DNA from: an uncultured delta proteobacterium
GTDB taxonomy: Bacteria > Desulfobacterota > Binatia > Bin18
NCBI GenBank assembly: GCA_963733195.1
Contig: CAVTCR010000074.1
Span: forward strand, 1 to 64,000
Direction: 5' to 3'
Length of the DNA: 64,000 nucleotides
The stretch's first letter is position 1, and each line of letters opens with the position of its first letter. The position numbers and the translations under genes are program-made. Of the stretch, positions 1 through 64,000 are shown in pieces. The notes below the pieces were generated by a model. It saw nothing but the letters and a program-made list of their open reading frames with translations, searched no databases and had not been told where the DNA came from.

Positions 1-192
1 AAGATCAACCCGTGTTCTGAGAGATTTCCTTTCTTTTCCCTATAAGACCTGACTAAAAACGACAATTTTCTTATTTCTTGGTTTTTTTCTCCTTTCTCTA
101 CAGTAAATCACTTGACATTTTCCGTAATAATCTGTAGTGCTTGCCGCTATCCAGAGCCAACCTGTTGTCCTCCATCACAAAGTGAGGCAGGC

Positions 193-3100
193 ATGCGTGA
201 ATACCAGGCGGTCCACCGGGCAAAAAGACGAATATTCACCTTTCCCAAGAATCACCTTCTATTATTATTTACAATACTACTTCCCCTCATCCCGTTGTTG
301 CTTGATGTCCAGCTTCTGCTGCTGGGTCCACACACAACTATCCCTGCCGTCGAGGCTCACGGCAACGCCGCCCGTATCTTCACCATTGCTCCCTCCTGTG
401 CGGGACCAGGCGATACCGTACAGATTACCGGCAACGGCTTTGGTGCGCACAATGTACGGATCTATGTCGGCGGCCAAGAGACAGGCCATGGGATCATTAC
501 CGGTGGTATCCAAGCGCAAGTGGTGAGCGCCACAGGTAACCGGGCCACGTTTATTGTCCCAGCGACTGCGACCCCAGGGGTCAGTATTGTCTGGGCGGTG
601 AATCCTGGGAATCACGCGGGCTCGATCGCGTTCAGGGCGAAGCAAGGGGAGTTTGTGGCAATCAGATCGATGAGGATTGCGATGGGGTCATTGACGATGT
701 TGATGCCATGTCAGCCGATCAATCACCCTCCGGTCAGCAACGCCGGCAGTGATCAAAACCTACCCTGTGGGTACACACGTCCAATTGGATGGCACAGGGC
801 TCAAGCGATCCCGATGGTCAACCCCTAACCTTTGCCTGGACATGGTGAGCAAACCAGCCACCAGTATCGCGACCCTCAGTAATCCCAGCAGTGTGACGCC
901 CAGCTTCACCATTGATATCGCTGGTGACTACATCGTGCAGCTCGATGGTGCACGATGGCACGGCGAACAGTGCGCCAGATACAGTGACGATCAGTACGCT
1001 CAACAGCCCGCCTGTCGCCAACGCGGGGGCCGACACGGGTGGGCAGGTCGGCACGACGGTCATCCTCGACGGCAGTGGCTCCTCAGACATTGATGGCGAT
1101 GCGCTGACCTATCAGTGGAGTCTGGTGAGTAAACCGGCCACCAGTACCGCGACCCTCAGTGATCCCAGCAGTGTGACGCCCAGCTTCACCATTGATGTTT
1201 TTGGTGACTACGTCATGCAGCTCGTGGTGCACGATGGCATGGTGAACAGTGCGCCAGATACGATGACGATCAGTACGCTCAACAGTCCGCCCGTCGCCAA
1301 CGCCGGGGCCGATCAGAGTGCGTACGTCAATGAGACCCGTCACGCTCGATGGCAGTGGGTCGAGTGATGTCGACGGCAACACGCTGTCCTACAGTTGGAG
1401 TCTGGTCAGCAAACCCAGTGGCAGCACGGCGAGTCTGAGCAACGCGAGCACGCCGACGCCGAATCTGACGATTGATCGGGCCGGGACCTATGTGGCGCAG
1501 TTAGTGGTCAATGACGGGCTTACCAGTAGTCAACCGGATACAGTGACGATCAGTACGCTCAATACCAAGCCCGTGGTCAATGCGGGCCCAGATCAGAGTG
1601 GCACGGTCGGCACGGTGATTCATCTCGATGGTAGCGCGTCTAGTGATGTCGATGGTGATCCCTTGACCTATCAGTGGAATCTGCTCAGTAAACCAGCAAT
1701 CAGTACGACCACCTTGCAGAACCCGACGGCGGTCACTCCACAGTTCACGTTAGACAAAGCCGGGACGTATGTCGTACAGCTCATCGTCAACGACGGTACG
1801 GTGGAGAGTGACCCGGTCACCGTCATCGTCACCACCCTCAACTCTAAACCCGTGGCCGAGGCTGGAACCAATCAGAGTCATCCGGTCGGGACCACAGTCA
1901 CCTTGAACGGGACCGCATCGAGTGATGTCGATGGCGATCCGCTCACCTATCTGTGGAGCCTGACCAGCAAGCCCACTGGCAGTACCGCTACACTCTCCGA
2001 TCCCAGTGCCGTGCAGCCAACCTTTATCATTGACAAGCCAGGGAACTACACCGCGCAGTTGATCGTCAACGATGGCACGGTGAACAGTGACCCGGCGACG
2101 GTGACCATTAGCACGGTGAACTCCAAGCCCATTGCCAATCCTGGGCCGGATCAACATGGTGTGGTCAATGCCACGATCACACTCAACGGCAGTGGCTCCA
2201 GTGATGTTGACGGCGATCCATTGATCTATCAGTGGAGTCTGGTGAGCAAACCGGCAAATAGTACGGCGGCGTTACAGGCGTCGACAAATGTCACGACGAG
2301 TTTTGTGCTCGACAAGGCTGGCACCTACACCGTGCAACTGATTGTCAACGATGGCACGGTGGACAGTGATCCGGTGACAGTGACAATCACCACGTTGAAC
2401 TCCAAACCCATCGCCGACGCCGGACCGGATCAGGAGGATTTTACTGGGCAGACAGTCCAGCTCAATGGCAGTGGATCGAGTGATGTCGATGGCCAAACAC
2501 TGACCTACTTCTGGTCGTTCACGGCACGGCCCGAGAACAGTGCGGCCATGCTTAGTGGTGAGACGTTGGAGAATCCGACCTTTGCGCCCGATCTGCCGGG
2601 CACATATGTCGTGCAACTCATTGTCAACGATGGGCAGCTTGATAGTGATCCCGACACGGTGACGATCACGGTGAGTCCGGGGTCGACAGGGAACCAATTC
2701 CCTGTCGCCGACGCCGGATCAGATCAGACGGCACAAGTAGGTCAAACGGTTTTCCTCGATGGTAGTAACTCCAGCGATCCGGACGGAGATTCCCTCATCT
2801 ATCAATGGATGCTGACAGACATTCCCTCAGGAAGCGCAGCGGACCTGACAGACGCAACCACTGCAACTCCAACCTTTGTTGCTGATGTTGCTGGATTGTA
2901 CGTTGCACAGCTCACGATAAGTGACGGACGCGGCGGTAGCACTACAGCGAGCGTTACTGTGACTGTGACTCTGGGCAATCGACCGCCGACTGTGAGTATC
3001 GCTGCTACCGCTACTTCGGGGACAGTCCCCCTCAGCGTCACCCTAACAGCCACAGCAAGTGATCCTGACCAAGATCCGCTTATCTACACCTGGGACTTTG

Positions 3101-6100
3101 GCGATGGGACGACCACCAGCGGAGACGCAATCCAAGTCCACACCTATACGGTGGCCCGACGCTACGCCGCAACGGTGACGGTTTCAGATGGACAAGAGGT
3201 GGTCACCGCGCAATTGGACGTGATGGTCACGCCAACCCCTGATCCCCGCAGCCGTGTGAGTGGACGCACCATTGATCCTGCCGGCAACCTCGTGGTTGGC
3301 GCACGGGTGACGTGTGCGTCTGGCTCTGAGATCACTACTAATGATGGTACTTTCTCTATTGCCGGTCTCTCGACACGCTGCGGCACTGTGCAATGTACCG
3401 CGACGTTCATCACCACAGGGGGGAATACGATCACAGGAACATCGCTGAGTGTTCCGCCTGTCGTCGGCGGAATGACAAACGTCGGTGATATTGTTCTTCG
3501 TGACAGGACAGCACTCCACTACCCAGGGCTTCGCCTGCCGGTGGGAGTCTATCCCCAATCTATTGCCGTTGCTGACTTAAATGGGGATGGAAACCTTGAT
3601 CTGGCCGTACCGAATCTCGGCTCGCTCATCCCAACTGAGGACGAGGATGCGACGAGAGGAGTCTCACTCCTGTTCGGCAACGCTGATGGCACGTTTCAAC
3701 CTGAGCAACGTTTGGATGTTGGCGGCGAAGCGCACGGAGTTACGACCGCAGATATTAATCAGGACGGTGTAAGTGATCTGCTGGTCACGCGGGTACGATA
3801 TCGTAGAACGGGAAACGAGCTCCTCGTTAACCCCGCTGAGGTCGCAGTGTTTTATGGTTACGGTAATGGCACCTTCCAGCCCCCTATTGCATCCGAAGTG
3901 TATCGTATGGGTCCGCTCGCAGTTGCAGATCTGAACGGTGATGGAAAATCTGACCTCGCAGTCGGACATGGCCGCTCTATTGGCCAGGCCAGCTTCAATC
4001 TTGGCAACGGGGACGGATCCTTCCAGCCGTGGCAGTTTTTCTTTTCTCCTTTGAATGATGATAGAAATGCAGAGGCGGTTGCCATTGCGGACGTCAATGG
4101 GGATCAGATTCTTGACGTGCTGACAGCAGGTAGCCAGCCTGAGGGAGTTGATGTCTACCTCGGCAATGGTAACGGCACCTTTCGTGCCCCGCTGTTGTTA
4201 CCTGTGCACTTTGCTCCCCGGGCGATGATAGTTCAGGACCTGAACGGCGATGGCATTCTCGACATCGCAACTGCCAATATCAGCCCAGATGCGGTCTCTG
4301 TGCTTCTCGGGATTGGCAATGGTACCTTCCAGGCTGAGCGCCAGTTTCCTGTGGGGCGGACACCGCACTCGTTGGCAGCGGCGGATCTCAATCATGATGG
4401 CATCCCAGATCTCGTCGTCGGCAACGAGATCACCTTCTCTCGGGAGTACGTTGCAGGTGAACAGGGAGGCAATACGGATACCGTGTCCGTGCTCTTCGGA
4501 AACGGCGACGGCAGCTTTCAGTCGCGGACGACCTTCACGATTGGTGACGGGCCGCATGCGCTGGCAATTGCGGATTTCGATAAGGATAACAACCCTGACA
4601 TCGTGGCGGTGAATTTTATCTCTGATAATGTTTCCGTACTGTTTGGTAAGGGAGACGGCACGTTTGCGACGCAAAAGCGTGTGCCAACGGGCAATGCCCC
4701 TTCATCAGTCGTGGTAGGAGACTTTAACGGAGACCGTATTCCCGATGCGATCACAAGTAACTCCTTCTTGAACGACTCCTCGATCTTACTGGGGAATGGG
4801 GACGGCAGCTTTCGCGCACCAGTATCTTTTCCTTCTGGGCCGCTGCCAGGGGCCGTGGTGGCCGATGTCACCGGGGACCAGGTCCTCGACCTCGTTGCAC
4901 TGGACGGGGGTGCCCAGAGTGTTGCTGTCCTGCGTGGGAACGGCGATGGCACCTTCCAAGGGCGATCGTTATTCCCGGTCGGGAGCTTTCCAGGTATGGT
5001 CTCCGTGGGTGACATCAATGCGGATGGGAGTCCGGATCTGGTCACAGCGAACGCCGGTGGAGGTGGGCTCTATCATCTCTCACTGTTGGTGGCAGACGGA
5101 GACGGAGGATTCCAAGCCCCCGTACCCATTACTCTGGGAGCCGATCTGGACTTTAGCGAAGGGGGCGGTCCGCGGTGGGTGACCGTCGCCGACCTCAACC
5201 ATGACTGTAAGATGGATTTGGCTGTGCTGACCAGCAGTTCGCCCGATGTCTTCATCCTCCTTGGCAATGGCGACGCGACGTTCGCTGCGCCCCAACGCTT
5301 CTCCACCGAAGACTTTCCGCAATTCCTCGCGATTGCCGATGTCAATACCGATGGTGTCCTCGACCTGGTGACCAGCAACGGGAACTCGCGTGATACGTCG
5401 ATCTTACTGGGCAACGGGGACGGCACCTTCCAGACAGCACAACGAACAGCAGGCACTGGAGGGCGACTGTCTGTCGCCGACCTCAACGGTGACGGCTTTG
5501 TGGACCTGGCGTTTACCGACGAGTTCGGCGATGGGGTGATGGTGCGGTTTGGCAATGGCGATGGTACGTTTCAAGTTCCTCTACGCTACCACGCCGGCAA
5601 AGCACCCGTAGATATCGCAGTTGCGGACCTCAATCGCGACGGACTGCTGGATCTCACGGTGGCCAATGTGCAGTCTGACGATCTCTCGATCCTGCTTGCG
5701 CAAGCCAAAGATACGGCAGCGCCGCCAGTTGACACCTCACCTCCCCCGCCACCGGACTTGAGTAAGATCACCGTGAGTGGGGTCACCAATGGGCAAGTGA
5801 CTATCACCGGGACCCAAGGCAGTGTGGAAGCAAGCGCGCAGGTGAAGGTCGTCAACGTCACCACTGGTGCGATGGCAACAGTCACTGCCAATATCGATGG
5901 AAGCTTTACCATTCTGTTGACTGCGCAAGAAGGCAATAGCCTGGCGATTACCGTGACTGATGCAGCGGGCAATGTCAGCCCAGTGCGGAGTACTCAGGTT
6001 GGGGCTGCGGTTCAAGTTGCGATTACTTATCCGGCGCAGGGAGCGATCATTGATCAGAACGAAACGGTGGTCCGGGGCACGGTGCAGGGACCGTTCAATA

Positions 6101-6842
6101 CCGGGGTTACCGTGAACGGCGTTGTCGCCTTGGTGCATAATGGCAGTTTCGTGGCCGAGCACGTGCAAGTGGGCTTTGATGACCCGGTGGTTATTACCGC
6201 CGTAGCCACGACGCTGAGCGGGCAGACAGCACAGGCGGCGGTGACGATCCACGACGGGAGCCATTCTCCCGTCGTACTCGCAGTGAAGGTCTCCCCAAAC
6301 AGTGGCGTTGCTCCACTGGCAGTGACATTCGAGGCACAGTTTGGTTCAACAGTACCAATCCAAAGTTTGAGCATGGATTTTGACGGCAATGGAACATTTG
6401 ACTTTACTACGACCGATCCTACCGCACCATTACAACACACCTACACCACACCAGGGTTGTACACCGCTCGCCTACGCGTCACTGATCAACAAGGAGGGAT
6501 GTTCACGCTGAAGCGGCGGTCGCAGTGCAGGACGTGACAGCAATGGATACCATGTTCAAGAGTATGTGGAGCAATATGAACGCAGCGTTGGTAGCTGGGG
6601 ACATTCCCACGGCACTGACGTTTCTTGATGCGGCCGCGCAACGCAAATACGAGCCGGTGTGGCAAGTCTTACTACCGCATATGGCAGAGATTGTCGCATC
6701 GTACTCACCGCTACGGGGAGTGGAGATCGGACAAAACGTCGCTGAGTACGGCGTCAATCGCACGATCAATGGAGAGAACCGCTTGTTCCTGATTTATTTC
6801 CTCAAGGATAAGACTGGCGTGTGGCGACTGGCCGCGCTGTAA
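193..6842 (+). CDS. Giant secreted/surface protein: TM/signal, IPT/TIG, Cys/Asp metal-binding motif, 8 PKD/REJ-like repeats, PKD, 14 FG-GAP repeats, Ig-like, PKD, conserved C-terminal alpha/beta domain (frameshifted in assembly)
   Basis: ORFs 112-828, 749-1093, 912-1367, 1318-6537 and 6525-6842 join by small indels. Repeated N.xP.AxAG.DQ...LDGSxSSDxDGDxLTY.W units, YTWDFGDG, and 14 DxNxDG..D motifs. Confidence 0.85.
721..2970 (+). repeat. Eight tandem ~279-bp PKD/REJ-like coding repeats
   Basis: Unit starts at about 721, 1002, 1281, 1561, 1840, 2119, 2398 and 2692; units 1 and 2 are near-identical at DNA level. Confidence 0.85.
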
Positions 6843-6858
6843 GGAGAAGGGGGCAAGG

Positions 6859-7586
6859 ATGGACTCAGAGAAGTGGCAAAAGATACGTCGCGTACTGAAA
6901 GGCTTTGGGTTGTTCCTCGTCGTGTGGACCTTGGTCGCATGGTGTTCCCCCTGCTCCCCTCGCCCTGGCCGCCCTTCTACTGGGCCCTTCCCGTGCACGG
7001 CCAAGTGGTCGATGCCGAGACTAACACGCCGCTCGCGGGAGTGATTGTGGCCGCGCATTGGGAACTGCGCACTGAGGGGTGGAGCCCTCGGACTACGGGA
7101 CAAGCAGCAGTCATGGAAGATGTGACAGACATCACGGGGCGCTTTACGTTTCGCTGGTGGCGGCCCCGACTACGGTGGCCGTGGCAAGGGCTACTTAGAA
7201 TCAGACGCCCCAGGGCTATTGTTTTTCAAGAGTGGCTATAAGACGCGAGTTCTGTCACAACTCATTTGCGCCGCCCAGTTTTAATCTCTTCCCCAGTTCC
7301 AACTGCGACGGAAAGATCATCAACTGACGAAGTTTCAGGGCACCACCGCAGAGTATGCAGAGAAAGTTCGCGACTTTGACATAACTGAGTTTGCTTTCAG
7401 CGTCACGCACGAGTGTTCGGTGGAAGAAAATCCCCCGCATGCTGGTGGCGATGCATCAAGAAGGGACTGCTTTTCGAGGACAAAGGCATCGCTTCTAGTG
7501 GATTCACTCATATCGAGAGCAGACTGAGCAAATCGAAGTCTGGTGCGGATCAGTCACGAGAATATTTACAGAGCTATCTACAATGA
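6859..7586 (+). CDS. Membrane-anchored protein with carboxypeptidase-regulatory-like (beta-sandwich) domain, frameshifted
   Basis: RBS AAGGAG; N-terminal hydrophobic segment; HGQVVDAETNTPLAGVIVAAHW...TDITGRFTF; stop TGA overlaps the next ATG (ATGA at 7583-7586). Confidence 0.65.
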
Positions 7587-10500
7587 AACGAATCTTTCTT
7601 GTTCGTCTGTTCTTTGCGCTTCGTACTTGTATCGTCCAATCGGAGCAACTTTCGCGTATGAGGTTCTACACTCACGAGGACATATCAAGAAGGCTCTTGA
7701 AGCCTCAGTATTAACATAGACACATCAGTACTCTTAGTCTTGGGTTGAAGCCCTTGGCTCAGACGATCAAGTCTTTCCGGAATTTCTCACGTCCACTCAG
7801 GAAATTTGGACTGTCAGTGAACTCATCAAGCTACGGCGCAGAGCAAGAAGACAATCTCCCTGGCTCGCGGTTTCTGCACCATTTCTACAACCCGGTGAAC
7901 GGTGATCCGTTGACCGATATTACTGGGAACGGCCTCTTTGCAACAACGCTACGGTTTGGAAACCCCACGCTGCCATTGGAGACCTCGCCGGATTGGGCGC
8001 TCCAAGACGGCACAGTGCGATCAGTCGGACAAGATTTCTCTTTTAACGATGCCCGGCGATATTTCTTTGAAGCTCTGAGTGGAACCGGATTCTTAGGTGC
8101 GCGTGCAGTGGGGCGCGCCGAAAGGTTCGGCCTTATGTTTCAGAGCTTAGGCCATGTCATTCATCACATTCAGGATATGGCTCAGCCCCAACATGTGAAG
8201 AATGAAGCGCATCCCACCGTAAAGTTCCAGCCACTAATGAGGTGTTCTATGCTCCTGGTGGTTTGTACGAGCATTATACGGATGAAGAGCCAGTGCGCGA
8301 AGCTTTGCCGTTTGCGGGCTACGAACCAGTCTTTTCTCTAGGGGCTGGGAAGGATCACACGACATTTAATACTGCACGGAAGTTTTGGGTGACGAACGAG
8401 ACCGGGCCAAATCAGGGAAATGGCCTTGGCCTGGCCGAGTTTACCAACCGGAATTTCGTGACCTACGGGCACAATTTCACCGGGTCGCTCGAACACATCG
8501 AACCGGACCCGACTTTCCCCAATCCGAATGCGGCAGGAGCCACCATCACTGTCATCAATGCTCCACTCCTGCCGAACATCGCTCCAGAACTCGGACCGCT
8601 CAATGGCAAGATGTACTTCATCGGTACGCCAGTAATCGACAACTACCGGAGTGGAGAATCGGGATTCAATAATCTAGCGAGTACCTATTCCATTTACGAT
8701 GATGATCTCAAGAACTTTCACCTTCACATCAGATGCTTTCCTAATGCTGCAGGCGGATTTCCAGTAGATTGTAACCAAGAGGCAGTATTTAGTGTCAACC
8801 GTTTCACTATGGGCGCGGCGCATCAGTTCCTCATTAAACGCGCAGTGGGTTATAGCGCTGGACTGATTAATTATTTCTTTCGTGGAGTGGGCAAGATCGA
8901 CCTGGTACCGAACCCGCAAGACCCCAGTGGGTACGTGATTGAGAATAACAGCGAAGAAACCATGACAGGAACGTTCTATCTCTACTACGATGACCAGGAA
9001 GATACCCGCTGGCTCCATCAGACGTGGCCAGCCACTGGAGGAATTGATGCCCACGGGAAAAAAGCAGTCCCAGGCTTCGCTCCGCCGACTGATCCCAATC
9101 GTCTTCCGAAGACCCCTGGTCAATATCTTTTGGTCTTCAAAGGTCAAATGGGATTCGAGGGGGAGAATCCTTCTATTCCCAACGCAAACTTCGCTGTCGC
9201 GGCGAACTGGTGAACCTTGGCGCCGGCGGCCTTATTGTGACTTCCGGGGGAGATGCACGCGGGTTTGCCGTGCCGGGAACGGTGGCGCAGTGACGATTGA
9301 AACTGGTGCGAGTCTGACAACGGCACCACCGGCAGCGCAAGCCCTGAACATCAATGCGGCGGATACCCTGACCCTAAGCAGTAGAATCGTCCACTACTCA
9401 CCATCACCGTTAAAGGCACGTTGGAACTTTCAGGGGACGTCACTCTCAGTTCAGATGGCCCGGTGGTGGTTTCTGGCATCATTGAGACGCGCAGCACAAC
9501 CAATCCCCAAGATGGGGCGAATCTGACCATCGAGGCTGCGGGCCCGATTATTGTGAGTGGCCGGATCGATACGTCCGGACACAATGCCGACCTCGTGGGG
9601 CAAGGGGATCAGGAGGGGGGTCATGGAGGGAATGTCACCATTCGCACGACTTCAACCAATACGTTTGTCGTGCCGACTATCATCACGCGCGGTGGCGATG
9701 CAGCGTTTATCTATCCGCGTGATCCTGCGCAACAGAACTGGACTGGTGGACACGGTGGCGATATCACTATTACGACACAGGGAACGACCCCTGGCGTCGC
9801 ACTCCAGTTCGGCGGGGAACGGTTGCTCGATAGTGCGGTTGACCCGCTACCACAGCAACAAGGAGTTCATGAATTACCGACACGGACGACCTTTCATCGT
9901 GGGTTGTTGACCACTGGTGGTTACGGTGGCCAATTTGGCGGACTAGATGGCATCAACGAAGCCGGAGCACCAGGTGGCAATGGCGGGAAGCATTACGGTT
10001 ACCTGTCAGCAACCCGCCCAAGTGCAGTTTGCGGAAACTGATCTCTTTACTGGTGGGAATATCGACGTTCTGCTCAAATACGAAACTGTAGTAGTCTTCG
10101 CGAAAGGCGAACGGCCTCGGTTTCCGATTCTCGTCCAACGCACGGGTTCCATGGGCGGGAGAGGCTCCTACGGCGGGACAGTTATCAATGGTGGCGACGG
10201 TGGTCCTGGCGGAGCGGCTGGGGCGATCAATATGAGTTCTACCTGTACATTGACACCTGCGCCCGCCACGTTCACTGACCCACCCCACTCAGCACCGCTT
10301 TTTGACGGTGTCGATCCACGCGGAGGCATCTCCAGCAGACTGCCAATAATAGAGGCGTTTGATACCGCTGGCGCGCGACTCTATACCCTGCAAGCGTTTG
10401 GCGGTGGTGGTGGAATTCCGGGCGGAAGTGCATTCACATTAGCACGTTGCTCATCAGATGATTCGGCTTGTTCGGTAGAGGATGGGGCAAACGCATGTCC

Positions 10501-10660
10501 GCTACTGCCAAACGGCTCGACCCAACTCTGTATACCCGTTCCGGGTATCGAGCCGAGTCCTGGTAATTATGGTCCACGTGGCGCTGACGGACCGGTCTCG
10601 TGCCTCACGTTAGGGTTGACGCCACCGACGCCGCCAGAGGAGGGGCTCATCTGCCAGTGA
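7583..10660 (+). CDS. Secreted zinc-dependent phospholipase C/P1-nuclease-like protein with Gly-rich and Cys-rich C-terminal extension (frameshifted)
   Basis: Signal-like start MKRIFL; mature start approximately AYEV..HED; RFLHHFYNP; GHVIHHIQDMAQPQH; GLAEFTNRNF; RAVGYSAGLINYFFRG. ORFs 7745-8341, 8242-9213, 9421-10041 and 9947-10660 overlap; the join across 9210-9420 is uncertain. Confidence 0.6.
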
Positions 10661-10663
10661 GGA
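10315..10663 (+). repeat. Direct repeat copy 1 (3' end of PLC-like gene)
   Basis: Aligns without gaps to 15850-16198; about 37 mismatches by manual count. Confidence 0.95.
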
Positions 10664-10953
10664 CGACGCGCTTGACCGTGCACGTGTCGACTACCACCCA
10701 GCGGCAACGAGCGATGGCTTCTTCTTTGCCTTTGCCATTGCTCTGGGCGATTACAAACCATAATTGCCAGGACTGCACCAGAGCCCAGAAGCCAAGAGTG
10801 CTTCGTCACGGAGCCTGCCTGAGTGCTTCGTCAGGCTCAGGATCAACTCCGTGTAGTTAAGTCTTACTGTCCCTCTGGTACCTCACGACTAGCCCCACAT
10901 TGAAAGTGTTGGCAGACAACCTTCATAGGACTGTAGCTCCTTTTGTGCCTACC

Positions 10954-11050
10954 GAGGCTGTAGAAAAAGTCTCTTTTGAAAAATTGACCCTTGCAAACCA
11001 AAAATTTGCTGACACGAAAATTCAAAATTCTGGGGTTTTCCTACAGCCTC
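10954..11050. mobile_element. 97-bp MITE-like element with terminal inverted repeats
   Basis: GAGGCTGTAGAAAAA ... TTTTCCTACAGCCTC (14/15 inverted match); AT-rich non-coding interior. Confidence 0.7.
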
Positions 11051-11146
11051 AACGCGCACCGTCACGGGCCGCCGCCCACACCGTAGCCGTTCGCGTTCGG
11101 CAGAAACCGCAAACGGGCGGCAGTCACGTGGACGAGATTGTTAAGT
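11047..11146 (-). other. attC-like site A
   Basis: Minus strand: R'' ACTTAAC ... CACGTGACTGCCGCCC / GGGCGGCGGCCCGTG ... GTT; lies 21 bp after the methyltransferase stop. Confidence 0.65.
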
Positions 11147-11167
11147 GCTACGCGTAACACCGCGCTG

Positions 11168-12019
11168 TTAAGCCCGACCAGCCCCGATCAGCATCTCGGC
11201 GTTCATCACCAACTGCCCATTGGACTCGAATTCTGCCAGCCGTGTCTGCACCTCCTCCCTTACCACCCGTCGACTTGATTCGGGCAGCGCCCGATACGCC
11301 TGCGGTATCTGTCCCGTCCCGGCTTCGATAGGGGCCCAGTAGTCATCGAACGACTCGATGACCCCTTGGCGTGTCTCTCGCTTCACCCGGACGTCGCGAA
11401 AGCCTGCTATCTTGAACAGGTGTTCGAGCCGCTCAGTATCGGCCAACGCGAAACCGAGATGGAGGGCGTCGCGTTGATCGGGAAGATGGTGGCTGAGCGT
11501 GTCAGCGAGTACGCCCCACATCGGTGCCCGGTCTGGGGTAGAGATGACACACACTGCGGTACACCCGCCCGCACGAAGGACGCGTCGGAACTCCGTGAGA
11601 CCCCGCGCGGGATCTGGGAAGAACTGCAAACCGAGCTGGCACACGACAGCATCAAAGCTGCCATCTCTGAACGCCAGCGCTTGGCCGTCCGTGGCCACGG
11701 GCTGAAACGCTTCCTCGCCAAGCCGGGTGCGTGCTGCCGTGAGCATCGCCGGCGAGATGTCAGCGCCAATTACGTGTCCCGCCGGTTTGACGACAGTCAG
11801 CGCTGCCAACGCGGCCTCGCCTGGTCCGGTGGCGACATCGAGCACGCGGTCTCCGCCAGCTACCTCAGCCGCAGCCAACACCGCTGGCACGAACAGCCGC
11901 GACCAACGACCGATGTACTGATAGTACGCGGAGTCGTCGACGGACCGTCCGGCTGCGGCGTGAAGTCCCGATCCGAAGTTCACGCCCGTTGGTCCCTCAC
12001 GGTTTTCTGGTGTATCCAT
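11168..12019 (-). CDS. Class I SAM-dependent methyltransferase (UbiE-like)
   Basis: VLDVATGPG motif I; FDAVVCQLGLQFFPD. Confidence 0.9.
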   Translation of the reverse strand: MDTPENREGPTGVNFGSGLHAAAGRSVDDSAYYQYIGRWSRLFVPAVLAAAEVAGGDRVLDVATGPGEAALAALTVVKPAGHVIGADISPAMLTAARTRLGEEAFQPVATDGQALAFRDGSFDAVVCQLGLQFFPDPARGLTEFRRVLRAGGCTAVCVISTPDRAPMWGVLADTLSHHLPDQRDALHLGFALADTERLEHLFKIAGFRDVRVKRETRQGVIESFDDYWAPIEAGTGQIPQAYRALPESSRRVVREEVQTRLAEFESNGQLVMNAEMLIGAGRA

Positions 12020-12128
12020 AAGTCCCTCCGCGCCGTGTGCCTAAAAAAATACCGTGTCCATTCCCATCACGGATATTAGGCAGTTCTCATTACAAAGATA
12101 CCACCTGATCTTCCTGTCTACTGTGAGC

Positions 12129-12228
12129 ACCTAACGCCCAGCGATCACCGCGAGCCGCCCAGACGCGACCTTTTGGCTTCAGCAGCATCCGCAACCAGGC
12201 AGCGATACGGTGGCGCGCCAGATTAGCC
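12129..12228 (-). other. attC-like site B
   Basis: Minus strand: GGCTAAT...CCACCG / CGGTGA...GTTAGGT; 100 bp; 30 bp after the higA stop. Confidence 0.55.
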
Positions 12229-12258
12229 CTGTCTTCAGCATGTGGCCGTACTGAACAC

Positions 12259-12561
12259 TCAGGCGACTGCCTTGAACGGCTGCACTTCGCGGGCCACCCG
12301 TTCGCCGAGCTCATCTTCCGTCACATCCATGTCGTACCGACTTTGCAGATTCAGCCAGTAACGAGGGCTTTGTCCAAAATAGCGCCCCAAGCGTAAAGCT
12401 AGCTCTGCGGTGACTGGGCGTTTCCCATGGACGATATGGCTAATGCGCATCGCTGGCACTGCGATATCGTGAGCCAATCGGTATTGCGACAGTCCCAGCT
12501 CGGCCAAGAGTTCCTTGAGATATTCGCCCGGATGGACGGGGGTAATGCGCGTCTTAGACAT
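12259..12561 (-). CDS. higA: HigA-family antitoxin (HTH)
   Basis: PVHPGEYL...LSQYRLA...AELALRLGRYFG.SPRYWLNLQSRYD. Confidence 0.92.
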   Translation of the reverse strand: MSKTRITPVHPGEYLKELLAELGLSQYRLAHDIAVPAMRISHIVHGKRPVTAELALRLGRYFGQSPRYWLNLQSRYDMDVTEDELGERVAREVQPFKAVA

Positions 12562-12574
12562 AGGTTCTCCTTAA

Positions 12575-13559
12575 TAGACATTATGCGAAATAAGCTACAA
12601 TGGGTTGGTGCTTGAATATGAACGATTGAAAAAAGACCGACGGCGATTGTTGGCGTTGACGGGGTTGACCCGCAGAGAGTTTGAGGCGTTGCATCAGGCA
12701 TTTCGTACCGCCTATGCGACCGCGTACCCAGGAGACAAAACTGCGGACGGCCGGGTCCGCAAGCGAGAGGCCGGAGGGGGGCGCAAGGGGCAGCTGAGCA
12801 CGACGGAGCAGAAACTGCTGTTTAGTCTGGTGTATCAGAAGACCTATCCGCTGCAGGCCCTGCTGGGTGAAGTCTTTGGGCTGAGCCAGTCGCGCGCGAA
12901 CCGGTGGATCCAGCGGTTGCTGCCGATTCTGAAGCAGGCGCTGGACGATTTGGGCGTGCTGCCGACCCGCGAGCCTGACAAGTTTGCCCGCTGTGAACGC
13001 CGCCACTCGGAGGGGACGGAACTGATTATCGACGGCACCGATCGGCGGCGGCAGCGCCCGAAAAACCCAGCACAACAGGTCTTGCACTACAGTGGCAAGC
13101 AGAAAACGCATAGTGACAAGAATGTTGTGGTGGTCAATGCCAAGACCAAGCGCGTGGGCTATTTGAGTCAGACGTATGCCGGGAAAATGCATGACAAAAA
13201 GATCGTCGATACCGAACCGATTCGCTATCCGCCGGGCACGATCCTGTATCAGGATACCGGCTTTCAGGGGTATGCCCCCAAAGTGCAGCAGACCCACCAA
13301 CCGAAAAAAAGCCGCGCAAGGGCGCGTTAACTCGTGGGCAAAAGCGCCACAATCGCAAACTGTCGCGCGTCCGGGTCCGCGTCGAGCATGCCTTGGCCGG
13401 GGTGAAACGCTCCCGCATCGTGAAGGAAGTCTTGCGCAATACCAGAGCGGACTTTTCAGACTTGGTAATGGTCGTCGCATGTGGATTACACAATCTCCGC
13501 GTGCGGTACCGTAAACGGCGGCTGCAAACATGAACGAAAGTTATTCCGCATAAAGTCTG
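12575..13559 (+). mobile_element. IS element, IS5-like (HTH_Tnp_4 + DDE_Tnp_4)
   Basis: Inverted repeats TAGACATTATGCGAAATAA / TTATTCCGCATAAAGTCTG flank the transposase. Confidence 0.88.
12605..13533 (+). CDS. DDE transposase with probable programmed -1 frameshift at A7G (~13304-13311)
   Basis: IIDGT, HYSGKQKTH, DTGFQG; the -1 frame continues PKKKPRKG...RVRVEHALAGVKR to TGA 13533. Confidence 0.85.
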
Positions 13560-13637
13560 AATATTGTGCGGGCACTTCCGCACGAATGGACGTTTGAAGA
13601 CTTTCTCGGTATCAGCATCATGGAACGATCGGATCAC
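13560..13637 (-). pseudogene. higB: HigB toxin N-terminal remnant
   Basis: MIRSFHDADTEKVF...PHNIQ, cut by the IS; the rest of the gene is absent on the other side of the IS. Confidence 0.8.
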
Positions 13638-13701
13638 TCTTGAGAGTAAACAGATCGTTTACGATACATCAAGCTTGCTCAAGCAGGGCGAACGCCCCTC
13701 T

Positions 13702-13802
13702 CACTAACGCCTCCGCCTCTGCCTCCGCGGCCCAGTTGTATCCTTTCGCGTTCATTCTAATCCTTATGCGGGCCGCGGTCAGGCTGGAGGCGATGGTTAG
13801 AT
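13702..13802 (-). other. attC-like site C
   Basis: Minus strand: R'' ATCTAAC-CATCGCCTCCAGCCTGACCGCGGCCC ... GGGCCGCGGAGGCAGAGGCGGAGGC-GTTAGTG; strong imperfect hairpin with bulges; 40 bp after the amidase stop. Confidence 0.75.
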
Positions 13803-13842
13803 GGCCACGGGTTGCCACACCTGAAGTCTCTCAACATAAGCA

Positions 13843-15379
13843 TCAAACCTTCGGCGGCGGGAGCGTACCGAACTCATTCTCGACGCCCATGCCAATACTG
13901 AGCAGTGTTCGATCACTGTTTACTGGTCCATCGAACTCAAGCCCAACCGGCAGCCCGGCGCGGGTCATCCCAATTGGCACCGATAGGCCAGGGAGCCCCG
14001 CGTTGCTGCCTGGACTGGTATTGCGATGGTCAGGTTGGAAATGTCGGCACCTGCCTTCCGTTGAGCTCCACGGTGTCCTGACCGGTATCGCCGTTTTCGT
14101 TGATTGGCCGCGCCGGCAGTGGGGTCGTCGGGAAGATTATGGCGGCCAGCTCCTGCTGCGCAAAATTGTCCGCATAGGTTTTCTGGAGCTGCGGGCGAAG
14201 AACGTTGATCGCAGTATCGTACACACCTCTCTGAATCGTGTTTGCCACGGCCAGTAGTCCAGCAACGTCCTTGCTTGCGACGTGTTGCAGTACGTCGTTG
14301 ACGGTGATGCCGTCACCCGTGGCAGCGAGGTACGCCCCGAGGTCAGGGCCGAATTCGTAGAGGACGATCGGACGTCCAGAGTTTTTGTCGAAATCGCGAA
14401 CAGGCCCCAAGTTCACATCGACCAACACGGCCCCGGCCGCCTTGAGTCTGGCGAGCGCGGACTCCACGCTCTGCGCTAGCTCACTGTCAAGATCCTCCCA
14501 GAAAGGCGTGCGAGGGACTCCGAAGGCAGTAAGCCCTTCAGCAGTACAGGCTGGGGCATAGGTTGGCCAGTGATAACGCTGTCGAGGAGCGCCACGTCCG
14601 CCACGGTGCGACCCATAGGACCGACCGTGTCACGCGTGTGACTGAGTGGGATGACGCCCTGCGCCGAATAGCGCTTCTCACCGTTGCCAACAGAAGGACG
14701 GAGTCCAGCCACACCGCACAAAGCCGCTGGTATGCGCACCGAGCCGCCAGTGTCGGAGCCAAGACCGGCCGGTGCCATGCGCGTAGCGATACCCGCGGCG
14801 GTGCCCCCGCTCTGGAACCGCCGGGAATCATCCTCCGGTCGTACGGATTTCTCACCGCCCCATACGCCGCATTCGTACTGGTGATACCAAGGGCGAGTTC
14901 GTGCATGTTCATCTTCGCCATCAGCAGTGCGCCATTGGAGAGCAACTGCTGGAGCACTGGTGCGTCTTGCTTCGGTCGGTTTTCGGCCAAGCCCTTGCAG
15001 CCAGCCGTTGTCGGGAGCGTTTTTGTGTCGATATTGTCTTTCACGAGTAGCGGCAATCCCGCGACCGGTCCAGGTGCCGCCCTTTTTTTCGCTCCACATC
15101 GATCGAGCGGGCACTCTCTAGCAGGCCGTCTCGGTTGAGTGCGATATACGCGTTTAAATCCTTCAGCCTCTCCGCTCGCGTAAGCAACACTTTCGCGTAA
15201 TCCTCAGCACTGATCTCTCCTCGCCGGATCGCTGTTACGGCCTCCACCGCCGTGAGCGAAACGATATGGTCATCTGACATTGCTGCGATCGCGTCAAGCA
15301 CGGTGTCACCTCCAACAACCTCGCCGCTCACCGCTACCGCGGTGAATGTGGTAATCTTCAGGAAATCGCGTCGATTCAT
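13843..15379 (-). CDS. Tat-exported amidase-signature enzyme (indoleacetamide/mandelamide hydrolase-like), frameshifted
   Basis: MNRRDFLK Tat motif; VKDNI, GGS-SGG, GSDTGGSVRIPAALCG; ends ...FGTLPPPKV*. Confidence 0.85.
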
Positions 15380-15525
15380 GTCGCTGGCCAGGGTCAGTTG
15401 TTTGTTTGGGTTCCTTGCCGTTCTCCAAGTCGCCAGACTCTCAGGTTTCACTCAAGATACTTCGACAACTGCTTCGGCATCCTGTCGCTGGCTTTACGTA
15501 GAGATTATCACTGGGGATGTTGTCC

Positions 15526-15683
15526 GCCTAACGCTATATGGGCTGCCGAATGCTCTGTCGCAATTGCCGCACAGCCATGCAGCCCATCACAACTACGCCG
15601 CCTCACAAGTTGATCACAAAAACTCTTCATCCTGTACCATCTTTGTTGTCGTCCTTGCAAGCGTGACTTGACTCTTGTTAGGC
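15526..15683 (-). other. Decayed attC-like site(s) D
   Basis: GCCTAAC (15526) and GTTAGGC (15677), with internal TGGGCTGC/GCAGCCCA and GCCTCAC..TCAC/GTGA arms; possibly two abutting sites. Confidence 0.45.
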
Positions 15684-15849
15684 TGCAAAATCCTGCAGCC
15701 CAACGTCCGAACTGCTCCCTGCAGGTCACTCGTGCTCAAGACGAGTCCTCACAGACGGACCCCCTCGCCCGTTCTCGCGATGACGCTGGCGGGATCGCTA
15801 GATTCAGCGAGCGGCGTCGGCCTGCATCGCTCATTCAGACGCGAGCGGC

Positions 15850-16198
15850 TCCACGTGGAGGCATCTCCAGCAGGCTGCCGATAATAGAGGCGGTTGATGC
15901 CACTGGCACGCGACTCTATACCCTGCAAGCGTTTGGCGGTGGTGGTGGAATTCCGGGCGGAAGCGCATTCACATTAGCACGTTGCTCATCAGATGGTTCG
16001 GCTTGTTCGGTGGAGGATGGGGCAAACGCATGTCCGCTACTCCCAAACGGCTCCACCCAACTCTGTTTACCCGTTCCGGGTATCGAGCCGAGTCCCGGCA
16101 ATTATGGCCCACGTGGCGCTGACGGGCTGATTTCGTGTGCGGTGTTAGGATTTACGCCACCCTCTCCGCCACAAGAGGGACTCCTTTGTCAGTGAGGA
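15850..16198 (+). pseudogene. Direct repeat copy 2: orphan 3' fragment of a PLC-like gene paralog
   Basis: Encodes PRGGISSRLPIIEA...EGLLCQ*, matching 10315-10660; upstream sequence is unrelated. Confidence 0.85.
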
Positions 16199-16255
16199 GG
16201 TCGTCGTGACTGCGAATATAGAGGAAAGTAGGTGTTGAGCAAAAGCCTCGGTAAT

Positions 16256-17804
16256 TCACTTCAACCGATATCTCGTCCATAAATTGCTAGTCAGCTCAGC
16301 AAGCCGCTCTCCAAGCTCAGGACGTAGCGCATCGGGAAGATAGCGCCAACGCCAGTTGCCTTCAGGCTGGCCGGGCAGGTTCATACGCCCTTCACTACCT
16401 AATCCCAGTACATCCTGCAATGGAATCACTGCCAGAGTCAGCAATCGAACTCCACGCCAGACGGATCAACTGCCAGTGAATGTCCCTTGTATTTCTACGG
16501 TTAACATAGCGTAGGATTGAGGCTCGAGTTTCTGCGCTCGCAGCGCGGAACCATCCAAGCATAGTATCGTTGTCGTGTGTCCCCGTATACACGACATACC
16601 GGGAATCAGGATAATTATGCGGCAAATAGGGATTGTGCGTGTCTCCGTCAAACGCGAACTGGAGGATTTTCATACCAGGAAAACCAAATTGCAGCCGCAG
16701 TGCTTCAACCTCCGGCGTAATCAACCCAAGGTCTTCTGCTATCACAGGAAGTTCCCCAAGTGCTTCATGTACTTGTGAGAACAACGTTGCACCCGGCCCT
16801 TTTACCCATTGTCCGTTCATAGCAGTGTCGTCCTTCGCAGGAATGGACCAATAGGCCTCAAAGCCACGAAAATGGTCGATGCGAACAAGGTCTACCATCT
16901 CGAGGATCGAGCGAACGCGTTGTACCCACCAATCATAAACGGCCGCTACCGGCCGACCGTTCTCATCGTGCCATCGATACAGTGGATTTCCCCACCGTTG
17001 GCCGGTTTCGCTAAAATAGTCCGGCGGAACGCCAGCAACCGATTGTGGAGTATTGGTCTGTGGATCGAGTTGAAAAAGTTCGGGATGTGCCCAAACCTCA
17101 GCACTATCGAAACCAACATAGATCGGCAGGTCGCCGACAATTTTCACGTTGCGTTGATTCGCATATGCTTTGAGTCGGTGCCATTGAGTAAAAAAGAAGA
17201 ATTGCTCGTGCTGGTAAAAAAGGACCTCAGGCGCAAGTTGCATTTTCCAACCATCAAGCGCAGTAGGAAGACGATGAGCGACATCAGTATCCCACGTGTC
17301 CCACGAAGCTTCACGAAACGCCTCTCGTAACGCCATGAACAAGGCATAGTCATCAAGCCACCATTGGTGCTGGTGACAGAACTCGTCAAACGCTGCCTTC
17401 TGGGCTGAAGTCGCAGTGGTCACAAATCGTTCGGATGCCATACGACACAGCGCGGTCTTCAAACGGTTGGTAGTCTGATAATCAGCAAGTCCCTCAGGTA
17501 AAACAGGGCTCGTATCAAGAGCAGTAGCAGGGAGAAGGTTCTCTTCAACCAGCGCCTCGATACTGATCAACAGCGGATTGCCGGCAAACGCTGAGAGTGC
17601 AACGTAAGGAGAATAGTCGACTCCCTCACTCGTTGGCCCAAGAGGGAGGACTTGCCATAAGTGCTGTTGATGAGCAGCAAGGAAATCGACGAAGCGATAG
17701 GCTTCTGGCCCCAAGTCACCGATACCAAAACGCCCTGGGAGTGAGGTCACATGAAGAAGAATGCCACCGGCCCGAGCAAAACTGGTCCTCTTACTGTGAG
17801 GCAT
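16256..17804 (-). CDS. malQ: 4-alpha-glucanotransferase (amylomaltase)
   Basis: GILLHVTSLP, GVPPDYFSETGQRWGNP, RIDHFRGF, AEDLG, YTGTHDNDT; C-terminal frameshift. Confidence 0.95.
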
Positions 17805-17820
17805 GATGCTCAGCTATGGA

Positions 17821-17874
17821 AGTAGTCAGTAGCCAGTAGTCAGAATTCAGTAGGGGCACGGCGCTGCCGTGCCC
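17821..17874. repeat. Heptamer array plus GTAG-type REP; inverted copy at 19748-19801
   Basis: AGTAGTCAGTAGCCAGTAGTCAGAATTCAGTAGGGGCACGGCGCTGCCGTGCCC. Confidence 0.75.
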
Positions 17875-17968
17875 GAAAAAAAGGAGCCCAACACCGCTCC
17901 TGCAGCACGATATCCGAACGCTATCGCAAAATCTCTGCCTGGGGACATCACAAGGAGCAGTAATCGTC

Positions 17969-18472
17969 TTACTTCTGCAGGCTTTTCTCAAACCCTCGGG
18001 TTGATTTCTCAGCTGCTCGGGCTGCCTCCTCAGCTGAACGGCGAGCCTCTTCTGCCGCAGCTTTTGCTTCTTCAGCCGCACGTCGGGCGGCATCAATATC
18101 TTCAGTATTCGCGACTGCGGCAGGTGGAGGTGCCATCGTAGGTTCAGCGGGCTCCTCCATCCCGCAACAAAAGTCCCAGCTGTGTGGTTTATGACCAAAC
18201 ACCTTCTGTAATTCTGGCTGCGATACCAAGGCGTGAATCGGACGGGCCACGAGCCATTCAAGCGCATACCCGATCGGGTTAACGGCATAGGCGGCAATGC
18301 GAAGTGGATGCGATTGGGAATCGTCATATCCGTCATAGTATCCGGGATATGTGCCACACCCTACTTCTCCGACGTAGCCCATGCAATCATCTGCATCCGA
18401 AGATGCCATTACAGGACCAGCCAGGAACAGAACAGCAATTCCCAGCAACACCACACTTTTCCTAAACCCCAT
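17969..18472 (-). CDS. Secreted protein with C-terminal alanine zipper (OprI/Lpp-like tail)
   Basis: RBS GAGGAGG; signal peptide; AARRAAEEAKAAAEE...FEKSLQK. Confidence 0.7.
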   Translation of the reverse strand: MGFRKSVVLLGIAVLFLAGPVMASSDADDCMGYVGEVGCGTYPGYYDGYDDSQSHPLRIAAYAVNPIGYALEWLVARPIHALVSQPELQKVFGHKPHSWDFCCGMEEPAEPTMAPPPAAVANTEDIDAARRAAEEAKAAAEEARRSAEEAARAAEKSTRGFEKSLQK

Positions 18473-18758
18473 ACTTTCCTCCTCTACTGACTGGATACTG
18501 GACAGTTTAGCCTTCTTCTTTCGCTCGCTCAACCTCTTCCCGTATAGTTCGCCGTGCAGTTACACGACGGTACTTTTTCTCGTCTTCTTTGGTTCGAGTC
18601 GGTGGTGGAAGCTCTTTGCGAACTCGTCGCAACGCTTCAAGTTGGCTTAAAGATTGAGATTTTTTGCGCGGCATGGTCTTTCAAGCGTGACACGTAATAC
18701 GTGATTCGTGAAACAGGACACGGAACATGTAATAGATTACTCATTCGGTATCTTATGT

Positions 18759-19736
18759 TTATTTCACAAGTCTTGCCGCCTCCTTGGCAAAATACGTCAA
18801 AATAATATCCGCTCCTGCTCGTTTAATACCAGTCAGTGCCTCCATCATGACGCGCTCTTCATCGACCCAACCATTCAAAGCAGCAGCCTTAATCATGGCG
18901 TACTCGCCACTGACATTATATGCAGCGACTGGATAGCCAAATTTTTCTTTGACGCGACGGATGATGTCGAGATATGGCAAAGCAGGTTTGACCATCACAA
19001 TGTCTGCCCCTTCGGCGATGTCCATTTCAACTTCACGTAACGCTTCCTCAGCATTCGGCGGGTCCATTTGATAGGAACGTCGGTCGCCAAACTGCGGTGT
19101 TGACTCTGCTGCCTCACGAAACGGGCCATAAAAACCAGACGCGAACTTAGCGGAGTATGCCATGATCGGCACATGCGGAAAACCTTCGCTGTCGAACGCC
19201 TGACGAATTGCACCGATACGCCCGTCCATCATGTCCGACGGAGCCACCATATCGGCCCCAGCCCGTGCATGAGAGAGAGATTCTTTCACCAGGATTTCGA
19301 GCGTCGCATCATTGTCCACGTCCTGGCCTTTGATAATACCGCAGTGGCCATGGTCGGTGTACTCGCAGAAACACACATCTGTAATAAGTGACAATCCAGG
19401 GACTTGTTCTTTCAAGGTGCGGAGCGCGCGTTGGATGATACCGTTATCATTATAGGCATCAGACCCGACCGCATCTTTATGGTCAGGAATACCAAAGAGA
19501 ATGACTCCAGGAATTCCCAAGTCACGAATCGCTTTGCATTCTTCCACGGCACGATCAACTGACAACTGGGCAATACCTGGCATCGAAGAGATCGGATTGG
19601 TCACGCGCGTTCCCGGCACGATAAACAGCGGCATGATGAGATCATCAACGCTGAGTTTGGTCTCACGCACCAAGCGGCGGAAGTTTTCGTTTCTGCGTAA
19701 CCGACGGGGCCGATAAATAGGGAAACGCATGATCAC
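18759..19736 (-). CDS. hemB: Porphobilinogen synthase
   Basis: [33 protein letters not shown]. Confidence 0.97.
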
Positions 19737-19782
19737 ACCTCTTTTTCGGGCACGGCAACGCCGTGCCCCTACTGAATTCTGA

Positions 19783-20599
19783 CTACTGACTACTGGCTAC
19801 TTTCCGAAAATACTCCACAATCGCTTCAGTGAATCCAGGAATGGTATAGATGCTAGACTGCACCGTTACTGGCAATCCGTATTCACGTACCGTATCTGCC
19901 GTAATCGGCCCGATACAGCCGATACGCGTCTTCACTAACAGTTGCGAGAGGTTCTCACCCGCAAAAGCAGCGACAAAATTTCGTACTGTGCTTGAGCTGG
20001 TAAACGTCACCATATCAATCTTCGCTGTTGATAAGAGTTCGCGTAATTTGTCCGTCTCTGTCGTTTGCGGTCGTCTTGTCTCGTACACAGGAATCTCATC
20101 GACCTGCGCACCAAGAGCTTGCAACTCTTTCGGCAACACCTCTCGTGCTTCCGCTGCACGTGGGAGCAGGATACGCTGTCCACGTACTTCTCCTAAAACA
20201 TTCACTAACGCCTCGGCTCGATATTCTTCGGGTACAGCATGTACTTGCAATGAGAGAGCAGTCACCGCCCGTGCCGTTTCTGGGCCGATCGTCGCAATCC
20301 GCAAATGACGAAAAGCTTCTAGCGGCGTATTCCGCGTCTGGAGGCGCTCAACAAAATACTTCACTCCGTTCACGCTGGTGAAGAGTAACCAGTGATACTG
20401 CTCGATGTGTTCCAGTGCAACGTCAAGCCGTGCATAGGACGCAACCGGGACAGTCTCAATAGTCGGAAACAGGACCACCTCCGCTCCGTATCGTTCGAGT
20501 GTTTCGGCAAACCCTCGCGATTGTGTAAGCGGTCGTGTTACGACAATTCGGCGATTGATGAGTGGCTTGTCTGTTCAGCGTAGCGACAGCTGTTGACAT
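19783..20599 (-). CDS. hemD: Uroporphyrinogen-III synthase (N-terminal frameshift)
   Basis: [31 protein letters not shown]. Confidence 0.9.
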
Positions 20600-20674
20600 A
20601 GGCGTCACCTGTGGTGCGTGAAACGTGGTACGTAATGCGTAAAGAAGAGCGTGAAACACGTTGCGTATAAATGG

Positions 20675-21614
20675 ATTACGTATTACGTTCTTTTCCAGCT
20701 CCTTCAGTATTTCCTCTCCGCCTTGAGCAAGCAAGCGCTCTGCTAACATCGAGCCGACTTCCTCAGCGGCGTTGTTCAATCCGTTCTGCTCCCCTCGGAT
20801 CACCTTCGTACCATCGGGGCTGGCAATAAGCGCGATCAAATGGACTCTACTATTCTCAATACTGCCTTTCGCCGCTAACGGAGTGCGACAACTTCCCCCC
20901 ATGCGACGTAGAAAAGCTCGCTCTGCTGTTACCGCAATTGCGGTTGCCTCATGATGTAATGGGAGGACTCGCGCGATCACTTCTGCATCATCAACTCGTG
21001 TCTCAATTCCGAGCGCCCCCTGACCAATTGCGGGGAGAAATTCATTCTCATCGAGTATCTGGCTATTTGGTGGCATCAACCCGAGACGTTTCAGTCCCGC
21101 TGCCGCCAAAATGGTTGCGTCCACAATACCTTCGCGTTGTTTACGCAGTCGTGTATCAACATTTCCACGCAAGAGTTCAATACGCAGCCCAGGATGGAGG
21201 TGCAACAACAGCGCCTGTCGTCGCAGACTGCTGGTACCGACCCGTGTCCCTGCCGGAAGCTGGGTCAAGGTTTCACCATTCTTCGTAATGAGAACATCAC
21301 GCGGATCCTCACGTTCTGGTATGGCACTCAGCGTGAGACCCGGAGGCATGTCTCCTGGGAGATCCTTAACCGAATGCACCGCCAAGTCCACGGTTCCAGA
21401 CCAACAACGCATCCTCGATTTCCTTCACAAACAGTCCTTTGCCACCAATCGTGGCCAGCGAAACATCTTGAATGCGATCGCCTGAGGTCTTGATCGGGAC
21501 CAATTCAACCTGCAGGTCGGGCCACTCGTGCTCAAGCCGCGCTTTGACCCATTTTGCCTGCCAAAGAGCTAACGCACTGCTACGAGTACCGATACGAAGG
21601 AGAATCTTATTCAC
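20675..21614 (-). CDS. hemC: Hydroxymethylbilane synthase (frameshifted; 3' end uncertain)
   Basis: [46 protein letters not shown]. Confidence 0.93.
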
Positions 21615-22916
21615 TGTCCTCATCCAGTCCAAAAATACGCCGGACCACGGCAACTTCGCGAGCGTTATCTCTATCGCCATTGCGGTTGGTACTCTTCAAA
21701 TAAGCGATAGGCGGATGCAACAGTTTGTTGATGATCCCCAGACTTAACGCCTCGATAGCTTTCTGCGCATGCGGTGGTAATTCCTTCAAGTGCAGCAAAG
21801 GTCTTTTCCGAGTTCACGTTGCCGAATCGTCTCAGCTTTGTCTCGCAACGCGATGATCGTCGGTGTCACTTCAAGACCAGAGAGCCATTGCCAGAACGCC
21901 TCAACTTCTTCTGTGACAATCGCCTCGGCTTTCAACGCTTCGCGCTCACGTTCATCTTTGTTCTCCTCGATAACCTGTTGAAGATCATCGATGTCATAGA
22001 GAAAGATGTTCTCGATATCGTTGAGTCGCGGATCGAAATTTCGTGGCACACCGAGATCGATAAAAAACATCGGACGGCGTTTGCGTTCACGTAACGCCTC
22101 CTCTACCGCCGCAGGTCCAGCGAGATAATCATTTCCTCCAGCCGAACCGATGACAATGTCCGCGAAGTGCAGATGCTTATGGAACTGCTCGAATGGTACT
22201 ACTGTTCCGTTGAATTCCTTGGCGAGTTCAACTGCGCGAGAGAAAGTCCGATTCGTCACCAGGACTTTACCAATGCCATGATTCTGTAGATGGCGAACAG
22301 CGAGTTCTCCTATTTCACCCGCACCAATGACCATCGCTGTCTTGTCTTGTAGGTGATCAAAAATGCTTCGCGCCAGCTCTACTGCCGCCGAACTCACAGA
22401 GACTGCTTTTGCTGCCACTCGGGTCTCATTGCGAACACGTTTAGCAACAGCAAACGTTTTGTGAAAACAACGATGAAGTACCTCTCCTAGGGTGCCAACT
22501 TCCGAGGCTGTCGCGTATGCATCCTTTACTTGGCCGAGAATTTGTGGCTCACCAACCACAAGGGAATCTAAGCTCGCAGCTACGCGAAAGAGATGACTCA
22601 AAGCCGCTTTGCCTGTGCGAGTATACAAATGCTCTTCAAACACAGCGCGTGAGAAGCCTTGGCTCTCTGCGAGGAAGGTCTTGATCTTCTCATCTGCTGC
22701 TGGAACATCAGCCGCACTGGTAATGACCTCAACGCGGTTACAAGTAGATAGAATCATCCCTTCGCGCACGGTCTCCGTATCAACCAAGCGTCGGAGTGCC
22801 GCCTCCAAAGCCCCGTTGTTGAAAGCAAGGCGCTCTCGCACTTCCACCGGGGCACTGCGATGGTTGAGTCCAACGATCAGGAGGTCGGCGCCACGCTTAG
22901 CCAAATTGCCCTCCAT
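21607..22916 (-). CDS. hemA: Glutamyl-tRNA reductase
   Basis: [38 protein letters not shown]. Confidence 0.96.
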
Positions 22917-23712
22917 GCCGTCCCGGCAACAAGCGGACTCCAAGAAAAGAGACAAGCAGCACTGCAAAACAGATGATGGTCAGCGCCGCCGCACGTCGTC
23001 CCTGCCACCCTGCAGTGCGATAGTACAACAGGAGTGCATAGAGCACCCAGGTCAGCACCGACAACACCAGCCGAGGTTCCCACAGCCAGAAGTGTCCCCA
23101 GGCGTACTCGGCCCACACCGCGCCACTCAAAATCCCAAGTGTTAGCAACGGAAACCCCCAGGACAACGAGCGATAGTTCAGTTCATCAAGCGTTTCAAGC
23201 GACGGTAAGCGACGGAAGAGTGCGTGTGCTTTTTTGGCTTTCAATTGTTTTTCTTGCACGAGGTAGAGGAGACTCGCACTAAAAGCCACCCCAAAAACCG
23301 CATAGCCAAGGAAAGCCAGTGTGACGTGCACAGGAAGCCACGGGCTGTGCAGTGACGGAGGAAGCGTTTGCACGTTGGCATAAAAGAAAAAAGCCGTAAG
23401 AGTTAGAAGGAAAGCAATAGGACTGACCACCGCTCCGAGCAATACCACTGGCGTGCGTAATTGCACGAGCAAACACAACGCTGTCGTTAAACAAGCAAAG
23501 AAGGACACAGCTTCATACGAACTCGTCACTGCAATGTATCCGGCAGTCACAGAGCGGCCTAGGATCGCCCCGAAATGACAACTGAAAGCAATCAGCAAGA
23601 GCCCAGGACCGAGCCACCGTGGAACAGCACGGCTGGCGAGAAACGGCAACAAGAAGGCCACCGTACTCAACAGATAGAACAGGAGCGCGACTTTGAGGAG
23701 AATAAGTTCCAT
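22897..23712 (-). CDS. ccsA: Cytochrome c assembly protein CcsA/HemX family
   Basis: Multi-TM; WLPVHV, LPSLETLD, SGAVWAEYAWGHFWLWEPR. Confidence 0.9.
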   Translation of the reverse strand: MELILLKVALLFYLLSTVAFLLPFLASRAVPRWLGPGLLLIAFSCHFGAILGRSVTAGYIAVTSSYEAVSFFACLTTALCLLVQLRTPVVLLGAVVSPIAFLLTLTAFFFYANVQTLPPSLHSPWLPVHVTLAFLGYAVFGVAFSASLLYLVQEKQLKAKKAHALFRRLPSLETLDELNYRSLSWGFPLLTLGILSGAVWAEYAWGHFWLWEPRLVLSVLTWVLYALLLYYRTAGWQGRRAAALTIICFAVLLVSFLGVRLLPGRHGGQFG

Positions 23713-23990
23713 GGCTAACCCCAGCTACTGTAGCAGGAGGCGTAGAGCTGGGAAACCAATGTAGAGACACGCTAGTCGCAGGTCCATGCGGATGGGCAAT
23801 TTCTCTTGTTCTCTACAAACCAAAGGGGATCTAAAGCTCCAAAGGAGATAACTTCAGAAGGTGTGGAAACATGAGCTGAGCGGCATATTCTCTTGGGTGA
23901 CCATAACCGCTTATTCCTTCCTGGCCACTGCTGCGCTATGTTGGTTTTTCTCATGAAACGAATACTCGCAGCCAACGGAAAGGGAGCGAT

Positions 23991-24215
23991 ATGAACGACC
24001 GTATTGTCATTGATCCCGCCATTCAGCACGGGAAGCCAGTGATTCGTGGAACACGAGTGCCGATCGTACGGATTATCGGTGGTTTGGCAGGAGGCATGAG
24101 TATCGAAGAGATCTCCCACGACTACGGAGTCACAGAAGCTGACGTGCGCGCGGCATTGACCTATGCCAACGAGGTGATTGAGCAAGAAGAACATCATCCC
24201 CTCCCTGCTGCGTAG
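23991..24215 (+). CDS. DUF433 antitoxin-like protein
   Basis: RIVIDPAIQHGKPVIRGTRVP. Confidence 0.9.
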   Translation: MNDRIVIDPAIQHGKPVIRGTRVPIVRIIGGLAGGMSIEEISHDYGVTEADVRAALTYANEVIEQEEHHPLPAA

Positions 24216-24224
24216 AGATTCCGG

Positions 24225-24587
24225 GTGCACTTCTTAATTGATGCTGACTTACCTCGTCCGCTCAAGCCCTTGCTAGAGCGCTATGGGCATGAAGCGACAG
24301 ACGTACGTGATATTGGGTTGGGGAGCGCCAAAGATCCACTAATTGCCGCCTATGCGCAGACACACCAAGTATGTCTGTTGACTGGAGATTTTGGTTTCGC
24401 AGACATTCGCAATTACGTTCCTGCTGCCTATGCTGGGCTTGTAGTGTTGGAACTGCCGCGCAATACGACCGCCTCGTTCATCGTTCGTCTTGTGGAATCT
24501 CTCCTGCAGCAGCCCGAAGTGGTGGCCAAAATCGAGGGGAGGTTGGCCATTGTTGCAGCGGGCAGGGTCCGACTACGCCCACCGTGA
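24225..24587 (+). CDS. DUF5615 PIN-like toxin
   Basis: FLIDADLP, GHEATDVRD, D..I..YA, LLTGDFGF. Confidence 0.88.
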   Translation: MHFLIDADLPRPLKPLLERYGHEATDVRDIGLGSAKDPLIAAYAQTHQVCLLTGDFGFADIRNYVPAAYAGLVVLELPRNTTASFIVRLVESLLQQPEVVAKIEGRLAIVAAGRVRLRPP

Positions 24588-24631
24588 ATCGGATCGAGGC
24601 TTGCGTAAGTTGACCATATAGACTGTGGAAT

Positions 24632-24764
24632 GTAGGCGTACGTAGCGCGCCAATGAAGAGCACCGGGAAATGGCGCGTGATACGCGCCCTACTCCACTTT
24701 CAGGGTAGCGTGCGCTGCGCGCACGAGTCTCCACCCCCGCCGTTCGTGCGCATGGCGCACGCTA
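24632..24764. repeat. Two GTAG-type REP doublets
   Basis: GTAG...GCGCGCCA/TGGCGCG...CTAC, followed by GTAGCGTGCGC...GCGCACGCTAC. Confidence 0.65.
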
Positions 24765-24988
24765 CGAGGGACAGGCCGATGGAGCACCGGTACGAATCTC
24801 GTGTGGTCTGATTTAGGCCTGAGGGCAGCGGCGTTCTTCTTGTACGGAAGCGACAAAGCGCATACATAACATGGATACTTCCTACTGTGGGAAAAGCGGG
24901 CACGGATAGGGGCTCGACTCTCACGGTGTCTGTGATCGTGGGGTAGGCAGCCCGCGAGCACAAAGTGTTCAAGGAGTGAGGAGCGCAC

Positions 24989-27900
24989 ATGAAGTTTTCT
25001 GAAGTGGTAACGCAAACGCTCGCTTGGCTCCAACGCGAGGGACGAGTCTCGTATCGGGCACTGAAGCGCGAGTTTGAGCTTGATGACGAGTTCCTCGAAG
25101 ATCTGAAGGCTGAAATTATCGAAGCGAAACGACTGGCCATTGATGAGAATGGCAAAGTGTTTGGTCTGGGTCGGCAACAGCAGTCTAGAGTCTAGAGTCC
25201 AGAGTCTAGAGTCAGAGGGGCAAGGGCGAGCTTCCACCGTTCAGACCCTAGACCCTAGACGCCAGACCCTAGACTCTGCCGCCGAGCGGCGGCAGCTTAC
25301 TGTCATGTTTTGCGATCTGGTGGGCTCCACTGCGCTCTCGGAGCTACTCGATCCTGAAGAATTGCGCGAGGTAGTGCGCGCGTATCAAGCGACCTGCACC
25401 GACGCAATCCAGCGCTATGCGGGGCACATTGCCCAGCATCTGGGTGATGGGCTGTTAGTGTACTTCGGCTATCCGGCCGCCCACGAAGACGAGGCCCAAC
25501 GGGCCGTGCGGACCGGATTGGAGATCTTGGCGAGACTCCAGACCCTCAATGCGCGGCTACAACCCGCCATAAAGGAACGGTTACCGCACCCTATCCAGGT
25601 GCGCATCGGCATCCATACCGGCCTGGTCGTCATCGGTGAAATCGGCAGCAGCGAAAAACGCGAGGTCCTCGCCTTGGGTGAGACACCCAACATTGCCGCA
25701 CGGCTGCAGGGCTTGGCCGAGCCCGACACCGTCGTCCTTAGTGCTGCGACCCACCATTTGGTCGTCGGCTTATTTGAGTGCCAGGAACTGGGGCTACAAA
25801 CGCTCAAGGGCATTTCCACTCCCCTGTCGGTGTACCGGGTCGTGCGCGAGAGCGAGGCTCAGAGCCGTTTTGAAGCAGCAGTCAGTAGAGGCTTAACGCC
25901 CTTAGTGGGTCGCGAAGACGAACTCGGGCTGCTGCGGCGACGCTGGGCGCAGGCCAAGGCAGGCGAAGGACAAGTGGTGCTCCTCAGCGGTGAGCCGGGC
26001 ATCGGCAAATCCCGCCTCGTACAAGAACTCAAAGAGCAGCTCAGCCAAGAAGGGACCATACGGATTGAGTTTCGTTGTTCGCCTTATCACCAGAACAGTG
26101 CCCTCTATCCGGTGATCGAACATTTGCAACGCGTGCTGGGGATTGAACGCGATGATTCAGCCCAGCATCAAGTTGGGCAAACTGGAGCAGACCCTGTCTC
26201 ACTACCGGTTCCCCCAGGCTGACACGCTGCCACTGTTGGCGGCCCTGTTGTCACTGCCGCATCCCGAAGGCATTCCGCCCCTGACCCTCAGCCCTGAGCA
26301 GCAGAAAGAGAAAACGCTGCAAGCGTTGGTCAGGTGGCTGTGCGAGGAGGCAGAGCGACAAGCGGTGTACTGTACCTGGGAAGACCTCCACTGGGCCGAC
26401 CCTTCCACCTTGGAGCTGCTAGCCCTCTATCTCGACCAGGTTCCTACGGCGCGGATGCTGGCGCTGTTAACCTTTCGGCCCGAGTTTACGCCGCCCTGGG
26501 GTTCTCGTTCGTACCTCAGCCAGCTCACCCTGGGCCGGTTAGGACGCGCACAGGTGGAGCGCATAGTTGAAAACGTGACCGGCGGCAGAACCTTACCCGA
26601 CGAAGTGGTGGAGCAAGTGGTGGCGAAGACGGACGGTGTGCCGTTGTTCGTGGAAGAGTTAACCAAGATGGTCATCGAGTTAGGCTTCGTGCGGGCCGTC
26701 AATAGTCACTATGAGTTGACCAGACCCCTGTCTGCCTTAGCGATTCCCGCCACGTTGCACGACTCGCTGATGGCCCGGCTGGACCGGCTGGCTGAGGCCA
26801 AAGCGATCGCCCAATTGGGTGCCACGCTAGGGCGAGAGTTTTCCTATGAGCTGCTGCAAGCCGTTTCGTCGGTGGACGAAGCGACATTGCAGCATGGGCT
26901 GGCCCGGTTAGTGGACGCAGAACTGGTGTACCAGCGCGGGCTGCCACCTCACGCCCACTACATCTTCAAGCATGCCCTGGTGCAGGACACGGCCTATCAG
27001 TCCTTGCTCAAGCGCGAGCGGCAACGACTTCACCAGCAGATTGCTCACGTCTTAGTTGAGCGCTTTCTCGACACCGCAGCGACCCAGCCAGAGCTGGTGG
27101 CGCATCACTACACCGAGGCAGGGCTGGGAGAGCAAGCTATTCCCTATTGGCAGCAGGCCGGCGAGAGAGCTGTCGACCGCTCAGCCTACGTGGAAGCCAT
27201 CAGCCATCTCAGCAAAGGATTGGAGTTGCTCAAAACGCTTCCGGAAACGGTGGAACGCCTCCACCAAGAGCTGAACCTGCAGATCCCTCTGGGCTTGGCG
27301 TTTATGGCCACCAAGAGCTATGCAGCCCCGGAAGTGGGAAAAGCCTACATCCGGGCGCGAGAGTTATGCAGACAGGTGGGAGAGACTCCTCAACTTGCCC
27401 CAGTGCTCTACGGCCTGTGGATCTTTCATCTCGTGCGGGCAGAGTTGCAGACGGCATACGAGGCGGCGGAGCAACTGCTCCGGTTAGGGCAAAATACCCA
27501 AGATCCCGCCCTCATCATGGAGGGCCACCATGGGCTGGGACAGATCTCGTTTTTCATGGGAAGTTTGCCGCAGCCCGAGAACATCTGGAGCAGGCGATTG
27601 CGCTCTACGACTCTCGGCAGTCCTCTTCCTCATGCCATCCGGCCGGTGCAAGACCCCGGGGTGATGAGCCGGGGCTATGCGGCCTGGAGTCTGTGGCATC
27701 TGGGTTATCCCGACCAGGCCCTCCAGAGAGTTCACGAGGCGTTCGCCCTGGCCCAGGAACTATCCCATCCCTTTAGCTTCGCGTTCGCCCTGCACTTTGC
27801 GCTCACTCTCCATCAGTTCCGCAAAGAGCGGCAACTCGCTCAAGAACGCGCGGAGGCGTTGCTGGCGTTTTCATCCGAACATGGCTTTCCACATTTTGTA

Positions 27901-28424
27901 GCAATCGGAACTTTCAGGCGGGGTGCAATGCTCGTCGCGCAGGGCCAGGTCGAGGAGGGGCTGACACAGATGCGCCAAAGCATGGAGACCTGCCTCGCCG
28001 GAGGGGAAGAGAATGTGACGCCCGGTCTTCCTAAGCGGACTGGCCGCGGCCTATGGGAGCGTAGGGCAGATCGATGAAGGGTTAGCACTGCTCACTGAGG
28101 CGCTGGCCATCTTGGACAAAACTGGCCAGCGTGTGTACGAGGTAGGGTTGTATCTGCTGAAGGGATCACTGCTGCTCAAGGTCTGGAGGCCAAAAGGTAG
28201 AAGAAGCGGAGGAGTGTTTTCGTCAGGCTCTCGATGTTGCCCGTCGCCAAGAGGCGAAGTCCTTGGAACTGCAGGCAGTGATGAGCCTCAGTCGCCTGTG
28301 GCAGCAACAGGGCAAGAAAGAAGAAGCCCGGCAGATGCTGGCCGAGATTTACGGCTGGTTCACGGAAGGGTTTGATACGGGGGATTTGCGTGCGGCTAAG
28401 GCATTATTGCAAGAGCTCACTTGA
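24989..28424 (+). CDS. Class III adenylate/guanylate cyclase - AAA (STAND) ATPase - TPR protein (frameshifted)
   Basis: AERRQLTVMFCDLVGST, GDG, RIGIHTG, GETPNIAARLQ, Walker A GEPGIGKS, EDLHWADPST, WFTEGFDT. Confidence 0.92.
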
Positions 28425-28429
28425 AACAG

Positions 28430-28551
28430 GGTCAAGTGAAGGTTCCACCAGAATTCTTTGAACCACTCCCAGAGGACATCCTTCGTGCCTTTGAAGGACA
28501 AGAACCATGAGAGTGTTAGTCGATACGTGTACGTTTCTCTGGATGGTTTGA
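28430..28551 (+). pseudogene. vapBC-type toxin-antitoxin remnant (antitoxin C-terminus + PIN toxin N-terminus)
   Basis: GQVKVPPEFFEPLPEDILRAFEGQEP* overlaps (ATGA) MRVLVDTCTFLWMV*. Confidence 0.75.
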
Positions 28552-28552
28552 T

Positions 28553-29071
28553 TTAATCGGGCATGGCAACGAGAGCATTCTGAAAGACTTGCAAGGCAGG
28601 CGCATCAAACAAGACAAATGACACCTGCTGAAGCGAGGTTGGCCCGCTGAGATGTTTCTGTACTTCGTCGAGCATAATCGCGGCACAGCGATCAAGCGGG
28701 AATCCGGCGATGCCCGTACCTATCGCAGGAAAGGCAATTGACGTGAGTTGTTTTTCTGTGGCGCGTTTCAAACTATTGACGGTGGCGTCACGCAGACTCT
28801 TTTCGTTGGTTAGCCCACCAAGATGCATGCTGGCAGCATGAATGACGTATGAGGCTTTGAGTTGGCCACCGCGAGTTAGCGCGGCTTCTCCCAATGGCAC
28901 CGGACCAATCGCATCGCACTCTTGCTGGATGGTTGGACCACCTTTACGCCGGATTGCACCGGCCACTCCGGCGCCAAGTTGCAACTGCGTGTTCGCCGCA
29001 TTGACGACAGCATCAACCTCGGCGTCAGTAATATCTCCCTGTTGCAGACTGATGCGCGTCTTCCAGGTCAT
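28553..29071 (-). CDS. Macro domain protein (O-acetyl-ADP-ribose deacetylase-like)
   Basis: GDIT, VNAAN, GAGVAGAI, AFPAIGTGIAGFP. Confidence 0.93.
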   Translation of the reverse strand: MTWKTRISLQQGDITDAEVDAVVNAANTQLQLGAGVAGAIRRKGGPTIQQECDAIGPVPLGEAALTRGGQLKASYVIHAASMHLGGLTNEKSLRDATVNSLKRATEKQLTSIAFPAIGTGIAGFPLDRCAAIMLDEVQKHLSGPTSLQQVSFVLFDAPALQVFQNALVAMPD

Positions 29072-29075
29072 CTAC

Positions 29076-30434
29076 TTATCTCCGGCTTTTCCGGGCTGAG
29101 ACACGGACTATCGATGCACGCTTAGCACGTAAGGATGCCCGACGTGCTTCCTGTGCGCGGCGCGCAGCCGCAATGCGTTCTTGCCGTGCGCGCTCTAACG
29201 CGGCAATACGAGCGCGTTCCTCCTCCTGCCAAACGGCGTAGCGCTCTTGAAAAGCCGCGTAAGTTCCCGACGGCAAACGCAACTGGTACCCCTGTGGGAT
29301 CGAAGAAGAACCGTCGCGAATGGCACTCCCCAATGCCGGATTAAGCGTACGTACCTCATCGAGATCTGCCCCAGCAAGTTCAGCGGCGCGACTCAGCGTG
29401 ACAGGATACTCGACCGAAATCTCATCGTAGGTAATTGGGGCATCCATCTCGATGGCACCGAAATGCTTTGTATGATTTCGTTCCACATCAAGGGCAGCAA
29501 GAAATTCCGTATAGAAATTGCGCGAAGCAAAACCAAAATTTCTGCCGCGATACGAACGGACAATGACACCAATATCTCGAGACCCGACCGTGTCGATCGC
29601 GTTTGCTACCCCACCCGGACCGTGGTTGTAGGCCGTAATTGCTAACGGCCAGGCCCCGAGTTTATCGTAGTTCGATTTGAGGAAACGGGCGGCGGCCTCA
29701 GTCGCAATCAACGGATCGCGGCGTTCATCAATCGAGCCGCTTACCTTCATAGCGTAGAGGCGTCCGGTCGACGGCATAAATTGCCAAATACCCGCTGCTC
29801 CCACCTTCGACGTTGCACTCAAATTAAAACTGGACTCAACCAAGGGAAGACGAGTCAGTTCTACCGGAACACCTTCGCGTTCGAAAATCTCTTCCATCGC
29901 CTTGATATAACGGCGCGAGTTCTGTACACCTTCGCGAAAGCGTTCACGAACTCCGGTTTGCGTGCGCAGGCGGTCCTCTCCTGCTGCGACACGAAAGCGG
30001 TCTACATCATTCCCCTTAAAAAGGTTCCAGATCTTTTTTTCTTCAGGATCGAGGTTGTCACAGTTTTCGAGCCCATCCACACAGCCTTGTAGTTTCATAA
30101 ATAGGCCACGGATCTGGGCCACTTCGAGTTTGGTTTGATCTTGCTTGATCTGACCGATAGTCGCTTCGTCCAATTCCTCATCATCCCGCAAGCGACGGAA
30201 ATCGAGGACACGGTAAATTTGCATGGTCTCAGTATCGTGGATGACAACCTGATAGCGAGAGTAGACCGAAAAGATCTTCTTCCAGAAATCAACTTGCGGA
30301 CGTATGGCCTTAGGAATCGGGAAATGAGCACTTGCTGGATCTTTCTCTTCGCCCATTACACTATTGACCCCAAGGAGAAGTACCCCAAAAAGAGGCAATA
30401 AGACCCTAAATAACCCAGATTTGACTTTACTCAT
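29076..30434 (-). CDS. Lytic transglycosylase, MltD-like
   Basis: LPLVESSF, AAGIWQFMPSTGR, AITAYNHG. Confidence 0.9.
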   Translation of the reverse strand: MSKVKSGLFRVLLPLFGVLLLGVNSVMGEEKDPASAHFPIPKAIRPQVDFWKKIFSVYSRYQVVIHDTETMQIYRVLDFRRLRDDEELDEATIGQIKQDQTKLEVAQIRGLFMKLQGCVDGLENCDNLDPEEKKIWNLFKGNDVDRFRVAAGEDRLRTQTGVRERFREGVQNSRRYIKAMEEIFEREGVPVELTRLPLVESSFNLSATSKVGAAGIWQFMPSTGRLYAMKVSGSIDERRDPLIATEAAARFLKSNYDKLGAWPLAITAYNHGPGGVANAIDTVGSRDIGVIVRSYRGRNFGFASRNFYTEFLAALDVERNHTKHFGAIEMDAPITYDEISVEYPVTLSRAAELAGADLDEVRTLNPALGSAIRDGSSSIPQGYQLRLPSGTYAAFQERYAVWQEEERARIAALERARQERIAAARRAQEARRASLRAKRASIVRVSARKSRR

Positions 30435-30675
30435 TATCCCTCCTGCGGTTTCGACAGCCTACATTCCTAATCCCCTGACCACGATTACAGGTGTATTCGA
30501 AGACCATATCGTCATTTTGCTAGAAAGCTTTAGTTCCTGAGTAACAAAAGCTTTCACAGACTGCAACTCTTTGGCCTAATTCCTCAGGAAAAATAGGAAA
30601 ATTCAGGCTTCTCTCTCGGTCGCAAGTCGGGTATATGAAGTGGAACGCAAAACTTCCCCTACCAAATAAGGAGTA

Positions 30676-31746
30676 ATGAGGTTGAGTTTCTCTCGCAACC
30701 AAGCGATTCGTCCAACAATCCAGCGCATGCACGGTTATATCCCCGGCGAGCAGCCACAAGACAAGCAATACATTAAGCTGAACTCGAACGAGAACCCGTA
30801 TCCCGCGTCCCCTCGAGTTATTGAAGCCTTGCAACGCGCCATCGGAGAGGACCTCCGCCTGTACCCTGACCCGGTTGCTAATCGCCTGCGCGACAAAGCC
30901 GCGGAAGTGTATGGACTCACGCGTGAACAAATTCTCGTTGGCAACGGCTCAGATGACCTCCTTACCATGTTGATGCGCACTTGCGTTGATCCTGGAGATC
31001 ACGTCGCTTATCCGGTACCGACTTATAGTTTGTACGACGAACTCGTGACCATGCAGGGTGGGCAAATCACGCAGATACCGTTTCTTGACGATTTTTCCCT
31101 GCCGCCTTCGCTTGCCGAGGTTGAGGCCAAACTTACGATCCTCTGTCATCCCAATGCCCCCTCGGGGACGATGCCCTCGCTCGCGCAGGTCGAAGAACTC
31201 GCGCGACGCGTGCGCGGTATTCTGGTGATTGACGAAGCATATATCGATTTCGCCAATGAAACCGCGTTACCACTGATTCATAAATACCCACACATTGTGA
31301 TTCTGCGGACGTTTTCCAAATCGTTCTCACTTGCGGGCATGCGGATCGGCCTCGCCTTTGGCCACCCTGAATTCATCAAGGAATTGCTGAAAGTCAAAGA
31401 CTCGTACAACGTGAATCGGTTGAGTATCGTCGCCGCAACCGCAGCGCTCGAAGATTATGCCTGGATGCAGCAGAATGTTGCAAAGATCAAAACTACCCGC
31501 TCGCGTCTGACCACAGCTCTCCGCAAGCTTGGCTACTTTGTCTATGATTCGCACACCAATTTTGTGTTGGCTCGCAAGGTCGGAGTTAACCAGGAATTGA
31601 CCTATCACAGGCTCAAGGATCAAGGAGTCCTCGTTCGCTACTTTTCGTTGCCTACTCTCACTGACTGTCTACGTATCTCCGTTGGCTCGGATGAGGAAAT
31701 TGACACGCTGCTAGAATCTATGCGAACACTATCACGAGTAGCATAA
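30676..31746 (+). CDS. hisC: Histidinol-phosphate aminotransferase
   Basis: KLNSNENPY, GNGSDD, DEAY, RTFSKSFSLAGMRIG. Confidence 0.93.
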   Translation: MRLSFSRNQAIRPTIQRMHGYIPGEQPQDKQYIKLNSNENPYPASPRVIEALQRAIGEDLRLYPDPVANRLRDKAAEVYGLTREQILVGNGSDDLLTMLMRTCVDPGDHVAYPVPTYSLYDELVTMQGGQITQIPFLDDFSLPPSLAEVEAKLTILCHPNAPSGTMPSLAQVEELARRVRGILVIDEAYIDFANETALPLIHKYPHIVILRTFSKSFSLAGMRIGLAFGHPEFIKELLKVKDSYNVNRLSIVAATAALEDYAWMQQNVAKIKTTRSRLTTALRKLGYFVYDSHTNFVLARKVGVNQELTYHRLKDQGVLVRYFSLPTLTDCLRISVGSDEEIDTLLESMRTLSRVA

Positions 31747-31799
31747 ACGTAATCACGTAACACGTCTGATCTGTTTCGTGGTAGCGTAAGGAGTACACA

Positions 31800-32846
31800 A
31801 TGCGTTTTTCCCTTTTCCATCTCCCCAGCTTCTTTCCACAGTTTCACGAGAGTGAAGCCCAATTCTATCAAGACATGCTGACAGAAACTGACCGTGCCGA
31901 CACGCTAGGGTTTCACTCGGTGTGGCTCGCTGAGCACCACTTCCATCATTATGGTGGCCATATTCCCTCTGTTCCGGTGCTTGGATCTGCGATTGCCCAG
32001 CGCACCAAACAGATTCGTATCGGCTCAGGCATCTGCCTCGTGCCGCTTCAGGACCCCGTTCGTGTCGCAGAAGAGTACGCGATGCTCGACTGCCTCTCCG
32101 GTGGGCGACTCGAATTTGGCATTGGTCGTGGGTTTCAGAAAATGGAGTACGATGCCTTTGAACGAAACATGGGAGACAGCCGCGTGCTGTTCGAAGAAGC
32201 ACACGATATCATCCTGAAAGCCTGGAGCGAGGAACGATTTTCCTACGAGGGCAAATTTCGCAAAATACACAATTTGAGAGTGATCCCCAAACCGCTCCAG
32301 AAACTCCCCCCAATTTACGTTGCCTGCATCTTTACTGACGAGTCATTCCAGTGGACCGGCAAGATGGGCTACAACCTGATGACCGTCCCTTACGCAGCAG
32401 CAAACTCCGAGTTCCTGGTGAGTAAAATCAATCTCTTCAACGACACCCGCAAGGCCCACGGTTACAGAACTGCAGCCGAAGTCCTCGGCGTATATCACTT
32501 CTACTGTGGCGAAACCCCGGAGAAGGCAAAGGAAGAACCGCGAGAAGCGATGATGCGCTACCTGCATTCGGTAGTCGAAGCAAACCAGGAGTCCGCATAC
32601 TCAGACCAGTACACAATTTATCAAGGCTTAAAACAGGCGTTTCAAGCGATAGATTATGATAACTACATGTATCCAAGCCGCGTGATCTTTGGTGATCCTG
32701 ACCAATGTGTTGAACGAATCAAGCAAGTTCTGGCAGCAGGCATCACCAATGTGAGTTTGTTGATCAACTTTGGTGGTCTTGATCACGGCAAAATCATGGC
32801 GTCGTTGGAACGGTTTGCGAAGTATGTGCTGCCAAGATTTCAGTGA
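31800..32846 (+). CDS. LLM class flavin-dependent oxidoreductase
   Basis: WLAEHHF, RVAEEYAMLD..SGGRLEFGIGRG. Confidence 0.92.
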   Translation: MRFSLFHLPSFFPQFHESEAQFYQDMLTETDRADTLGFHSVWLAEHHFHHYGGHIPSVPVLGSAIAQRTKQIRIGSGICLVPLQDPVRVAEEYAMLDCLSGGRLEFGIGRGFQKMEYDAFERNMGDSRVLFEEAHDIILKAWSEERFSYEGKFRKIHNLRVIPKPLQKLPPIYVACIFTDESFQWTGKMGYNLMTVPYAAANSEFLVSKINLFNDTRKAHGYRTAAEVLGVYHFYCGETPEKAKEEPREAMMRYLHSVVEANQESAYSDQYTIYQGLKQAFQAIDYDNYMYPSRVIFGDPDQCVERIKQVLAAGITNVSLLINFGGLDHGKIMASLERFAKYVLPRFQ

Positions 32847-32969
32847 AGAATGAGTTAGTCAGTATGACAGATTAAAGAACAAAAACAGAAACGCTGTTTT
32901 GATCCCGTTACATTCTTCAACTCTTAACTGTTACTTTTAACTCTTAACTGCCCAGAAAGGAGGGCTTAT

Positions 32970-34094
32970 ATGAAGATTCAATACTCCAAAGGCAAAGTTC
33001 CCAAACAAGCCCATGTCGCCATTCCCGAAGGGCTCTACGAAGAAGAGCATGGCCGCCAAGGCTTCTTCGGCCCGGCGACGCAGTTTTATCATACCCATCC
33101 GCCGACAGATTGGAAACGCATTGAAGGCCCACTACAACCACGGGCGTTCAACACCTATGATCTCAAGCCAACTGACCTCGATGACCCACGGGGCGAGCCA
33201 GCAAAGGTGCTCTACAACAACGACGTCGCCCTGTTTATCTCACGTCGTTCGGAGCCGATGCCGTTTTGTTTCCGCAACGGCGATGGTGATGAAGTCCACT
33301 TCATGCACAAAGGCCGTGGCGTACTCCAAAGTGACTTCGGCCCACTTTCCTACACAGAGGGTGACTATATCGTCATCCCCAAAGGAACGAATTATCGAAT
33401 CGTTCCCGAGACGCGCGACAATTTCTCGTTGATCATGCAATCCCGTGGCTCGATTCGCTTTCCCGAGCGGTCCGGGATCGGCCACTATGCCCCGTTCGAT
33501 TACGACGTAATCGAGACACCAGAACCTGCTGCCGTGACAGAACAGCGGTCAGAGTGGGAACTGCGTGTACGTCGTCGCGGCGAGTACACCTCCGTGTTCT
33601 ATGACTTCTGTCCTCTTGATGTTATCGGTTGGAAAGGAACACATTCAGTTTTCAAACTAAATGTGAAAGACTTTCGCCCATTGATGAGTGACGGCGTGCA
33701 TTTGCCACCGAGCGCGCATGGTACGTTTGAAGCACCAGGCTTCGTCATTTGTACCTTCGCTCCGCGTCCACTCGAAGGTGACCCCAAAGCGTTACGAGTA
33801 CCGTGGTATCATCGCAATATTGATTACGATGAGGTTTTCTTCGTCCATAGCGGCGAGTTCACCCTGAGTCGCCGCAGCGGGACGACGCCGTTCGGCGTGA
33901 TGTCACTCAACCCACAAGGACTTCATCATGGCCCACAACCTGGCGTGTGGGAGAACAGTGTCAAGAACTGGCAGAAAGACGCACGATTGGAATTCGTGGC
34001 GATTAACCTCGACACCGAAGAACCACTCTTCATGACACCAGAAGTACAAGGCATCGAGATCAAGGGATACGCGGATCTGTGGGCGAAAAAGTAG
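32970..34094 (+). CDS. Homogentisate 1,2-dioxygenase family protein
   Basis: YEEEHGRQGFFG, RNGDGDE, PWYHRNIDYDEV, HHGP. Confidence 0.88.
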   Translation: MKIQYSKGKVPKQAHVAIPEGLYEEEHGRQGFFGPATQFYHTHPPTDWKRIEGPLQPRAFNTYDLKPTDLDDPRGEPAKVLYNNDVALFISRRSEPMPFCFRNGDGDEVHFMHKGRGVLQSDFGPLSYTEGDYIVIPKGTNYRIVPETRDNFSLIMQSRGSIRFPERSGIGHYAPFDYDVIETPEPAAVTEQRSEWELRVRRRGEYTSVFYDFCPLDVIGWKGTHSVFKLNVKDFRPLMSDGVHLPPSAHGTFEAPGFVICTFAPRPLEGDPKALRVPWYHRNIDYDEVFFVHSGEFTLSRRSGTTPFGVMSLNPQGLHHGPQPGVWENSVKNWQKDARLEFVAINLDTEEPLFMTPEVQGIEIKGYADLWAKK

Positions 34095-34439
34095 GAGGCT
34101 AGGAACTATAGGTGTCCGAAATCATTTGTAGCGAACGCCATTCATGCTTCGATTATTCTGGATTACGCTTAGCACGAACGGGTACAGAAACCTCGTCTGA
34201 GCGTAGCGTAGCGAAGTCGAAGGACGGACAGGGAGTTTTACGGCATATCTCATTTAATCGTGGCGGGCATAGCCCACCTACGGGTTCTGTGGGTGCAAAG
34301 AAGGGCAGGCTGTGCCTGCCATTGTCAACTGGCACTCCACAGCTGAGGGTGTCGCCAATACGGGAGTTGGGGGTTGGTTTTGGGTTTCCTTCTTTTCTAC
34401 TGGTCCCCAACTCCTGACTCCCGACCTCTGTGATTCGTC

Positions 34440-35316
34440 TTAGCGCGGCGCAAACGCCTCAACCGCTTTGAGGTCAGGAAGGGACTCATTGTCCGACCGG
34501 ATCGGCAGAATACACACATGCGTCGCACCGGCCTTCAGGTGTGCATCAATACGGTCACGAATTTTCGTCCTCGCTTCCCCAGGCGACAATATCATCGACC
34601 AGCCGATCGCTACAACCGTCGGCGAACTCAGCATCTCCATACCCGAGCGCTTTTAAGTTATTCGTATAGTTCGGCAGTCGAGGAACGTAGGTCTTCATGT
34701 ATTGCCGCGCCATCGTGCGCGCTTTGGTCGCGTCACTTCAAGGATTACTGCCTGTGCGGCACAGATCCATGGCTTCGGACCGATTTGCGCACGGACCTTC
34801 GTCAGTATGCTCTGGTGGCACAAAATACGTGTGCGTCCCTTGAGTTTCGGCTGCTGACAACGCCAGCATCTTCGGATGCAGCGCAGCAATCACGATCGGT
34901 ACGGGTTCCTTCGGCTCGGGTGCCCGATAGAGCGCGCTTTTCATCTTCGGCAGATATTCCTTCATGTAGCTGTACGGCTTGTCGTAGCTATGCCCGCGGA
35001 GATTCGCTACCAATGGTTTGTGGCTTACGCCAATCCCGAGCACGAAACGTCCGCCTGAAAGTTCGGCAACTGTCTTCGACGCAGCAGCCATCGTAATCGG
35101 ATCTCGCGCCCAGATATTCGCGATGCCTGTGGCAATAGACAGACGTTCCGTACGGCTCAACAAGTACGCAGCATGGGGGAACGGCTCACGTCCAACCGCT
35201 TCTGGAATCCACAGCGCTTTGTACCCATGTTTCTCAACCGTCTGCGCAAACTGTGCGCTCTCCGGACCTGACATCGCATCAAGAAAGAACCAAATACCAA
35301 TTTTGCCAATGTCCAT
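34440..35316 (-). CDS. F420-dependent LLM class oxidoreductase (TIGR03620-like), frameshifted
   Basis: ATGIANIWAR, GRFVLGIGVSH, AGATHVC. Confidence 0.85.
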
Positions 35317-35615
35317 AGAACCTCCTCACTCATCTCTAGATCGCGGATTAATACCATGATTTGCCGTGGTACACAGCGGCCTAAATCGAACTACAGCACC
35401 TTGGGGCAGTTCTTCACTCGTTGCCGTATCCCCTTCCCCACTCACTCTGAGCCCTTCGCTTCCGCTCATTCTGAGTGTAGGCGCATAGCGCCGAAGTCGA
35501 AGAACGCTCAGGATAAACTACGCCGCGTTAGCGGCGAAGTCGGAGAGCACGACTCTAGCAGGTTTACGAGCCTTCGACTTCGCTTATGACGGCATGGCGT
35601 AGTCCAGCGTTTCGA

Positions 35616-36829
35616 CTATTCCAATACACCCGCAGCCACAAGCTCGGTAATCTGTTCTTCGCTGTAGCCGAGGAGCGTTTCCAGCACGTATTGGTTATCG
35701 CGGCCGATAGTTGCAGCGCTCCCGGTAATCTGCGCCGGAGTACGCGACAGGCGGAAGCGTGAGCCTTCCACCGTCGTTGTTTCGTACTTGGGGTGCGTAA
35801 GCTGAACAAAATGCCCCCGATGTTGCAGTTGTGGGTCGCTGTACATCTCCCCCATCGATCGCACAGCTGTCGCTGGAACACCGCGCGCCTGCAACTCTTG
35901 CTCTAGCTGGAACGGATCTTTCTCCTTCGTCCACGCGCTCAGTAGCTCGTCCAGTTCGTCCTGACGTGTCAACCGTGCAGCGAGCGTTGCAAAGTGCGGA
36001 GCAGTAACGAGATCGAACCGATCCATGACTCTACACAAGCTGTTCCATTGGTCGTCGTTCGTCACAGCAATCGCAATCCAGTGATCGACTCCAGTCGTCG
36101 GATACACGCCATGAGGAGCGTAGTTGACGTCACGGTTACCCATGCGTTGTTGCACTCGCCCATTAACAGCCGTGTCCAGTAGCGCTGACCCGAGGAAGTG
36201 CAGCGAGGCTTCTGCCTGCGAGAGATCGATATGCTGCCCCTGACCAGTACGATCGCGGTATTCTAGTGCTGCTAAAATCGCCGCCGCGTTAAACCACGGC
36301 GCAATATAATCGGTATACGCTCCAAATGGCCCTGCCGGTGGACGGTCCGGCCAACCAGCAATATTTGTAAACCCAGCAATTGCTGCAGCCAAATTTCCAA
36401 AGCCCGCATACTGTGCCATCGGCCCGGTCTGGCCCATGAGACAGGTGCTGAGCATGATGATGTTCGGTTTGATCTGGCGCAGCGATTCGTAGTCGAATCC
36501 CCACGCCCGCATCGCCTTCGGTGAAAACGACTCGGTCACAACATCCGCCCAGCGCACCAAGTCGAGGACTACGGAACGCGCTTCTGCCTTCGAGAGGTCA
36601 AGCGTCAGCATCCGCTTGCCGACGTTCATATTGAAAAACAGTCCGGAATTCTCAGCTCCCGGCTTGCCGTTAATGAACGGCCCAACCGTGCGGGTCGCAT
36701 CGAAGCGGTGCGCTGATTCAACACGAACAACCGTAGCCCCATAATCGGCTAACATCCGAGTTGACCCCGGTCCGGCAATAGCCCACATGAAGTCAAGAAC
36801 TTTTATGTCGGAGAGTGGTTGGGTTGCAT
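35616..36829 (-). CDS. CaiB/BaiF family III CoA-transferase
   Basis: KVLDFMWAIAGP, GKRMLTLDL, GQHIDLSQAE. Confidence 0.92.
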
Positions 36830-36889
36830 AAGCCTCACAGTCTGTATCGATTATGCTTACTCGTCAGTCAACCTGAACGTGAAGGCCTT

Positions 36890-36976
36890 GTCATTCTGAG
36901 ACGTAGCACAGCGGAGGCGAAGAATCTCTCCCATCCCCTCCACCGGATTCTTCGTCGCTACACTCCTCAGAATGAC
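36890..36976. repeat. GTCA-type REP/MITE hairpin (family members also at ~35443, 38310, 38887, 48753)
   Basis: GTCATTCTGAG...GAAGAATCT / GGATTCTTCG...CTCAGAATGAC. Confidence 0.75.
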
Positions 36977-37024
36977 ATCCCCCGAATTCACATGATTGAT
37001 TACAGCTCAAATGACTCCGTGCGT

Positions 37025-38245
37025 TCATTGAGCAAGTTGCTGCTCCGTCAATCCGAGTTCATCGCGATAGATTTCCCCATTATGCTCACCGACTGTTGGT
37101 GGTCGCCGACGATAGCGTAACGGGCTCGCACTGAACTTAGCGAAAGGACCAGGATAACGAACGGCCTGGCCTAACTCTGGGTGTTCGAGCGCTTGCCAAT
37201 ATCCACGTGAGGTGAGTTGTTCACTCCCTAGGACTTCCTCAGTCGTCTGAACTGGCGCAATTAACAACGCTCGTTTAAGCGCCTCTTGTAATAGTTCTGC
37301 CTTGGTCTTGCTGGCACTGAATCGCTCAACAATGCCGACGAGGCGCTCGTACTCTTTGAGTACCTCTGGATCACCAAGAAAAATGCTGCCAAACACCACC
37401 CAGTCTTTGTCACGTGTGGCGGCATCACAAAACCCCTCTTCACACACCCACTGCATCAATCTTTTGGTGAAATGGGCAAACGCCGAACCAAAGAGAAAAC
37501 CAATTGAGACATATCCATCTTTGGCTGGCCATACGAGGCGAACATTGACTGGCCCCATTTTCACCCCACCTGCTAGCCGTTGGAAATCGCGTTCGCCGAG
37601 CGGTGCAGCTAGCAAACTCGACTGCGTTGCTTGGGCAACCGCTTGCTGCGCTGAAACATCGACATGTTGTCCGCGTCTGGAACGTTGCCGCTCGTGGTGT
37701 GCGATCAAAGCCGCAGCCGCAGCTTGTCCACTCGCATGGAGATACCCTTGCGGAACACTCACTCGTACCGGTGCCCGATCTTCGTCTCCCGTCAGGACTA
37801 ACGCCCCCCCGGCAGCCAGAATAACCAGATCACTGTCGACGTATCCGACTTTCGGTCCATCTTGACCAAACGGCGTAATCGACACGTACACCAGCGCCGG
37901 GTTGATTCTCGCAAGATCCTCATACCCACATCCACACTGAGCGAGCACTCCAGGATTGTCAGATTCAATAACAAAGTGTGCCGTCGTTGCAAGCCGATGC
38001 AAGAGGGCGCGCCCGTCGTCATGGTCAAGATTGAGCGTGATGCTTCGCTTGTTGCGATTATTGGCCCACCAATACAACGACCGATCCGGGTGTGGCTCAT
38101 CGTGATAAAATGGAGCCAACCACCGCGCCGGAGAGCCTCCGGGTGGTTCAATTTTGATGACGTCAGCCCCGAGGTCGCCGAGAATTTGACCGCAGAGCAG
38201 GCCACGTTCTGTGGTAAGGTCGAGGACTCGATACGGACTGAGCAT
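37025..38245 (-). CDS. CaiB/BaiF family III CoA-transferase
   Basis: RVLDLT, LGADVIKIEPPGG, NRNKRSITL. Confidence 0.92.
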   Translation of the reverse strand: MLSPYRVLDLTTERGLLCGQILGDLGADVIKIEPPGGSPARWLAPFYHDEPHPDRSLYWWANNRNKRSITLNLDHDDGRALLHRLATTAHFVIESDNPGVLAQCGCGYEDLARINPALVYVSITPFGQDGPKVGYVDSDLVILAAGGALVLTGDEDRAPVRVSVPQGYLHASGQAAAAALIAHHERQRSRRGQHVDVSAQQAVAQATQSSLLAAPLGERDFQRLAGGVKMGPVNVRLVWPAKDGYVSIGFLFGSAFAHFTKRLMQWVCEEGFCDAATRDKDWVVFGSIFLGDPEVLKEYERLVGIVERFSASKTKAELLQEALKRALLIAPVQTTEEVLGSEQLTSRGYWQALEHPELGQAVRYPGPFAKFSASPLRYRRRPPTVGEHNGEIYRDELGLTEQQLAQ

Positions 38246-38449
38246 ACGCTACCTCTCTACACGAGCAATGAAGACCGGCAATTTGATTTTGCAGGTCAGG
38301 CAGGGATGGCGTCATTCCCGCGAAAGCGGGAATCCAGGAGGCATGATTATAGACCAGTGTCAATTCTCCTGGATGCCAGCCTTCGCTGGCATGACGAGAC
38401 CGCCCCCATCAAATCAAGGCGATGAGGTACTCAGTTATCCCATCCCTTC

Positions 38450-38761
38450 CTACTTAAGAGGCGAGAAGCTAGCCGGAGTAAGAATCTTGTTATACTGACT
38501 GACAATCATGCTTTGGGCTTTTGGTCGGAAGGCTTGCAGTTGCGGATCAGCGCCTTGTGCTTCACGAGCACGGGTTCGATGTGCAAGGTCTTCATAGGCC
38601 CAAATGTGCACGACCTCATTCAGCGGGCCCACTTCTGTAGACCACCACCCCACGAGCTTGGAGTATTTGCTAATAACCGGTAGTGCTTCTTTTTCGATCA
38701 GCGCTTGAAACTCCGGCACCTTCCCCGGCTGTAACGTGTACACTCGCATCTCATACACCAT
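38450..38761 (-). CDS. NIPSNAP family protein
   Basis: YEMRVYTLQPGK, VVHIWAYEDL, PASFSPLK. Confidence 0.9.
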   Translation of the reverse strand: MVYEMRVYTLQPGKVPEFQALIEKEALPVISKYSKLVGWWSTEVGPLNEVVHIWAYEDLAHRTRAREAQGADPQLQAFRPKAQSMIVSQYNKILTPASFSPLK

Positions 38762-39036
38762 AGTACGTCCCTCCTTTAGATACTGTCTGCCGTTTTTAGG
38801 CGCACTTCCGACTCAGTGTCAATGCTACGATTGAAAGCATGGAGTATCGTCAAGCTATGAGCGAGTCTGCAAACCAGAAGTCCTCTGTCATTGCGAGGAG
38901 CCCCTTCGGCTGTGTTCAGGATAAACTCCGGCGACGTAGCAATCTCTTTTTCAGGCAAAGATTGCTTCGCGTAGCCTGTCCTGAGCTTTGTCGAAGGGCT
39001 CGCAATGACTTGGCTTTGCGAGTTTATAGACGTCCT

Positions 39037-40242
39037 CTATTGCGTCTCCTGCATACGTGGCCCGGTCTCTTTGATGAACAAAAACAGAAGTGCCGACAAG
39101 GCATAACACACTCCGCCGAACGCGAATCCGGCTACCGGAGTCATTTCTGCCAACCACGTACAAATCAGTGGCCCAACAAAGCCGCCGAGGTATCCGGCAG
39201 TGACAGCAACACCCAGTGCTGATCCCGCCAGCGCTGGGCCGACGCCCGCCATTTCTAGCGGGATCACAAACGCGATCGGTGCTGCTCCCGCGGCAAATCC
39301 CCACACTGCCGCCGCAATCCATAATGGAACCCCAACGAGAAATGCCCCGGAAATAATCAACACTCCTGTGGCAAACATACACGGCACATAGAATGTCTTC
39401 CGTAAACCAACACGATCTGACATCGTTGGCAACACAAACGCGCCAGCAACAAAGACCCACATAACAATGGAAAGTACAACGCCCGCGGCAGGAGCACTCA
39501 TCCCTTGCACCGAGACGAAATACGTTGGCGCATAGCCAATCAGCGCAATGTATCCGCCCAAGAATAAGAAGTAACAACCAGCGACTATCCATACATCCCG
39601 TACTTGGAGAACCCGACGCAAGGAGGCGCTAATACTGAGTTGCTCAGTATTCTGCACTGTGGTCACGACTCGATCTTTCACCGTCACGAGCCACAATACT
39701 CCGAGCGCTACTGTCGCAACACCCAACACATAGGTGAGCGGACGCCACCCTCCAAAGCTACCAACGACAAGCGGAGTCAGCACGGTTGCGAGTCCGGCAC
39801 CCACGCCATAGCCGGCCTGCGTTACGCCATTCGCGAGACCAAATTCCTCTGGTGGAAACCACATACCCAATGCTTTGGGAACATTAGAGAACGTCACAGC
39901 GAGTGCAAGACCGAAAAGTAGCATCCACACGTACAATGAACCGAAGCTTGTCGCCGTGCCACGAAGAAGCAGGAACACTCCCATGAAGATTGTGCCAAGA
40001 CCGACAGAGAGGCGAATTCCGAATCGATCTCCTAATACCCCACCAATAATTGCGAACAGCACCGTGCCCAGCGAAATCGCCGACCACAACGTTCCCCAGT
40101 CGGACATCTCAAGCCCGAGTTCTTGCAAGACCGGAGACACGAGCATTACGATGTATGTCCAGCCCATGCCGAAGGCGGTCACAAAGATTAAAAATGCATT
40201 GGTTAACACCCACCAGCGATAGGCGACTTGCTCATTCCCCAC
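39037..40242 (-). CDS. MFS transporter
   Basis: About 12 TM segments; GVLGDRFGIR motif A; GTG start with RBS. Confidence 0.88.
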   Translation of the reverse strand: MGNEQVAYRWWVLTNAFLIFVTAFGMGWTYIVMLVSPVLQELGLEMSDWGTLWSAISLGTVLFAIIGGVLGDRFGIRLSVGLGTIFMGVFLLLRGTATSFGSLYVWMLLFGLALAVTFSNVPKALGMWFPPEEFGLANGVTQAGYGVGAGLATVLTPLVVGSFGGWRPLTYVLGVATVALGVLWLVTVKDRVVTTVQNTEQLSISASLRRVLQVRDVWIVAGCYFLFLGGYIALIGYAPTYFVSVQGMSAPAAGVVLSIVMWVFVAGAFVLPTMSDRVGLRKTFYVPCMFATGVLIISGAFLVGVPLWIAAAVWGFAAGAAPIAFVIPLEMAGVGPALAGSALGVAVTAGYLGGFVGPLICTWLAEMTPVAGFAFGGVCYALSALLFLFIKETGPRMQETQ

Positions 40243-40330
40243 ACGCTCCCCCTTTACGGCAGATTGAGTTCTCTCTCTATGACCTTTTCCGCAGCAAAGG
40301 CAAGGGAGTAGAGCAAAAGAGATCGGCAAT

Positions 40331-40921
40331 CTATCGTTTGCGTCCGACGTAGTACGTGTAATCTTCAGGCGTATCGATATCAGCGAGGATACCGGGATCA
40401 TCGAGCGGAATCTCGCGCACTCGAGAGGGATCTTTACGCACGATGACTTTCGCTCCTTGGTCAAGCGGCGCGGCGAGAATCTCGCCATAGATCTGGCTAG
40501 AGAATAACACCGGGTGACCTCTCTTGCCTTGATATGAGGCAATGAGGATCGGCAACGGTGCGGCTCGAAACGAGGAGATAAGGGTCTGAATTGTCTCAGT
40601 CTCGATCATCGGGTGGTCAACGAGGTTAACAATTGCCGCTTCACTCTCGGGCGAGAGCGTTCCGATACCAACCATGAGTGAGGAGAGTTGGCCGAGAGTA
40701 TAACGTGCATTGACGACAGTTCGGAGTTTCGGATGTGTCGGTAAAGCTTGTCGTAGTTCATCGGCACGGGCCCCTAGAACAACAATCAGTTCATCCACAC
40801 CTGCAGTGACAAAGGCGTTGCAGATGCGCGCGATGAAAGTCTGCCCTTGGTAATGGAGCAGCGCCTTGGCTGATCCCATGCGGCGGGACTCACCGGCAGC
40901 GAGGAGAATGGCGGAGATCAT
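40331..40921 (-). CDS. Molybdenum cofactor cytidylyltransferase-like nucleotidyltransferase (MocA family)
   Basis: ILLAAGESRRMG, GKRGHPVLF, DIDTPEDY; adjacent to xdhC-like gene. Confidence 0.88.
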   Translation of the reverse strand: MISAILLAAGESRRMGSAKALLHYQGQTFIARICNAFVTAGVDELIVVLGARADELRQALPTHPKLRTVVNARYTLGQLSSLMVGIGTLSPESEAAIVNLVDHPMIETETIQTLISSFRAAPLPILIASYQGKRGHPVLFSSQIYGEILAAPLDQGAKVIVRKDPSRVREIPLDDPGILADIDTPEDYTYYVGRKR

Positions 40922-41048
40922 AGTACGTATTTGTGGATTGGCGATTGCGGATTGGTGATTGAAGGCACCCTCACCCTAGCCTCCTCCGACTACGCGAAGG
41001 ACAAGCTCTCCCATCGAGGGAGAGGGAACAGAAAAACAAGAACCAACA

Positions 41049-42200
41049 TCATCCGTTAAACTTCAACGGTCCACTAGGTCGCGCTTTGGCCGCAATCGAG
41101 ATGGTATCAACAGGTCCATTGCGACGAACACGGACAATTTCCGCTGCAATCGCGACCGCAATCTCTGCTGGGGTCTCAGCAGCAATATCCAATCCCATTG
41201 GCGTGTGCACGCGACTGAGTTCTTCCGGACTGTAGCCTTGTTCGACTAAGCGTTCGAGTGTTGCTTTCGCTCGACGTTTGCTGCCGATCATACCGAGGTA
41301 TGCAGGCTTCCGTCTCAGCACTGCTTTCACTGAGGCTTCGTCCCACACATGGCCGCGGGTCACAACCACAACAAAGCTGTGTTCGTTGATTTCCAGACTA
41401 TTGAGCGTTTCAACGAACGCTCCAACTCGAACGTCGGTGGCACGTGGGAAGCGCTCACGATTGGCGAACGCATGACGGTCATCGATGACAATCGTGCGAA
41501 AACCTAACATCTGCCCCATTTCACATAGCGGTTGGGCAATATGCCCAGCACCAACAATCACAAGTGTTTGTTGCCCTGGTTGAACATCGACAAACACGCG
41601 TGGCCAGTCTTGTCCACGAGCAACCGCATCCTCGACCACCTCGCCTTGTGGAGAGACAGAGAACAATTGTGGAATACCGGCAGTAATGGAGCTACTGAAC
41701 GTCTGAACAGTCATGGGATCAAGATGAACACTCGGAGTGAGTTTCGTCCCTTCCGCTCCTAGCGAGAGACAGCTTTTTGCTCCAGCAGGCAAATCCGTCA
41801 CTGCGTTGATTGCCGTCACCAAGGCCGTCGGACGACGCGCTCGGGTGGCTTCAGCAAGTGCATGTACTAACTCACGGTCCTCTTCAGGCCGCCATAGATC
41901 AAGGGCAACATCCATCAACCCACCACAGACCTGAATTTCGTCTTGGTCGAAGTCGCCAGTGAGGTCGACTTCAACAACACGTGGTGGTTGATTCTCCTCA
42001 AATAGCGGATACGCGCGGCGTAATACCTCGCCTTCGCCGCAGCCACCGCCAATGGTTCCGAACGGTTGGCCTTCGCGCGGCACAACCATTTTCGCTCCTA
42101 CTTCGCGCGGGACTGAGCCACGGGTGCGAATAATCGTGGCTAAAACAAAAGGCTTTCCAGCCGTCAGTAATTCTTCAGCACGATCCCAGAGATTGTCCAT
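41049..42200 (-). CDS. XdhC/CoxI family molybdoenzyme accessory protein
   Basis: GSVPREVGAKM, GTIGGGCGE, CGG, GAGHIA, GMIGSKRR, AETPAEIA. Confidence 0.92.
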   Translation of the reverse strand: MDNLWDRAEELLTAGKPFVLATIIRTRGSVPREVGAKMVVPREGQPFGTIGGGCGEGEVLRRAYPLFEENQPPRVVEVDLTGDFDQDEIQVCGGLMDVALDLWRPEEDRELVHALAEATRARRPTALVTAINAVTDLPAGAKSCLSLGAEGTKLTPSVHLDPMTVQTFSSSITAGIPQLFSVSPQGEVVEDAVARGQDWPRVFVDVQPGQQTLVIVGAGHIAQPLCEMGQMLGFRTIVIDDRHAFANRERFPRATDVRVGAFVETLNSLEINEHSFVVVVTRGHVWDEASVKAVLRRKPAYLGMIGSKRRAKATLERLVEQGYSPEELSRVHTPMGLDIAAETPAEIAVAIAAEIVRVRRNGPVDTISIAAKARPSGPLKFNG

Positions 42201-42276
42201 AACGTTTCGATCCTATTGAACCCAAACTATGACATCAACAAATTCTTCCTGAAAGACGACCCACATGCAATGCGCG

Positions 42277-43939
42277 TCATTCTTGGATTAACAGCCCTTC
42301 GATAAACCGCAACTCAATCGTCGTTGCGTCAACTGCGAGTGCTTCGCGCAGCTTTTCCTGCGCATACTCAGCTAAGACCTGCAAAGCTTGCGATTCCCGT
42401 TCTGAGAGCTGGCATTGTTGCGTAGCAAGGGCAAGGAATATGGATCTTTGCACTTCACTCTGTTTTCCACGCAGTTTTTTCTGGAGTATGCCGAGGTCTT
42501 TCCGTCGCAAAGGCTGCACGTCAATCTTCTGCGCCACGACCCACCGGGCAAACGCGGTATTCCATAAAACTGCCAGTGTCACCTTCTCTGGAACGGGTCC
42601 CTCCGGTAACAACTCCCAACGACGGAGGATCGCAAACCATATGGGAATCCGTTCAAGCAGAGCTTCCACGTGCTCGACATCGCTCACGGTACGGAATTGT
42701 CGGAACAGAATCTCTCCCGGAACTTTCCAGTCCACGGAAAGAATAGTGGGAGTCGGCGTTGGACACCGGCACTCGCCTCTCGAAATGGTGAATCGACAAG
42801 CGCAGCCCAGTATTCTCCGACTCTGCTCTGGAGATCGCCCGCCAACTGTCGCGCCTGCTGTCCAAGTCGGAGCGTTACACTTCGACCAATCTGGAAGAAG
42901 GGTCGTAGCATTGTTTCATGTAACAGCTGCACCGCTTTCCCCTCGTCTCCCTTGGCGACGTACTCTAACCCAATATTGAGGCAGTCATGAACAAGAGTCA
43001 CACATCGTCGCACTTCATGCACTTCGCCGGGGTCACCTCCCTCGGCAATCACAACTTGATTAGTCAGCATTGCAAGATCGTGACTAAGTGCTTCAACGAT
43101 GTCCGGCGGTACGTTGCGTAGTGCGCGGAGGAAGAACGAATCCGCAACATCAAGCAACACCAACGCGTGGTCCGACGGAACCAGGGCTTCCCCTTCTGCG
43201 AAACGTAACTGCCGCGTACTAATACGAGGGAACCGCTCAAGACGAACGGATTCAGGCGTAACAATGCGAAACAGTTCTGTGCCTCTTCATAGTCAGGATA
43301 GGAGCGGTCGGCCAGGCGAGCCGTACGCCAACGAAACGCCCCTTCTTCAAGGCTACTTTCCAGCTCCATGAGGCAGTTTTCCAAGATATAGGTGTACATG
43401 CGATAATCGAGCACCCGTATCCGTTCTAGCAAGAGGTGGAGAATTGGCTCTTCATCTCCAACAAAGCGCAACAGATACTGATCATCAAAAGTAAAGTAGA
43501 GACTCTGGTTAAAATCCGGGTCTTCTTCGATGTCGGCCTTGCGAACGATCTCGAAGTGGTGTTTGACGAGAAGCACAAGCAATTCGACATCTGCTCGCAA
43601 CGCCCACTGCGCTAGTTTCCCGCTGCCGGATTCATCGAGCAGCATAAGCCACGTGAGCGCCCGTCGATCGTCTAGATGATCTTTGCGCCAGCAATCGAGG
43701 TCCATCATGTCCCGAACTTGATCAGGAGACGCGAGCGCCAACAGCCCCACAGCATCCACCAAACCAATCTCTTTGACCGTATAGAAGAGCGTCTCGGGGG
43801 AAAGCGACTGCACGAGATCAAGGCTATACCGAGAGGACAAGATCAGATCTTGCCGCGTCTTGGCATCAACCTGACTGAGTCGAGTGACTTGGTCGTGTAG
43901 GGAGAGTGAGGAAAAGACTTCTTTGCTTGGTAGCTGCAT
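42277..43939 (-). CDS. Conserved hypothetical protein, DUF6178-like (frameshifted)
   Basis: KEIGLVDA...DLDCWRKD, TFDDQY, LNIGLE; three overlapping ORFs. Confidence 0.65.
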
Positions 43940-44040
43940 AGCATCCTACAGGACACGTACCACATAGCACGCAACACGCCGCATGTAACACGTAGTACGT
44001 GATGCGTAATACTGTGAGAGGAAGAAGACGCATGAGATCT

Positions 44041-44937
44041 TTACGCTTTACGCTTTAGATTGTCGTCCTTCTTCTCACTGTAATGATCAATAAACGACAA
44101 CGCCTGGTCCCAACCTAAAAGGCCGTTGAAAACTTCGTTAAACGGCAGCATCTCGTGCCAATTTCCTTGAGTTGTACCGGTTTCACGTAAGACTTTGAGT
44201 ACTTTCTTTATCTGAAAGGTCGCGGCCAATATCGACGTAACCGGATAGATGACAACACGAAATCCCAATTCAAGCAAATCCTGCGCTGGCAGGAAGGGCG
44301 TTTTTCCGCCTTCAACCATATTCACAACGAGTGGCGTCTTAGAAAAGCGTTGGCAGATCTTTTCCATCTGCTTGACTGTTTCAAATGCTTCGAAGAAAAG
44401 CATATCAGCTCCGGCCTCACGATACGCTTCAGCACGTGCAATCGCATCATCAACTCCATCCACTGCAATCGCATCAATGCGCGCAATGATAACAGTATCC
44501 GCTTGGGTTCGATTCTCCACCGCAGCACGAATCTTCGCGGCATGCTCCTTCGCGGAAACAAGGACTTTGCCGCCAAGGTGCCCACAGCGACGCGGAGAAT
44601 CTTGATCTTCAATATGCAATCCCGCGACCCCGCTCCGTTCGTATTCTTGAACCATGTGGACGACATTCAATACTGACCCAAAGCCAGCTTCGGCATCAGC
44701 AATCACTGGCACGCTGACCGCACGGCAAACTCCTTTGAGTTGTATCACCATCTCAGTCAGGCTCCGCAAGCCAAAATCAGGATAGCCCAGCACTCCAGCC
44801 GATACCCCGCCGGAGTAATACACGAGGGGAAAACCGGCCTCTTCCACCAAGCGAGCTGAGATTACATCATACGCACCGGCCGCCATCAGCAAACGGTCTT
44901 CGGATAACATCGTCCGTAACGATTGTGCCTGCGTCAT
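44041..44937 (-). CDS. Isocitrate lyase/PEP mutase family (methylisocitrate lyase-like)
   Basis: ADAEAGFG, HIEDQ..RRCGHLGGK, IIARIDA. Confidence 0.92.
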   Translation of the reverse strand: MTQAQSLRTMLSEDRLLMAAGAYDVISARLVEEAGFPLVYYSGGVSAGVLGYPDFGLRSLTEMVIQLKGVCRAVSVPVIADAEAGFGSVLNVVHMVQEYERSGVAGLHIEDQDSPRRCGHLGGKVLVSAKEHAAKIRAAVENRTQADTVIIARIDAIAVDGVDDAIARAEAYREAGADMLFFEAFETVKQMEKICQRFSKTPLVVNMVEGGKTPFLPAQDLLELGFRVVIYPVTSILAATFQIKKVLKVLRETGTTQGNWHEMLPFNEVFNGLLGWDQALSFIDHYSEKKDDNLKRKA

Positions 44938-45038
44938 ACAAATACCTGTTTCCTCCCCATCCTCCACATTCGATTGACAGATGAGAGAACTTCTGGGTTA
45001 GATGCGACAATTCGCATAGTGTTGCGCAGCTTAGCAAG

Positions 45039-46472
45039 GTGGAACTCATCGACACAACGCCCCCTCACCCCCTGAGCCCACGTCTGGTACTCCTTCTGGC
45101 CAGCTTCGGTGCCCTGCTTTCTTCACTCGATTCCTCAGTCAATATCGCCTTCCCTGCTATCACGGCAGCGTTCTCGCTCGATGTTCCGGTGATGCAATGG
45201 ATTGTCATTAGCTACGTGCTGACCTACGCCAGCCTTTTACTCGGCTGTGGACGGTTTGCTGATGTCTGGGGTCATCAGCGGGTGTTGGCCTGGGGACTGA
45301 TTCTCAGTGCGGTCGCGTTCTTGTGCTGTGGACTTGCTCAAACGTTTCCGCTGTTTTTGGCTGCGCGTGTCTTGCAAGGGGTCGGGGTTGCATTGGTTCT
45401 CGCTGCTGCTCCGGCCCTGGTCACGCTCACTGTTCCGCCGGACACACGAGGCCAAGCCCTAGGCATTTTTCAAATGAGTGCGGCGATAGGGTTTGCGTTG
45501 GGACCACTGCTCGGTGGCGTCCTTGTCGATGCCTTCGGTTGGCGTGCGGTGTATCTCTTCCGCGTCCTCCCTGCCGTACTGTTAGCCATTCTGTCATTTC
45601 GTCGCGCGGCACCCCTACTTGAGCGAAAGGACGGTCAATCTTTTGACGTGTTTGGTGCATTGACTCTAGCTGGTAGTGTCGCGGGCTTTCTCTTGGCACT
45701 CAGTCGAGGACAAGCGCTCGGCTGGTCCTCACCGTTTTTCATCACGTTGTTGATTGGCGCCAGCATGTGTTTCGTCACCTTTGTTGCTATTGAGACACGA
45801 ACGCCGGCTCCTGTCGTTCATCTCAGCTTGTTTCGCCAACCAGCGTTCACTATCGCTAACCTGCTAAATGTCCTGGCGAATTGTTCTATGTTTGCCATCT
45901 GGCTGCTCGTTCCCTATTACATCGTCAACACGCTTGGCTACTCTGCCAGGATTGGAGGTCTTATACTCACAGCGTGTCCTGCAGCGACGGCATTGACGGC
46001 TCCGTTCGCTGGGAAGTTGGCAGACCGGTTCGGCACCGCTCGTCTGAGTAGCATAGGCTTGGGACTTGAAGCGATAGGCTTGTGGAGCATTAGCCAGTTG
46101 AGTGGCGACTCTGGTGTTGTTCCTGTCCTCCTTACGCTTGCGCTCGTAGGGTTGGGTCTCGGCCTCTTTCAAGCGCCGAACATGAGTTTCGTTATGGGCT
46201 CGATTCCTCGCGAACAGCAGGGCGTCGCAGGGAGTATGAGCCAAATGATGCGGACACTCGGAGTTGTGCTAGGTGTGACTGGAGCAAGTATGCTCTTCGC
46301 CAGCCGTCGAGCTGTGCACGCGGAGCGACTCCACTTGCCAAAAATCGACGAGCCACTGAGCTTCATCCCTGCGTTTCAGGATGTTTTTCTGATTGCGACG
46401 ATGGTATGTTTCGTTGCGCTGGGTTTATCTCTTCTGCGAAGGAAAAAGCGAGAGTCAGTATCTAGTCATTGA
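45039..46472 (+). CDS. MFS transporter, DHA2-type (14 TM)
   Basis: LDSSVNIAFPAI, GRFADVWG, RVLQGVG, GPLLGG. Confidence 0.9.
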   Translation: MELIDTTPPHPLSPRLVLLLASFGALLSSLDSSVNIAFPAITAAFSLDVPVMQWIVISYVLTYASLLLGCGRFADVWGHQRVLAWGLILSAVAFLCCGLAQTFPLFLAARVLQGVGVALVLAAAPALVTLTVPPDTRGQALGIFQMSAAIGFALGPLLGGVLVDAFGWRAVYLFRVLPAVLLAILSFRRAAPLLERKDGQSFDVFGALTLAGSVAGFLLALSRGQALGWSSPFFITLLIGASMCFVTFVAIETRTPAPVVHLSLFRQPAFTIANLLNVLANCSMFAIWLLVPYYIVNTLGYSARIGGLILTACPAATALTAPFAGKLADRFGTARLSSIGLGLEAIGLWSISQLSGDSGVVPVLLTLALVGLGLGLFQAPNMSFVMGSIPREQQGVAGSMSQMMRTLGVVLGVTGASMLFASRRAVHAERLHLPKIDEPLSFIPAFQDVFLIATMVCFVALGLSLLRRKKRESVSSH

Positions 46473-48739
46473 GGGGGTGCGGGAGGCGTTCCCTCTTCCT
46501 GTCGCAACCGTTCCAGCTCTGCCTCGATGATCGTATTCGCAACCTGCGTCTCGGTCGCTTCAGCGCTGGCTTCTTTGACGAGGCTGTCACGGGCATAGGT
46601 TTCGAAGATCTCTTTCTTACCACGCAATACTTCAAGTAGACGCTCATCGACCGTGTTGCGCGCCAGTAAGCGATGGACGACGACGCGTCGCGTTTGCCCC
46701 ATACGGTGAGCGCGAGCAATAGCTTGATCTTCAGCTGTAGCCTTCCACTGCGGTTCCATTAGCACCACGGCTGACGCGGCTTGCAGGTTGAGTCCAACGC
46801 CACCAGCTTGAATCTGTGCAGGCAGCACACGAAAACCAGGGGTTTTTTGAAACTCGTCAACAATGTGCATACGCTCGGCAGGCGAAGCGGCCCCAGTAAT
46901 CACTTCTGGTGCTTCGCATTGCTGACGAACCGCTTCAAGGACATCGAGGAAGAATGAGAAAACCAACACTTTCTGTTCGGTTTCCCGGTACTCATCCAGC
47001 AGCTCACCGAGTCGGACCAGCTTGGCCGATTGTCCATCATCTTTGCCGATAGTGGCCGTCCGCCGCATCGCCATCATGTTCTTGGCGCGAACAGCAGCTT
47101 TGTAGACTTCTTTATCAGCAGCCGTGAGATCGACCCATTCTTCTTTTTCGATCTTCTCTGGCAACTCGCGTAACACATCTTCTTGGTTGCGACGAAGATA
47201 CAGTGGCGCAACCGTCTCGTGAAAGCGTTGTCGCTCAACCCCAGCCCGGAGCAAGCCATAATTGATGAGCTTCAGTTTCATCGCTACTTCTGGATTGAGC
47301 AGGCTAACCAAACTGTGGAATTCTTGGACGCGATTCTCTAGCGGCGTCCCGGTCATAAAGCAAGCCCTTCGAGCACACGGCACCATCTCTTTCACTGCCC
47401 GTGAGCGACTCGCCTCAGGATTCTTCGCGTAATGCGCTTCATCGACCACTAGGAAATCTATCATCAGATTGCGGCGGCTTAACGCACCATCAACATCATC
47501 GGTGCGAAACGCTTCATACGAAGTCACTGCCACACCACCACGTTCCAACCAAGTGAGCAATTCTTTGTGTCTTTGTGGACCATGCATGAGATACCCAGAG
47601 AGCGAAGTCCGCGTGCGAATCTCCCGGAGCCAGTTGCCAAGAATACTGGCCGGTGCGACAACTAAGAATCGATTCACTTCTTCGGCAATGCTGAGATGGA
47701 CCATCGCAGCGAGCGCCTCGATAGTTTTACCCAAGCCCATTTCATCGCCAAGAATGGTCTTTTGTTGGACGATGAGGTATTTCGCTCCAAACTGCTGATA
47801 GCGACGCAGCGCAATTTTCATTCCTTCGCTTCTCAGCGTCAGCCCTTCGACTTGCTGAGCAATCCCCTCGGGGAGTCTCCCTTCAATGTGTTCGCGGTCA
47901 CTCACTACGGTCGTAGGGGCCCCATCCAAGGCCGATTCAATAGTAGCGCAGTAGTCAGCATAACGAGCACGAAAGTCTTCTAACAACTCAAGGGACATAG
48001 GTTGCGGCTTGGCCATTAGCGTCGCACAACGTTCATGGGCCTCACGGATCAGTTTTGTCAGATCCTCCGACTCCGCCTCTTTCACTAATTGTTGGGCGTT
48101 CTGTGAAATCACACTCCGTCGCGCTTGATCGTTTCTCCACCAACGGAAGAATGACGATTCCTCAAGTATCGGCCCAAGCCGTTCATTCAGAGTGTGATAT
48201 TTCTGTTCAAGAGCTGCAACGACATCGGCCACTGCTTCACGGGCGCGGATTACGGCGGCAGCTCGCTGGACTAGGCGTTCACCGTCTTTGTCCAGCATAT
48301 CAGGCGCAGGGAGCGACACTGCCTCACTAAGAATTTTCTCGCGAACTTTACGAGCAGCACCAAGTACGCTTTCTGCTGTTCCCTCACCTACTCCCGGAAT
48401 TGTCAGCAGTTGTTCCTTTGACTTGGCCACAAGATCAGCCAGAGTGTGAATGCCACCATCGCGTAATGCCATCCAACGAACACCGGAAACACCTATGTCC
48501 TTCAATGATTCGACAGGAATGGCCGTCAGACGTGCGGTACGCAGTTGGTCGGCATAGGCATGTGCCTCTTTTTTCAATGCCGCAGTTGCCAAGTCGAGCG
48601 GACTGCGAGCAAGAAAGACTTCACGCTCCAGCCGCTCAACTGCCTCACGTGCGGCGACGCGTGCACGACCGCGCGAGGTAAGAGCAAACGAGCCCCAGAA
48701 CGAACCAGCGACTAATACTTGCACGAGTAATGCCAACAT
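46466..48739 (-). CDS. SNF2-family helicase with N-terminal hydrophobic segment and HhH domain
   Basis: GDEMGLGKT, DEAH, TGTPLEN, QAIARAHRMGQ; LLTIPGVGEGTA. Confidence 0.9.
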   Translation of the reverse strand: MLALLVQVLVAGSFWGSFALTSRGRARVAAREAVERLEREVFLARSPLDLATAALKKEAHAYADQLRTARLTAIPVESLKDIGVSGVRWMALRDGGIHTLADLVAKSKEQLLTIPGVGEGTAESVLGAARKVREKILSEAVSLPAPDMLDKDGERLVQRAAAVIRAREAVADVVAALEQKYHTLNERLGPILEESSFFRWWRNDQARRSVISQNAQQLVKEAESEDLTKLIREAHERCATLMAKPQPMSLELLEDFRARYADYCATIESALDGAPTTVVSDREHIEGRLPEGIAQQVEGLTLRSEGMKIALRRYQQFGAKYLIVQQKTILGDEMGLGKTIEALAAMVHLSIAEEVNRFLVVAPASILGNWLREIRTRTSLSGYLMHGPQRHKELLTWLERGGVAVTSYEAFRTDDVDGALSRRNLMIDFLVVDEAHYAKNPEASRSRAVKEMVPCARRACFMTGTPLENRVQEFHSLVSLLNPEVAMKLKLINYGLLRAGVERQRFHETVAPLYLRRNQEDVLRELPEKIEKEEWVDLTAADKEVYKAAVRAKNMMAMRRTATIGKDDGQSAKLVRLGELLDEYRETEQKVLVFSFFLDVLEAVRQQCEAPEVITGAASPAERMHIVDEFQKTPGFRVLPAQIQAGGVGLNLQAASAVVLMEPQWKATAEDQAIARAHRMGQTRRVVVHRLLARNTVDERLLEVLRGKKEIFETYARDSLVKEASAEATETQVANTIIEAELERLRQEEGTPPAPPQ

Positions 48740-48782
48740 AAGCTCAGGCTATGTCATTCTGAGTGGAACGAAGAATCTCTCT

Positions 48783-49303
48783 TTAGGTTCTTTGCAAAAG
48801 CAAGTCACTATATGACACAGCAACCAAATCATTCGGTGAGATTCGCAACAACTCAAGAAAGATATGGCATTGCGCAAGCAATTTCTCTCGTCCCAACGGT
48901 GCCATCCTTGATCAATCGCTTCGATTTCCGCGAACGTTCCTAACCCATCCACCGTATCGAGATGAAACTTTACGTTGTCAATAAAATAAATCTCTCGTTG
49001 TTTCTTCACAACGACAAGAATACCGAGCGACTGAGTCAGAATCTCTTTCAACCCACTCCCGGGAGTAGTGGGATACAGCGTCACCTGCGCTTGCTTGGGT
49101 CCTTCTTGATCTTCACGTTCATAATACACAAGCGCATTCTCAATGTTGCCTTCGCGCAGTTTGAGTCGCCCGCGTTCGACCTTGAAATAGGTATCAGTCT
49201 GATAATCAGTGCCACGAAAGTCTGCCCCCTGGGATCGCAGAATGTCACGAATCGCCTGAGGATTCGCGCAACGAGCTTTGATTTCGATATTGAGGTGGCT
49301 CAT
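48783..49303 (-). CDS. CYTH domain protein (class IV adenylate cyclase-like), C-terminal frameshift
   Basis: NIEIKAR, QTDTYF, RLKLRE, FAEIE. Confidence 0.88.
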
Positions 49304-49476
49304 GAGGAACGGAACTCATCAAGCGTAAAATGTAATCTTGCGAAGGAGAAAAGATCACGCAACACGCATTACCGATCACGCGTTCCGTGTTGCGTGGTAC
49401 GTGATTCGTAAAAGAGAGGCTGCAATGGGTTAGCCTTACAATCACGCCTTACGTTTCACGCTATACGCACTACGTT

Positions 49477-50283
49477 TTAGCGATTGTTAAACTTCCCTTC
49501 CCTCTTCTCACGAAACGCTGCGACAGCCTCACGCATGTCTTCGCTGGCAAAGGTTGCGAGCCCGAGGTGGGCATCGGCATAGGTAATGTCGCCAGCATGG
49601 TTGGTACTCAGCGCCTTGAAGAACTCCTTAGTCCGACGCAGTGCCATTGGTGGTTTGTTGAGGAGTTTCTGTGCAAAAGCTAACGTCGCGGATGGCAACT
49701 TCTCTAACGGCACGACTTGATTCACCAAACCGATAGTGAGTGCCTCTTCTGCAGTCACTTCATCACAAGTCATGACCAATTCTTTCGCTTTTGCCATACC
49801 GACCAAGTTAATCAGCCGGGAGATTGATCCCCACATATAGGGCACGCCCAGACGAACTTCGGGAATCCACATTCGTGAGCCAGCTGCAGCAATGCGAAAA
49901 TCACAGGCCATTGCCAAAGATACTCCACCACCTACGGCGAAACCGTTGACTGCCGCAATAGTGATCTGGTCTAGCCGTTCCCACTCGTCCATTACACGCC
50001 AACCAGTTTTCGCGCCGCGCAGCCGGGCTGTGTCACTTTGCTGTTTCAGCTTCTCGCTATCAACACTGGCAGACAACATATTCATGTCGGCCCCGACACA
50101 GAACGACCGTCCTTTGCCCGTGAGAATGATGACACGAGTCTCGTCGTCTTCCTGGAATTCCTGCGTAATCGCCAGGATCTCACGCATCACTTTTTCGTTA
50201 ATTGGATTGAGTTTTTCTGGACGATTGAAGTAAACTGTCGCAATCGGCCCCGACCGCTCAACGATGAATGTTTCGTATGCCAT
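49477..50283 (-). CDS. Enoyl-CoA hydratase/isomerase family
   Basis: NRPEKLN, FCVGADM, AAVNGFAVGGG, CDFRIA. Confidence 0.93.
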   Translation of the reverse strand: MAYETFIVERSGPIATVYFNRPEKLNPINEKVMREILAITQEFQEDDETRVIILTGKGRSFCVGADMNMLSASVDSEKLKQQSDTARLRGAKTGWRVMDEWERLDQITIAAVNGFAVGGGVSLAMACDFRIAAAGSRMWIPEVRLGVPYMWGSISRLINLVGMAKAKELVMTCDEVTAEEALTIGLVNQVVPLEKLPSATLAFAQKLLNKPPMALRRTKEFFKALSTNHAGDITYADAHLGLATFASEDMREAVAAFREKREGKFNNR

Positions 50284-50357
50284 GCTTCCTCCTAGACCTC
50301 GGGCTTCGGACCCTGGACTTCTTTTTCTCTGATTCTGGATCCTTAGACGCTGGACAG

Positions 50358-51110
50358 TTAGTGTGCGGTAAACCCACCATCAATCACTAACTCCGACCCT
50401 GTCACAAACGAGGACTCGTCACTCGCCAAATAGAGTACGCCATAGGCGATATCCTCGGAGGTACCGACGCGTCCGAGTGGATGGGCTTGAACAAGTGACT
50501 GTCCCCCTTCTTGAGCCAACAGTCCCCGCACCATTTCTGTATCTACGACTCCAGGATGAACTGAGTTAATGCGAATGTGGTCCTTGGCATACTCAATCGC
50601 TGCGGTCTTGGTAAGAATGCGGACGGCTCCTTTAGTTCCATGATAGGCAGCCGCCATACCAGTACCGATAATGCCAGCACCGGAAGAAATATTGATGATC
50701 GAGCCACCGCCGGAGTTCCGCATAGCAGGAACCGCGTATTTCATTCCCAGCCAGGTACCGGTTTGGTTGACGGCAATCACTCGATTCCACAACTCCATGC
50801 TCGTCGCCTCCACCCCTTCAGTATGGAAGATGCCAGCATTGTTCACCAAAATATTGAGCTTGCCGTAGGTTCGCACAGTGGTATCGACGGCGGTCTGCCA
50901 ATCAGTTTCTTTAGTCACATCGAGTTTTACGAAGGTTGCTTGTCCGCCTTGTTTGACAATATCCGCAGCGACCTTCTGTCCCTGTTCGACGAGAATATCA
51001 CCAAGGACAACTTGGGCGCCTTCTTTCACAAACATTCGCGCTTCGGTTTCGCCTTGTCCGCGCGCACCTCCAGAAATCAGCGCAACTTTTCCAGTTAATC
51101 GTCCGGCCAT
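50358..51110 (-). CDS. SDR oxidoreductase (3-alpha,20-beta-HSD-like)
   Basis: GGARGQG, NNAG, YHGTK, NSVHPG. Confidence 0.93.
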   Translation of the reverse strand: MAGRLTGKVALISGGARGQGETEARMFVKEGAQVVLGDILVEQGQKVAADIVKQGGQATFVKLDVTKETDWQTAVDTTVRTYGKLNILVNNAGIFHTEGVEATSMELWNRVIAVNQTGTWLGMKYAVPAMRNSGGGSIINISSGAGIIGTGMAAAYHGTKGAVRILTKTAAIEYAKDHIRINSVHPGVVDTEMVRGLLAQEGGQSLVQAHPLGRVGTSEDIAYGVLYLASDESSFVTGSELVIDGGFTAH

Positions 51111-51160
51111 AATCATCCTCCTTTCACTCACCCGAGTAACCAGTAGTCAGCATTCAGTAG

Positions 51161-51331
51161 TTAGATGTGGGTGTTCAGATCGATATCAGGATTCGCCAAG
51201 TGCGAGCGTTCACCCAAGCCAGTTAATGTTGGTGTAAACACCTCATGTCCAGCAGCGCGAAGTAAGGGGGCAACACGGTTCCAGCACCAGCCACCATGCC
51301 ACGCGCCGTGAACGAGAACATAAGTTGCCAT
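51161..51331 (-). pseudogene. Truncated alpha/beta hydrolase (N-terminal 56 codons)
   Basis: VLVHGAWHGGWCW...PTLTGLGER, then a stop; no room for the remainder. Confidence 0.8.
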
Positions 51332-51465
51332 AGGGTTCTCCTCTCTCTCGGCCTGGACCATAGCAAAGAACACTACTCTCTTCCAATCCGCATTCCGCAT
51401 TCATCATTTCCTCTTGACCCTTGCTTTTCGCTCATTGGTAGGAGAAAAAGAAGCCAAAGGAGGGT

Positions 51466-52089
51466 ATGCCAATGACAAATCTTGCCCGCAAACAAGAACC
51501 TGCCTACACTGTCGAACAACTCGCTGCTGATGTCGAAGCGATCGTCGCCCGCGAACGTGAGCATGCACAGATCGTCCCTGCTGTGGAGCCATTGCTTGCA
51601 CGCTTGCTGACAGCACAAACGTTGCCAGAACAGTATTGTCGCCCGGCTGAGGGACGGGTGGCAACCGAGCATCAGGATTTCACCGTCTATCGGCTGTACC
51701 GTGGCCCAAAGGATTGCTTCAACATCATGGTCGCCATTTGGCCATCCGGTGGATCAAGCGGCGTCCACGATCATGCCGGCAAATGGGTCGTCGAGGGCGT
51801 GTATCGCAACAAGCTACACACTATTCGTTACAAACGAACAGATAATAAATCACAACCAGGCCATGCAGAATTACGTGAATCGATCGCACTCGACCTGCAT
51901 CCTGGCGATGTCGCGCATGTCCTCTCGCCTCACGAGGAGATTCACGATTTCATCAACCCAACCCAGACACCGACAGTGAGTGTGCACATTTACGGTGGCG
52001 ACATCAGTACCGAGACGCTGAATTACTTCAATCCTCAAGCCAAGACTGTCGAGCAAGTCACGCACGAGATTCGGTACGATAACGAGTAG
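51466..52089 (+). CDS. Cysteine dioxygenase family cupin
   Basis: W..G..SGVHDH...W, EIH, VSVHIYG. Confidence 0.85.
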   Translation: MPMTNLARKQEPAYTVEQLAADVEAIVAREREHAQIVPAVEPLLARLLTAQTLPEQYCRPAEGRVATEHQDFTVYRLYRGPKDCFNIMVAIWPSGGSSGVHDHAGKWVVEGVYRNKLHTIRYKRTDNKSQPGHAELRESIALDLHPGDVAHVLSPHEEIHDFINPTQTPTVSVHIYGGDISTETLNYFNPQAKTVEQVTHEIRYDNE

Positions 52090-52289
52090 GCGCTGCGCTA
52101 CTCAAAGTTCTATGCTGACCAAAGAAGGGGACAGTGCAGAGCCACACGAGCGATGGTGCGTCTGCGACCTGCTACGGCTGATATCGGGCTATTCGGCCAA
52201 ATTGGCGGCCTATGTCGGCGCAAAAACCCTTGCCATACTCACTACGAGTGGTGGATATTACAGTAGGTTTTGTCGTTTCCTGTAGGTGA

Positions 52290-53102
52290 ATGGAAATCGA
52301 GCTATACGGCCAGTTAGATGGCAGCTTACTCAATAGTTGGGCGGAAACCCTGCGCATGAATGAAAGCGAGTTCCAGCAACTGTGTTCCCTGTACGAAACG
52401 CGCCTGCGCCTTTTAAAGAATCCAGTCTGCGTTAGGTGCGACGCTAAGATACGCAATCCCCTTGCAGTTTGGCATGTCGGCTCGGAATTCCGCGCATCAA
52501 AGATTCGACTGCTCTTCGTCGGCAAGCCCCATCGTGGGAAGCCAGGGATCATCCGGCCTTCGGGTCTGATCGATCCGCGTGAGCGGGTTAAGGAGCTCCG
52601 TCACATGTCCTGGCCTTATTGGAACTAATACCGTGGAGATTTCCAAGTTGCTGTTCGGGACATCAGAACAGGGTGGGAGCGCATCGCTTTCGCCAATCTC
52701 GTGAAATGTACAAATGTGGGCAGCGACGAGGCCTCCGCAGATCAGACCACAGACTTGATGGTCCGTTCGTGCGCCCTGGACCTGGGTGTAATATCGGCGG
52801 AGATCGAGTTGCTGCAGCCCACTCACATCGTTTTTTACACGGGGAAGCTCTTTCCAGATATCCTGGAGGTACTTCCAATTGAAGGCAAGCGGGCTTGGCG
52901 AGACATCGAAAAAAGCACCGTGAAATGTGGACAGAAGAAACTCTCGTGGTGGGAGCGGGAAATCACCACATCATGGGGCAACATGCGTGTTCTGATTACA
53001 GGACATCCCGAGCGAATGGAAAAAGTTTCCTATACCCAAATGATAGCCGGGTGGGCTCGTCAATCCGGCTCACTAAGCGCTTCTGCCCACGTGCGCCGGT
53101 GA
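52290..53102 (+). CDS. Uracil-DNA glycosylase superfamily-like protein (apparent stop at 52626 from probable compensating indels)
   Basis: LLFVGK, IAFANLVKC, EIELLQPTHIVF, GHPER. Confidence 0.55.
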
Positions 53103-53174
53103 GGAATTTTTATAGCGCGCATGGCAGAACGTGAGCGTCCGGCAGTTATTCTAAAATCAATAAGGAGGACTCTT

Positions 53175-53737
53175 ATGGCAGGTGCTGATGAGTCCGAAGG
53201 TATGCTGAAGCCAGCAGATTCACCAACCGACATTCTGGCCCCTGTCTTTGCGAACACGAACCTCTCTCTGCTCGACATGGTCAAGCTCCAAGCCAGGTGC
53301 GCGTTCCTGTACTCAAAGCCTTTCGGGACGAGCTAGGCGCGGCGCGGGCGAATCAGATAGCGAGTACCGCACTGCGCGAGTGGTCACGAAAGCTCTACCG
53401 TGACATCGGTGCGCAGATCTCTGGCAGCCCGCGGCAAAAATGGGAAGCGATCAACACCGCCGCCATCCCGCGGATTGGCAATGCCGTCGATATCGAGATG
53501 CTTAAGCAAGAACCGGACGCCGTAGAGTTCAATATTACCGGGTGCCGCTATGCGGATTTCTTCCGCCAATTGGGAGAACCGGAACTCGGGGCGGTGTTGC
53601 TCTGTGATGTAGATGTTGACATTGAGGCCGTGGGAGGTCCCGAGGTCAAAATGACCCGAACCCAAACGATCATGAAGGGGGCGAAGTATTGTGACTTTCG
53701 CTACCAGCTAAAGACGGGCGGCGGGATGGAGAAGTGA
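53175..53737 (+). CDS. L-2-amino-thiazoline-4-carboxylic acid hydrolase-like protein (frameshifted)
   Basis: FNITGCRYADFF..LGEPELG..LLC, RTQTIMKGAKYCDFRY. Confidence 0.8.
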
Positions 53738-54115
53738 ATAATCCATGAATTACACGACTTGGAAGGTTAGCGGCGCGAGCCCGTGGAACACGGTTAGAGG
53801 ATCTCTTCCCGGACTCATCCATTCTGAAGAGGAAGGGCACGTGATGCTATCGATCGGTGGGAGTACCAAGCAGCAGAAACGATTCGCAAAGGGCTGCTCT
53901 CGGATCGGGATTTATTTCGGCGGGCGGAAGGGGTTGAGCAATGTCAGTCGGTATGTGACGGGGAATGATTGTCAGTCCGAACACGACGGGGCAAGGAATT
54001 TATGCGAATCAAGTGTGAGCAAGAGCACAAAGGGGAGCAGCATAAGGACAGAGTTTCTTGGTGAAATGAAGACCGCTGTCGGGTGGATCAAGACCCACCC
54101 GACATAACGACCAGC

Positions 54116-54445
54116 TCACTTATGTTCCATCGCATGCATAGCGATTGAGCTATGTGCAAACGATCCCCCAGCACGCAATGCCATTGCGACGAAAATGCTT
54201 TCTGCAACTTCCTGCTCTGTGGCTCCTGCCGCGATCGCTTTCTTGGTGTGAACGTCAATGCAGTAGGGACACTGTGTTACATGACCGACGGCGATCGCGA
54301 TCAGCTCTTTCGTTTTCACATTCAGTGCGCCTTCTTCAAAAGCTTTCTTGTCGAAGTCAACAAACGCTTTGAAGACATCGGGCTTCAAGTCTCGGAGCTT
54401 CTTTAACTCCTTAGTTCCGTCGGTTGGATACAAATAATCGGCCAT
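54116..54445 (-). CDS. Carboxymuconolactone decarboxylase/AhpD family
   Basis: KTKELIAIAV, CPYCIDVH. Confidence 0.9.
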   Translation of the reverse strand: MADYLYPTDGTKELKKLRDLKPDVFKAFVDFDKKAFEEGALNVKTKELIAIAVGHVTQCPYCIDVHTKKAIAAGATEQEVAESIFVAMALRAGGSFAHSSIAMHAMEHK

Positions 54446-54615
54446 GATTTGTCCTCCTTTCGGTGGGATATTGCATGTTACATGATGCGTGGTACATGAC
54501 ATGCTCGCGTATCACGTATTGCCCTTACACCCAACCCCCAATCCCGGTCTTCGGCCTCTAGCCCCCGCTCTCGTCTTTTCCTATAATCCGCCCGCCGTAT
54601 TCAGAGGGGTGTTCT

Positions 54616-55800
54616 ATGGACTTTGACTATTCGCCACAAGAAGAGTCGTTCCGCACGGAGCTGCGTACCTGGTTGGAGAAGAATCTTCCGGAGGAATACT
54701 ACCCAGAGATGTTTGAGACATTGGGTGAGGAGGAGCGTTTCCAAATCCAACTCAAATGGCAGAAGAAGCTGCACGCGGCTGGCTGGATCGGTGTTCATTG
54801 GCCAAAAGAATATGGTGGTCGTGGCGCGACGGTGGTCGAGCAAGCCATCTATCAACAGGAGATGGCACGGGTGCGTGCGCCTGGTGTAGCCAATCCGCTA
54901 GGTATTTCTATCGTCGGTCCGACACTGATGCACTGGGGTACTGAAGAGCAAAAGAAGCGCTACGTGCCGAAAATTCTCAGTGCGGAAGAGATTTGGTGCC
55001 AGGGGTACTCTGAGCCAGGTTCAGGATCTGACTTCGCTTCGTTGCAAACGCGGGCGGTTGAAGACGGTGATTACTTTGTTATTAACGGTCAAAAAGTCTG
55101 GACCAGCTACGCGCATAAAGCGCATCGTTGCATCCTCGTCGTTCGCACTGATCTTGACGCGCCGAAACACAAGGGATTATCTTATCTCTTAGTAGACATG
55201 AAATCACCCGGCGTGACTGTACGACCATTGGTGCAAATTACTGGTGATGCGGAGTTTAATGAAGTCTTCTTTGAAGATGTGCGTGTGCCTAAAGCGAATA
55301 TCGTTGGCGAGAAGAACCAAGGCTGGCAAGTTGCTGTGACTACGCTCATGTTCGAGCGCGTCAATTTCAGCGTCATTTATCAAATGGAGCCTATGTTGCG
55401 GCGGTTGGGTGATCTCGCCAAACGATTACGGGTAAACGGCTACACGGCAGCAGAAGATCCAGCCGTGCGACAGAAGCTGGCGCAATTCTCACTAGAAGCG
55501 CAGGCCATTAAGCTCAATGGCTTTAGGCAACTGACCAAGCAACTCAAAGGCAATCCACCCGGCCCGGAAGGTTCGATCGGCAAACTCGCAGCCAGTGAGT
55601 TATATATTCGGATTGCGCACTTCGCGGCGGAAATGCTGGGACCATATAGCCAGATGGCATTAGGAGAAGAGCGCGGATTCGATGGTGGGTATTGGTCACA
55701 ACGAGCGCTGGCCTCGCGGTTGTATACCATCGCCGGTGGGACCTCAGAAGTGATGCGGAACATCGTCGGGGATCGCGTCCTTGCACTACCAAAGGGATGA
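54616..55800 (+). CDS. Acyl-CoA dehydrogenase
   Basis: WCQGYSEPGSGSD, NGQKVWTS, FNEVFF, TIAGGTSE. Confidence 0.95.
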   Translation: MDFDYSPQEESFRTELRTWLEKNLPEEYYPEMFETLGEEERFQIQLKWQKKLHAAGWIGVHWPKEYGGRGATVVEQAIYQQEMARVRAPGVANPLGISIVGPTLMHWGTEEQKKRYVPKILSAEEIWCQGYSEPGSGSDFASLQTRAVEDGDYFVINGQKVWTSYAHKAHRCILVVRTDLDAPKHKGLSYLLVDMKSPGVTVRPLVQITGDAEFNEVFFEDVRVPKANIVGEKNQGWQVAVTTLMFERVNFSVIYQMEPMLRRLGDLAKRLRVNGYTAAEDPAVRQKLAQFSLEAQAIKLNGFRQLTKQLKGNPPGPEGSIGKLAASELYIRIAHFAAEMLGPYSQMALGEERGFDGGYWSQRALASRLYTIAGGTSEVMRNIVGDRVLALPKG

Positions 55801-55908
55801 AAGTAATGAGCTATGAGTAATGAGCGACGACTGAAGAAGGGGGGAAGGTCTTGGTTTTTCCACTGGATGCTCGGAGCTCAGTCCTCATAGCTATTTTAAG
55901 GGGGAATC

Positions 55909-57042
55909 ATGAATTTCGGTTTTACAGAAGATCAAGAAGCACTGCGCGAGGCAACACGGAAGTTCCTCGATAACGAATGCCCAACCACATTCGTGCGCAA
56001 AATGATGGCTGATGACACAGCGCATGCAACTGAGCTGTGGAAGAAGATCGCTCAGCTTGGCTGGTTAGGTATTATCGTGCCAGAAGACTTCGGTGGCAGC
56101 GGTGGCAGCTTCCTCGATCTCGTGGTGATTTTGGAAGAAGCAGGCAAATCGCTGTTGCCTGGGCCGTTCTTTGCCTCGGCGCTGTTAGGGACAACGACAA
56201 TCTTAGGTGGAGGTTCAACCAGTCAGAAAGAGGCTTTACTGCCTAAGATTGTCGAAGGAAATCATATTGTGACGTTAGCGTTAGCTGAGAAGAGCGGGCG
56301 TTATGATGCCGAGGGAGTGAAGTTGTTAGCAGAAGCAAAAGGCAATGACTTCGTGCTCTCAGGTGAGAAGATGTTCGTGCCGGACGCACATGTCTCTGAC
56401 CAGATCATTGTTGCTGCGCGCACTGGTGGCAAGGGAGAAGATGGGATCACGTTGTTTCTTGTTGATGCCAAGACACCGGGCGTGAGCATCTCACAACTTA
56501 AGACTGTCGATATGACTCGCCGTCAGTGCCATGTCGCATTACAGGATGTTCCTGTGGCGCGGGCGCAGGTGCTAGGCGAAGTGGGCAAAGGATGGCCGGT
56601 ACTTCGTCGCGTGCTCGATCAAGCGATGGCTGGGCTCTGTGCTGAGATGATCGGAGTTGGGCAACAAGCGCTTGATATGGCGGTCAGCTATGCCAAAGAA
56701 CGCGTCCAGTTCGGCAAGCCGATCGGTAGTTTCCAAGCCGTAAAACACAAATGCGTCGATATGATGGTGCAAGTGGAGAACGCACGCTCCCTCACCTACT
56801 ATGCAGCGTGGACGGTTGATGAGAATGTCGCCGAAGCAAAACAGGCAGTGCCAATGGCAAAAGCGTATTGCAGTGACATGGGCAAAACCGTGACTAGTGA
56901 GGCGATTCAAGTACATGGGGGTATCGGCTTCACCTGGGAGCATGACATGCATCTTTTCTATCGTCGCGCACTTGCAGGAGAAGCCGCGTTTGGTAGTGCG
57001 CCAGTACATCGGGAAGTAGTGGCGCAGACGCTGAATCTGTAG
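55909..57042 (+). CDS. Acyl-CoA dehydrogenase (probable partner subunit)
   Basis: RVQFGKPIGSFQAVKH, QVHGGIGFTWEHD. Confidence 0.93.
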   Translation: MNFGFTEDQEALREATRKFLDNECPTTFVRKMMADDTAHATELWKKIAQLGWLGIIVPEDFGGSGGSFLDLVVILEEAGKSLLPGPFFASALLGTTTILGGGSTSQKEALLPKIVEGNHIVTLALAEKSGRYDAEGVKLLAEAKGNDFVLSGEKMFVPDAHVSDQIIVAARTGGKGEDGITLFLVDAKTPGVSISQLKTVDMTRRQCHVALQDVPVARAQVLGEVGKGWPVLRRVLDQAMAGLCAEMIGVGQQALDMAVSYAKERVQFGKPIGSFQAVKHKCVDMMVQVENARSLTYYAAWTVDENVAEAKQAVPMAKAYCSDMGKTVTSEAIQVHGGIGFTWEHDMHLFYRRALAGEAAFGSAPVHREVVAQTLNL

Positions 57043-57120
57043 GGAAGTAGTCAGTAGCCAGTAGAAAGAATATGTAGCCCCATGCTGACTACTGAATGCT
57101 GACTACTAGCTACTTTTTGT

Positions 57121-57981
57121 ATGCACCCTTCCCTTATCCTCCATGGCGGAGCCGGCGCACCAGATCCGACTCAGCACGACGAACGTGAACGTGGTCTGCG
57201 CCGGGCATTTGACGCTGCCTGGGCGATCTTGCAACAGCACGGTTCTGCACTTGATGCGGTTGTACGCGCGGTGAGTGAGCTAGAGAACGAACCTACCTTC
57301 AACGCCGGTATCGGCTCTTGTCTCACCGAAGACGGCGATATCGAGATGGATGCCTCGGTGATGGAAGGCATGATGTTTCGCGTTGGTGCTGTCGGTGCCG
57401 TGCGTACGGTGCGCAATCCAATTCTGCTGGCTCAAGCGATCATGCAATCGCAGCGCCACGTATTTTTTGTCGGTGAAGGCGCGGAACGTTTTGCTCGCGC
57501 CCACGGATTCCCAATTGTTCAGCAAGACGAATTGATCACGCAGCGACAACTTCAACGCTGGCAGGCAAGCCAGCCAGGTTCACCTGGGACCGTTGGGGCA
57601 GTCGCGCGTGATCGTAACGGACATCTGGCAGCTGCAACCTCGACAGGTGGAATGACGAACAAACTCCCAGGCCGTATTGGCGACTCAGCGATCATCGGTG
57701 CCGGGACCTATGCTGATGACAGTTGCGGTGCTGGGTCGGCAACTGGAAAAGGTGAATCGATTATTCGCACAACCCTGACCCGCACGGCGGTTGAGTGGTT
57801 ACGGGATGGGAGAGATCCGATGTGGGCAGCAACGAAAGCGATCGACTTGCTGGAGAAGCGCACACATAGTGAAGCCGGTCTGATTTTGATCGATGCGCTG
57901 GGACGTGTTGGCTATGCGTATAATGCGCCAGCGATGAGTGTGGTGTTTATGGTGGGAGATCTGGTGGTCGTTCATGGTTGA
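57121..57981 (+). CDS. Isoaspartyl peptidase/L-asparaginase (Ntn hydrolase)
   Basis: LHGGAG, FNAGIGS, GTVGAVA, ATSTGG, GRIGDS. Confidence 0.93.
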   Translation: MHPSLILHGGAGAPDPTQHDERERGLRRAFDAAWAILQQHGSALDAVVRAVSELENEPTFNAGIGSCLTEDGDIEMDASVMEGMMFRVGAVGAVRTVRNPILLAQAIMQSQRHVFFVGEGAERFARAHGFPIVQQDELITQRQLQRWQASQPGSPGTVGAVARDRNGHLAAATSTGGMTNKLPGRIGDSAIIGAGTYADDSCGAGSATGKGESIIRTTLTRTAVEWLRDGRDPMWAATKAIDLLEKRTHSEAGLILIDALGRVGYAYNAPAMSVVFMVGDLVVVHG

Positions 57982-58024
57982 CTTTCGGTAATGGAGAATC
58001 GAGTCTAGAATAGACAGAACGACT

Positions 58025-58765
58025 ATGTCTTTCACGACCGACGACTTTCATACTCTTGTTCGCATGGTCGAAGACCACCCTGAATGGCGGGCAGATCTTC
58101 GCCGTCTTCTTTTGACTGACGAGCTGCTGTTGCTGCCGGAGCAAATGGTCCAGTTCCGCGCGCAAACCGAGCTGCAATTCCAGGAACTACGAGGCGCCAT
58201 AACGCGTCTCGTAGAAGCGCAACAACGCACCGAAGCGCGTGTGGAGGCGTTGGCTGAAGCGCAGCTGCAAACTGAAACGCAAATTGCAACGCTCGTAGAA
58301 GCAGGGCAAAAGTTGGTGACTGATGTTGGTACATTAAAAGGCATGAGCCTTGAATATGAGTATCGCAGCAAAGTGTTTGCCTACTTTAGCCGAGTGATCA
58401 ACCGCCCGCACGTGCTTGGTCCCGATGAATTGGCGACCCTCCTATCCGATGCTGTGGATGCCGGAGTGCTCTCTGATACGCAAGCGCATGAAATCTCACT
58501 GGCGGATATTGTTATTCGGGGGAAACGTGGGAAAGGCGGGGCTGACGTCTACCTCGTGGTCGAGGTGTTGTGGGGAGTAGGAGAACAAGAGGTCGATCGT
58601 GCGGTTCAGCGAGCGGCGTTGTTGGCCCAACTTGGTACGCCGGTGATCCCAGTCGTTGCAGGACGGTGGGTGACTCCTGATGCGGCGCGATTTGCGCACG
58701 AGAGCCACGTCTGGCAACTACGGAACGGGTCGGCCATTCCGCCCGCACCTGCTCCGGATGGTTAA
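58025..58765 (+). CDS. Hypothetical protein: coiled-coil repeats plus possible PD-(D/E)XK-like C-terminal domain
   Basis: EAQQRTEARVEALAEAQ heptads; ADIVIRG...YLVVEV. Confidence 0.6.
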   Translation: MSFTTDDFHTLVRMVEDHPEWRADLRRLLLTDELLLLPEQMVQFRAQTELQFQELRGAITRLVEAQQRTEARVEALAEAQLQTETQIATLVEAGQKLVTDVGTLKGMSLEYEYRSKVFAYFSRVINRPHVLGPDELATLLSDAVDAGVLSDTQAHEISLADIVIRGKRGKGGADVYLVVEVLWGVGEQEVDRAVQRAALLAQLGTPVIPVVAGRWVTPDAARFAHESHVWQLRNGSAIPPAPAPDG

Positions 58766-60588
58766 CTGCTGTTTGGATGCTGGGTGTGAGGGGTAAGGGT
58801 TGGGAACTGACAACTGACGACTGACAACTTCTTTCGCCCTGTGATTTGTTTGTGCCCTAGACTCTAGACCCTAGACTTTCTAACAGCGCCTTCGCCTCTT
58901 GCAAATCTTTCGTATCAAACCCTTCGGTAAACCAGTTGTAAATCTCGGATAACATCTGGTGAGCTTCCTTCTGCTTGCCTTGCTGTTGCCAGAGACGAGC
59001 GAGGCTCGTGGTGGCACGGAGTTCGAGCGACTTCGTCTTCTGTTCGCGAGCCGTCTCAATTGCGTGCTGAAAACAGGCCTCGGCTTCCACTTCAATTTCT
59101 GCTCTTCGCTGGCTGTCCTGCGCTTCCGGATTGCTCCGAGTCTCCGCCAGCAGCAACTCTCCGTTGAGTCGATAGACTTCTTCCTCCCAATACCGGTCGC
59201 CGTACGTGGGGCGAATCGTCAAGGCCTCTTCCAGGACGGTCCAACCTTCCTCGAACTGGCCTGTCTCGATGTACGCCTCAAGCTGCAGGGCCAGCCAATA
59301 CTGTAAGAGGCCTTGTCCGCCTGTGGCGCGCTGAGCGGCCAGCCCTTGCCGCATTTTGGTAATGTCCTCTTCGTGACATCCTTGCCCGGCGAGCGCTGAG
59401 CCCAACATGATAGATAGTTGCGCAACAAAATAGGGCAGGCCAAACTCGGTCGCAAAGGCTATGCAGACTTCAGCCCGCTCTTGGAGGGCCGGCCACTCTC
59501 GGCGAAGATGATGAATTTGGGCTATCGCGGCTAAACCGTATGCCACACTGTTGGCGTGAGAGAGGCCCTGGACAAGCACGAGGGCTTCTTGGGCTCGCGT
59601 GAGTGCCTGATCCGGATACCCCAGTAACCACAAGACCTGCATAGCGTGCAGCCGACAAGCGACTCCGGGGTCCTGTCCGTAGCGGAGAGCATGGGCACGG
59701 TGCCACTGGGGGTCATAGAGTGTGATGCCTTGTTCCACATGAGCGAGCGCCTCCGGATACTCGCCAGTCCATACCCGCGTGTTGCCCTGTACATGGTGCG
59801 CTTCGATGAGCAACTCTGGGTCCTGGGCCTCCCGTGCGATACGGAAAACTTCCTCCGCCAGCTCGCGTGCTTTCTGGTGCTCCGCCCGCATAGAATGATA
59901 GTGCATCAAGCCGCAGAGCACAGGAAAGATTTGCATTTTATCGCTTGTCTGCTCACAGAGTTCCCGCGCACGGTGGAAGGCGTGTTCGACTTCGGGAGAG
60001 GCAAAGCCATGGGTCGCAATACGCAATGCGCCCAAGGTTAGCTGCAAACTGAGTTCTTGCTGCATGCGTTCGGGGGTGTCGGGCAAGGTCTTCAGCAGCG
60101 CCAGACCCGTAGTAAGATGATTGACCGCTTCGGCGTTAGCACTGCGTTGGCTCGCTCGCTGTCCTGCCTGCTGCCAATACGGAATGGCCTGCTCTATTAA
60201 GCCTGCCTCGGTGTAGTGATGCGCGACTAACTCAGGTTGGCTCTCGACGGTCTCGACAAACTGTTCCACTAACACCTGCGCCACCTGTTGATGCAACTGC
60301 TGGCGGCGGCTCTTGAGCAACGACTGATAGGCCGTGTCCTGCACTAGCGCATGTTTGAAGAGATAACGCGCCTGCGGCGGCACGCCACTCTGAAATACGA
60401 GTTCGGCCTCGACTAACTGCTGGAGACTCTGTTGTAACGTCTCTTCGTGCAACGGTGAGACGGCATGGAGCAACTCATAAGTGAATTCGCGTCCCGAGTG
60501 TAGCACCTAGTTGCGCGATCTCTTTGGCCGTTCCGAGTCGATCCAGCCGGGCCATCAGTGCATCCTGCAACGTGGCAGGAATGCCAAG

Positions 60589-60616
60589 GTAGGGGCGTAT
60601 TGCAATACGCCCCTAC
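60589..60616. repeat. Perfect 28-bp GTAG-type REP palindrome inside coding sequence
   Basis: GTAGGGGCGTATTGCAATACGCCCCTAC. Confidence 0.9.
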
Positions 60617-61697
60617 ATTTTGTTCCACCACCATCTTGGTCAGCTCTTCCACAAACAGCGGCACGCCGTCGGTCTTGCTCGCAATCTGCCGCACGACCTC
60701 TCGCGGTAGCACTTTGTCACCTGTGACCTTTTCCACCATCATTTCTGCGTGGGTTTGCCCCAGCCGACTGAGCGTCAACTGACTGAGATAGGAATGAGAG
60801 CCCCACAGCGGCGTAAACTCCGGTCGGAACGTTAATACCGCTAACAGCTGCGTTGTCGGCACTTGATTCAGGAAGAGTGCGAGCAATTCCAGGGTGGATG
60901 GGTCCGCCCAATGTAAGTCTTCCCAGGCATAAGTCATCGCTTGCTGATTTGCCTCCTCACAGAGCCAAGCGACGAGCGCTTCGTGAGTTTTTTCTTTCTG
61001 TTTTTGCGGGCTGAGGGACAGCGAGGGATGCCCTTCTGGATGGGGTAGCGAGAGGAGTGCGGCGAACAATGGCCAAGTGTCCGCTTGGGGGAAGCGATAA
61101 CCACTGAGTGCCCGCCGGAGTTTCTCCAGCTTGGTGTCCGGTGTCTCTTCGAGATCAAACTTCAGCATCCGTTGAAGGTGGTCGATGATTGGATACAAGG
61201 CGCTATTCTGATGATACGGTGATCAGCGCAACTCCAGACAGCCTGCGCCTTCGTGTTCAACACTATCCTTGAGTGCCTCTACCAAGCGAGATTTGCCAAT
61301 GCCCGGCTCCCCGCTGAGTAAGACGACCTGCCCGGTCCCGTCTTTCACCCGCTCCCAGCGCTCGCGTAACAGGCCAAACTCATGTTCGCGCCCGACAAGC
61401 GGGGTGAGCCCTTTGCGTGCAACCACCTGAAACCGACTCCGGGCTTCGCTCTCCTTGACTATGCGATAAAGCGTTAATGGAGTCGAGACTCCTTTGAGTT
61501 CTGTCTGCCCACGGTCCTCACACTCAAACAAGCCTTCGACCAGGCGATAGGTAGCCGCACTGATGAACACCGTATCAGGCTCAGCTTGCCCTTGGATGCG
61601 AGCCGCAAGGTTGGGCGTCTCACCCAAGGCGAGGAGCTCGCGTTTTTCTCCACCGCCCATCTCGCCTACGACGACTAACCCGGTGTGAATGCCAATA

Positions 61698-62953
61698 GGA
61701 AAACGAGTGGGTAAAATTTGATATTTTCACAGGGGCGGCAGCATACAGGTGAGGATCTTCAAGCGCAGATACTCTTCGTCGCGCAGGCCATACGCGCGGC
61801 GCTGGATGACCCGAATCTTGTTGTTGAGCCCCTCGACGAAGCCTAGCGAGACGTGTTAGCGGGATGGCAGTACGAGGCGATACCATCCCAATGACGATCG
61901 ATCAACGCGGCGAACTTCTCGTAGGGTTTGAGCCGTTGCCATTTCAGGCTCGCGCGCCAGTGCTCGAAGAAGCGCCGCGCCCAGCACTCGCGCTCGTAGT
62001 CCCAGAGCTGGCCGAAGGACTCCTTGAGAAAGTAGAGGGTGCGCAGCCGCTTGTTCGACGCGAGCAGGACCTTCAAGCTTTGCCGCGCGGCGCTTGTCAG
62101 ATTCTCTCGATGCGAGAGCAGCGTATATTTCTGCCCCTTGATGTAGCGCCGGTCTTTGCCACTGAGCCGCCGATACTCGGCCTTGCGCACCTGAGTCGAG
62201 GGCGTCGCCCAGATGACACAGATGTGAAACTGGTCGAACAGGATCGCCGCTTGCGGCGCATACGTCGTAGTCGCATTGAGAAACGGCTTCCACATGTCCA
62301 TCACCGCCAGCCGAATCCCCGCAGCCTTCCTCTGGCCAAGCCACTCGTAGAACTGCCTCATGCTCGCTTCCGAGCGATCCTCGCCGCCAAACCAGATCGC
62401 TCGCCGTCGGATCAAATCGCTCACCACGATGCGGTAGGTGTGACCTTTGCGAATCGCGATCTCGTCGATGCCGATCACCTGCGGCCCGGGCGTTCCGGCA
62501 TTGGCCACTTGCGCCGTCATGTACTGCTTCTCCAGCGCCTTGACCGTGTCCCAATCCAGGTGCAGTTCCTCGGCAATCTCTTTGATCGTCGCCGAGCGAC
62601 ATCGTTTGCCGACGTAGTGAGCGAAGCGCTGGGTATAGAAGGGGTTGGCGGCCAGAGAATCGAGCCGTTCGCGCTTCACCGTGCCGCAGCTCTTGCACTG
62701 CAGACGCCGAACCTCGAATTCCAGGTAGACGCGGCGATCGCCACAGGACAGATCGCGCACGCGCCGGGTGCGGCGATCGTACCACCCACTGTAAATCCGA
62801 CCACAGCAACCGCAGGCTGTTTTTTTGACCGCCGGACCAGATCAATAACGCACGCCTTCGGATCACCAAAGATCCCGCGTATCGCGGGAGGCGGACGAAA
62901 AGGGAAGGCAACGCATCCACGAGCCGCCGCTTTCGTTTCGTTGAGGTAGCCAT
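61698..62953 (-). mobile_element. ISL3-family element (transposase 62953-61727; termini appear truncated)
   Basis: GIFGDPKA...RRSKK (A7 slip site) to CGCCG zinc finger, IGIDE, AVMDMWKPF, EGLNNKIRVIQRRAYGLR. Confidence 0.9.
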
Positions 62954-63544
62954 GCGCCCAGCACACACCAACACCTCGCCATCTTCATCAATCGCCAGCC
63001 GTTTGGCCTTGATCAGGTCAGCTTTGAGGTCGTCTACATACGCATCATCGATCCCAAAGCGACGTTTTAAGACCCGGTAGGCAACCCGTTGGTCGCGCTG
63101 GAGCAACTCCAGTACTTGGGTCAGCACCTCATCATAGGTCATGGGTGAACCTCTAGCAGAGTGGGAGTGTCGGTTTGAAGAGCCTCTCTGACCTCTGTAC
63201 TCCTTTGCCTCCCGCGGAGCAAGCAGAACGCCCACTGGTCAGGCGACTGAATCAAACCACACGAGATTCGTCCAGGTGCTCAATCGTCCTTTCCTTATTT
63301 GTCGGCTCTGGCATTCTTTTCCCGGTATGCCACTAATAGTCACCGGTTCCTCATTTCTCAGTACATAAACATCCGATTTGCCCACTCTCCGATTCTTCGT
63401 TGCCAATTTTTCTCTTTCGCCGCTTCCCCTCTTAACCTTTTCGCCTTGCCTGCCTGTCCTCTGGCATTCTTTTTAGCAGTATGTCACTAATAATCCTCAG
63501 TTCTCTCGTTCTTCCGAATTTTTACTTTAAGGAGGGTGGACAGC

Positions 63545-64000
63545 ATGGCTAAAACTAGTGGAAATGATCTGGTTGTCAAATCATTAAAGGATGAAGGCGT
63601 GGATACGGTCTTCTATCTCACCGGCGGACCGATGGTCGATGTGGCATCACGTTGTATTGAGATTGGCTTTCGTTCAGTTGACGTGCGGCACGAACAAGCA
63701 GCGGCAATGGCTGCGCATTCATATAGCCGCGTACTCGGCAAACCAGGGGTATGCTTTGCAGCGTCAGGTCCTGGCGCAACCAACCTGATAACTGGCGTTG
63801 GCAATGCGTTTCTTGATGCCGTGCCGGTAGTGGCATTAGGCGGTGCGAGTGCACTGTCACAATCTGGTATGGGTGCATTCCAAGAGATGGATCAGGTCGG
63901 CATGTTCAAACCGATTACCAAGTGGTCGGAACGGGTCATGGATGTGCGTCGCGTTCCTGAGATCATCAATAAAGCCTTTCGTGTCGCTACCGGTGGACAG
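63545..64000 (+). CDS. Thiamine pyrophosphate-dependent enzyme (acetolactate synthase/2-hydroxyacyl-CoA lyase-like), runs off the window
   Basis: RBS AAGGAGG; MAKTSGNDLVVKSLKDEGV, VRHEQAAAMAA, SGPGATNL. Confidence 0.9.
   Translation, partial: MAKTSGNDLVVKSLKDEGVDTVFYLTGGPMVDVASRCIEIGFRSVDVRHEQAAAMAAHSYSRVLGKPGVCFAASGPGATNLITGVGNAFLDAVPVVALGGASALSQSGMGAFQEMDQVGMFKPITKWSERVMDVRRVPEIINKAFRVATGGQ

Follow-up and report, generated by a model that had tools for sequence, protein, structure and literature searches.

Clusters of attC sites lacking integron-integrases (CALINs) are described by Cury et al. 2016 (PMC4889954), whose passages on these elements set out at least two same-strand attC sites separated by less than 4 kb and without an intI near them. 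The same paper places inverted-integrase integrons in Treponema. Homogeneous, lineage-specific attC families are exemplified by the Vibrio VCRs and by the attC models that Ghaly et al. 2021 (PMC8352920) give for individual taxa.

The locus analysed here occupies about 5 kb of the window, a 64,000-nucleotide stretch of a 170,550-bp contig (C74) from an uncultured soil bacterium of the Binatia. It holds three attC sites on the minus strand, spaced 1,082 and 1,573 nt apart, and neither an intI nor a recognisable intI pseudogene was matched anywhere on C74, and the array is not a complete integron, in which intI and attI adjoin the cassettes. Given the lack of intI, the array falls within the CALIN definition as worded in those passages of PMC4889954. 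We conclude that the region is, with little doubt, a three-site integrase-less attC cluster in a genome that encodes a full-length IntI at another place, in agreement with the preliminary description, which had proposed a CALIN-like array; site family, covariation, integrase linkage and CALIN features all support that proposal. Like described CALINs, the array carries unrelated cargo, none of it matched to a resistance gene family by Pfam or NCBIfam, and an insertion sequence (IS), in a genome that encodes IntI elsewhere. It differs in being small (three sites) and visibly decaying, and in having a leader common to five other arrays, a feature that the CALIN passages of PMC4889954 do not mention.

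With sedentary chromosomal integrons the locus shares the use of a single attC family, common to the array, to the rest of the genome and to 14 of 18 genomes of the bacterial family (five of these having roughly a hundred matches or more), and the presence of toxin–antitoxin cassettes in its arrays; its sites, however, do not form one large array but are dispersed over at least 36 small clusters. The lineage lies outside the 11 taxa modelled in the parts of Ghaly et al. (PMC8352920) that describe them. Our literature search found no paper naming integron together with Binatia or Binatota, and the lineage may therefore be a useful additional basis for attC models of single taxa. The array is itself of an ordinary type, one of many in the genome of a soil bacterium that has been little studied. 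What the uncultured lineage displays is one attC family common to most members of the bacterial family, many small integrase-less clusters, co-oriented ('inverted') integrase loci and, in some of its genomes, about a hundred sites or more.

Three attC sites on the minus strand

The inverse core boxes of attC sites are R'' = RYYYAAC and R' = GTTRRRY. Three stretches bounded by such boxes are matched by a covariance model (R1) built solely from family sites of the present genome:

attC_1, 11047..11146, minus strand: 100 nt; R'' ACTTAAC, R' GTTGAGG; R1 74.7 bits, E 7e-20
attC_2, 12129..12228, minus strand: 100 nt; R'' GGCTAAT, R' GTTAGGT; R1 81.9 bits, E 5e-22
attC_3, 13702..13802, minus strand: 101 nt; R'' ATCTAAC, R' GTTAGTG; R1 68.2 bits, E 6e-18

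These are the three imperfect hairpins of 100–101 nt noticed in the preliminary description, at the same coordinates, and the RYYYAAC/GTTRRRY-like boxes that it reported are visible at all three: R'' and R' agree with the consensus at 7/7 and 6/7 positions in attC_1, 5/7 and 7/7 in attC_2 (whose R'' is degenerate, with AAT for AAC) and 7/7 and 5/7 in attC_3. The sites are mutually alignable, loop region included, and score 68–82 bits (E from 6e-18 down to 5e-22). An unfiltered R1 search of the 64-kb window returned nothing else at E<0.1 on the strand of the cassettes; the one further match below this threshold is attC_3 read on the other strand (19 bits, E 0.0044). Because the model derives from the same family, matches within this genome are partly circular, a reservation from which the matches in other phyla and in relatives, given below, are exempt. 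attC_1 closes the cassette of a methyltransferase gene, attC_2 that of higA and attC_3 that of an amidase gene, at 21, 30 and 40 nt past the stop codon of the preceding minus-strand ORF, within the 20–40 bp originally estimated. Single-sequence folding of the minus strand gave z-scores of +0.39, +1.69 and −2.69, the energies of attC_1 and attC_2 being no better than those of shuffles, and folding energy is thus not evidence for the three sites.

A genome-wide site family with covarying stems

Similar attC sites, which the preliminary description had suggested looking for elsewhere in the genome, are abundant there: nhmmer and R1 find some 67–70 over about 30 contigs, in at least 36 small clusters, and 31 of 31 neighbour pairs within 4 kb lie on the same strand. 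An ORF ends within 150 nt upstream of 54 of the 67 sites, compared with 1,036 of 2,000 random positions (52%), a rate that is high in this GC-rich genome and makes the test weak. With about 67 copies spread through the genome (18 of these solitary), its members being short GC-rich imperfect palindromes just 3' of genes in the manner of terminators, the family also invites the reading that the hairpins are an ordinary genome-wide repeat (REP/BIME-like, MITE or terminator) unrelated to integrons. Against this stand the strict co-orientation of copies within clusters, the AAC/GTT boxes and an asymmetric stem. In addition, a terminator scan listed none of the three hairpins as an intrinsic terminator (the T-run is absent), and Rfam at E≤1 returned no match at them, its two sub-threshold listings both falling elsewhere.

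The stems covary, a further departure from REP and terminator families. In an alignment of 42 family sequences, with 19 pairs counted, 87.8% of cells pair, against 31–44% when the partner is slid; double-sided changes number 60 versus 19.7 in shuffles, with none of 500 shuffles reaching the observed value. Nine of the 19 pairs show such changes (for example columns 28/87, with CG in 18 sequences, GC in 10 and UA in 6), and the AAC/GTT columns are paired in 35–41 of the 42. The L''/L' stems are maintained as structure and not as sequence, as in an imperfect hairpin, and the spacer between R and L boxes is unpaired, no columns pairing consistently between 12–20 and 94–104. In 41 of 42 sequences the internal loop sets 3 nt of the 5' arm opposite 2 nt, and C precedes GTT equally often (41/42). 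Two top-strand positions of the R''–L'' arm, 7 nt apart, have no partner in the counted structure: column 22 (C in 29/42) and column 29 (A in 41/42). Extrahelical bases of attC sites are described as a bottom-strand G followed 6–8 nt on by a T, on the R''–L'' arm (passages of PMC2727003 on these bases). Read on the bottom strand, columns 22 and 29 are G and T at a fitting spacing, and in this structural model they would correspond to the extrahelical bases.

Linkage of the site family to integron integrases

A six-frame search with TIGR02249 over all 170,550 bp of C74 gave no match at E≤0.001, which bears out the earlier report of a window without intI and extends it to the contig. The wider search for intI that had been recommended located one full-length integron integrase, on another contig at C33:20009-21097 (477 bits against a cut-off of 265), alignable over its whole length with the IntI4 chain in PDB 2A3V, together with several fragments. 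Among the eight best IntI matches of the genome, six have family sites 1.3–5.4 kb downstream on the same strand. The intI gene or fragments on C33, C32, C1 and C41, with their same-strand downstream attC sites, resemble the Treponema type, a likeness that concerns these other loci, whereas the window array is without any integrase. The matches on C66 and C62 are full-length ORFs whose alignment skips profile positions ~164/186–239; they may be other tyrosine recombinases.

We applied R1 to 51 loci from other phyla picked by IntI alone. It detected 18 sites (E<1e-3) in 11 of the 51, belonging to 11 unrelated lineages; 12 are upstream of and divergent from intI, 6 are downstream and co-oriented, and no other arrangement occurs. 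Both arrangements are known integron layouts. Among 30 relatives, 13 carry family and IntI, 4 the family only, 3 IntI only and 10 neither, so that the family is accompanied by IntI in 13 of the 17 genomes that have it; the ten genomes without family and IntI yield zero matches. Across these relatives, presence of the family tracks presence of IntI. A repeat unrelated to integrons would have to adjoin intI in this genome and in the 11 unrelated loci, and to be missing from the ten relatives that are also without IntI, and we regard that reading as very improbable. The preliminary description had staked its reading against hairpins that drew no covariance match and belonged to a REP or terminator family; the outcome was the opposite, for the hairpins do form a genome-wide family, but one that behaves as attC sites.

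Cassettes, cargo and proposed mobility

What appears in gene calls as about 5 kb of seemingly unrelated genes and fragments is a single mobile-cassette array, with the following contents:

Methyltransferase gene, 11168..12019, minus strand: intact, 283 aa, class I SAM-dependent; Pfam Methyltransf_11/25, UbiE family
higA antitoxin gene, 12259..12561, minus strand: intact, 100 aa; TIGR02607 at 94 bits (cut-off 47.7); HTH_3
IS5-family-like IS, 12573..13558, plus strand: 986 bp; HTH_Tnp_4 and DDE_Tnp_4 (Pfam)
Probable higB remnant, 13561..13637, minus strand: first 25 codons of an ORF, placed where higB would be expected; lacks ~200 nt relative to a normal higB
Amidase-signature-family gene, 13843..15451, minus strand: twin-arginine signal MNRRDFLK; at least four frames; matched as Pfam Amidase fragments and by NCBIfam

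The NCBIfam matches of the methyltransferase all fall under the equivalog cut-offs. A homologue (71% aa identity) occurs in one of 30 relatives (G005, another genus), between attC sites of the same family, and DNA similarity to the window ends inside both attCs, at 11104 and 12204. This recurrence between attCs shows, at the level of sequence comparison, modular cassette homology, and the residence of such genes in a cassette array accounts for their patchy distribution. For the higBA pair named originally, higA is indeed intact, whereas higB is reduced to the 25-codon remnant, cut off by an IS that had gone unmentioned. Profile searches of this stretch gave no match; it is probably a remnant of a toxin gene, called higB only by position. 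The IS lies directly upstream of the higA ribosome-binding site, and its transposase occupies two frames on either side of an A7 run; the genome has another eight copies at 71–91% identity, and contigs from other metagenomes match 12573–13558 with 7 mismatches and 0 gaps. The third cargo item, a Tat amidase, does have the amidase signature and twin-arginine signal, but it is spread over at least four reading frames and is probably a pseudogene. Its indels relative to related metagenome contigs lie at 15071, 14810–14814, 14519–14528 and 14031; some of these frameshifts could be consensus errors. Scans with Pfam and NCBIfam matched no cargo to resistance gene families.

The array consists of three cassettes, each a minus-strand gene with its own attC of ~100 nt, and beyond them a fourth stretch without attC. 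When the bottom strand (the plus strand of the window) is single-stranded, each attC is predicted to fold into an imperfect hairpin, with R'' paired to R' and with unpaired bases of the R''–L'' arm breaking up two short L stems. IntI supplied in trans, for example from C33:20009-21097, could then recombine two consecutive attCs, and the circular cassette so freed could be reinserted either at a different attC or at the attI of the complete integron. Since no promoter is recognisable within the cassettes themselves, expression would rely on transcription entering from the leader side. The data show the sites, their family, their covarying structure, their link with IntI and the modular homology of a cassette; recombination activity and expression are inferred. 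With frameshifts in the amidase, an IS in the second cassette and a mutated R'' in attC_2, the array looks like a decaying store and not an active one.

A leader repeated at six arrays

Upstream of the amidase cassette, the decayed boxes reported at 15526–15704 do exist, yet not as an attC: as a candidate site the stretch was rejected, having no R1 match and no single-hairpin fold, and it belongs to a conserved leader.

Array leader, 15527..15745, minus strand: two local hairpins; ends with GCGTTAGGC, the point past which the copies are no longer similar

The leader (~200 nt) has six copies in the genome at 82–90% identity (nhmmer finds only these six), each heading an array in a different chromosomal context. 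Similarity among the copies, and between them and metagenome contigs, stops at or within 8 nt of a GTTAGGC box, which three TTGTGA-like direct repeats and a hairpin precede. A co-oriented attC follows 0.6–5 kb after the leader in five of the six copies, and none has an attC upstream. These features raise an alternative view in which the leader is an orphan docking site (attI-like, used in trans) or a portable promoter that nucleates the six arrays, one trans-acting IntI loading cassettes at several chromosomal places; the differing contexts, the attC that follows in five copies, the GTTAGGC end and the TTGTGA-like repeats speak for it. No copy adjoins an intI, however, and the candidate attI downstream of the C33 intI, with GGATATAC repeats, is unlike the leader. 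None of the 30 relatives has the leader, two weak partial matches in G014 aside; three leader-carrying metagenome contigs have no family attC in the 0.9–5.7 kb available past it; and no sigma-70-like promoter was found within it. We consider such a role improbable. The repeated leader is nevertheless the sole element of the locus that could lead somewhere new: were it a docking site or promoter, these CALINs would be active satellite arrays of one integron and not debris.

Array ends and surroundings

The array is flanked by direct repeats, and its distal end shares sequence with another contig:

Direct repeat copy 1, 10315..10663, plus strand: accessory gene on the plus strand, 3' end; 349 nt at 89% by blastn
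Array distal end, 10719..10938, minus strand: 21-codon stub (10926–10864), hairpin and first ~15 codons of a gene on contig C45
Element after attC_1, 10947..11046, minus strand: AT-rich, with 10-nt terminal inverted repeats; fold z-score −2.96
Direct repeat copy 2, 15850..16198, plus strand: 3'-end fragment of the same gene family, between leader and malQ

On the 5' side of the array follow malQ, hemB and further genes, in synteny with relatives. Metagenome contigs L094 and L096 have repeat copy 2 joined directly to the leader, and since public contigs span 15776–15926, the junction between leader and repeat 2 is real. At the distal end, window positions 10938–10719 are 98% identical to C45:1-220; C45 terminates there and carries the complete gene. 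A similar C45-like gene abuts malQ in G002, of the same genus, and malQ in the window has one frameshift relative to G002. These points favour a version in which the array is real and its surroundings (the junction at 10718/10719, the 349-bp repeats and some frameshifts) are partly an artefact of assembly or strain mixture; the true array would then join C45 distally, and the decay of the cargo might be overstated. Weighing the other way, the 2% divergence of the 220-nt copies means that both may exist, the leader/repeat-2 junction is spanned as above, and the amidase has some 4–5 indels in 1.6 kb against one in ~6 kb of neighbouring coding sequence (relative to G002), with no such indels in the IS, higA or the methyltransferase gene. 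A partial artefact is possible, though we lean against it.

The one joint in public contigs, of 11078 to 12178, was considered as an excision product and rejected, as it contains 16 foreign letters and has a side of 27 nt. The 21-codon stub, earlier listed as cargo, is an ORF with AAGGAG upstream, but nothing marks it as a gene. The element at 10947..11046 either opens a fourth cassette, one without an attC, or is a module with no ORF; similar stretches occur at C59:238123-238326 and C79:24495-24597.

A small CALIN with three attC sites

The region is a small CALIN, a kind of element that is already well known. Three minus-strand hairpins of 100–101 nt, noticed in the preliminary description as lying 20–40 bp past minus-strand stops, were found in those places, at measured distances of 21, 30 and 40 nt:

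11146->11047, minus: attC_1, 100 nt, ends ACTTAAC...GTTGAGG, begins 21 nt past a minus-strand ORF stop
12228->12129, minus: attC_2, 100 nt, ends GGCTAAT...GTTAGGT, begins 30 nt past a minus-strand ORF stop
13802->13702, minus: attC_3, 101 nt, ends ATCTAAC...GTTAGTG, begins 40 nt past a minus-strand ORF stop

The three can be aligned with one another over their full length, central part included, and score 68–82 bits with R1, a covariance model built from the attC family of the source genome only (filters off, 64-kb window); the same search gives no further match at E<0.1 on the cassette strand of the window. The R'' box of attC_2 is altered from AAC to AAT. The window makes up the first 64 kb of contig C74. 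Minus-strand fold stability exceeds that of shuffled sequence only for attC_3 (z-score −2.69, against +0.39 for attC_1 and +1.69 for attC_2), so energy alone is no argument; single-sequence folding was dropped as hairpin evidence and covariation was used instead. The alternative of an ordinary REP or terminator family is contradicted by the absence of any Rfam match at the hairpins at E≤1 (the only two listings in the region, both sub-threshold, lie outside them at 10463–10520 and 10691–10740) and by an intrinsic-terminator search in which none of the three resembled one.

The attC spacings are 1082 and 1573 nt, all on one strand, and no match to the integron-integrase profile TIGR02249 occurs over the whole of contig C74 (170,550 bp), which extends the earlier statement that the window lacks intI. 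The array therefore falls within the published definition of a CALIN, given in the pertinent part of PMC4889954 as at least two attC sites less than 4 kb apart with no integrase. Its 5' side carries malQ, hemB and further genes syntenic with relatives, so that an integrase is not merely hidden past the contig end in that direction; on the distal side, the end of C74 is 10.7 kb away.

Structure and distribution of the attC family

A profile of the three hairpins, iterated once, gave 70 matches (E≤0.01) on 30 contigs of the 6.95-Mb assembly, and R1 gave 69 at the same threshold. At E≤1e-3, R1 places 67 sites in 36 clusters, of which 18 consist of a lone site, 12 of two sites, 3 of three and the other three of 4, 5 and 7 sites; neighbours within 4 kb share a strand in 31 of 31 pairs. 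RNAalifold returned a partial structure or none for the family alignment and was replaced by column-by-column pairing, from which the structure was written for 42 full-length members (alignment A2). In its R stem, CTAAC pairs with GTTAG; the two L stems, one of 6–7 bp and one of 7 bp, are set apart by an internal loop with 3 nt in the 5' arm and 2 nt in the 3' arm, and the columns of the spacer that divides the R from the L boxes do not pair consistently. Paired cells amount to 87.8% on this structure, against 31–44% with the partner column slid by 1–3, and double-sided changes occupy 60 cells versus 19.7 ± 3.5 after shuffling (0 of 500 shuffles as high).

Candidates for the extrahelical bases sought on the bottom strands emerge from the family alignment. 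In A2, two top-strand positions of the R''-L'' arm, 7 nt apart, are unpaired: column 22, which is C in 29 of 42 members, and column 29, which is A in 41 of 42. C precedes GTT in 41 of 42. Read on the bottom strand, these give G, then T seven positions further along, and G following AAC, features that Bouvier et al. 2009 (PMC2727003) describe for the bottom strands of attC sites.

Association with integron integrases

Four independent lines identify the hairpin family as attC: an IntI in the same genome, co-orientation, other phyla and relatives. Searching the source genome for intI and similar attC sites, as the preliminary description had suggested, returned both: in addition to the 67 R1 sites, C33:20009–20953 scores 477 bits with TIGR02249 (cut-off 265), and this 362-aa IntI matches the IntI4 chain in PDB entry 2A3V from one end to the other (E 4e-100). 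Family sites lie 1.3–5.4 kb downstream, on the same strand, at six of the eight best TIGR02249 loci (contigs C33, C32, C1, C66, C41 and C62), the chance of a family site by an IntI locus being estimated at ~0.03 per locus (~67 sites, 6.95 Mb). For the full-length ORFs on C66 and C62, the TIGR02249 matches skip profile positions ~164/186–239; their products may be other tyrosine recombinases instead of integron integrases. Weak matches on C15 and C77 were rejected as integron integrases, being tyrosine recombinases joined to IS91-type transposases.

For other phyla, we used 51 loci from other species, with similarity to the IntI of C33 as the sole criterion of choice. R1 gave 18 matches at E<1e-3, in 11 of these loci; 12 are upstream of intI and divergent, 6 downstream and co-oriented, and none is otherwise arranged. 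Among 30 relatives (R1 E≤1e-3, TIGR02249 E≤1e-30), 13 have both, 4 R1 only, 3 IntI only and 10 neither, where kin are not independent and R1 counts are rough (124 candidates scored per genome). The CALIN-like reading of the array is thus supported by the published definition and by the link of its family with IntI in the genome, in other phyla and in relatives.

Of the 18 genomes of the bacterial family among these relatives, 14 have the attC family; five have about 100 or more R1 matches, most of them with several integron-integrase genes or fragments. The bacterial family of the host is an integron-rich lineage, and among the article texts of the library searched none joins 'integron' with 'Binatia' or 'Binatota'. 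In the complete integron on C33, intI and cassettes are co-oriented (the 'inverted' layout), and the first cassette is a RelE/ParE-type toxin–antitoxin pair.

Cassette contents

The cargo reported from sequence stands in part: a Tat amidase, higA and a methyltransferase are present, but the amidase occupies at least four frames, and the presumed higB is reduced to a 25-codon remnant by an insertion sequence (IS).

15451->13843, minus: amidase cassette gene, twin-arginine signal, at least four frames
13637->13561, minus: start of an ORF, 25 codons, IS next
12573–13558, plus: IS, 986 bp, HTH_Tnp_4 and DDE_Tnp_4 domains

Compared with contigs that are 88–95% alike, from four public metagenome runs, the amidase gene has indels at 15071, 14810–14814, 14519–14528 and 14031, positions that coincide with the frame changes; through that at 14810–14814, the GGSSGG-type signature loses two of its bases. 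Public contigs were used for this mapping since distant amidase paralogues of the source genome were too divergent. These 4–5 indels in 1.6 kb exceed the local background, because a malQ frameshift is the sole one in ~6 kb of neighbouring coding sequence compared with G002 (a relative of the same genus), the IS and higA are gapless against public contigs (7 mismatches and 0 gaps with a 1107-nt contig; 1 mismatch and 0 gaps with another) and the methyltransferase ORF is whole. The amidase is probably, but not certainly, decayed. The malQ change (minus strand, window ~16440–16452) is a 1-nt difference that alters the frame ~60 codons before the end of a gene continuous in G002; be it an indel in the assembly consensus or a genuine lesion, it bears on the trust to be placed in frameshifts of C74.

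The IS has eight further copies in the genome at 71–91% identity (on C73, C59, C13, C69, C41, C31 and C22). Its transposase lies in two frames around an A7 run, and because the same arrangement recurs, gapless, in 99%-identical contigs of other metagenomes, the frame change is native; it is possibly programmed. Intact higA (TIGR02607, 94 bits) lies 11 nt after the IS. Measured against normal toxin gene length, ~200 nt are missing from the 25-codon remnant; neither profile nor paralogue returned anything to confirm it, and we infer its identity as higB from position only.

The methyltransferase is intact, SAM-dependent and 283 aa long. Its homologue was found in one of 30 relatives, G005 of another genus (71% aa identity), where it likewise sits between two attCs of the same family, in a run of four attCs in 3.8 kb. 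DNA similarity between the window and G005 extends from 11104 to 12204, from inside attC_1 to inside attC_2, with none beyond, a pattern that would be expected of a mobile cassette.

A conserved leader

The boxes at 15526–15704, taken in the preliminary description for decayed attC sites, give no R1 match (filters off) and no attC-like fold, and belong instead to a conserved leader. This runs for ~200 nt on the minus strand (15745->15527), includes two hairpins as well as three direct repeats resembling TTGTGA, and has five further copies in the source genome at 82–90% identity (C77:23184–23401, C56:70303–70519, C15:86–297, C43:20370–20580 and C19:97368–97551), with a different upstream context for each copy. 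Similarity among copies stops at GCGTTAGGC, the same kind of box as at cassette joints, and a public contig departs from the window at 15528. Five of the six leaders have a co-oriented family attC within 0.6–5 kb downstream; none has an attC upstream.

The leader was not found beside intI in the source genome, the 30 relatives or four metagenome contigs retrieved, and the relatives hold no leader save two weak partial matches in one of them. Three leader-bearing metagenome contigs have no family attC within the 0.9–5.7 kb available downstream; in one, genes for a STAND-type NTPase and a PIN protein come next. The leader is also unlike the candidate attI of the C33 integron (L001:1270–1500, just past the intI stop), which has five GGATATAC-like direct repeats, then ACTGCC-GGTTAGGT-GGCAGT. 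That the leader is an attI-like docking site or a portable promoter would be the most daring interpretation compatible with the data, and is improbable. At two loci (L090, C15:400–5300; L067, C77:25700–26400), a tyrosine recombinase is coupled to IS91-family transposase genes (Zn_Tnp_IS91, Y2_Tnp) inside or just past leader-headed arrays, the source of weak, false 'integron integrase' matches.

Chromosomal site and origin

Synteny with G002 and with G010 (same family) runs rightwards from about 16,290 and ends there. In G002, malQ is directly adjoined by an orthologue of a gene on C45 of the source genome (G002 C86:5780–5940); C45:1–220 corresponds to window 10938–10719 at 98% identity, and C45 ends there. 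Junction alignment places the extra DNA relative to G002 at ~10786–16242, about 5.5 kb that takes in the array with its leader as well as a gene fragment of 349 bp. A different insert, of 6.7 kb, occupies the same variable spot in G010.

Direct repeats of 349 bp (10315–10663 and 15850–16198, 89% identity) flank the whole array. Each corresponds to the 3' end of an accessory gene on the plus strand, whose family lacks a Pfam match and turned up in one of 12 relatives searched. The repeats may have originated by duplication, by recombination with a paralogue or through an assembly join; the distal flank of C74, which differs from the arrangement in G002, may reflect a second copy, some rearrangement or the joining of mixed strains. 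The junction of leader and repeat near 15776–15926 is real, because a public contig spans these positions and two metagenome contigs hold leader, spacer and repeat as one block. Further out, a large plus-strand gene region (7745–10660) in four overlapping frames (198, 323, 206 and 237 aa), glycine-rich near its end and with no Pfam match, may be one frameshifted accessory gene; its homologue in relative G006 is a 675-aa ORF.

The array could have been inserted in trans at a site other than attI or have been split from an integron by rearrangement, and its absence at the orthologous G002 site, like the lack of an intI remnant, fits both alike. By the established integron mechanism, IntI of the source genome acting in trans could excise and move the window cassettes, for which the folded bottom strands of consecutive attCs would be the substrate. 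In a search for excision products, no public run held more than 0.20 of the region's words, uncovered parts being uninformative, and a single joint in public contigs was rejected as it is not a clean attC × attC product. The array itself shows decay, in its frameshifted first cassette, the IS, the truncated toxin gene and the AAC to AAT change in attC_2.

Sequence beyond attC_1

Beyond attC_1 lie an AT-rich element with terminal inverted repeats (10947–11046), a 21-codon stub and a hairpin, with no further attC (R1, filters off); as a degenerate attC, the hairpin at 10790–10853 was rejected, having no R1 match with filters off and no attC-like fold. The AT-rich element (minus strand, ~100 nt, 10-nt terminal inverted repeats) follows directly on the R' box of attC_1, has a fold z-score of −2.96 and occurs at three array-associated places, including C59:238233–238326 and C79:24495–24597. 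It could represent a cassette that lacks an ORF, or else a promoter or small RNA.
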